Shown here: piece after piece, positions 1 to 64,000 of the stretch | Layout: the number at the start of each line of letters is the position of its first letter | Position numbering within the stretch: position 1 is the stretch's first letter | From: the human T2T-CHM13v2.0 reference genome, Homo sapiens | Length of the DNA stretch: 64,000 nt | Reading direction: 5' to 3' (one strand) | Assembly: GCF_009914755.1 (NCBI RefSeq) | Contig: NC_060938.1 | Translations under genes and position numbers: made by a program | The notes under the pieces: generated by a model | The model's input: only the letters and a program-made list of their open reading frames with translations | Told to the model about the DNA's origin: nothing | Databases searched by the model: none

Positions 1-4
1 TGTG

Positions 5-308
5 TTTATTTATTTATTTTTTTTTGAGTTGGACTTTTGCTCTTGTTGCCCAGGCTAGAAGGCAATGATGTGACTTTGGCTCACTGCAACCTCCGCCTCC
101 TGGGTTCAAGTGATTCTCCTGCCTCAGCCTCCTGAGTAGCTGGGACTGCAGGCACCACCACCATGCCTAGCCAATTTTATGTGTTTTTAGTAGAGATGGG
201 GTTTCACCATGTTGGCTAGGCTGGTCTTGAACTCCTGACCTCTGGTGATCCACCCACCTCAGCCTCCCAAAGTGCTGGTATTACAGGCGTGAGCCACTGT
301 GCCTGGCC
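5..308 (-). mobile_element. Alu (AluS-type), full length
   Basis: Poly(T) lead, both Alu monomers in antisense, ends at GTGCCTGGCC. Confidence 0.95.
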
Positions 309-3300
309 AATGCTTTCAACTTTTGAGCATTCAGTATAATATTGGTTAAAAGTTTGTCATAGATGGAAATTTTTATTTTGAGGTGTATTCCTTTGATGCC
401 TAGATTGTTGATGCCTAGATTTTTTTTTTATCATTAAGGATGTTGGATTTTATTGAGTGCTTTTTCTGCATCTATTGAGATAATCTTGTGGTTTTTGTTT
501 TTAATTCTGTTTATGTGATGACACTTTTGTTGATTTGTATAAGTTGAACCATCCTTGCGTCTCAGGAATAATGCCCATTTGATCATGGTGGATTATCTTT
601 TTGATGTGCTGCTGGATTTGGTTTGCTAGGGTTTTGTTGATTTTGCATCTATATGTATCAAGGATACTGGCCCATAGTTTTCATTTTTCATTAGTGCATT
701 CTTGTTTTTCTGGTTCCTTTAGGTGAGACATTAGGCTGTTAACTTGAGATCTGTCTATCTTCTTGATATAGGTGTTCAGCATTATAAACTTTCCTCTTAA
801 CATGGCTGTTGCCACATCCCAGAGGTTCTGCTATATTGTGTCTCTATTTTCATTTGTTTCAAAGAATTTTTTGATTTCTGCCTTAATTTTATTATTTACC
901 CAAAAGTCATTCAGGAGCAAGTTGTTCAGTTTCTATGTATTTGTGTGGTTATGAGAGTTCCTCTTGGTATTGATTTATATTTGTATTCCACTGTGGTCCA
1001 AGAAAATGCTTATTATGCTTTTAGTATTTTTGAATTTATTAGACTTACTTTATGACTGAGTAGGTGGTCAATCTTAGAGTATGTTCTGTGTGCAGAAGAG
1101 AAGAATGCATATTTCTGGCTGTTGGGTGGAGTTCTGTAGGTACCTATTAGGTCCAATCAGTCAAGTGTTGAATTTAAGTATTAAATTTGTTAGTTTCTGC
1201 CTCAGTGATGTGCCTAATGTTCTCAGTGGGGTGTTGAAGTTCCCCCATTATTATTGTGTAGTTGTCTAAGTCTGTTTTGTAGCTCTATTAGTAATTGTTT
1301 TATAAATCTGGGTGCTCTATTGTTGGGTGCATATATATTTAAAATAGTTAAATCTTCTTGTTGAATTGAATAATTTATCATTATATAATGCCCTTTTTTG
1401 TCCTTTTTTACTGTTGTTGGTTTAAAGTCTGTTTTATCTGATACAATAATAGCAATCTCTGCCCTTTTTTGTTTTTCATTTTCATGACAGATCTTTCTCT
1501 ATCCCTTTATCTGATCCCATAGGTGTCATTACATGTGATATGGGTCTTGAGGACAGCAGAAAGCTGGGTCTTGTTTTTTAATCCAATTTGCCACTCTATG
1601 TACTTTAAGTGGAGTACTTAGGCTATTAACATTCAAGGTTAATATTTACATGTGAGGTTTTATTCCTGTCGTGGTGTTTCTAGCTAGTTGTTTTGTATTC
1701 TTGACTGTGTAGTTGCTTATAGGCCCTGCAGGCTATGTAGTTACATGTGCTTTAGTGGTAGCAAGTATTGTTCTTTCATTTCCATGGTTAGAACTCCCTT
1801 AAGCATCTCTTGTAAGGCCGTTCTGGTGGTGACAAATTCCCTTAGTGATTACTTTTTTGGGAAAGACTTTGTTTTTCCTTTGTTAATAAAGCTTAGCTTG
1901 GAAGGATGTGAAATTTTTTGTCGGAATTTATTTTCTTTAAGAATGCTAAAAATAGGCCCTCAATGTCTTCTGGCTTGTAAGATTTCTGCTGAGAAGCCCA
2001 CCATTAGTCTGACTGAATTCCCTTTATAGCTAATATGGCTCTTTTCTCTAGCTTCCTTTGAGATGTTTTCCTTTTTGTTGAGCTTGGAAAGTCTGATGAC
2101 TGTGTGCCTTGGTGATGGTCATTTTCTGTAGTATGTTGCAGGCATTCCCTGGATTTCTCGTATCTGCATATTAATGTCTCTGGTGAGACTGGGGAAACTT
2201 TCCTGGATTATATCCTGAAATATGTTTTCTGAATTGCTTACCTTCTCCTCTTCTCTGTCAGGAATGCTAATGAGTCATAGGTTTGGTCACTTTACATAAT
2301 CCCATATTTTTTGGAGGCTTTGTTCATTTAAAAAAAAACTCTTAATTTTTTTTTTTCTGACTGGATTGATTCAAAGGACCAGTCTTCATGCTTTGAAGCT
2401 CTTTCTTCTGCTTTTGTCTAGTCTGTTGTTAAGGCTTCCAATTGTATTTTGTAATTCTTGTAGTGAATTTTTCAATTCCAAAAGTTCTGTTTGATTCTTT
2501 CTTAATATAGCCATCTCATCTGTTAAATCTTGGATTGTTTTTCTGGCTTCATTGGATTAGATTTCAACTTTCTCTTGGATCTCATTGAGTTTCCTTGCCA
2601 TCCAGATTCTGAATTCTATATCTGTCATTTCAAACATTTCAGTCTGATTAAGATCTGTTGCTAGGGAGCTAGTGTGATCCTTTGGAGGTAAATAAACACT
2701 CTTGCTTTTTGTATTGTTGTAGTTCTTGCACTTATTCCTCCTCATTTGAGGGACTGATGCTTCTTTTTCTTTTTGAATTTGCTGTGATTTGGATGAGGCT
2801 TTCTTGAGTTCTTATTATGTTTCCCTTGAGGGTATGACTGTGGTCTATGTTGAGTATAATTGATTGGCTTTGTTTCTGGGTGCTTCAGAAAGCCAAGGCT
2901 CTGTATGGGTTCCTTGGTTTCAGATAGACTCCTGTGGTAGATTTTACAGGCATTGCTTGTTGTAGCAGTATATTTTTGTTTGGTGGTATAATTCAGGCTG
3001 CGGTCTAGTAGATGATGCTTAAAAGATGGAGTTGGCATATAAGCTCTTATTCAGCTCCGTTTGTCTTCAGTGGGGGCAGAGGTGCCAGATAAATTTGAAA
3101 AGCGTGTCCCCTGCTTGCACTCATCCCTATTGTATTTCAGTATGTCTGCAACAGTGCACTGGGGAGAGGATGTGGGTCAGGAGGAAGAGAGGACTACCTC
3201 TCCAAGTCTGTTCCTGGGCCTTGGTGGTACCCTCTTCAGCTGTGTGTGCTGTGTCCATATTTCCTTTGTCTCAAAAGGGGCTTTGGTGGGCTGCAATCCC

Positions 3301-4740
3301 CACTCCCTCAGGGGTGGTTCCTGCTGAGGGTAAGATCACCAGGTGACCGCAATTATCTGGGAACCTGCTGGTCCTCTGTGCTTGCCAAAGTCAGAGTGGG
3401 TTGTGGGGTTCAGATGTCCTGGTGGTGCAGTAGATCAAGGGTGGAGGATTCCCAGGCAGGGCAGTGGCACTGCCGATATACAACTGGTATGGTGCCTGTG
3501 GCCTGGGGTTTTCAGACCATCAGGTGGTTGTGGGTCTTGCCCAGCTCATGCACCCCTGACCCAGCTGGTTGCTGGCATTCACCCTGGCAGGAGGCCCAAA
3601 TGGCTAAGGCCTCCTGCCAGGGTGAATGCCAGAGACACCTCTTCAACCACAGTGTCTGTGTTACCTCTCTGTTGACTTTTAGTATTTTTCCTCAGAAAAT
3701 CTGACTGAAGTGTGAAGCCATTTGTGCCAAGATTGCTGAGCTGTTCCAGGCATTCCAGGCTGTGAGGCTCCCTGGGGAAGAAGCCGTGGCTATCAGGCCA
3801 TGCATGCCCTCCTGGTCCAGTTTTACTAAAGGAGGTTCACCCAACCTCTGTGCTGGCACATGAACCTATGCCACACTCTTCTCTGTGTTCTGACAGTGGG
3901 AGCTTCTCCCCCACTTGAGATCAGACCACGAATCTCTGCTCGATACCCCAGGGCAGTATGCTCGAGTCCTGAAGAGTTGGGATCTGGTCCACAGATTTTT
4001 CTGTTAGTCCCTCAGGGTCAAGCACCAGCTGTGATGGGGTGCTGAACTGCCCCCAGGCTGCCAATACAACTCTCAGGTGGGGCAGTGAAGGCTGTGTTGT
4101 GGGTACCCTCCTGCAGAAATGGCCAGGTAGGTGGCCTTGATAGGGGCCAGCAGGCAAGAAGGCACATGGATCAGATGCACCTCAATCCTGCAGCAATGGC
4201 AATAGGGCCTGTCTTGAGCATGTGAATGTACCCCGGCCCTGCTTCCCCTCAGTTGAGCAGACAGCAGTTGCTGCAACCTCTCACTGCAAGAAGGAGAACC
4301 TTGGCAGATGGGCTCCTATGACTATATTTGGTGCAACTGTACAGCACAGTGAAGCCTTCTGGGCTCTGCATGGGTTCAAGCTGTGCCTCTATTTGTTCTC
4401 TGTGCAGCTTCCCCTGCCAGTCCAGAGGTCTATGAGGGTCATGGGAACTCCTGTAGCTAGGATCTCAGAGGACCATGGTGGGAATGCAGTGGTCCAGGGT
4501 TCCTTCACTCACTCCTTCCTTAGGTCTGGTCCAGGTCCTTGGGCTGGTCCTGGCACTCAGGGACTGCAAGCAGGCTGCCCTGTTTCCTCCCTCTTCAACC
4601 AAAGTGTCTGTGTCACCTCTCTGTTGACTTAATATTTTCCCTCAAAAAATCTGATTGAGGTGTGCAGGTTTACTCGATATTTTGGTTCCTCTCCATGGAA
4701 GAGGTGCTTCCAGCTGTGTCTAGTCAGCCATCTTGTCCCT
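309..4740 (-). mobile_element. Old primate L1 (L1PA13-16/L1PB-like): ORF2 5' half, ORF1 and 5'UTR
   Basis: Antisense RT and EN-like sequence collinear with the L1 at 20.4-23 kb; ORF1-like peptide EFRIWMARKLNEIQEKVE (2557-2745); ends in GTCAGCCATCTTG (L1 5'-end YY1 motif). About 0.6 kb internal deletion near 690. Confidence 0.9.
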
Positions 4741-4760
4741 TTCTCCCAAGTCATACTTTT

Positions 4761-4895
4761 TTTCTTTTTCTTTTTTTAAGAGATGGGGTCTCGCTGTGTT
4801 GACGAGGTTGGTCTTGAATGCCTAGGCTCAAGTGATCCTCCCATCTCAGCCTCCCAAAGGCCTGGGATTACAGGCGTGAGCCACTGCACCCAGCC
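4761..4895 (-). mobile_element. FLAM/Alu left monomer with TSD AAGTCATACTTTT
   Basis: Single monomer; TSD copies at 4748-4760 and 4899-4911. Confidence 0.9.
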
Positions 4896-5002
4896 TCTAA
4901 GTCATACTTTTACCTATCCAATTGTTGGTAGGAGACAACCTGAGTGGCTGCTGGAGGTGAAGTGAAAGGAGGAGGATGATGCAGGGTGCTGCAAAATGCT
5001 TC

Positions 5003-5160
5003 CATTTATTTGCTTATTCAAAAAAATGCCATGTATAAGAACCTATGCTAGGCACTGGAGATAAAAATTGAACAAAAAGTAATTCTTGCCCTCTGGAGTT
5101 CACAGTCTGGTAGAAGAGATAGACATGTAGACAAATAATTCACAATGAAACATGGTAAGT
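5003..5160 (-). mobile_element. L2 3' fragment
   Basis: CATTTATT...CTATGCTAGGCACTGGAGATA...GCCCTCTGGAGTTCACAGTCTGGT resembles antisense L2 3' end. Confidence 0.65.
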
Positions 5161-5395
5161 GGGTTGTCAGTAGGTGGTAGGACTACATTGGATGGATCCC
5201 AGTGTCAACTAGAGTCCTGAAAAGACAGTTTGTCTGGAAAAGCAGCATAAGAAGATTCTTTGAGACAGGAAACGTGCACTTTAGGTTTGTTTAAGCAATC
5301 ATTTTGTTGGATTATCATTTGAAAATTAAAAGTAGTTCAACTGCATTGCAAATCTAGTAGGGGAAATAAAACTTTCCCCTACGTCTTTCTGGGAA

Positions 5396-5422
5396 GTGTG
5401 TGTGTGTGTGTGTGTATGTGTG
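5396..5422. repeat. (TG)n microsatellite
   Basis: Direct read, about 13 units with one interruption. Confidence 0.95.
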
Positions 5423-7267
5423 TTACACTTGGAATGTGAAGGAGAGAATACAGCTTAATAATTTAATCCAAAACATACAATTTTTCCTTCTTTGGGATTT
5501 TTCACATGCTGAGAGTGTTACATACTTCTGAAAGTTCTTATTCTCATCCTTCACACAACAGAATGAGAAGAGCAAACCCAAACTGAAAGAGAGAGAACTT
5601 CCATCATAGTTCCTTGCTGTAGAGAGAACACTCAAAACCTGGAAATGAGTGATTTAATTTGGGATAAAGCAAAGTTTGAATACTTTCTTCCTATTTTCAT
5701 TAACTTAGTGGTTGCATCTATTTTTCTTCAAAAGTGTTATTATTTTCATTATCAGTGATTTGATTCTTTGCCCCAGCATGTACTCTCATTTCTTCCATTA
5801 TCGTGGCCAAAGGAAATAAGTGCTAAGAGCTGACAGTTCCAATTTCAGTGTCATTTAATTGGTTGTTCACCATGTTATCCTATAGCAACAAAAATAGTTG
5901 CTTGTGGTAATTTTTAACTCATTTCTATTGTGCAGTTTTATTCAATGGACAGTTAAGTCTCTCCGACATTAATCTACTACTCTTCTAATCTATCACTAGT
6001 TTCCCACCTAGCCAAAGTTTTGAAGTGTGTAAGGTTTATTTGAAACAAATTTGTTCCTCTTCAAGTATCCCAGTGGGTCCACACCACCCTATAAAAATCC
6101 ATTGGAGGAAGAATCTGCTATGAATAATTTAAATCCTAATGTAAAGATAAATCAATATTTTTATTCTCATAGAGGTATTAGAATTTTCAAATGCTTCTAA
6201 TTGCTAAATCAAAGATTTTTGCCCTATTAATTTTGGAAATCAGTGAATATGTGGATTAAAGGAGATAAAATTAGATAATCGATAAAAAGCACTTTGAAAT
6301 TAAAAAGCCTTTAGAAATATAAGGAACTAGGTAAGGATACCCACCTGCAAACTTGTTCTAGTGTCCCTGTAACCAGGAAATGGATTACCACAAATGGAGC
6401 ATTACACTAGCGTTCTTCGGACATTGACCTGATTCACCTGTTAGGACTACTCAACATTATCCATATTGGGTAGGAGGCTGGAAATGGGATGATCTCAAAT
6501 TGCCCTTCCAACTCTTAAGTTTATAAGATTACATAAACCACCTCTGATGAAGCACAGTAAGTGCAAATCCATTCTTTAATGCAGGAAGTCCTAATAAAGC
6601 TGGTTTTACAGGACCAGAATGTATCATTAAGGCAATTGACTAGGGACTAGCATTTGGGATAGACTGATCAATTCATTTATAAAATAGCAACAAAAAACAT
6701 GGCAAAGTCATACTGATTCATTATGAACTAAAGCATATATTCAGGAAAGTGTATTATTGGGTCATTCTATGAGAAATTATAGTCAGAGGCGTTTACTTCA
6801 ATAATACTTCATGCAAAACACTTGGGCCTTTTATCTGCAAGCTCAGTGTGAGTTTACAATGTGATAGGGCAGCAAAAAAGCCTATACTATTTTTTTAATG
6901 CTATAATAGATGTACAGTACCCAGAATAATGTAGGTAACATCAGAACTCATCTGACATGTATAAAGTACCATGATTTAAGGGAAACATTGACAGTAAAAG
7001 CAACATCATTTCTCAAGTTATATGAAGTACAATAGAAGGGATTGATTTTTCTTTTAGCTTGCAGAAGATAGGATTTATGAGGAACCTAATTAAATATTTT
7101 AATGGCACTTAATGTCATAAAGAAGAATGATTAGACTTACACAGCCATGACTCCAGAGAATTAACTGGAAGGAACCACAGAAGTTTAAGAGAGGGATGGT
7201 TTGCCTTAGCCCCAAGCATATCTGTCTAATAATTGTAAAGGACTGCCTTTTGATTTAGTCCACTCTC

Positions 7268-7772
7268 TGTGTATGATGGCATGGATGACCTAACTCTTTT
7301 ACCACTCCCTGCATCCATGTCCTTTTCCATGTAACTTTGTAGTGCTTCCTGCTGAGGGCAGGGTGGTCTGTCCTGCCCCTTATCTCTGAGCTGAACTATG
7401 TGAATTGCTTGGCCAATGGGATATTAGCAGATGTGACACAAGGAGAGGATTGAAGTAAGCTTGCACATTGGTGCTTGCTTTCTCTTGCACCTTTGCCAGC
7501 ACCACGTGAATATTCTTGGGCAATATGATTGAACGATGAGATGTACTGTACATAGGGCAGAATGTCACCCTCATCATCCCAGTTGAAGCCTTCTTAAATC
7601 ATCTGAGGGCCTGCTGACCTCTGGACATTTGAGTTGAGTACAACTAAGCCCAGAACTGCCCAAGGCAAGCCCAGTTTACTTATTATAAGCTAAATAAATG
7701 CTTATGGTTTGAAGTCACTGTGTTTTGAGGTGTTTTTATGCAATATTACTGTGCCAGTAGATAACTGATACA
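7268..7772 (+). mobile_element. MLT1-family (ERVL-MaLR) solo LTR
   Basis: GGCCAATGGGATATTAGCAGATGTGACAC core, AATAAA, terminal GATAACTGATACA. Confidence 0.8.
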
Positions 7773-7919
7773 TTCCCTGTTGTTTGGTTATGTTCAAGAG
7801 AGAAATGGATAGCCATTAGTTAAGACTGTTTTAGAAATGGACACTTGAATTAGGTGGACATAGACTAGATGAGTTCCAAAGATGGTTGCTGCTTCAGGGC
7901 CTGCTGTGGTAATATTCAT

Positions 7920-8140
7920 ATAATAATTCCCAGTTAATGAGCAGTTACTATCTGCCAGGCATTGTTTTAAGAGCTTTAGACATAAATATTAGTATTTACT
8001 CCAAGGAAGTAGTTATTCTTATTATTCTCATGATATTTATTGTTAAGGAAACAAGCACAGATCACACAACTAGTAAGTGGTAGATCTAGGATTAAATCTA
8101 GGCACTTGGCTCCAGAAATCACACTCTATCAGTGCACCAT
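7920..8140 (-). mobile_element. MIR
   Basis: TACTATCTGCCAGGCATTG...ATCACACAACTAGTAAGTGG...GGCTCCAGA antisense MIR motifs. Confidence 0.75.
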
Positions 8141-8173
8141 GCTCGCACTGGCCCATGAGCTATGTTCAGTATT

Positions 8174-8501
<328 letters not shown>

Positions 8502-8699
8502 TAAAGCCCACTGGAAAATGGGCGTTTATGTCTGCATATATCGAATGGAAAAATTAATCATTATCTTTCTAAATGCATTTTTGTATACAGGAAAGATTTT
8601 TTTATAATTTATTTATAATATATAAAAATAATATATATTTATATATGTTCCTAAAATATAGGAATATATATATATAGTTTATGCATAAAAATTCTATAT

Positions 8700-9790
8700 A
8701 TTTATAGGCTACAGAGTGATATTTTGATACATGTATGCAATATGCAAGGATCAAATCAGGGCAGTCAACATATCCATTACCCTAAACATTTATCATTTAT
8801 TTGTGTTGTGAACATTCAAAATCCTCTCTTTTAGCTTTTTGAAAATATACACTAACTTGTTAACAATATTCTCTCTTCAGTGCTACAGAACACTGAAACT
8901 TATTCTACCTAACTGTAATTTTATTTTATTTTTTTGAGACGGAGTCTCACTCTGTTGCCCAGGCTGGAGTGCAGTGGCGCTATCTTGGCTCACCACAACC
9001 TCTGCTTCCCTGGGTTCAAGCAATCTTCCTGCTTCAGCCTGCCGAGTAGCTGGGACTACAGTCGTGCACCACCATGCCCGGCTAATTTTTGTATTTTTTT
9101 TTTTTTTTTAGTAGAGTCGTGGTTTTACCATGTTGGCCAGGCTGGTGTTGAACTCCTGACCTCAAGTGGTTCGCCTGCCTCGGCCTCCCAAAGTGCTGGG
9201 ATTACAGGCCTGAGCCACCACACCTGGCCTATCTAGCTGTAATTTTGTATCATTAACCAGCCTCACCCTATCCTCCTCTTCCCACTCCCCTACTTAAACC
9301 CTAAAAGCCTCTATTCTACTCTCTACTTCTGTGAGCTCCTCTTTTTTCTTTTTAGCTCCCATATATGAGTGAGAACTTGTGGTATTTATCTTTCTGTGCC
9401 TGACTTATTTCATGTAACATAATGTTCTCTAGGCTCATCCATGTTGTTGCAAATGACAAGAGTTCTCTCTTTTTTGTTAATGACTGAATAGTATGCCATT
9501 GTGTATACATACCACATTTTCTTTATCCATTCATCTGTTGATGGACATTTGGGTTGATTCCATATCTTGGCTATTGTGATTAGAGCTGCAATAAACATAG
9601 GGGTGCAGGTATCTCTTCAATAAACTGATTTCCTTTTCTTTGGATAAATACTCAGTAGTGGAATTGCTGGGTTGTATGGTAGTTCTATTTTTAGATTTTT
9701 GAGAACTCTCCATAATGTTTTTCGCAATGGCTGTACTAATTTACATTCCCATTCCCACCAACAGTGTATTAGTTTTTTTTTTTCTCCACT
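8700..9790 (-). mobile_element. L1MA 3' end, interrupted by an Alu
   Basis: ORF2 C-terminal peptide MFIAALITIAKIWNQPKCPSTDEWIKKMW (9410-9598) and L1MA-type 3'UTR. Confidence 0.9.
8921..9229 (-). mobile_element. AluS
   Basis: Full dimer flanked by CTGTAATTTT duplication. Confidence 0.95.
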
Positions 9791-9901
9791 TGATATAGGA
9801 AAGCATAAGTCATTTTAAATAAAAATTAAAAAAGAGGTCCTTACTGGTTAAACCTTGGTAGCTACTGCTTTAAGCAGTCTTCAGTCTTTAACATTCTATG
9901 A

Positions 9902-10211
<310 letters not shown>

Positions 10212-11649
10212 TAGAGACACCCTATTCTAATATTAAAATACAAAGGTTTCTTTTTTCTTCAAAATACTAATCTAGTGAAAAGCATTGCATACAAATTGCA
10301 TTAGACCACTTGTTTTACACTAAATTCTTCATAGGGCCATTCCTGAAGGAAATATATATTTATAGGTAATAGTGTAATATTCTGCTTATCTACCAAGGAA
10401 TATGTGTTACAGCATAAAGAGAATTAAGTAGAAAATGCATATTAGCCAAACTGTGGGCAGTAGCATTGTGTTGCAATAAAAGCCCTATAATTACACTACA
10501 TGTGGCGACAGAATTAGCAATAACTTTAAGTTTGTAAATTAAACATGTTGGCTATGTTAATATTTTGGGAAACATGACTAAATTTTTCATATCTTAGTGG
10601 ATGCTGTAATTAACTATGCTACTTTAGTGGTAGCAAATCCAAACTTTGATACATTCTCTGTAGCAGAGGATAAATATTGAATAACACTCAGTTTGAATTG
10701 TTGAAAAACATCTTTTATAAATCTACTAAATTTATGTAATACGAATTTAGCAGATGAGCTGTTTTAAAATTATTTTAAAAATTATATTCTCTTCTGCATT
10801 GCTTGCTAAAATCATACCTGTTTTTAAACTAGGGAAGTTGACAGCAATGTGGTAGGATGTAGAGCTTGTGACTGATCTCTTTTGAATGTTTATTTCATTT
10901 CTTAAAAAAAATCACTACTTTTCAAAAACTGTCTTAATGCATGTGATCTTCAGCATTCCTCATACACTGCAAAAAGGAATCTACACGTTTTTCGATATGC
11001 AAAAATATTAGACCTAATGTTTATATATAATTTATTTATTTTAAAATGTAAACATTTATTGTGATGATCCGTCAGTCACTTGAACCTTCTTGGCGGTATT
11101 GCATTGGCAGTTTAAATTAGGGTATCCTGGACCAAAACTGATTTATTAACTTCCTGTAGATTTGCTCACACAGTTGCCCTTTCATATCTGTGAGTGGATT
11201 TTCCTGTTCACACAAAGGCTAAACTAACTGTAAAACAAACGATTTCTTTACACAGAAAATATTACTTAACATGGCAACAAATACATACCTTTACCAGGGA
11301 TGCAAAACATGTTATTACACTATTTCGTGCCCACAGTAAGGAATACTAATTAATAACTCTTTTCCCCTGAGCCCACATTCAGATTTGGAAAATCTAACTG
11401 ATTTTAGAAATTTTGTAAGAAGTTGTTCTGATATATTAAAAATACGTCTCCACTTTTATTGAGCAAATATAATATTTTCTTGGTTTCAAATGATACTTCA
11501 TTGGTTATTCTGAATTGATTGCTCTAGGCAGCTGCTGCCAATTGATTGGAGCTATAGATATGTTCAAACCTGTTTATTATCCTGGAATTACACTGAACAT
11601 AGAAATGCCCAAATGATTGATCAGAATTTTAATGTAAGAAAAATTAAAC

Positions 11650-11920
11650 ATCTAATGATCACTCTCTAGGTACCAGGCCCCGAGTTCAATGTTATACCTG
11701 CATTAACTCATAATTCTCATAGCATCCCTATGAAATAGATATTATCATTATTTTTATTTTATAGACAAGGAAACTGAGGCTTAAAAGAGTTAAGTAAACT
11801 TGCCCCAAATTATAGAGTTTGTAAATTAATGGTGCTAATATTACCTCTTTTTGATTTAGATTTACCTTAGATTTGATTTGATATAGATTACCTCCTTTTG
11901 ACTTCAAAGCCTGGGTTACT
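11650..11920 (-). mobile_element. MIR
   Basis: Core ATTTTATAGACAAGGAAACTGAGGCTTAAAAGAGTTAAGTAAACTTGCCC. Confidence 0.85.
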
Positions 11921-14018
11921 TCTTTTCATTGAGGTCCTTGGTGGTGGTCAACATTCTGTTTCAGGCTTCCTCCATTCTATGTCGATGGCACAATTGTGCA
12001 GAGCTACCTTGTTCCCTGGAAGTGGGGTGGAGGACCTGTTTTTTTGAGTGTGTGAAGGAAAGAAATGAGCCAAAAAGCACATCTTGAAAAAAAATGTATT
12101 ATAGCATAGCATTGGTAATTTGGAACATTTTATTGATTTTGAAATCATGTAAGATGTTGTCCTGATATATTAAAAATAATCTTCCTTTTAAATTAAGGAA
12201 ATATAATATTTTCTTTGTTTGAAATGATGCTTTATTGGTTATTATATGAAAAGTAGCTTAATTGGAATTAAACATTACCTTTTAACATGAGTTGAGAATG
12301 AAACCGAAACCTTAAATTGCACCCTAAAGTGCAGTTATAGAACTGACAGTGTGTACAGTCCTGGAAAATACTAATTCATAAAGAATAATAGACTTTAATG
12401 CTGTGCTTAGCATTTCAATGTCACAATTAAAAATTCTACAAGATAGTTAATTGAATATTTTATGCTTCTAGAAAGGGCCTTGATCCTCAGAATTGCATAC
12501 TAGTTCTCAAATTCCTTTTATATAATGCTGAATTCCTTTAAGGAATTAAAAATTCATTTGTGTTTCACATGAGTGCATATTTAGTTTTGCCAACTTTTTA
12601 AATGAGAGAAATATCTAGAATTAATGTGTTAACTTTACTTTTTTTTGGCTAAGTTAGACTTCTGGAACATAAAATATCCATGCAGATTATCATGATTCCC
12701 CCATGTAATCCTGCACCCTTTATATGAGCAATTATAATTACTTTTCTAACTGTAATGTTACTGAGTTGTCAGATGAGGTTGGAAAACATTTCATGCCCGA
12801 TTTTCCCAATTTTCATGTATTCATAATCTTATTTAGCCCTTTCCCTTTTCTGTTTTGTGAGTTTTGAGCTTTTCAGCCTAGCCTTTATTTTTCTCTTGAT
12901 GCTAATTTATGAAATTCTGGTACTAGCAATAAAACTGTAGGGCCATCTAACTGCTGATGAAAATCGCAGCATGATAAGAAAGATAAAGTATTCCCTCTTC
13001 CTCTATATCTGTAGAAACATGGGCACGATTTTATTTTTGTCATAAAACCACTCTTGGAAATTTTATTTTTAACAAAGGAGTCTTGTAAGATGCCTGAATT
13101 TTATGCATTGTTGCCATGTTCTGGGAAGGTAACCTGTAACCTCTAAAAAAATTGCAATCTTTTGCTCATCTTACATAATAATTTGTTGTTCTGAAAATAA
13201 TATTTAAATCAACATTCTTTTTTTCTGAAAGATAAAAATACTTGGAAGTTGAAAAGCTTAACAGACATTAAGTGAGAAGGGAATTATTGGTAGTTCCCTT
13301 ACCTCTCACATGCAGAGAAGAAAAACACCTGTTGAATTTCTTATTTGAATTAAAAGTTTAGGCGCCAATCTATTTGATTAGAACTGTTTGTTACATTTAT
13401 GATTATGTCTTACTGAAAAAAAAAAAGGTTGAAAGGCTTTCATGAAATTATTTTGGTGTATGCCACACCTGTAGGGCAGAGAGAAAAGGCGTCTGTCATT
13501 TATCTGGTGTCTGTGATTCAGGCATCAATGCCAGATTTTTCTCATTTGAATAACTGAGGCTGTTACTTAAAACGTGTCAGCCCAGGTCCAGGTGAATGGG
13601 AGGCACATAGTTGTGGCCTCTGAGTCAAGGGTGGGCACAAGTCAGGGCCCCAGTAGGACTGTTGCTCCATTGCTAGCCTAGTGGACTTTGCATTTGCCAC
13701 AAGCTTAAGTGGAGTTGGACAATTGGGCAATTGGAGGAGTACGGGTATTCTCTTTTGGAGTTACTCTCCTCCTTTTCTTTTTTTTTCTCCAGCACTAGCT
13801 CTCCTCCCTTTCCAATGTAAAGTAACTTTGTGTGATCTGACGTTGACCAGAAGTAGGAAACATTTGAGGAATTAGGAATTTTCCATTCTTCTCTTGAGAG
13901 TCTTCCTCTCATTCTGATTTACTGCTTCCTTTTGCACTTTCCTGTAAGCCACTGGGTAAGCATAATTTAAAGCATAAAAACCAGACTCTTCTAGACCACT
14001 GAGGACCTTCCCCAAAGG

Positions 14019-14145
14019 AGAGATTGATAACTAATTCTTTTTTGCATTTGTTGTCTCTCATTTCCCTTCCTGGATTTTTCCTGGATTTTTCCAGGAAGGG
14101 AAATGAGAGACAACAAATGCAAAAAAGAATTAGTTATCAATCTCT
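14019..14145. repeat. Perfect inverted repeat, 56-bp arms, 15-nt spacer
   Basis: 14019-14074 is the exact reverse complement of 14090-14145. Confidence 0.97.
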
Positions 14146-14276
14146 GGATTTTTCCAGGAAGGGAAATGAGAGGTTGTTTTTGAGACTTTCAGTTAATAAG
14201 GTATGGATAGATAGATTTTACTTTACCTAAGCCTGGTGAGAATAACTGTAAATTGAGCTTTCAAAATAAGAAAAGT

Positions 14277-14336
14277 TTTAATGCACGTTATTATGGCATG
14301 TGCTGTTTAATGCACGTTATTATGGCATGTGCTGTT
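14277..14336. repeat. Perfect 29-bp tandem duplication
   Basis: TTTAATGCACGTTATTATGGCATGTGCTG twice. Confidence 0.97.
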
Positions 14337-15025
14337 CTAGAACTGCTAAGCAATTTTCAATATGTGTAAATCCCAGTCTTGGTTCACTTATGGTAACATT
14401 ATGTTGTTGGATGATAGATTGAGGTCAGAAAGAAAGAACACTATCTCAGACCATTAGGTTGTGCCTTTTTACACCAACTTAGGTTGTCATTTTTAACTTT
14501 TCTTATGAGGAATACTATCAATATGAACCAGACACTACAGTTGTTGAAGTCCTTCTTGCATCTGAAATGCATTACTGGGCCACCTGAGATGAGAAATATG
14601 AGATTGTAGATTAAGACAGTTATGTGGTGTTTCCAGCCTTTTAACATTGAATATTGATGGATACCCAGTCAACTTTATTTGCAAAACATCACTTGGTCAT
14701 AATTATAGAATTTAAAAATGACCCATGTTAGTTTTGAGCAAAGCCAATGTGAAACCCAATATATACAATTTCAACTTTATGCATTAGAATAAATATTCAC
14801 TTTACATTTTGAATGATTAAAATAGAAGATTTGTTTGGAATGCATAATTAAAACTGTTTTCAAATACAAGTACTTCTATCTCTTGAAGGTTAAATGGTAT
14901 TATAAGATAAATGATCACTAATATGATAAAAAAATGGTAAAAAAAGATAAAGCGTATATTAATTGCAGTGACAAGTATACCCAACTCTGATGTTTCTTTG
15001 ATATCTTTTCTTTTAGATCCCGATT

Positions 15026-15324
15026 CTTTTTTTTTCTTTTTCCTTCGAGAGGGAGTTTCACTCTTGTTGCCTAGGCTGGAGTGCAATGGCACTATCTTGG
15101 CTTACTGAAACCTCCGCTTCCCAGGTTCAAGCGATTCTCCTGCCTCAGCCTCCCAAGTAGCTGGGATTATAGGCATTTGCCACCACGCCTGGCTAATTTT
15201 GTGTTTAATAGAGACGAGGTTTCACCATGTTGGTCAGGCTGGTCTCACTCCTGGTGTTAAGTGATCTGCCCACCTCAGCTTTCCAAATGCTGGGATTTAC
15301 AGGCATGAGCCACCGTCCCCGGCC
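15026..15324 (-). mobile_element. AluS (Sp/Sq-like), TSD ATCC(C/T)GATTCTTTT
   Basis: Full dimer; GTTTCACTCTTGTTGCC/GCAATGGC diagnostics. Confidence 0.95.
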
Positions 15325-15614
15325 AATCCTGATTCTTTTGAATTTGGATTTTGATTATATAATATGTGCAAATGCATGCATGTATGTATGTTGTATGTAA
15401 TCTCATTATGTTATTCTTGCGAACTTGTTTTTGTTACTAAATCCTATCATATGAGTTATAATTACAAAAAATCCCAAACAATAGTATCAAAACGAACCAA
15501 ACACAAATCAAAGCAAAAGAAGAAAAACACCCATTCTTCCAAAAGAACACACCCGTAGGGTTACTGAACATAATTTTAAAATCCTTTGGAAATGTTACCT
15601 ATTTTTTTTTTTGT

Positions 15615-16217
15615 GGGCGTTTTATTATTACTCAAATCAGTCTCCCTGAGCATTCCAGGATTAGAATTTTTAGAGTGAGTGGGGGGCCAGTGAGTTGGGT
15701 GTGCTGAATGGTTGGGTCAGAGATGAAATCATAAGGAGTCTCAGCTTTCCTCTGGTGGTGAATCAGTTACTGGGTGGGGGCCATAAGATCTGATGAGCCA
15801 GTTTATTGATCTGGCTGGTGCCAGCTGATCCATCAAGTGCAGGCCTGCAAAATATCTCAGGCACTGATCTTAGATTTTATAATAGTGATGTTATCCCCAG
15901 GAGCAATTTGGGGAGGGCCAGAATCTTGTAGCCTCCAGCTTCATGACTCCTAAACCATAATTTCTAATCATTTATATAATTAATTAATCTTACAAAGGCA
16001 GCCTAGTCCCCAGGCAAGAAGGGGGCTTTTTTGGGGGGGGAACGGGCTGTTGTCCTCTTTGTTTTAAACTATAAACTACAAACTAAGTTCCTCCCCAAGT
16101 TAGTTCAGTCGATGCCTAGGAATGAATAAGGACAGCTTGGAGGTCAGGAGCAAGATGGATTTGGTTAGGTCAGATCTCTTTCACTGTCTTGGTTATAATT
16201 TTGCAGCGGCAGTTTCA
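15615..16217 (-). mobile_element. LTR8-type ERV1 3' LTR
   Basis: Reverse complement starts TGAAACTGCCGCTGCAAAATTATAACCAAGACAGTGAAAGAGATCTGACCTAACC, matching recalled LTR8 5' end; polypurine tract adjacent at 16218-16232. Confidence 0.85.
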
Positions 16218-18484
16218 ATCCCTCCTTTTGGGTTTTGTTACGCCTTAATCTTATGGTGTGGGCTAATTAAGATGGATAAAGGACGAAGGCCACTCTAACT
16301 TCTTCCTGCTTACCAGGGGCATAGTGCGGTAGGTGTTAACCCCAAGGTAAGAGGAGTGGAATCGCTTTGTAGTTGTCTTGCATATACTCCGGCAGGCTGG
16401 GCTGGGGTTCCAAGGTTTGCATGGCAATGGTGTTAGTATTCTCATTTATAGTTTAAGTACAGCATTTAAGCAAACAGCGTACTACAAGGTAAATAATGAG
16501 TTCTAAAATTAGGAGTGTAGTTTCCAGTTTTAAAAGTAAAGATTTTAAAGCATTAGTTTGGGGACTTGTAGCCCACAAATAATTTAAGATTTAGTCCAAA
16601 TTGCAGAAAAAACCTCAGGAATAACTAACAGTTGTACTATAGTTTTTTCTGAAGCATAATTTTTCTCTCTCCAGTACCCATTTTTATTAAAAATAAATCA
16701 TAGTAAGTCAGATTTACTTGCAAAATAAGTTTTAGTCTTATTGTGGTCTGGCTGATTATTTGCATAAAGTGCAGTGGGAATAACTATTTGCCATGTAGGC
16801 TCTTTTATATATTGGCTTTGCTGAAACTTTGTTCTATAAGGAATGTCAGATTGTACTTTTTAAAGCCCCTTGAAGCCCAGCCATGGATTTATCTCTTTCA
16901 CTTTGCCTGAATTTTCCTCCTTTCAAGGTCCCAAGATAACTTGGGGCTCTTGGCTTGTCAGAAAGTGACATGCTTTACTTACCACAGATCAGGAATCCTG
17001 TACAGGGACTGCGTAGACAAGAGATGAGGCCAGCTTTCCTGAAGGTCTTTTATTGGCTTTATAAGTCAAATTTGATTCCTTAAAGCAGTCTGTTGAAATC
17101 TGAAAGCATGCCATTCCAGTCCAAGTCCTGGTAAAATAACCACTTTCTCTAATTGTGTTCTGTTATAAAAGAAAACAGATTCTCAATGCACTTATCCAAA
17201 TAACTATACTGCCATAAGTTGAGAATACTCACACACAGTTCTGGAGAAATCAGGTAGCGAGAAAGCAATGTGCTTCAAATTTTTCTCACAGGAGTTACAT
17301 TTTACTCAATTGCTAAAAGTTGTAGTAGCTCAAAAGGAAAAAAGTTTCTTGACTCTTAAAAACAAAAGAATTAGCAATGTTTAATACATTAGCTCCTTAT
17401 GAGAGTCCTAGAAGTTTGTTTTTTTCTTCTATTCCATTAGCATAATTTCTAAAATTATCAGAGACCTGCATTTATGAGTACTGTCAGAGTCCTATATCTG
17501 ATTATAAATTGCCTTTTGAAAAGGATCAAAGCAAGACAACAATTGTCTGTGGAAGACAAAAGTCTTAGGATAACTACTATTAAAGCCACAACTGACTAGA
17601 AATTTTGGTTACTTCTGTGGCATACAACAATTTTACATAACAATTATAATTATTAATAATGTATTCTAAGTCATGTCAGAATTATAGGAGTTTCCCATAA
17701 TTTTGGAACATATACCGATAACATATATTTATACAAATACAGCCTAAAGAAAGCCAAACACCATTTCATATTTGACAATGCTTCCTGTATAATTTTTATA
17801 CCAAATATGCCATTTTTGGACTTTAGGGGACCTAATATCTAAAAGGTCAATTTAGGTCAGAAAGAGACATAATTTATAATGTGATTTTGGAAAGTTTGTC
17901 AAATATCAAAGTGTAAAACACTGGCTATCACAAAATAAGATCACAGGTTACTCATTTAGCCAAAGTGGTGACTCAAAAAAATTTTTTTAAATGGCAAAAC
18001 CCCATATTCACTAATAGAGGAGAGAATCAGCTTTCTAAACAAGACCCAATAAAGACAGCATGAGATCACCTGAATCTGTATCTTTTCTCTCCCTTCTTCC
18101 TTTCTTCCTGCCATTAACCCAAAGGGACAAAAAAACCCTTTCATTATCTTTTAAATTATTACACAAAAATCTTGTTCAAAAGAGAAAGCCAAATTTCACC
18201 TTTGCGTTGGTGCACTATTAATGTTAAACCCAATTCTTAATAAAACCTTGTAAACAAATTTATATAATTTTTTTTTATTATTATACTTTAAGTTCTAGGG
18301 TAAATGTGCACAACGTGCAGGTACGTTACCTATGTATACATGTGCCATGTTGGTGTGCTGCACCCATTAACTCGTCATTTAGCATTAGGTATATCTCCTA
18401 ATGCTATCCCTTCCCCCTCCCCCCAGCCCACGACATGCCCCAGTGTGTGATGTTCCCCTTCCTGTGTCCAAGTGTTCTCATTGT

Positions 18485-22304
<3,820 letters not shown>

Positions 22305-22367
22305 TATGATGTTAGCTGGTTATTTTGCTCATTAATTGATGCAGTTTCTTTCTAGCATCAATGGTCT

Positions 22368-23382
22368 TTACAATTTGGCATGTTTTTGTAGTGGCTGGTA
22401 CCGGTTGTTCCTTTCCATGTTCAGTGCTTCTTTCAGGAGCTCTTGTTGGGCAGGCCTGGTGATGACAAAATCTCTCAGCATTTGCTTGTCTGTAAAGGAT
22501 TTTATTTCTCCTTCACTTATGAAGCTTAGTTTGGCTGGATATGAAATTCTGGGTTGAAAATTCTTTTCTTTAAGATTGTTGAATATTGGCCCCTACTCTC
22601 TTCTGGCTTGTAGAGTTTCTGGCGAGATATCTGCTGCTAGTCTGATGGGCTTCCCTTTGTGGGTAACCCAACCTTTCCCTCTGACTGCCCTTAATATTTT
22701 TTCCTTCATGTCAACTTTGGTGAATCTGACAATTATGTGTCTTGGAGTTGCTATTCTAGAGGGGTATCTTTGTGGTGTTCTCTGTATTTCCTGAATTTGA
22801 ATGTTGGCCTGCCTTACTAGGTTGGGGAAGTTCTCCTGGATAACATCCTGAAGTGTGTTTTCCAACTTGGTTCCATTCTCCCCGTCACTTTCAGGTACAC
22901 CAATCAGATGTAGATTTGGTCTTTTCACATAGTCCCATATTTCTTGGAGGCTTTGTTCGTTTCTTTTTACTCTTTTTTCTCTAAACTTCTCTTTTCGCTT
23001 CATTTCATTCATTTGATCTTCCATCGCTGATACCCTTTCTTCCAGTTGATTGATCGGCTACTGAAGCTTGTGCATCTGTTGCGTAGTTCTCATGCCATGG
23101 TTTTCAGCTCCATCGTGTCATTTAACATCTTCTCTACACTGGTTTTTCTAGGTAGCCATTTGTCTAATCTTTTTTCAAGTTTTTAGCTTGTTTGCAATGG
23201 GTTCAAACTTCCTCCTTTAGCTCGGAGAAATTTGATCATGTGAAGCCCTCTTTTCTCAACTCATCAAAGTCATTCTCCATCCAGCTTCGTTCTGTTGCTG
23301 GCGAGGAGCTGCCTTCCTTTGGAGGGAGAGAGGCACTCTGATTTTTAGAATTTTCAGCTTTTCTGCTCTCTTTTTTCCCCAT
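22368..23382 (-). pseudogene. L1 ORF1 (RNA-binding chaperone), disrupted
   Basis: ATGGGG start at 23382 (minus); fragment EQSLQEIWDYVKRPNL...TPRHIIVRFTKV at 22593-23024. Confidence 0.93.
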
Positions 23383-23957
23383 CTTTTTGGTTTTACCTAC
23401 CTTTGGTCTTTGATGATGGTGACGTCCAGATGAGGTATTGGTGTGGATGTCCTTTCTGTTTGTTAATTTTCCTTCTAACAGTCAGGACGCTCAGCTGCAG
23501 GTCTGTTGGAGTTTGCTGGAGGTCCACTCCCGACCCTGTTTGCCTGGGTATCAGCAGCGGAGGCTGCAGAACAGCAAATATTAATGAACAGCAAAGGTTG
23601 CTTCCTGATTGCTCCTCTGGAAGCTTCATCTCAGAGGGCTACCCGGCTGTGTGGGGTGTCAGTCTGCCCCTACTTAGGGGTGCCTCCCAGTTATGCTACT
23701 TGTGGGTCAGGGACCCACTTGAGGAGGCTGTCTGTCCTTTCTCAGATCTCAAACTCCGTGCTGGGAGAACCACTACTCTCTTCAAAGCTGTCAGACAGGG
23801 ACATTTAAGTCTGCAGAGGTTTCTGCTGCCTTTTGTTCAGCTATAACCTGCCTCTAGAGGTGGAGTCTACAGAGGCAGGGAGGCCTCCTTAAGCTGCAGT
23901 GGGCTCCACCCAGTTCGAGCTTCCCAGTGGCTTTGTTTGCCTACTCAAGCCTCAGCA

Positions 23958-24221
23958 ATGGCAGGCGCCCATCCTCCAGCCTCACTGCCACCTTGCAGTT
24001 CAATCTCAGACTGCTGTGCTAGCAATGAGCGAGGCTATGTGGGCATAGGACCCTCCGAGCCAGGCATGGGATATAATCTCCTGGTGTGCCGTTTGCTAAG
24101 ACCATTCAAAAAGCACAGTATTAGGGTGGGAGTGACCCGATTTTCCACTTGCTGTCTGTCACAGCTTCCCTTGGCTAGGAAAGGGAATTCCCTGACCCCT
24201 TGTGCTTCCCCGGTGAGGTGA
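23958..24221 (+). CDS. L1 antisense ORF0 homologue, open, 87 aa
   Basis: GCAATGG start; MAGAHPPASLPPCSSISDCCASNERG...IRVGVTRFS matches primate ORF0; expression not shown. Confidence 0.6.
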   Translation: MAGAHPPASLPPCSSISDCCASNERGYVGIGPSEPGMGYNLLVCRLLRPFKKHSIRVGVTRFSTCCLSQLPLARKGNSLTPCASPVR

Positions 24222-24370
24222 TGCCTCGTCTTGCTTCGGCTTACACTTGGTGGGCTGCACCCACTGTCCTGCCCCCACTGTCTGACAAGCCCCAGTGAGA
24301 TGAACCTGGTACCTCATTTGGAAATGCAGAAATCACCCGTCTTCTGTGTTGCTAACACTGGGAGCTGTAG

Positions 24371-24678
<308 letters not shown>

Positions 24679-25137
24679 CAAATTTATATAATCTTAATTA
24701 GCTTAACCATAAGGTAAAATTCTCATAGACTTTTTATAACCCCTTAAAATTTTTTATTAAAACAGTGGCAAGCTCATCCGAGGAGTCCTTGTGCCATTAC
24801 TCCACTGAGCAGAACAATGCTCTAAGAAGACTCTGTCATACTTTTATTACAGTGTTCAATTTATGGGATGTTATCTATTATTAAATCAGGGCAAGGGGTG
24901 ATTCAGAGTTGTTTTTTCTGTGATACTATGTGGATATGAGAGATCTCAATTAGAAACTTTTAGTTCTGAGACAGATTTATAGGCTGATGTTATGGGGAAG
25001 AAAGCATGACAGTGATAAAAAGTAGAGCATCAAGACAAGATATAAAGAGCAGTTATTGCCCATTTCCCAGTGGACTGGACCACAGGGTCTCTGAAGCTCT
25101 ACCACTATCACTTTTTTTGTGGTGGTTGTGGCAGGCA

Positions 25138-25227
25138 CTGCCTTGCACATTTGCTATATATATATATTTTTTTATTTATATTATATATATTTGCTGTATA
25201 TGTATATATAGCAAATGTGCAAGGCAG
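25138..25227. repeat. Inverted repeat, 25-bp perfect arms around AT-rich spacer
   Basis: CTGCCTTGCACATTTGCTATATATA (25138-25162) versus 25203-25227. Confidence 0.93.
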
Positions 25228-25369
25228 CCAGTGAGATATATATATAATACACACACACATTTAAATAAAATGCTAACTTCATCAAAGTGATCTTCCCTTT
25301 TTAATAGTTTAAAATCTTTTCTATCATTTTCTTAGATATAGGAGATCAGGAAAGATTGAGTTGCTGGGG

Positions 25370-25486
25370 GTTAAATAACGAGTTAATAGGTGCAGCACAC
25401 CAACATGGCACATGTATACATATGTAACTAACCTGCACGTTGTGCACATGTACCCTAAAACTTAAAGTATAATAATAATAATAAAA
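25370..25486 (+). mobile_element. Very short young L1 3' end (L1PA2-like) with 19-bp TSD
   Basis: GTAACTAACCTGCAC, CCCTAAAACTTAAAGTATAAT; perfect TSD AAAGATTGAGTTGCTGGGG at 25351 and 25487. Confidence 0.93.
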
Positions 25487-26002
25487 AAAGATTGAGTTGC
25501 TGGGGAAGCTATTTTTTTTTTTTCGCATTGACACAGATTTTCCCACTAAACACACCCATGTAAATGAGCAAATGTCCTAGGACTACTCTTACTTGGGTTC
25601 ATTGGTTACCTTGTAGTTATATTTTACACATAGAATAAACATGACAGTACTTCCTGATTTTGACCCTGCATTTAGAAATTTATGTCTAATTAATTGTTAG
25701 GTTCAAATAGAGAAATTAGTTTTGCCATGAGAGGATGGGTACAGTTGGAGTATTTGCTCAGTTCTGGACAGTTAGTGCTACTGCTTTTGATGGCTGTGAG
25801 CCATGATAATTATTGGTAGCAGAGAGCTGTGACAAGAGCAGATATTTATGATACCTATGCAGCATTGTATAGAATTACAATTATAGGTAAGGTCAAAAGG
25901 GGTTGGGATTATATGCCACCCTACATGTTTTTTTTATTTGTTTGTTTTCAGAGTTTCAACTCATCCCATTTGAAGAACCCCCAATCATCTTGGGTCAGTA
26001 GA

Positions 26003-26195
26003 GGGGCAGTGTGGTATATGGAAGAAAAAGATGGACTCTGTTTGAGTCTTGGCTTTATTTTTACCTTTCTGAGCCTCAATTCTTTACTTGAAAAATGAGG
26101 ATAAGTAATATTGTTTACTGCATCACAATGTAATCTGGATTAAATGTTATAATGTATATTTAAGTGCTTTTGTAAAATTGCTAAGAGCTATAAAA
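26003..26195 (+). mobile_element. MIR
   Basis: GGCAGTGTGGTATATGGAA head; CTTTCTGAGCCTCAATTC...AAAATGAGGATAA core. Confidence 0.7.
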
Positions 26196-27556
26196 ATGGC
26201 ACTAAATAAGTACTTCTACCCAGCCTCCCCTCCTTTATGCATTTATTTCTCCTGTTTATGTCAGTTCTAAGTAGTATAATGACCATGTTTGGGGATAAAG
26301 AGCTAGCCTAAAGTGAAACAAATTTATTTTGCTCTGTGGGAATTTGTGTATGCTTTCCTTAGCCTTTCTGTTTCTTTTAGATTGAGAGTTTGTGCAGATG
26401 AGATAAAATGATTTTCTTAGGAAGATGTTATTTGAATAGCTTTATACACAAAGTGTAGCAAACAACCAATATTATAAATTTGTTAGTTTAGCATATATAA
26501 CATATAACATGTAATGCACATCATCTAAAGGAGGGAAGAAAAAGAAATGATAAAATAATGAGCATTTATGGTGACAAAAGCAATTTGCTGGATTAATATT
26601 CAAGGCTGTTTGGCACCAGTTGGGCTGACCTTTCTATGGTGCATAAGGAAGAAACAGCAGGATAAGAATGAGCAAGGAAGCCATTTCACACATACACTGG
26701 TCTGTCTTCCTTGTCAGCTGTCCTAATGGCCACCCAGTTGTAGGCTTTTATCCAGTGCTTACAGACAGCTTATCATAACTTGTAGCTTGTTTCTTTAGGG
26801 CATTCTTTCCCATACCCTACAAGGTAATGGGCTATGCTACATGTGTTCTATCTGATAAAGTCTCCTTAACAAACTAAATTATTACGGACAGGTCCAGTAA
26901 TGCCCATATTAACAAAAAAATGCCATTTTGCACTTATGTATTCTATACATAGACATATAACTTTTACACCCTTATATTATATATATAGACACATGAATTT
27001 TTCAGCACTCCTAGGCATATGCCTTTATTTACAGACCTGGGGAAATAACAGCCATTACATTGTAAGTGGTCAAGGAGAGTGAACCCAAAACGTATATGTG
27101 AAGTTTTCTTCAGATCCTTCCATGAGAGGAAGCAAGTCGTGCTATCCTATTAATAATTAACACATTAATTATAAGGATGTCAGACAAATCAGATCACTTA
27201 TCTTCTCTCTTTTGCTGAAAATAATGTTAATAGAGCTTTGTATGTCTGAGTGTCAATATGGTGAATTTCCTTTGTTGATCTCTTCCCTGTTAACAGATTA
27301 GACTAGTGTTTTTCAAACATTTTGACTTGTGATCCATAGTAAGAATGCATTTTGTGTCATGACTCAACATATGTATACTTATATACAAATATATCACATG
27401 ATTAAAATAATTGATATCACAATCCACTAAACAGTTGTAAAGCATAGCTTGAAAACATTTTACTATTTGAAAACCAGTTAGCTGAGTTCTGGAGACTCTT
27501 TTTCTGAGGATCAATTACAACTACTTCAGAAAACAAGGCTAATGTGGGAATGGTGA

Positions 27557-27863
<307 letters not shown>

Positions 27864-28783
27864 TTGATTTCTTTCACTGTATATATATTTAAGATTTTTG
27901 AGGCTTGTCTTCTGGGATCAAGGAGTGTCATTGTGGCCTATTTGATAGATCAAAGAATAAGATAAAACATTGATAGAGTTAGAAACATTTTAGGACAAAG
28001 ATAGCAAGCTTTCCTGACAAAACGCCTTTTCCTCCTCCCTCTCCTCCTCTTTCCTTGTTAAATGGATATAGATGTATATTGAGACAGGGGAGGAATGGAT
28101 GAAAACTTATAACGTTATTGTAATATGGAGACTTAGAAGATCTTCATAAAAGCTTCTCTCTATGTCAGGGTGAGATCCTCTTTGATCTCCATAATGTAAA
28201 TGAATTATGATATGTTACCAATAAAATCTTAGAATCTGCCAGTCAAATTATCTCTGACTTAATTTATGTTACTCCAGGACCTTAGGAGCCATTGCTACTG
28301 GGGAGTGTTGTGTGGAGCAGGAGAGATGAATTCTTGTAGCCTCTATAAGGTCAATGATTTGTCTGTTCTATCTCTAAACTGCTATGGCATTTACTGTTTA
28401 TTCCAGACAATATAGTTCTTTGCTATACGCTGCTTTCTGATGATAATGTCAATTATTTCTTGCATGTGAATTGTGTCTCTTCTAGTGAATTTCTTGAGAA
28501 CGTCTTTTATTTACTCTTTGTATCCTTTGCATACCTCTAGGTAACTATTCAACTCCTCCCAAACAACAATTATTTTGTTTAGTGGAAGAGAAAGAATAAT
28601 ATTACATCCTTCTGTTCCATATTTAGGCCAATCAACTCACTTCAAGCATTGTACAGCCTCCTTCTAGATTGAACTGAGGCAGAAATGTCAATTACATTAA
28701 GTTTACTTTCAACACTCCTTAATTACTAAATTTATTCAAGTAATTCATTCCACAAATAATTAGTGAGACTTCTTATGTGTTAG

Positions 28784-29944
<1,161 letters not shown>

Positions 29945-30089
29945 TAAATCTACCCTCATTCTTTTCTTTACACCGTAGTATAAATAACAAATAATAAAGT
30001 GTTATCTCAAGACACATTTATGCTTTTTTGAACTAACGAGATTTCTTTAAACTAAAGGAAGAAATTTAATCAATAGCCAGAAATAGTGG

Positions 30090-30410
30090 CCAAGATTTAT
30101 TAAGCATTTATCACGTTCCATGCACTTCTTTAATCACTGCATGTGGATTAACTAATTTTCACAGTAGCACAATCATGTAGTCACTATTGTTATGTTAGCC
30201 TTATAGATGAGAAAACTAAAGCACAAAGAATTTAAGTAGCTTGTCTAAAGTGACTAGGCCCTTATATGGTGGAGCAAGGATTTGAAAGTAGGTAATTTGA
30301 ATGTGAATTGTGTCTCTTCTAGTGAGTTTCTTGAGAATGTCTTTTATTTAGTTTGGCTAAATAAATTTTGGCTTCACTATTCATGCTGTCAAATACAACC
30401 TTATGTTACC
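30090..30410 (-). mobile_element. MIR carrying a 50-bp templated insert
   Basis: TTATAGATGAGAAAACTAAAGCACAAAGA core, GGATTTGAA. Confidence 0.75.
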
Positions 30411-31154
30411 TATATTATCACTGAGTTATTTCTTTAGAAGGTTCATCATTCCAGGTCCATGAAATCATATATTGAAAATCATATATTGAGTAAAAACAAT
30501 TTCAGGCAGGCTCTATTTCCAACTCAAGGCAAGTCCTTTCACTGCATTGAAACCCACAATAGTACACCTGTCTTTGCTCCATGCCTTCTTCTAGCTGGGA
30601 GTTGAGACTCTGCTCTTTGTCAGAATTTATTTTTACATGCAGTTTGATTAAAAGAAAAATGGTTATATTATTCCTAGGGAAGTTTTTGTTGATTGGTGTG
30701 CCAATTATTAAGCCATTGTTTTCCACCTCGAAGTTGACCTTCTATAATTGGTAATACTGGGTCTGGGATTCTGCCAACTATTTGTTCTTGGCTAGTTTCC
30801 TGTTAGGATCTGCCAGGAGCAGTAGAGGGAGATTGGAAGGCAGGAGGTTAGAGAAGCGACGGCTCATTCCTGATTGTTTGCTATTACCATCAATGTCGTC
30901 CCAGCAATGCAACTTTATCTGGGTATCCAGGATATTATTTTGGGCACAAAATTTAAGGAGGCTAACCTTGCATTTGCAGGAGATGAGCAATTGGCTCCTT
31001 AAATTTTGTGTCCTAAGTGCCTCACTTGCACAACCCTCTAGTCCCTGCCATAAAAACTACTATTAAGAATTTGGTATGTTTCATAGTCTTTTGTAAAATG
31101 CACTTTTTATGTGGTTTTATTCATATTTTTGAACAACTGCATATTTAAAAAGAT

Positions 31155-31460
31155 TTTATTTATTTAAATTTATTATGAGACAAGAGTCTCACTCTGTCAT
31201 CCAAGTTGGAGTGCAGTGGCCTGATCATAGTTCAGTGCAGCCTTGACCTCTCAGGCTTAAATTACCCTCCCACTTCAGCCTCGTGAATATCTGGGACCAT
31301 AGGCATGCACCACCATACTGGCTAATTTTTTTGTTGTTGTTGTTAAGATGAAGTCTTTCTATGTTGCCCAGGCTGGTCTTAAACTCCTGGGCTCAAGTGA
31401 TCCACCTGCCTTGCTCTCCTAAAGTGTTGGGATTACAGGCATGAGCCACTGTGCCCAGCC
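31155..31460 (-). mobile_element. AluJ
   Basis: GATCATAGTTCAGTGCAGCCTTGACCTC, CTCCTGGGCTCAAGTGATCC. Confidence 0.9.
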
Positions 31461-31718
31461 TATTTTGTTTTTTTAAATTAATACATAATAATTGTATATT
31501 TATGGGGTACACATTGATATTGTACTACATGTAATGTATAGTGATCAGATCAAGTAATTAGCATCATCTCAAACATTTATCATTTCTTTAAGTTAGGAAT
31601 GTTTAATATTCTTCTTCTAGCTATTGGAAATTATATAACATATTAACTATAGTCATCCTACAGTGATATAGAACACTAGAACCTATTCCTCCTTTCTAGC
31701 TGTAATTTTGTTTTCTTT

Positions 31719-31953
31719 TTTGCTCACTGCAAGCTCCGCCTCCCGGGTTCACGCCATTCTCCTGCCTCAGCCTCCCGAGTAGCTGGGACTGCAGGAGCCC
31801 GCCACCAGGTATGGCTAATCTTTTTTTGTATTTTTAGTAGAGACGGGGTTTCACCGTGTTAGCCAGGATGGTCTCGATCTCCTGACCTTGTTATCTGCCC
31901 GCCTCGGCCTCCCAAAGTGTTGGGATTACAGGCATGAGCCACTGCGCCTGGCC
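31719..31953 (-). mobile_element. AluY-like lacking its 3' ~50 nt and tail
   Basis: Y diagnostics; TSD AATTTTGT(T/A)TTCTTT at 31704 and 31954. Confidence 0.9.
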
Positions 31954-32416
31954 AATTTTGTATTCTTTAAGATATCTTTCTTTATCCCTTCTTTACCCCT
32001 ATTGTTCCCAGCCTCTAGTATCCTCTGTTCTATTTTTTACTTCTATGAATTCAACTTATTTTTAGCTTCCATATATGAATGAGAACATGTGGTGTTTAAC
32101 TTTATGTTCCTGGCTTATTTCACTTAACACAGTGTCCTCCAGTTCCATCCATGTTGCCACAAATAACAGGATTTTATTCTTTTTTTATGGCTGAATAGTA
32201 TTCCATTGTGGACCAAATTTCCTTTATCCATTCATCTCTTATTGGACACCTAGAATGACTCCATATATTGGCTATTGTGAGTAGTGCTGCGATAAATATG
32301 TGCTGATTTCCTTTCCTTTGGATAAATGCCCAGTAGTGGGATTACTGGATTATATGGTAATTCTAGTGGTAGTTATATGAGGAACCCACATACTGTTTTC
32401 TGTCGTGGTTCTACTA

Positions 32417-32820
<404 letters not shown>

Positions 32821-33017
32821 ATAGCCATTTTAACTGAGGTAAGGTGATATCTCATTGTGAATTTGATTTGCATTTCCCTGGTGATTCTTGATGTTGGGTA
32901 TTTTGTCATATATTTATTGGCCATTTGTATGTCTTCGTTTGAGATATGTCCATTCAGATCATTTGCCTATTTAAAAAATTGGATTGTTGGTTTTTTGCTA
33001 TTGAGATGTTTGAGATC

Positions 33018-33746
33018 TGTATTAGGCTGTTGCATTGCTATAAATAGCTGAGACTGGGTAATTTATAAAGAAAAGAGATTTAATTGGCTCAAAATTCTGC
33101 AGGCTGTACAGGCATGGTACTGACATTGCTTGGCTTCTGGGGAGGCCTCAGGAAGCTTTTACTCATGGCAGAAGGTGAAGTGGGAGCAGGCACATCACAT
33201 GGTAAAAGCAGGAGCAAGAGAGAGACAGTTGGCGGGGACATGACACACACTTTTTAAAATTTTTTGTTGAGATGGAGTCTTGCTCTGTCACCTAGGCTGG
33301 AGTGCAGTGGCACGATCTTGGCTCACTGAACCTCTGACTCCTGGGTTCAATCAGTTCTCCTGCCTCAGCCTCCTGAGTAGCTGGGACTACAGGAGCATGC
33401 CACCGGGCCCAGCTAATTTTTGTATTTTTAGTAGAAATGGGGTTTTGCCGTGTTGGCCAGGCTGGTCTTGAACTCCTGACCTCAAGTTATGTTCCCACCT
33501 CGGCCTCCCAAAGTGCTAGGATTACAGGCGTGAGCCACCACGCCCGGCTAACAGACACTTTGAAACAATAAGATATCATGTAAATTCATTCACTATTGTG
33601 AGGACAGCATCAAGAAGATGGTGTTAAACCGTTCACGAGACACTTGCCCCAGTGATCCAATCATCTCCCACCAGGCCCCACCTCCAACATTGTGGATTAC
33701 ATTTCAACATGAGATTTGGGCAGGGACAAATATCCAAATTACATCA
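33018..33746 (-). mobile_element. MSTA/MSTB solo LTR, interrupted by an Alu
   Basis: TGTATTAG...CTGAGACTGGGTAATTTATAAAG...GGGACAAATATCCAAATTACATCA. Confidence 0.9.
33251..33549 (-). mobile_element. AluS
   Basis: Full dimer, TSD ACA(C/G)ACACTTT. Confidence 0.95.
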
Positions 33747-35469
33747 AGTACCTTGTATTGGATATTAAATGGATATTAATATCTGGATATTAAAATATCA
33801 CCTATCAGATGAGTAGTTGGTAAACATTTTCTTCCATTTTCTGGGTTGTCTTTCCACCCTGTTGATTGATTCTTTTGCTATGCAGTAGCTTTTTAGTTTA
33901 ATATAATCCCATTTGTTTATTTTTGCTTTTTTCTAAACCTGTGCTTTGAGGTCTTATTTACAAAATCTCAGACCAATATCCTAAAATGTTTCCCATATGC
34001 TTTACTCTAATAGTTTACAGTTTTGGGTCTTATATTTAGGTCTTTGATTCATTTTGAGTTGATTTTTGTATAGGGTGAGAGGTGGGGTGTAATTTCTTTC
34101 TTCTGCTTGTGGATATCCACTTTCCCCAGCACCATTTATTAAAGAGACTGTCATTTCCCCAATGAGGGTTCTTGGCACCTTTGTCAAAAAACAGTTGGCT
34201 GTAGATATGTGGATTAATTTCTAATTCTCTATTCGGTTCCATTCATATCTGTGTCTGTTTTTATGCCAGTACCATGATTTTTTGGTTACTACAGCTTTAG
34301 AGCATATTTTGAAGCTGATAGTGTGATTCCTCCAGCTTTGTTTCTTTTGCTCAGGATTGCCTTCGCTATTCAGTATCTTTTGTGGTTTTGTTTTATATTA
34401 GCAGAGCTACTCTGGCTCACTTTTGGTTTTTATTTGCATGGAGTATCTTTTTTCATCCCTTCACTTTCAGTCTGTATGTCTTTATAGGCAAGGTGAGTTT
34501 CTTTGTGCAGCATACAGTTGGGTCTTGTTTTTTAAAAAATATATCCAGCCAGTCTATATTTTTTAAATGAGGAATTTAATCTGGTTACATTCAAGTTTAT
34601 TATTGATAGGTGAGGACTTACTCCTGTCACTTTATTGATTGTTTTCTAGTTGTTTTGTATATCATTTGTTCCTTACTTTCTCTCTTATTGTTTATTTTGA
34701 GGCTGGTTTATTGGTGATGAATTACCTTAGTTTTTGCTTGCCTGTGAATGATTTTTTTCTCCTTCATTTCTGAAGGATAGTTTTGCTGGCTATAATATTC
34801 TGGGCTGACCGTTTTTTTCTTTCAGTACTTTTAATATATCATCCCACTCTGTCCTGGTCTGAAAAGTTTCTGCTGAGAAATTCCCTGTTAATCTATTGGA
34901 GATTGCTGTATATTTGATTTGATGCTTTTCTCTTGCTGTTTTTAGAATTGTTTCTTTGTCTTTGACTTTTGACAATTTGATATAATGTGTTTTGGAGAGG
35001 ACCTGTTTGGTTTGAATTGACTTGAGGTTTTTTGAGCTTCCTGAACCTGGATATCAATTTCTTTTCCAAGATTTGGGAAGGCTTTAGATATTATTTTATT
35101 GAATATGTTTTCTATACCTTTCTCCTCTCTTTTTCTGAAACATGAATGATTGAATATTTGTTTGCTTAATGGTGTCCTATAAATCTTGTGGGCTTTCTTA
35201 ATTTTTAAAAATTATTTCTTCTTTTTTTGTCTGTCTATGTTATTTTAAAACATATGTCTTCAAGTTCAGAAATTCTTCTGCTTGGTCTAGTCCATTGTTG
35301 GAGCTCTCAGTTATATTTTTTATTCCATTTCTTGAATTCTTCAGCTCTCAGATTTCTGTTTGGCTCTTTTTTATATCTATCTCTTTGCTGATTATCTCAT
35401 TCAAATCATAAATTGTTTTTCTGATTTTGTTACATTATCTGTCTGTATTCTCTCATATCTCACCGAGTT

Positions 35470-35650
35470 TCTCTACAAAAAAATGAAGAAAAAATTAGCC
35501 AAGCATGATGACTTGTGCTTCTAGGAGGCTGAGGCAAGAGGATTGCTTGAGCCTAGGAGTTCACGATTGTGCCACTGTACTTCAGCCTGGGTGACAGAGT
35601 GAGAACTTGTCTCTGGAAAAAAAAAAAAAAGACAAAGAACAAGAAAAAAT
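35470..35650 (+). mobile_element. Alu right-arm fragment (J-like) with poly(A)
   Basis: GGAGGCTGAGGCAAGAGGATTGCTTGAGCC...GCCTGGGTGACAGAGTGAGA. Confidence 0.85.
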
Positions 35651-35734
35651 GCAGTAAAATTAGGCTCTGTACCTCAAAAGCTAAAACAGCACACAACGAT
35701 GCTCAGTGTGCAGCCTTAGTAAACTAGTCAGAAC

Positions 35735-36090
35735 CATTCACTATTAGTGGTCATTTATCAGGAAGGATGCTTTGTGAAACTGGTCAGCTGCCATGTTGAA
35801 ACCACAGAAATGGAGGAGAGTCTGGTTGCAGCGTCAGGCAGTTGACTGAAGTTAGTGGAGGAGTGTGTCTTTTGTTCTTTGTTTTATGGGGCTGGTTTCT
35901 GTTTAACTCTTAGTAAAAGAAAATAAAAGTCTGAGAATGGTTAGCAAAGAAGAGAGTGTACTGAGGTGTGACCAACCTCCCATCTTGTCGTGGCTCAAAA
36001 ATTTAGTTTTTCAAGTTTTTCTGGAGTCTCCTTGGCCAAGAAGGGTTCATTCCGTTGGTTGGGGGTGCTTAGGATTTATTTTTATTTCAC
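35735..36090 (-). mobile_element. MER4-group ERV1 LTR fragment
   Basis: Reverse complement begins TGTGAAATAAAAATAAATCCTAAGCACCCCCAACC. Confidence 0.6.
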
Positions 36091-36104
36091 AGAATCTATC
36101 ACGT

Positions 36105-36435
36105 AGATATTTGTATAATCATTACAAACGCTATTACTCTCATAATCTTATTTCAATTCTCACAATTTTATGAGGTCAGTAGGACAGATGTTATTCATTT
36201 TATACATAGGGAAACTGAGGTTCTGGTAGGTTAAATGTCTTGCTCAAGATCATAAAGGTACTAACTAGCAGAATCAGGATTTAATAATCATTTATTCCCA
36301 TTGTTATTGGTAATAATAATCTGTACTCTTTGTTGAAGGTCTGATACAAGTCACAGAGTTAAAGAGTGTCAGAGCTGGGCTTTGAACACTTGTTTCATCT
36401 TAAAGACTAAGCTCTTTGTTATACCATTTTGCCTT
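36105..36435 (-). mobile_element. MIR fragments
   Basis: GGGAAACTGAGGTTCTGGTAGGTTAAATGTCTTGCTCAAGATCA; second AAGTCACAGAG...AGAGCTGGGCTTTGAAC. Confidence 0.75.
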
Positions 36436-37445
36436 ATTAAATCAAGACATGTTGGGATTGTGTAGTACAGACTTTCCTTCATAGGAATTCAGAGGAGAGA
36501 AGTGCTCAGGAAGGGTTTTCGGCACGTCGTCAGATATGAATTAGACCTGAAATGATGAGTAGGAATTGGAAAGGAAAGAGGAAGGAGAGAGAAAACGTGG
36601 CAGAAGAGCAGAGAAGAGGAAGAAGAGGAGAGGAATGTGGGATAAATGAGGGGAGGGGGAGTTCATCCGAAACAAAGGAGCCTTCATAAATAAAAACATC
36701 GAAGAATAAATATAAGAAACTGTAAAGCCCAACTACATTAATGTGACTGATGTGTGGTTAGGGTGTGAGGACAAGTTAGATTATTGAGGTAGTCTTTGTG
36801 GCCCTTAGAAAATTGGCAGGTCAGTTAAAATTTATAACTAGCAGAATGATCTTTTAGAAAGTTTACTTCCACATGGAACTATGTCTGTTCCTGGTTGTGT
36901 GGAAGCTGAGGGCATGAAGTAACTTTTTACATTGAATTTAATTTTTCTTGTGTATTTAGAAATTATCACGCTGGAACAGACTAGGAGTCTTATAGAGTAG
37001 GGTGAAATCCCTCAGTAGTTCAATTGATTGTATTTGTAGTACTATTCCTTGGGGTGGGGGGAAATCTCATTTCAATCCCAGCTAGAAGTCACCTTATCCA
37101 CTAATGCCTCAGGATTGAGACCCATTGTATAATTTTAACAAGAAAGTATGTGGTAATGAACTGTCATGTCTTGGAAAAGGTACAAATCAAACAGGCCTTT
37201 TCCATCTTTTATTTCCATAAAGCTCTTTCCAGAGTGACAGACTGACACATACAGTTTTATTCCTAGTATGTCTTTTACGTTTAACTTTTAAAAAAAATTG
37301 CTTGTGAATAGATAACAAACCTTGATAAATCAAATAGGAAATATTTGCTTAGTAGACTATGTGCTCAGAGAAGGCTATTGTGTATAATTATATATTATGT
37401 ATGGCAGAACTCTTCACAGGTTTGCTATTATTTTTTAAATTCTGG

Positions 37446-37770
<325 letters not shown>

Positions 37771-37827
37771 TAAATCACATTAATTATATGCATATTTAAA
37801 ATTCCACAAATAGATAACTATATATAT

Positions 37828-38215
37828 CAGATAGAATTCTTTGGCCTGCAAGTAAGAGAAGCCCCAACTTAACTAATTTAAACGAGGACATTTGTTTTCT
37901 CAAATAACAGAGCATCTAGAAGTAAGGTAGGCTACAAGTTTAACTGCTTTAGTAGCTCATTAATGGCATTATGGACCTAGCTTCTTTCTGTTTTCTATTA
38001 TGCCATCTGCAATGTCAGGCTTCAAACTAAGGCTGATTCCCTTTGTGATTTTTAAGTGGCTGCAACTGAGCTACATGTTTTCTTGTTCATGTGCAGCTGT
38101 CCAGCTGTAGGAGACACCAAGTTTTTTCTCACTCTGTTTTATAAACAAAGAATAATATTTCTAGAGGCTTCTAGCATTTCTCTTTTCATGTCTAATTGAT
38201 AATAATTATGCCACT
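37828..38215 (-). mobile_element. Old MLT1 LTR fragment
   Basis: GAATTCTTTGGCCTGCAAGTAAGAGAAGCCCCAACTTAACT typical of old MLT1 ends. Confidence 0.5.
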
Positions 38216-38216
38216 A

Positions 38217-40991
38217 CAAGCATATCCCAGAGATTTGTGGGTTTAGTTGCAAACCACCACAATAAAGTGAATATTGAAATAAAGTGAGTCATGTGAATTT
38301 TTTGGCTTCCCAGTGCATAAAAAGTTATGTTTACCCTACACTGCAGTCTGTTAAGTATACAATAGCGTTATGTCTAAAAAACAACCTACATACCATAATT
38401 TAAAAATGTTTTACTGCTAAAAAATGCCAATGATCATCTGAACCTTCAGTGAGTCATAATCCTTTTGCTGGTGGAGGCTCTTGTGTTGATGTTGATGACT
38501 GCTGACTGATCAGAATGGTGGTTGCTGAAGGTTGGGGTGGCTGCAGCAATATGACAATAATAAGTTTGCCTCATTGTTTGACTTTTCCTTTCATGAAAGA
38601 TTTCTCTGCAATGTGCAAAGCTATTTGCTAGCATTTTACCCATAGTAGAAGTTCTTTTAAAAATGGAGTCAACCCTCTCAAACCCTGCTGCTGCTTTGTC
38701 AGCTATCTGTATATAATATTCTAAATCTTATTCTGTCATTTCAACAGTGTTCACAGCATCTTCACTAGGAGTAGATTTCATCTCAAGAAACCACTTTCAT
38801 TGCTCATCCATAAGAAGCAACTCGTCACCTGTTCAAATCTTATCATGAGATTGCAGCAATTCAGTCTCATCTTCAGGCTCCATTTCTAATTCTAGTTCTC
38901 TTGCTATTTTTATCACATCTGCACTTACTTCCTCCACTGAAGTTTTGAAGCTTTCAAAGTCATCCAAGAGGATTGGAATCAACTTCTTCCAAATTCTTGT
39001 TAAGGTTTATATTAGTCCATTTTGCATTGCTACAAAGAAATGCTGGATGCTGGGTAATTTATAAAGAGGTATATTTGGCTCACAGCTCTGCAGGCTGTAA
39101 AAGAAGCGTGGCACCAGGATTGGCTTCTGTGAGGCCTCAAATTTTACAATCATGGCAAAAGGTGAAGGGGGAACTTGTGTGTTACATAGCAAGGGAGGGA
39201 GCAAGAGGGGGATGCCAGGCTGGTTTTAAACAACCAGCTTTCGTGTGAACTAATAGAGCAAGACTTCACTTATTACCATGGGGAGGTCACTAAGCCATTC
39301 ATTAAGGATCCACCTTCCTGGCCCAAACACCTCCCACCAGGTCCCTCCTCCAACATTGGGGATCACATTTCAACATGAGATTAGAAGTGGACAAATATCT
39401 AAACTATTTCAATGCTGATATTTCAGTCTCCTCCCATGAATCACAAGTGTTCTTAATGTCATTTAGAATGGTGATTTTTCTTCCCAGAATATTTTCAATG
39501 CACTTTGCCCAGATCCATGACAGCAGTCACTATCTATGGCAGTGATAACCTTACAAAACATATTTCTTAAATAATAATACTTGAATGTTGAAATGACTTC
39601 TTGATTCATGTGCTGCAGAATGGATGTTGTAATAGCAGGCATGAAAATAACATTAATCCCTTTGTACATCTCCATCAGAGCTCTTGGATGACCAGGTGAA
39701 CAGTCAATGAGCAGTAATATTTTGAAAGAAATTTTTTTCTGAGTAGTGGGTTTCAACAGTGGGCTTAAGATATTCAGTAAACCATGTTATCCATAGATGT
39801 GAATCATCCAGGCTTTGTTCTTCCATCTCTAGAGCATAGGCAGAGTAGATTTAGCACAACTCTTAAGGTCTCTGGCATTGTTGGATTGATAAAAGATCAT
39901 TAGCTTCAACTGAAAGTCACCAGCTGCATTATTCCCTAACAAGAGTCAACCTGTGCTTTGAAGCTAGGCATTGACTTTTCCTCTTTAGCTATTACAGTCT
40001 AGATGGCATCTTCTTCCAATAGAAGACTGTTTTGTCTACATTGAAAATCTGTTGTTTAACATGGCCACTTTCATCGATGATCTCAGCTAGATTTTTTGAG
40101 ATAACTTCTTTTAGCTTCTACATTAGCACTTGCTGCTTCACCTTTCACTTTTATGTTATGGAGATGGCTTGTTTCCTTAAACCCCATGAACTTACCTTTG
40201 CTAGTTTCTAACTTTTCTTCTGCAACTTCCTCACATCTCTCAGCCTTGATAGAATTAAAAAGAATTATTAGGGCCTTGCTCTGGATTAGGCTTTGGCTTA
40301 AGGAAATCTTGTGGCTGGTTTGATCTTCTCTGCAGACCACTCAAACTTTATTATCAATAATGAGTCTGTTTTGCTTTCCTATTATTTATGTGTTCACTGG
40401 AATAACACTTCTAATTTCCTTAAAGAATTTTTTCTTTGCATTCAAAACTTGGCTAACTGGTGCTAGAGGCCTGGCCTTCTGTTTATTTTGCTTTCAACTT
40501 CCCCACTAAGCTAAATCTTTCCTAGCTTTTGATTTAAAGTGAGAGACATGCAACTCCGTCTTTCACTTGATCACTTACAGGCTATTATAGGGTTGTTAAC
40601 TGTTCCAATTTCAATGGCGTTGTGTCTCAGGGAATAGGGAGGCCCAAGGAGAGGGAGAGAGACAGAGCCCTCAAAACACACATTATATTTATATATTAAA
40701 ATTGCCATCTTATATTGGAGTGGTTCTTGGTGCCCCTAAAACATTATAATAGTAACATCAAGGATCACTGATCACAGATCACTGTAACAGATATAATAGT
40801 AATGACAAAGTTTGAAATACTGTGGGAATTACCAAATGTGACACAGAAACAGGAAGTAAGCATATGCTGTTGGAAAAATGGTGCCAATAGACTTGTTCCA
40901 TGTAAGGGTTGCCACAAACCTTCAATTTATAAAAAAATACACCATCTGAGAAGCACACTAAAGTGAAGCACAATTAAACGAGGTATGTTTC
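38217..40991 (-). mobile_element. Full-length Tigger1 (pogo/TcMar DNA transposon), decayed
   Basis: TA|CAAGCATATC left end, GAGGTATG right TIR; transposase peptides [12 protein letters not shown] and [22 protein letters not shown]; ~2.4 kb after removing the MST. Confidence 0.92.
39008..39411 (-). mobile_element. MST solo LTR inside Tigger1
   Basis: TATATTAGTCCATTTTGCATTGCT...GGACAAATATCTAAACTATTTCA. Confidence 0.9.
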
Positions 40992-41971
40992 CACTCATTC
41001 TTGAACAAATTATTAGCAAACTTAAGCTTAGATACAATTCTGAAACCATAGTTTTATTATTCAATGGGACAATGGTAGAATAAATATTGGGTGTCTTTTA
41101 TAAGGTTCACCACTGTTACTTTATTCAATGGTTCTGGACTTAATCTGCTATACTTTTTAGTTTACATTATAACCTTTCATATTGTATCATTATTATACAA
41201 AGCACAATATGGTAGAAATCATCTATCACAGAGGCATTTATTAGATATAAAATATCTTTTTTTCCTATTTTTGAGTGGTTATAAGAATCTGCTTGAATAA
41301 ATTTCAGATATCTGGGAAACCAAAACTTAAAATGCTTCTCCCTCACTGCCACTGCTGGCCTAGATCAGGAAGAATTTCTGAGGGTAGTAACAGAGTGTTA
41401 ATCTTCAATTATTAGAGAAAATGCTAAAATTCCATAGGGCAGAGCTTCAATCAGACAATGGGAATAAATCACAAGATAGACTGGTGGCAGGTATAAAGTT
41501 GGCAGAAGCTATAGAATAGTCTCTTCTAGAATTTTCCATGATTTAAACCTTTTCTTAGTGTGTATAGTTTTTAAGTCTGTGTTTTGAGAAGAGATATAGG
41601 CTTAAGTGTGCATATATGCTCATATCTGTATATTGGAAGAGGGAGAGGATTTATAGCTTTGCAATAGGATTACTATCAAAACGAATAGCCAGCTGATTAT
41701 TCAGAATGCGAGACCTAAGCCTAGCTACTCTGAGCAATAGAAAAACAAAAGTTCAATACTTGCTCTACCATAAACTTTGAAAAATATATTGCTCTGACAG
41801 TGACAGAAAGCCAAACACTAAGATATTTCTTATTGAATGTAATGATTCTCTTATCTTTAGTTTTTGTCAGCAGTTTAGGGCTTTAGCAATTCCAAACTTT
41901 TGCTGTGTCAAACATTGTGTTAAAGAAGAAACACATTTGGGATTGATATTGTGTTTTTCAATTATACTAGG

Positions 41972-42092
41972 TTAGTTCATTTACTCATTAAATATATGTT
42001 GAAATACTCCAATGCTGTGCTAGGTGCTGAGGATACATTGGTGAACAAAACATCTCTCTGCATTCATGATTCTTACAATTTAGTAGAATATG
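41972..42092 (-). mobile_element. L2 3' fragment
   Basis: TTCATTTACTCATT...TGTGCTAGGTGCTGAGGATACATTGGTGAACAAAACA. Confidence 0.7.
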
Positions 42093-44057
42093 GCTGGAAG
42101 CTAGAAAATTGGTTTGGTAATGATGTAGACTGCTGAAAATGAAGACCAGAAGGAGCCTCATAGTTATTCCAGTCCATAGTCTCATGTGAAAGAGTTAGGG
42201 ATGAAAATCTAGACAAGTTTCATTACTTGGCTGAGGTCAAATTAAGTCAATGGCAGATCCAGAAATAGAACCAATCTCTCTGCTCACTAACTCCCAAGAT
42301 CCTTTTTGATGACACTGAACTCGTTCATCTTGGTGAAGTGCTGGATCAGGAATGCAACACAGTGTCTCTGAGAGTCACAGGGTGTGCCATGTTACCCTTG
42401 GAGGTTCAGTTCACTCCTAAATCAGGTCCTGAATGTGAAGCAGACATCGTTTGGACATTATCTCATTTTCAAACTCCAGTAAGGTATATTTGCGTCACAT
42501 TATCTTACAAAAGCAAACATTTAGAATACTAAGTAGCTGTGAGATGATTATTATTTTTTAAATAAATGAGGTAGTTTAACAGATAAGGCATATACCCCAA
42601 TAATACAGATGATACATCTTTGTAATCATTCTGCATTGTTTCATCTGGCTGTGAGAGTACTGCCAAGGAAACTGGAAGAATTGGGTTTCATGAATTATTC
42701 ATTGAATTCAGTTTAACACTCTCATTATTTATAGTGTTTCAGGTTAGTCTGTGGTGCTATTTGCCTTAATAAGGATGGGAATAATGACTTGACAGTGTAT
42801 CTGTTTGTATTATTGTGTGTTATTGTTTACTGAAATAAAGCCCAAGGTATTTTTAGAAATATACCTCTTTAAAAAGTCATGGCTGAAAAATACTACATTC
42901 CATACTTCGGGGCCTAAAAATTTTTATTTGTATAAAATATTTTATTCTTTAATGAATATGATTAACAAGGGGGCAGCATTCACATTTAAGGTATTGTTTC
43001 TTGTTCTGCTAATGCATGGTGGGACTGTATAAGTCTTTCTAAGCCTGGTTTATCTTGGAATTTAAAAAGTAGTATTTAAAGAGACAAACTAGAACAAGCT
43101 TGATTGACGGTGGTTTATATACTGCTGCTCTGACATTTGAATTTGAATCATGGATATCTATTTTAGAGAGAAAAGTTTATATGTTAGATCATAGCAATTA
43201 TTTCTTGAGTTATTTGTTAGATTAAATTTATGTATACGTTGCATTCAATGGGTAAACATATTTGATGGGCCATTTCTGAAGAATGCAATTTATTAAATCT
43301 CAGCATGAAGGGAGGTATTTTTTGCTTATTTTTTGGGAGTGTTTCATTAGGATCTATTAATGGTTGCCTATTAAAGTAACAGGAGAGACTAGAAGAGAAA
43401 GGAAAGGTATTTAGATGAAAGAGCAAGAAATAATGAATCACTAATACCCAGAAAATATTTCTAATAATTTTCTACACTATTGGATTTCTTGCCATTTTAA
43501 AAGAAGCTAGATACATAGCCATAGCTCTATACAACAATGGTTGGGGGATTAGTTTGAATTTCCTTAGCCATATAGTTTTCCATCTCTTTTGGATGTAAAG
43601 CACCGTGCTTCTCTTCAATCACACATGCCATTTTTAATTGTCAAGCTGTGATTAGATCACAGTGCAGGCAACTTTGTCTTAATTTGAAGTGTGATTCAAA
43701 GCTGCTTTGTGAGGATTTGCCAACAGTCCTGTAGTTCACCTCTATTTTGGAGAAAATTCACAGATTGGTTATATAAAAAATTCATGATCTCTAACATCAA
43801 CTGGGATCTCAATGCTATTGAGAAATCCTTTTATGGTTCCTTAGTCATGTCTTTCCTATTTTTCACAGCAGCTACTTAAAATTTCTTTATCCTCTTCAAG
43901 TTAAACCCCTCCACTTCCTCCATTATTATTAACAGATAACCCCACTTTCTCCTTTTCAGAGAAAACAGAACATTGGATGCATACTTCCTCATTCCCTGCT
44001 ACTGATAAACAACTTGACCTAATACAGCCGTCCTTTTATTTTCCTCCTGTGAAATGA

Positions 44058-44486
<429 letters not shown>

Positions 44487-44500
44487 TAATACCATAACCT

Positions 44501-45365
<865 letters not shown>

Positions 45366-45887
45366 CTTCCCATAAGCATTTAAACATATTCAGTTTTCTC
45401 CTATTTTAAAACAAAACAACAGCACAAAATTACTACTCAAAAACAATAATCAAATCAATAAAATCTCCCTGTAGCAACAACTCCTTCTAATCCTGCCTTA
45501 TTTTTCTCCTTTTTCTTTTTCTACTTTACATTCGAGCCTCTTGGAAATGTTGTTCATGTGCTCTGTTGCTGTTTCATTACTTGCATTTATTTTTCAATCT
45601 GTTTGCAGATAGCATCCTTTCACTTCACTGAAGTACTTCTGTCAAGGTCCTCACTTCCTTGTAGCTGAGTCCAATGGGCATTTTCCAGTTCCTTTTACTA
45701 TTACTTGACTTATCAGTAGCATTTGATGCTGCTGACCCAGTCACACTCTCTTTTTCCTGAAATACCCTCTTCCAGTAGTTGCTCTGGCATGTTACTCTCC
45801 CATATTTCATCCAGTTTCTCTGTCTTGCTCCTTTTCAGTCCCCTTTGCAGAATCCTTTCTTGCTGTCCATTATTTACCATTCTTTAG

Positions 45888-46334
<447 letters not shown>

Positions 46335-46495
46335 CACAATTATCTTTTAAATCAAACCCAACAACTTTCTTATCTTTATTTGTTTATCATGCATATATCT
46401 TACACTAATAATATCTCAAACCCCATTTAATATCTTCCTTTCAAACTTTCTCCCCCTACTATGTTTCCAGTCTCTGTGAAAGGCATCTTTATCCA

Positions 46496-46650
46496 TGTCA
46501 ACCTAAAATAATCAAAAGGCTCAGGATCCAGTTAAAAGAGTTTATTCAAGTGCAAAGTGTGAGGGCAGCTGTTTGGAAAGCATTAAGGCTTAACTTTTCC
46601 CCTTGGCATAATAAATTTGAAAGGTCCTTAAATTTTGTTCTCTTTTTACA
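46496..46650 (-). mobile_element. 155-bp internally deleted ERV1-type solo LTR
   Basis: TG...CA ends, 4-bp TSD TCCA, TTTATT (AATAAA on minus). Confidence 0.65.
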
Positions 46651-47192
46651 TCCACCATGTAGTAAATTCAAGAAACTCAGCACCATTCACACCTGTTCTT
46701 TCTCTCACCTCCATCATATCAACTAGCAAGTTGTGATGACTGTAATTTTAAAAATATTTTTTGGATCAGTCCATTTATCTCCATTCCCTTTTCCATTTCC
46801 ATTTGTTCAAGCCCTTTTGACTTCCTCCCTGGATTACCATAAAACTTCTAAACTGTTGTCTTAGTGTCTACTCTTGCCCTCTTGTAATCCATTCTCCACA
46901 TTCTCTTACAAAATACAAATCTGAATATGTCATTCTCCTACTTAAAATGCTTCTATTCAATTTCTCTTGTCTGGCAATGCCACATTTAACAATTGTTACA
47001 GTTTTTAAATATATTTTAATGTTTAAAGCCTCACTAATTTTCCCTTTTGAAAATTTTGGCTATTCCTAAATCTTTCAAAATGAATACGTCTGTGGAAATA
47101 AAGTAGTGCACCAAAGATTCATTCCACACTTTCATTACTGCCCCTCAGGGGAAATATGTTTGTAGAGGACAATACCAGAAAAAGGGATATAC

Positions 47193-50068
<2,876 letters not shown>

Positions 50069-51167
50069 CTAGTGAGTTAGGTTAGTTCTGGAGGACTTTT
50101 TTTCCCTAGAAGAGTCCGATCAAAGTGCACTCCTTTTCCCTCAAGCTTTCTCTGGTTCCCACATAGCTGTTTAAGGGGAAAGAAGGCAATGAGGTATAGG
50201 TGGAGAGAGTGCCTCTTCCCCCAAAAGTGAAATACTTGAGTTCTATCTTATGTCTCCAGCATCATGGAAGTTAGACATTCTCAAAAGATACCTAGCACTA
50301 TAACCCAAAGATTACCTTGGAATTTGTCTAGTTTACAAGAAGACTCTTCCTTCTTATGGACACAGAGAATGGGGACAGGGAGGGATGAGGAGCCTTCAGA
50401 ATTTTCCTCTAGAATTAATAGTGGTTTGTTTTACTACCTTTCTTCAAGAAACTGGCATTGGAATTGTGCTAACATCAAATTCAAAAATATATTTCTTTGT
50501 TGGATGCTAATTATTGAAGAGGAAAATTTCATTAACAATATGTTTACTGATAACCCAGGGGTGAATTTTTTTGTGTCTGTTTCTGGCTTCTTAAAATTAA
50601 AGCTGGAGACTTAGCACATAGAGCAACCTGATAGAGGTGATTTCAAGGCCATTGTGCTTTATATAACTCCAGGGGATGCTATTCAAACAGACTATAAAGT
50701 ATGTGTGTGTGCCTTTCACACAAATTTCTCAGTGCATAATGCCCATGGAGTTTTCAAATGTAGTAGTGGCCCAGGTGAGTCTTTGAGGGACTAAACTAAT
50801 ATGGTCCAACTATGTAGACTTTTGGTGGTCCAACTTGATTCTTATCTTTATTTTTATAGTAATGTGAAACTGTCTTTTTCTTAGACTTTGTAAATAGTTT
50901 AGAGCATGTAGAGAAAAAAAGGCAGATCGTTTTCTTTTAGGGCAATTTGTCTCAAATTTTCTTGCCTAGGTCTGTAAAGAAAGAGGAAAACAGACAATTT
51001 GAGGTTGTATTTTTTGACAAGGGCATAGAATCCTTTCTATGAATGACTGAAGGCAGGACCGCGTGGGATAAAAACAGATAAGAAGGTAACAAAGTTAGCA
51101 TTCTATTCTGAAATGTCAGGAGCCTAATCAGTGTGCTGGCTTGAGTGGAAAACTGGGCGATTTTTAT

Positions 51168-51460
51168 CATCATTCATTAATTTATTCAACAAATATTTAT
51201 TCATTAAAACTATATGTACTATGGTGAACACATCAAATATGCTCCTTATCCTGATGGAGACTTAATAGAGTCTAAGGACAAGTAAATGGGCAACTAATGA
51301 AGTGTAATAAATGCTGTCTTAAAGTAGAGGAATGTACTTGACCTAGACTTAGATGGCTAGTACCACAGAAGACTTTCTAGAGGAAATGACATTCAGGCTG
51401 AGATGTGAAGGATGAATAGGGATTAGCAAGACAAAGGAGATATGGATGAATGCTCTAAGC
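51168..51460 (-). mobile_element. L2 fragment
   Basis: CATTCATTAATTTATTCAACAAATATTTATT; GAGGAAATGACATTCAGGCTGAGATGTGAAGGATGA. Confidence 0.75.
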
Positions 51461-51479
51461 ATGGCAATATGGGATAGAT

Positions 51480-51881
51480 TGTACTCAACTCTGTTGAAGC
51501 AAAAGGTAGGAGAGTTTTATAAGCATTAGAGTGAGCTATTGGAAGAGTATTGGAGGGCATTAGGGAGTAGATTGGTCAGTGTGATTAGGCCATGTATGTT
51601 GCTCATTGGTGCTTATTGAAGTTAGACTTCTACCTTCCAACAGAGACTGAGAGATAGAAGCTGTCTTTCTTGATGATTACATTTCAAAGGGATGGCTCTT
51701 AAGTTCTTGAGAAAGACTTTCCTAGATTGTGTTTACAATCTCAAAGGAGCAGAAAAAAGAACTGACAATTGAAAGTTTTCTGAAAGTGAATACTGTAAGA
51801 AGAGAGATTGGGGGCTTATATTGAGGAGAAACTTGTCTAAAGTTGAGTTAAGCAGAAGGGAATGCTAAGGCTGTTTGGTCA
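51480..51881 (-). mobile_element. ERV1-type LTR fragment, subfamily uncertain
   Basis: GATTACATTTCAAAGGGATGGCTC...CTTGAGAAAGAC motif; ends TTGGTCA. Confidence 0.55.
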
Positions 51882-52129
51882 TGTTAAAAATAAAGTTAGA
51901 AAATAACTGTTGATAATTTTGAGACTAAGTTTTAAATATTTAAGGAGCTGGGGTTGTTGAGTTTTTGTAACTAATTATTTGAATTGCAAAGGTATTACAC
52001 AGTATTTCAAACCTCTCTAGACAGTCTGCTTAAGTGTAACATTATTCTTTTTACATTTGTAGTAATATGAAACTGTCTTTTATTTTAGGAGTTGCATTTA
52101 GATTGAATGGAAATTTTTTCTTTCTTCAA

Positions 52130-52575
52130 ACTCATTTCCATATCACTGCGAAGATAATTTTTCTAAATGAGATATTTGATGTTACAAGCCTTCTGTGATC
52201 CTTTCTCTTCAATTTCAGAATAAAATCCAAACTCTCCAGCATGATATTCAAGGTCTTTCTTAACAAAGATTCTATTCACCTTTCTAGCCATCACTTTCAC
52301 CCTTTACGGTTTCTACAGCCCTTCATTTTTCAAAGGTTTATGCAGTTTCCTCAGCCTAAGTTGCTGCTGTCTCTTTTTTTTTGAAGATAATTCTTTCAAC
52401 TGGAATGACCAAAATATGTCTTGGCATCTATCAAGCTGTATTTTTTTTCTTTCTCCCTGATTAGACTGCAAGCTCCTTGAAGGCAGGAACTGTAACTTTC
52501 ATCTCTTTTTTCCCTAGTCAAGTAGAGTGGCTGACAAGTAATGAATACAAGCCTTTGTTGTATAAATGAATGGAC
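52130..52575 (+). mobile_element. L2 3' fragment
   Basis: AGAATAAAATCCAAACTC; TAGACTGCAAGCTCCTTGAAGGCAGG; ATAAATGAATG end. Confidence 0.7.
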
Positions 52576-53439
52576 AAAGGTGGGCAACTAATTTCTTTGA
52601 GAACATTATGGTTTGCTATTTGGTGACTTATTGAGTTATTGTTAATAAAATAAAGAAATTTTCCTGTTAACTCTTTATTGGTAATTTTATTCTTTGTTCT
52701 TGCAACTAATCTAAAAAGAGAAGACATAATAGCACTTAAACATCCATAGTTAATTAAACTAAAACATTAATCATTGTTTTTCTGGAGATATCATCTGGTT
52801 TATAATGGGTTAAGGAAGTAAATATGTTAGCAAATTGGAATCTCTACTTTTAGTAAAAGACTGAAAAATGATGTATCATCCTTGAATTTTTTTCTAATAG
52901 ATAAGCTGCTCTGTGGGTAGAAAAACTTTAGAAAGATTGGAGAGTGTCCAATTCAAATGAAGCAGTGTTTAGTCTATTTAATTAAAAAAACCAGATGGAT
53001 TATCTGGCCTGCTGATGGCTAGAAGCTTTGTGAAGATAACATCTCTTTTTACTCAGAAGGAAATAGAAGGGGAGACTACCTATTGAAAAAGTCTTTTATT
53101 TTTATCAACCTCCTCAGAGTCTGTTCTCAGCACACTGCTGACTTTTAAAAAGATTGGATAGGAATCAGAGAGGATTAAGGGCGAGTCCTCTAAAACATGG
53201 TAAAAATCTGTTGCATTTTTTAGATGACAGAAAGTCTTAAGCGTGCCATTTAGGAGCTCACTTCCAAATTTATCTTATGCTTATTTATATATTTTATATA
53301 TTTCTTATTTTATTTCAGGACAACTTGTCCATTTAGATAGTATTCATGGCATCAGAGAGCTACTTTTTCTGGAATTTCTGCTATATAAGAATTTTCTATT
53401 GTTCTCTAAGGCTTTTAAAAAAATTTTGGTAGGTTTTAG

Positions 53440-54280
53440 TAAGTGTGCTATTTATTCATTCATGAGTTAAACAAATATATATTGATATAGATTTAGTTCT
53501 TGCTCACATTGAACTTACAGTCTAGAAGGGAGATAGGCTTTAATCAAATGATCTTACAAATGAATTTGAACTTATAATTATGATCAGTACCATAAAGGAC
53601 TTATGTATGGTATCCTGAGGGCAGTCATTTGAAGGATGAGTAGAAATTAATCAAATAATTGTGAAAGTGGTGGTGAAAGTGGTGGGAGGTACTGGAAGAC
53701 AGTATTTGAGCTGAGGGAGCATCATATGCAAAGGACCAATGGTGGAGGGGCACATAAGGTTCAAATTATGAAATAAAGCCATTGTAACTGGAGGGCAGAC
53801 ATAGCTCCATGTCATGTTGGGACATGATGGAGTTATGCTCAGACCTGACCTTGCAGAGTTTTGAAGACCATGTTAAGGATATTGATCTTTATCAAGAGAA
53901 ATGGAAAGTCACTGAAGTATTCTAAATAGGACGGTTAACATAGTAAGATTTGCATTTTGATGAGATCATTCTGGCTGCAAGTGAAGAATGGAAGGAAAAG
54001 AGTCATGCCTAGATACTAGTTAGGAAGCTCTTGTGAGATTACAGGTAAGAGATAGTGGGAATTTGGACTTAGGTGGACAAGGTTTGCCCCATACAGTTGT
54101 ATAGCTAAAGCACTGCACAAAAGCTCCCAACTCTACTTACTCACAAGACTACATCTATTCAAAGGGAGTGTCAGTTGATGATGGATGAGAAATGTGAATT
54201 AAGAGATAAGGAATGTGAAAGATGACTCCTGAGTTATGGACTAAGCCACTAGATAGATGGCGATGTTACTCAATATATGT
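53440..54280 (-). mobile_element. L2 fragment
   Basis: TTTATTCATTCA; GATCATTCTGGCTGC; AAGATGACTCCTGAG motifs. Confidence 0.7.
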
Positions 54281-54779
54281 GGTTGAATTTGTAACTTGAA
54301 GAATATCTTTCTATGGGTTGATATATAAGTTGTTTTTGCAATATACACCCAAATACTCTCTCTAGCACCATCGTCTACTATTCGTCTGGATGTACAGAAT
54401 AGCCTAGCCATAGTAATGATGCAGAGTTCCTGAGAATTGAAAGGCAATTTCATGCTTCCATGCCTTTGCTAATGCTATTTTCCCTGACTAGATTAGAATA
54501 GCTTTCCCCTTTTCAGACTGAAAAATTCCTAATTGAAAATTTAAGGCCTATCCAAAGAAGACCTAATCTATGCAGCTTCTCACCACCTCCTTCTGCCCAA
54601 GGAAGAATGAATTGTACCTTCTTATGTTGTCCCTGAACATCTTGTACATGCCTTTCATACCACTTAACCAATTACCAGTTGACATCTTCCATTAATTCAT
54701 GGACACCTTGAGAGCAACAACTTTTTCCTTCTCTCTCTCTCTCTCTCTTTTTAAAGAGATTAGTTTTCTTTTTCTTTTT

Positions 54780-55565
54780 CCTTTTTTTTTTAATCACACA
54801 GTTTAAAGGGTCATATAATAAACCACAACTTGTTTCAAAAAACAACAGACCCCTCTATCCTCTTGCTTCCCATTTTCAGAGACAACCAATTCCAACAATT
54901 TAACCATTTGCTTTTGACCATGTATTACCAAATATTTGAACAACAAACTTGTATTGTTTATTTTTCAGTTATAGGTATTACCTATTGACTCCTTTCTATG
55001 AGGGATGATAGCTTCTTTTTGTTTAAATGAAAGATTTAATGTTTTTCCTTACCCTCTACCCCAAGCATATATATTCAGTAGTGTATACATATGCTGTCAT
55101 ACACTTCTTCTCCCTCATCCTCTCAATCAGGTTATATTATAATTTTGGTTAGATAAAAATTAAATGTTTACATTGCTATGACTTTGTATATTCTCTTGAA
55201 ATCTGAACCATGCAGTAGGCATGTATGCACAGCTTTCTGTTTTCCTTGAGGTTAATAATACTCTTTATTGTTTGTTTTGTTTTCTATGTACTTATTAATT
55301 TATCTTTTCTCAATATGTTCAAACACATCAGATATTCCATCAATTTCATCTTCTTAAGAAGCTGCACAAAAAGTGTTGAAAATGCCTTTATTCTATTTTT
55401 ACATATAACTGGTAGTTTGGCTATTATGGAATTGTAGCAAATAATTCTTGGAAATAATAAAATCTAGGAAATGGTTTTCAAGTCATTGTGCCCTGACCTT
55501 CAGCTTCCAGTGTGGCACTTGAGAAGTCTGACTTTATTCTGATTCTTGATCCATTGTATGAAACT
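54780..55565 (-). mobile_element. Very old L1M fragments
   Basis: L1M 3'UTR-like start and antisense ORF1-like RIRIKSDFSSATLEA (55478-55678). Confidence 0.55.
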
Positions 55566-55659
55566 TCTCTTGGGAGCCTCATAAAAGATGGGCCTGCAGT
55601 AGTCAGAGAAATTCTTACATTGACTTTCAATACACAAATAGGCATGTTGGCATTCTGGG

Positions 55660-55790
55660 GAGAACATGAGTTAGACACACTTTGTTCAAATCTTGGCTCT
55701 GCCTGTAACTGGCTGAGTGACAGTGGGGAAGTGCTTTAATGTGCCCGATCCTCAGTTTCCTCAGCTGAAAATGGAAGAAATGATATCCGT
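55660..55790 (+). mobile_element. MIR
   Basis: GTTCAAATCTTGGCTCTGCC...CCTCAGTTTCCTCAGCTGAAAATGG. Confidence 0.8.
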
Positions 55791-56694
55791 CAGGTGAAGT
55801 TAGGTAAGCATTGGAGCTAAGGAGACCTATAGAAAATATTTTACCAAAGCTCATTATTATTATTCTTTTTGTATTACCATGAAAAGAGAATCAGCAACTA
55901 TTTCTGAAGATGTTGATATTTTACTGAATTTCAAGTAACTGCACAAGGATAAACCATGACCTTTCAATTAGGCAGAATTTTGTCTTTCCTTTCTTTCTTT
56001 TTTCTTGTATAATGTAAGTCCTTCTCCAAAGTCCTTAGAATTATATTTTAAATTCCTTTAAAGTTTTTTTGTGATTATAGAAGTAAAATATTCATGGTAA
56101 AATATCTAGCAAATATAGAAGCAGAAGGAATTTGGAGCTCAGATGTTAATTTATTGGTTTATTTCTACCTAATACTGATAGAACAGGGAAGATGACTTGG
56201 GAGGTCAACAGCTGCATATGCAGATGTTCCTCATGAATATGAGTCGTATTTATGTCCTATGGATTAAAATACTAGTTGATTGAACTCTTAGTTAATGCAT
56301 TTCATAAAAATAGGAGATGTGCTTCAATAGAGCCAAATTAATTTGAGTAGAGTATGCTAAATCTAATATAATGAAAGAAAGAGAAAAATACTCAAATAAA
56401 CCAGTGAAAATAGTAGTTAATGATGATATCATGTATGACTTGGAGAAAAGAGTGAAGAAGATGCTTTCTATAGATGATACAACAATTACAAAGAGATCAA
56501 GACTGCTACTTGTGTCCTCAGATTTCTCCTTAGCATTATATTAAAAATGAATAATCAACAAAGGAAACTTAGGAAACATTGGTGATTTCAAACTGAGAAC
56601 TGGAATATAGTTGGGTAACAGAATATGTTATCTAAAAGAATAGACATGTTAATGAAGGGGCAGAAAGGCTGTAATACCTTTACTCCGCTACATA

Positions 56695-57452
56695 TGTTAT
56701 AAGGGCCACAGCCAGCACTCTTATAACAAAAGACAGGTTAACAAGAGAAAAGCTTAACAGATTTATTTAATCAAAGTTGCATGTGACATGAGAGGCTTCA
56801 GAAATGAAGAGCCAAAGACTCTGGGAAAATTGTCAGTTTTTATGCTTAGGTTCAATTAAGTATAGACAACTGTGTAGAAATGTGATTAGACACAAAGGAT
56901 ATAGGCGGACCAAGCATAGTGGCTCATTCCTGTAATCCCAGCACTTTGGGAGGCCGAGGGGGGAGAATCATTTGAGCCCAGGAGTTCAGGACCAACCTGG
57001 TCAACATTGTAAGACATCTTCTCTATTAAAAAAGTTAAACGGGTATGGTCTAATGGTAATAGACTAAGGCAGGAAACCCAGCAAAGCCTATTTGTTCAGA
57101 TTCATCTTGACCTCTTTGTATAGCATTTTTTCCTCCCAGGTGTAGGGCAGGACCTCTTCTGGAACACGGGTCTTAGGACTACTATCAGGCAAGGTAGGAC
57201 AGAGATTTCTTTTTGCCAGCTCTTTACACAGAAAGGTGGGGGAAGTTTAGGGCAATATTTCTAGTTTCTATGACCCACTATGGGGAAGAGGAGTTCAGTT
57301 TTTATGGCCTGCCTTGGAAGAGGGGAGAACGGGAGACAGGAGGACAGGAGAAGGTTAGAGAGGGGCTTTTAAGGCCCTTCCAATGTCCTCCAGTTTAAAG
57401 TAGTAAGCATGCTAAACACCATGCTTTGGGGTATTGTTTTCTGAGCCCCAAC
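56695..57452 (-). mobile_element. MER4-group ERV1 LTR (MER31/MER67-like), interrupted by a FLAM
   Basis: Reverse complement begins TGTTGGGGCTCAGAAAACAATACCCCAAAG. Confidence 0.7.
56908..57033 (+). mobile_element. FLAM/Alu left monomer
   Basis: GTGGCTCATTCCTGTAATCCCAGCACTTTGGGAGGCCGAGG...short A tail. Confidence 0.88.
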
Positions 57453-57814
57453 ATTAGGAAGGTGCAGGGAAATGTTGCTGTGGGCAATTACAAATATGCC
57501 TATCAGAAAATCTATTGTTAAAGAGATAAAAGAAAAGAAACAATTGTATTGTGTAATTTTACTATTGGTCACATTGCCAAATGACAGAATAGATGGTAAG
57601 TTTGTATTATCAGATCACAAAACTCCATAATGGTGAGCTACGGTAGTGATGGATATTTTCAGCTGTTGGAAACATTCTAAACCTCTTATAAACCAAGAAC
57701 ATTTGACATGTTCTTGACTGGCTTTAGTGATAACTTCAGCTAACTGAATAAGAGATCCACTAGCTGGAACTTAATTCTGACCAGAGAGAGTTTTTTTCGG
57801 GTGATGAGTAAGGG

Positions 57815-58030
57815 AAAATATTTATCAAGTACTTAATGTGGCAGCCACTTTATATACATTGTATTTCTTAATTCTCCCAGTAATTTTATGAGGCAGCTAG
57901 TAGAATATTAGCTTCACTTTTCAAATGATGAAATCTGGGCTCAGGGAAGTAATGTAACTTGTTCATGGCCAAGTTATGAGTAAAATGCAGAATTACAATC
58001 CATGTCTTCCTGACTCAGCCTATTGTCTGT
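57815..58030 (-). mobile_element. MIR
   Basis: TTTTCAAATGATGAAATCTGGGCTCAGGGAAGTAATGTAACTTG. Confidence 0.75.
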
Positions 58031-58684
58031 GACTGCATAACTGTAGACTTAATGACAACCAGTGAGAGAAGACTGGGCATGACGAACAGCGTAGATTTTA
58101 GGAAGGCAGATTTTACAAAGTTGAGAGGCAAAATATAGGCATAATTACATGGCATGAGTCCCTGAAAGAGATATGAGCTAGAAGTTTAGATATTATCAAA
58201 GAGTCAGCTTTTGCCATATGATTAAAATGAGGAAGAAGAGGCAGAAGAGCCCAAAGAAATCAACATGGAGACACTGAAGATTCTCAAATGAGATCAGATT
58301 TTAAAATCCATGAACAAAAAGAGAGAAAGAAGAGCACATGACTAAGGATGAATGAGAGACTGCCAGAGACTTTTAAGAATAGCATCAGAAGGCCTGTATC
58401 TTCAAATGACTTGAGTCTTATAGAAATATGATGAGGCTAAAAAGGCCTTTTAAAAATTTAGGGTATAGGCCAGTCAAAGAAGTGACATGTCCTGCTCAGG
58501 ACTGATGGAAAAACAGATGGGTGAAAAAGAGAAGAGAGAATTCACAAATCCAATTTTGCCTTTATGTCCTCTGTAAGGAAAATGATCTTAAAATAATCTT
58601 ATAATTAGTAAGGATAAAACAAGTATTTTAAAAAGGACAGTAGGCATCCTATTACAATCTCTTCACTTTCTTAGGGTTCTTCAC

Positions 58685-58975
58685 TTTTTTTTTTTTTTGA
58701 GACAGAGTCTCGCTCTGTCGCCCAGGCTCGAGTACAGTGGTGTGATCTCGGCTCACTGCAAGCTCCACCTCCTGGGTTCACGCCATTCTCCTGCCTCAGC
58801 CTCCTGAGTAGCTGGGACTACAGGTGCCCACCACCACGCCCGGCTAATTTTTTTTATATTTTTAGTAGAGTCTGGGTTTCACCGTATTAGCCAGGATGGT
58901 CTCGATCTCCTGACCTCGTGATCCACTCGCCTCGGCCTCCCAAAGTGCTGGGATTACAGGCCACCATGCCCGGCC
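58685..58975 (-). mobile_element. AluY-like, TSD GGG(T/C)TCTTCACTTT
   Basis: GCAAGCTCC, TTCACGCCATTC, GGATGGTCTCGATCTCCTGACCTCGTGATCC. Confidence 0.95.
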
Positions 58976-59945
58976 TGGGCTCTTCACTTTCTTAGAGGGC
59001 CTCTAAGGCCTAAGAAAGTGAAGAGATTGTTAAGAGGATACCTACTGTCTGCAAGTGAATTCAGCCTTCATAATGACCTCTGAAAGGACTTAGAACTGAA
59101 CTGCTATCAGTGTCTTGGTGTCTTAATTCAGTAGCGCTGGTTGCCCTGCAGCTGGGAACACTGACTCAACAAGTTAAAGTGGAATTACCACTGCAGTATA
59201 AACAATCAAGTGGGCTGTGTTTTGAGCTAAGGTTGGGAGGTTAGTAGATTTAGTCATCAGCACCAAGCAAAAGACAAAAATGAATAAAAGGGTTAAAGAC
59301 TAGGTAAGACATTTGATCTGGCAGTGATGACAATCATGAGTGCGCAGTATCAGCCCTGGAAATTACTACACAAATGACAGGTGCGTTTTGTGATTTTGAA
59401 GGCAGGATAGTGAATGGGAAAATAAGCTGATATTGAACAGAGTTAGTAGATGCTGAGGGTAACTGAAAACTACAGTCCCAAAGGGAGCTGAAAAGAAGTT
59501 AAAGTTGTCAAGGTTCAGGGAGATTGGACTGGGGCAGCAAATGTGGGACCAATTCAAATAATTCTCTAGGATTGTTTTAAAAGCTGATCCTTCTTGTCCC
59601 AATGGCAGGATATTTTATTTCTCACAATTTTAAGCACAGTTTAAAAAACTATTTGAAATGTACCATTTTACAATGTTCATTATTAGAATAAATGAACTTT
59701 TTAAAAACACATTTCAAGTCTCAAAAATCTTAAACTTAGAATTTCTAGAGCTCAAATGTAAGCAACTTCATTCTGAAAACCATATGGGAAAAAGAATTAT
59801 TTGTCAAAAATAGTTCAATGATACTGTCAAATAAAGATATCAGAAACAATGACTTGCTTTCCTCTGCTTCAGATGGCCCCGTGATGTGAATTCTTAGATT
59901 GCTATAGTGAATTCCAAATATAGCAGTGTCAACTTGGATAATATA

Positions 59946-60283
59946 CAGTCATGTGTTGCTTAATACAGGGATATGTCCTGAGAAATGCATTCTTAGGTGA
60001 TTTCATCATTGTGTGAACATCATAGAGGGTACTTACACAAACCTAAATGATATAGCCTACTATACACCTAGGCTGTATGGTATAGCCTATTGTTTTTAGG
60101 CTACAACTTGTACAGCATGTTACTATACTGAATACTGTAGGCCGTTGTAAGCAATGGTATTTGTATATGTAAATATATGTAAACATTGAAAAGGTACAGT
60201 AAAAATACAGTATTATAATCTTACAGGACCACCATCATACACAAGGACCATTGTCAACCCAAACATTATGTGGTACATGATTG
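59946..60283. mobile_element. Tigger3a/MER7-type non-autonomous DNA transposon
   Basis: TA|CAGTCATGTG...TACATGATTG inverted termini; TAGCCTACTATACACCTAGGCT core. Confidence 0.88.
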
Positions 60284-60984
60284 TTCTTTAGTTTCTCTGG
60301 GTCTCACTCTCTATATCTATATAATAAAGGGTATAGCCTTGATGAGCCCTCTCTCTCTTTGTCTCTCTTTTTAGCTTTTACATTCTATGGTTTTCTGAGG
60401 TAGCCCAGAAATCAAGGTCTTATCAAAACAAGTGCAATCCATGTAAAAGAAACTGGCAAAAGGAGTGTATTGACCTTGTGACATCTTAAGTTCTTGCTGG
60501 CGGTTGACAGTTGGTTTCAAAGCATCCAGGTGTGAGAGTGAGCCTAGAAGGAATGTCAGGTCACAGAGAGAAACCAGGGCCTACAGAGGTTAGGAAAAGA
60601 TTGAGATTTAAAAGAAAAAAGGTCACAAGTATGCCTGGAGATTAATGAGTCTAATTTATTTTAGATATTTCTAAGTTCAAGAGCTTATTATTTATTTCCC
60701 TCCTTTCACGAGCTACTGCTTTTTCCTTTGTCAGCTAATTTTGGTATATGTTATATTACTTCTTGGCTCTCCAACCCAATATTACTCTTTAAGCTTTAAA
60801 GTCTTAATTTCCTTTTATTTCTTCATTTTTGAATCTTGGCTCCAGCATCCTGGAAATGGTTCCAAAGGCACCTTGTCAGCAGCATTCAAGCCTCAACTAT
60901 CTGAAGCAATAATAAACAAATTCCATTTTTTCTTCAGGGGAACACAAGAGAACCTTCAAAGTACAGTGTACTCAGTATCAAGAA

Positions 60985-61420
60985 CCGTGAAGGGTCTAAG
61001 GTTTTGCCTGTTTGCAAATTCACAAGTTAGCTTGTACAGTTTCATGAAGGTTGTCAGAAGACCCAAGATTCCCTAGTCAGATACAAAAGATCTGTTACTC
61101 ACAGATCAGCTGTTATTCAGAGCACAAGTGTCAGCATAGCTTCATGTTCCCCTTCATTTCCGAAGTCCTATGGCAGTTACATGGAGGTAGGCCCAGGTGG
61201 TTGCTGCACAGTGCTTTTGCAGGATTTTGAGGAATCTGAGTTTAGAAACCCCTATTTTTTATAAGGGACTGTAAGCAAATTTTCTCAAACTTTGCCCTGG
61301 GGGGAGCTCCCTTTACTACACTGAACAACATGTTTATTATATAAGCATCCTTGAAAAGATAGGTCAGTGCCCTGGCCTGCAAGAAACTTAAGAGACCATG
61401 AAGAATTGTCTCTCACCACC
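60985..61420 (-). mobile_element. ERVL-type LTR (MER74/MER54-like)
   Basis: GTGAAGGGTCTAAGGTTTTGCC...CAAGTTAGCTTG...CAGAAGACCCAAGA resembles recalled consensus. Confidence 0.5.
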
Positions 61421-62606
61421 CAGTTTCACATAGTCCTTGCAAACTTAATAAAAAATAATAATAAAAGGCAAAATAAGACGAGCACTGGCTTTCAAGGTTT
61501 ATTTAAAATATTTTCCCAGTTTTACATTTGTACTCAATTATTTAAATCTATTTCTTAAACAAAATATATAATATGTAAATTATGTATGTATATAATTTTA
61601 ACTGTCATATTCCCAATTGTGTATTCTGTGGCAATTTCATGCTTACCCAGTGGAAGAAAAGCAGAAAATATTCATAGGATGAAAGTCCATAAAATAGTTT
61701 AATATAACAACATTTTTATTCAACTTTAGTTTAGAGCATAGGGTAAAAGAATCCCCTCAGTAAAAAGTTTTGCCTTCTTACTTCTATTGCATCTTTTATT
61801 CTTTAGTTTATAGTAAAATATTTTAATGTTACAGAGTTCCAAGAACAAAACATTTCCAATGTGCAACTGTAATTCTCTTGAACAAATCACTCTTTATTTT
61901 TTATTTTTTACAAATCACTCTTTATTAAATACGGGCTGTGGAAGTGACGAGAGTGGTGGTGTTGATGTGCTCAAAAGCCAGGACCTCATAAATGACATAA
62001 CAAAGAAAATAAGAAAATATACTTCACAAGTCCTAGCCTCTGGGAAAAACATTTTGATAACCCTCGTTGTGGGCATATGTTAAATTATACCCTTCCTTAT
62101 CTCTGTCTCTGGGTTGTAAGTCAGTCCCAAGTAAAAATAATTTATCCCTGAAATAGATATGTTAATAATTTAAAACAATATTATATTTATGCCAACAGTT
62201 CTCAAGACCATTGTGATTCAGTGTACATGGGAATGTAAACCATCCTGGAAAGGATTAAATGTTGAGGTTTTCACATTCCCTCATACCTAGGTGAAACATC
62301 TAATCAGTCCATTTAGTCAGGCTCCATATATACCACACAGTCCTGCTTCAAGAAGAAATTTCAAAAAAAAATTATACTAATTTTATCAGAGGAAATGTGT
62401 ATTTCCCATGAAGCAAATTTTGAAACCCCTGGACTCATGTTAAAAAACATTTTCAGTACAATCACAGAGACTGAGGGAGAAAATTTGACACCTGCATTTT
62501 AATACAGAGTTACTCATAGATAAGAACATTAAGTTGGAAACTTCGTTTATGTCTAGCCTCCCTTTCAGAAAAGGCCAGTGAAAAAATATAACGGACATTA
62601 CCATTC

Positions 62607-62620
62607 CCAGCAGAGGGCAG
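62607..62620 (+). promoter_or_regulatory. Candidate CTCF site
   Basis: CCAGCAGAGGGCAG fits the core CCASYAGRKGGCRS in non-repeat DNA. Confidence 0.5.
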
Positions 62621-64000
62621 AGTGATTTAACAACCTTGTGCCAGTGGCCAGGTATAATTGGAAACCCGTGGGGACCTCACCTAGAGATCTGCCCCTGTCA
62701 TGCCAGTATCCCTATTGCTCACAGTCACCTTATCCTCTGGGCAGAAAGAGGAGGGAAGCCCCATCTCATATTGACCTCCCTTGGTCTCCTTGAGGTCTGG
62801 CACAGTTCCTTTTCCAACACGGTTAGCTGCTGCTTTTTCACTTCTGCTGTCAAAAATAGTTTGGGCTGAGAGTGCACAGGGATTATATGTCCCAGCTTCA
62901 TTACATTCAGGTTTTCTACACATGTTCTAATTCTTTAGCTATCCTGGCTCTAACCATTACGAAACCTTGCAGAAGCACTCCTTGCTCTCTGTCTTCCAAG
63001 CTTTTATATTTTTGGCCAGCACTATGGACCTTGCAGAAAGCCCTTGCTAAAGGAACTTTGTGTTTTGGACATGTGGAAGTTGAGCCTTTCTTCCTTCCTT
63101 GCCCTGGGGAAAATTCTTGCAGTTTCATCATTTGAAAATCTCTCTGCAAGTTTCCTCAGGGACCTGAGAAGCCTTCCTTCTCCATCCCTCCCCCTGCCAA
63201 TTTTTCAAATGGATCAGATATAAACTAGCTTGTAATTAGCATCTATCTTCTTGGGAAAATCCATCCCAGAGAATGTACCAGGCCCAGTTCCAGTTCTGCA
63301 CCCTCCTCAGTGCAGGCCAGTGAGCTCTGTTACCTGGCCCCACAGAGTGATTCATCTCCCCATCCTCCCTTGGAGGTTGGAAGGACAGGCTGGGCAAACC
63401 AAACATCTATCTGCCCAGGTTATTTGGAATCCTTACACAGGAGTAAGCTGGTTAATAGCCCCCTTCTCCCCAGTGGGGGATTCCAGGTACTTGGTGTTTC
63501 CTTCTAAGCAGTGATGCTAACAAGTAGACCAGGAAAGACAGTATGGGCTTTAACTATATAATTTATCACTTAATTTTGGCTTGTCCAGAGTTATGGGGAG
63601 AAGTAGGGTCATCGGTTGGACCTACAGAGCATTTGTAAGAATTTAAAAAAGCCTCCCTTTCCACCAGGCTGATGCTGGCCTGATGAGTTCCATGCCCAGT
63701 GCTCAGCCTGGCAAATGGATTTCAGCCCCCACACAACCACTGGCCATGCATCCTTGGCCAAGGCCTCATTTAAGCTGCAAGAATGTAGAGATTCAGTTAA
63801 TTTTGTGTTACATTTTTATAGTAATGACATGATGTAATGTAGTAGTGAGTTTATTTCAAAGGCAAATTCATTTTAATAGTTTTACAAATGACTCTAGTCT
63901 CCTATTTATGGAATCAGTAAGGGTCTCAAGTAATCACCTCAATTTTTCAATTGTACTTCATTGAATTTTATGAAGGGAATATATGCTTTTGTATATTCAC

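What the first reader, a model, noticed from the sequence alone, without database searches (positions are those of the whole stretch)
14019..14172. Perfect 56-bp-arm palindrome with nested direct repeats in unique DNA
Seen: 14019-14074 and 14090-14145 are exact reverse complements with a 15-nt loop. CCTGGATTTTT is tandemly repeated across the loop, and 14081-14109 is repeated exactly at 14144-14172. It matches no transposon I recognise. Inference: zero mismatches indicate a recent multi-jump template-switch event seeded by the small CCTGGA/TCCAGG inverted repeat. It can extrude a cruciform, and if transcribed forms a long RNA hairpin, the usual raw material for de novo lineage-specific miRNA/endo-siRNA.
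Basis: partly seen in the sequence, partly recalled or inferred. Interest (0 to 1): 0.75.

Follow-up and report, generated by a model that had tools for sequence, protein, structure and literature searches.

The report
Copy-error hairpin in human gene desert
A perfect 56-base mirror repeat in gene-free human DNA is real and is likely the scar of one DNA-copying accident that inserted 87 bases copied from next door; nothing found shows it has a function, so it is probably an ordinary neutral mutation.

Summary
It is single-copy in the assembly. Every base is explained by local copying. Best reconstruction: 14018-14104 (87 nt) is an insertion flanked by a 6-nt direct repeat, so the LEFT arm is new and the right arm old. 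Minus-strand synthesis slips back 63 nt, folds back on a 5-bp mini-hairpin and returns, each jump at 5-nt microhomology; this rebuilds the allele exactly apart from the 11-nt loop duplication. The opposite history mimics that pattern in 0.3-0.4% of simulations. No ape sequence was available, so direction and age are inferred. Multi-switch templated insertions are a known class. A microRNA role is unsupported: no host gene, 56-bp stem, no Rfam family at threshold, and 0.9% of such genic hairpins are annotated miRNAs. The 15-nt spacer likely hinders cruciform extrusion. A clean new example of a known mutation type; low interest.

The parts
14018..14104 (.). Inferred 87-nt insertion (removing it leaves repeat-free sequence)
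   Evidence: inferred, no outgroup seen
14018..14023 (+). 6-nt direct repeat, copy 1 (GAGAGA); junction microhomology
   Evidence: equals 14105-14110
14019..14074 (+). Left arm, 56 nt; inferred new fold-back copy
   Evidence: pairing; direction, inferred
14075..14089 (.). 15-nt spacer; 4 nt without the loop duplication
14067..14092 (+). 11-nt tandem duplication over the hairpin tip, with 4-nt microhomology
14081..14109 (+). 29-nt direct repeat, copy 1; 14081-14104 inferred new (slip-back copy)
14090..14145 (+). Right arm, 56 nt; 14105-14145 inferred ancestral
14105..14110 (+). 6-nt direct repeat, copy 2; inferred break / departure point
14144..14157 (.). 5-bp stem, 4-nt loop mini-hairpin; inferred fold-back seed (about -3 kcal/mol as DNA)
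14144..14172 (+). 29-nt direct repeat, copy 2; inferred ancestral template; 14168-14172 is the 5-nt landing site of the first jump
14277..14336 (+). Perfect 29-nt tandem duplication, 104 nt downstream; possibly the same error-prone synthesis tract
   Evidence: link untested

Best explanation
The perfect 56-bp inverted repeat is likely a neutral scar of one multi-jump template-switch event that inserted 87 nt (14018-14104) copied from the 68 nt to its right, so that the left arm is likely the new one. Shown: the sequence, its repeats, its single copy, and that the path below rebuilds it base for base. Inferred path, on the minus strand: synthesis runs leftwards to 14105, slips back 63 nt to a 5-nt match at 14168-14172 and recopies 24 nt; the new 3' end folds back on the 5-bp mini-hairpin and copies 51 nt of its own strand; it stops 2 nt into the older copy of that mini-hairpin, where its last 5 nt match the departure site, and normal synthesis resumes. 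The result was a 56-bp palindrome with a 4-nt loop. An 11-nt duplication of the tip (4-nt microhomology), by slippage or by nicking and rejoining of the hairpin tip, then widened the spacer to 15 nt, which would make it more stable in the genome. The enzyme (stalled replisome or polymerase-theta end joining) cannot be told from sequence. It most likely does nothing. Odds: local templated copying 0.9; right arm ancestral, given that, about 0.75.
For: Exact rebuild by coordinates, 205 of 205 nt, of the allele less one loop unit, with seed pairing and 5-nt return match verified. Exhaustive test of pure-insertion histories: of 9,019 deletion-derived ancestors 2,952 were repeat-free, 553 ancestor-strand pairs were solvable, 156 in three jumps; the 28 best (every junction 5 nt or more) are all minus-strand and keep the right arm, and the shortest of these ancestors is the 87-nt one (5, 5, 5). 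If the left arm were ancestral, a right-arm reading with both junctions at 5 nt or more appeared in 0.27-0.43% of 200,000 simulated events. No distant donor. Walker et al. describe events that give mixed direct and inverted repeats and look like one large insertion (PMC7954356); Monttinen et al. report multi-switch cases that their two-jump model misses (PMC10710096). Same window, with paralogues as outgroup: the 25-bp hairpin at 3572-3632 has its right arm missing in 4 of 4 aligned copies.
Against: No ape, monkey or second human allele was seen. With the loop duplication kept in a single pass, the 30 top-ranked four-jump paths are plus-strand and keep the LEFT arm (worst junction 2 nt); the right-arm path then has a 1-nt junction (worked by hand). 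A looser statistic (any direct repeat of 6 or more within 4-6 registers) is met in 2.9-4.0% of left-arm simulations, and the left-arm reading's own coincidences are common under a right-arm history (29%, on an assumed run-in). Ancestors that lost sequence in the event were not enumerated. The 5-nt direct repeat at 14050-14054 / 14173-14177 stays a coincidence (0.16% per fixed offset; found after the fact).
Confidence: 0.65

Rival explanations
1. Left arm ancestral: plus-strand synthesis folds back at the 6-bp tip hairpin, copies 56 nt, returns, folds back again for 20 nt and returns (about 89 nt inserted), or does so in two events via a 20-bp hairpin and a 63-nt insertion. This is closest to the first reader's picture.
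For: Ranks first among one-pass four-jump paths for the full allele; the fold-back seed is 6 bp; ancestor is about 2 nt shorter.
Against: Always needs a 2-nt junction at 14144-14145 and a forward copy of the nascent strand that physically costs one more switch; leaves the 6-nt direct repeat as a 0.3-0.4% coincidence.
Confidence: 0.18
2. Artefact of the CHM13 assembly or a change private to that cell line.
For: Long-read libraries can make fold-back chimeras (recalled); no second haplotype was seen; the locus is not among the 4,016 rows of Walker's great-ape event table.
Against: Three junctions with 5-nt microhomology plus a tip duplication are not a simple read fold-back; Walker's two-jump model would miss a three-jump event anyway, and the GRCh38 place searched rests on recalled gene coordinates.
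Confidence: 0.06
3. A non-autonomous DNA transposon (MITE) at 14055-14172 with 20-bp terminal inverted repeats and a 5-bp target duplication.
For: 20-nt perfect inverted pair flanked exactly by the same 5-mer on both sides.
Against: One copy in 3.1 Gb; the interior holds an inverted copy of the 36 nt outside the left end, which a mobile element would not; perfect ends imply youth, while human DNA transposons are old (recalled).
Confidence: 0.02
4. Whatever its origin, the hairpin is transcribed in some tissue and cut into a lineage-specific miRNA or siRNA.
For: Very stable fold on both strands (-112.5 and -108.6 kcal/mol); loop of 15 nt meets the 10-nt preference; template switching did create at least 18 curated human miRNAs; an Alu lies 811 nt away pointing at it.
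Against: No annotated gene within 12 kb and none overlapping; no CpG-island-like stretch in the window; 8 runs of 4 or more T on the Alu's strand would stop Pol III first; apical UGU, basal UG and CNNC not found in a crude check; 56-bp stem against a preferred 35; 99 of 111 such miRNAs are intragenic and 57 of 6,054 suitable genic hairpins are annotated; 31 Rfam matches, all below gathering score.
Confidence: 0.03
5. Templated copying with loss of unknown ancestral bases (a replacement, not a pure insertion), by a path not enumerated here.
For: Template switches often change length both ways (29.5% shorten, PMC7954356).
Against: A loss-free path with 5-nt matches at all three junctions exists.
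Confidence: 0.06

Closest known systems
Short-range template-switch mutations, four-point model (Loytynoja and Goldman 2017, PMC5453318; Walker et al. 2021, PMC7954356)
   Same: Inverted copy of adjacent sequence made in one step; '4 before 1' events give mixed direct and inverted repeats and appear as one large insertion; copied length within the reported range (maximum 128).
   Different: Needs three switches plus a tip duplication, not two; 56-nt arm against a median of 12; the model explicitly leaves out successive rounds.
Synthesis-dependent MMEJ / polymerase-theta templated insertions (PMC2943611, PMC5728401, PMC5068794; search listing only)
   Same: Synthesis primed at a short direct repeat and then at a short inverted repeat next to the break, joined at a new microhomology (loop-out and snap-back; detail recalled).
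   Different: 87 nt is long for such inserts (recalled); no known break or enzyme dependence.
Template-switch-born miRNA hairpins (Monttinen et al. 2023, PMC10710096)
   Same: A perfect stem made at once from unstructured sequence: -21.9 to -112.5 kcal/mol over the same flanks.
   Different: Intergenic, no known transcript, stem 56 bp, not an annotated miRNA in the hub's gene table or Rfam.
Centre-break stabilisation of palindromes (recalled; term seen in search listing)
   Same: A small asymmetry arises exactly at the tip; joining two opened hairpin ends at the 4-nt match would give this 11-nt duplication.
   Different: Plain slippage gives the same product; described for much longer palindromes (recalled).

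Membership tests
Four-point short-range template switch | Inverted fragment copied from within about 100 nt | tested here: met
Four-point short-range template switch | Exactly two switches explain the allele | tested here: not met
   minimum 3 jumps without and 4 with the loop duplication among repeat-free pure-insertion ancestors; so it works like one but is a multi-switch case
Four-point short-range template switch | Outgroup allele lacks the copy | not testable with these tools
   no primate genomes held; no paralogue
Four-point short-range template switch | Listed in the great-ape catalogue | tested here: not met
   no chr14 row starting 452-454 in S2 Data, 4,016 rows; GRCh38 place estimated from recalled coordinates; S1 Data alignments unreadable
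Multi-switch templated insertion (SD-MMEJ / FoSTeS-like) | All inserted bases templated from flanking DNA | tested here: met
Multi-switch templated insertion (SD-MMEJ / FoSTeS-like) | Microhomology at each switch and at the final join | tested here: met
   5, 5, 5 and 4 nt, on the inferred ancestor
Multi-switch templated insertion (SD-MMEJ / FoSTeS-like) | Dependence on polymerase theta or on fork restart | not testable with these tools
   needs experiment
MITE / DNA transposon | Terminal inverted repeats and target-site duplication | tested here: met
   20-nt pair with 5-nt flanking repeat
MITE / DNA transposon | Dispersed copies | tested here: not met
   1 match; Dfam itself not available
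MITE / DNA transposon | Interior unrelated to the flanks | tested here: not met
   14110-14145 is the inverse of 14019-14054
miRNA gene | Stem near 35 bp with loop of 10 nt or more | tested here: not met
   stem 56 bp, loop 15 nt
miRNA gene | Match to a known family | tested here: not met
   0 of 31 Rfam matches reach gathering score
miRNA gene | Microprocessor motifs (basal UG, apical UGU, CNNC; recalled) | tested here: inconclusive
   none found on either strand, but anchored on the 56-bp stem ends only
miRNA gene | Expression of both arms with precise ends | not testable with these tools
   no read data
Cruciform-forming palindrome | Short spacer allowing extrusion from duplex DNA | tested here: inconclusive
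   spacer 15 nt; the 4-nt-loop register with an 11-nt bulge is 3.6 kcal/mol less stable; extrusion itself not testable

The most novel reading that the evidence does not exclude
The locus is a germ-line record of a palindrome's birth and taming: one error-prone minus-strand synthesis tract made both the 29-nt duplication at 14277-14336 and the three-jump 87-nt insertion, the resulting 4-nt-loop palindrome then broke at its tip and was fixed by the 11-nt duplication, and the surrounding gene desert is a hotspot for such fold-back events (4 other perfect hairpins of 16-25 bp in 64 kb against 0 in 200 kb). Intermediate alleles would then still segregate in humans or apes.
Probability: 0.12. Interest if true: 0.5.

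Novelty: new member of a known kind. Interest (0 to 1): 0.22.

Why it matters
As it stands it is one more, unusually clean, example of a known mutation process, of the multi-jump sort that published two-jump scans do not capture. It gives a sharp prediction (an 87-nt gap in an outgroup) and shows that which arm of a palindrome is new can be read from junction microhomologies. It would matter more if intermediates segregate, if the region is a hotspot, or if the hairpin yields small RNAs; none of these is shown.

Tried and rejected
Paralogue as outgroup for the hairpin: none; one search found only an old repeat at about 12884-13250. Distant donor for the 27 nt around the tip: none within 2 mismatches, so an ancestor joined at the 5-nt flanking repeat, which needs such a donor, was rejected. 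Rfam: plant and animal miRNA models match on both strands through structure alone, all below threshold. Walker et al. supplements: 0 hits for six coordinate prefixes in 6 files, no chr14 row in a wider search that returned rows for other chromosomes; the alignment file was too large to read. The structural-variant table of PMC11811171 was in a zip too large to read; two other papers were not held; the paper reader was closed, so lists of fixed or polymorphic insertions were not seen and may hold this locus. Full-text searches found nothing for the neighbouring lncRNA id, a 17-nt arm motif or coordinate prefixes (one unrelated fish paper). Earlier scan findings were not open. First version of the enumeration timed out. 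Alu read-through as a promoter: rejected for Pol III by intervening T runs. Background sample is only 200 kb, so the hotspot idea stays a lead.

Full report
Observation. It is the longest perfect inverted repeat in the window. Ten simulated 64-kb sequences gave longest arms of 11-14 nt, and 20 background stretches of 10 kb held no arm above 14. The fold is -112.5 kcal/mol, z -14.5.

Uniqueness. DNA searches of the whole assembly with 13900-14400, 14105-14700 and 13300-14020 returned only the locus and its self-matches; 12500-14950 added five weak matches to an old repeat at about 12884-13250. A 27-nt pattern with up to 2 mismatches matched once. The DNA search skips very common words, but it did recover a 51-match old family elsewhere in the window. 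A MITE reading deserved a test, because 14055-14074 and 14153-14172 form a 20-nt inverted pair flanked by the same 5-mer. It fails on copy number and because the interior is an inverted copy of the outside flank.

Reconstruction. A 6-nt direct repeat sits at 14018-14023 and 14105-14110. Removing the 87 nt between its copies leaves repeat-free sequence that folds at only -21.9 kcal/mol. I enumerated all ancestors obtainable by one deletion and searched for the fewest template jumps on either strand. With one loop unit set aside, 2,952 of 9,019 ancestors were repeat-free, 553 ancestor-strand pairs were solvable and 156 needed three jumps. The 28 best, with 5 nt or more at every junction, all keep the right arm and run on the minus strand; the shortest is the 87-nt case. 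Rebuilding by coordinates (copy to 14105, slip back 63 nt, copy 24 nt, fold back on the 5-bp hairpin, copy 51 nt, return at a 5-nt match) gave the observed allele less the loop unit, 205 of 205 nt. The fold-back copy ends 2 nt inside the older copy of the mini-hairpin, a plausible stall point (inference).

How firm is the direction. Under a left-arm history, a right-arm reading with both outer junctions at 5 nt or more arose in 0.27-0.43% of 200,000 simulations. Against: a looser statistic gave 2.9-4.0%, and the left-arm reading's coincidences are common under a right-arm history (29% on an assumed run-in). For the full allele in one pass (2,937 repeat-free of 10,307 ancestors, best four jumps) the 30 top rows keep the left arm with a worst junction of 2 nt, though they use a forward copy of the nascent strand that would cost a further switch. 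Ancestors that lost bases were not enumerated. My rough estimate is 10-30 to 1 for the right arm within these models, discounted to about 0.75.

The tip. Without the 11-nt unit the palindrome has a 4-nt loop (-65.2 against -63.6 kcal/mol as DNA). The unit has a 4-nt microhomology, which fits slippage, an aborted first fold-back, or nicking and rejoining of hairpin tips.

Age. With about 155 sites that would show a change, the chance of none is 0.40 since the chimpanzee split, 0.09 since the orangutan split and 0.01 since the Old World monkey split; on direct repeats alone 0.62, 0.29 and 0.09 (divergences recalled). So hominoid-age or younger, not necessarily human-specific. Perfect arms can mislead: the 25-bp hairpin at 3572-3632 is perfect although the adjoining inserted piece is 88% identical to its nearest copy (4% expected if equally old).

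Function. No gene overlaps the window (hub table). No CpG-island-like stretch was found, the Alu 811 nt away points at the hairpin but 8 T runs lie between, and three processing motifs were absent in a crude check. All 31 Rfam matches are under gathering score. In PMC10710096 the preferred stem is 35 bp, 99 of 111 template-switch miRNAs are intragenic and 57 of 6,054 suitable genic hairpins are annotated. Expression could not be tested.

Known or new. The class is known: PMC7954356 describes events that leave mixed direct and inverted repeats and look like one insertion, PMC10710096 notes multi-switch cases outside its algorithm, PMC5453318 leaves successive rounds out of its model. This locus was not found in Walker's event table or in full-text searches; supplements listing insertions could not be read and may hold it. 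What I saw: PMC10710096, parts 1-3 of 6 of the text and the supplement list; PMC7954356, abstract, section 8, first part of section 24 and searches of 6 supplement files; PMC5453318, 12 of 23 passages; PMC11811171, supplement list only; PMC2943611, PMC5728401, PMC5068794, PMC9303309, PMC3300023, PMC8053094 and PMC4937565, search listing only.

Surroundings. A perfect 29-nt tandem duplication lies 104 nt downstream; only 2 such complex duplications occur in the 264 kb examined, about 0.2% to fall so near (after the fact). It is also a slip-back and lies earlier on the same minus-strand path, so it may belong to the same event (untested). The window has 4 other perfect hairpins of 16-25 bp against 0 in 200 kb of background (p about 0.003, small sample, after the fact).

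Verdict. Real, single-copy, explained by local multi-jump copying; likely neutral. New member of a known kind; interest 0.22.

Noticed in passing
window 14277-14336: Perfect 29-nt tandem duplication with 2-nt microhomology, 104 nt from the hairpin; the only complex one in the window. May share the event.
   Followed up: partly
window 3572-3717: Perfect 25-bp hairpin (11-nt spacer) inside an old interspersed repeat; 4 of 4 aligned paralogues hold the left arm only and lack about 100 nt, made of the right arm and a piece 88% identical to window 4590-4667. Looks like a second multi-jump templated insertion.
   Followed up: partly
window 25138-25227: Perfect 25-bp arms around a 40-nt AT-rich spacer, arms ending in a TA run.
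   Followed up: no
window 58980-59025: Perfect 16-bp arms directly at the end of an Alu-like stretch, with a second short inverted repeat nested across the spacer.
   Followed up: no
window 30945-31010: 16-bp perfect arms that extend with mismatches; two weak matches elsewhere in the assembly; may be the ends of an old DNA transposon (guess).
   Followed up: partly
whole window: Five independent perfect hairpins of 16 bp or more in 64 kb against none above 14 bp in 200 kb of background; possible local hotspot.
   Followed up: partly
window 14454-14497: Two imperfect 19-nt direct repeats whose ends recall the MADE1 mariner MITE (recalled resemblance, untested).
   Followed up: no
window 14983-15323: Minus-strand Alu pointing towards the hairpin.
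   Followed up: yes
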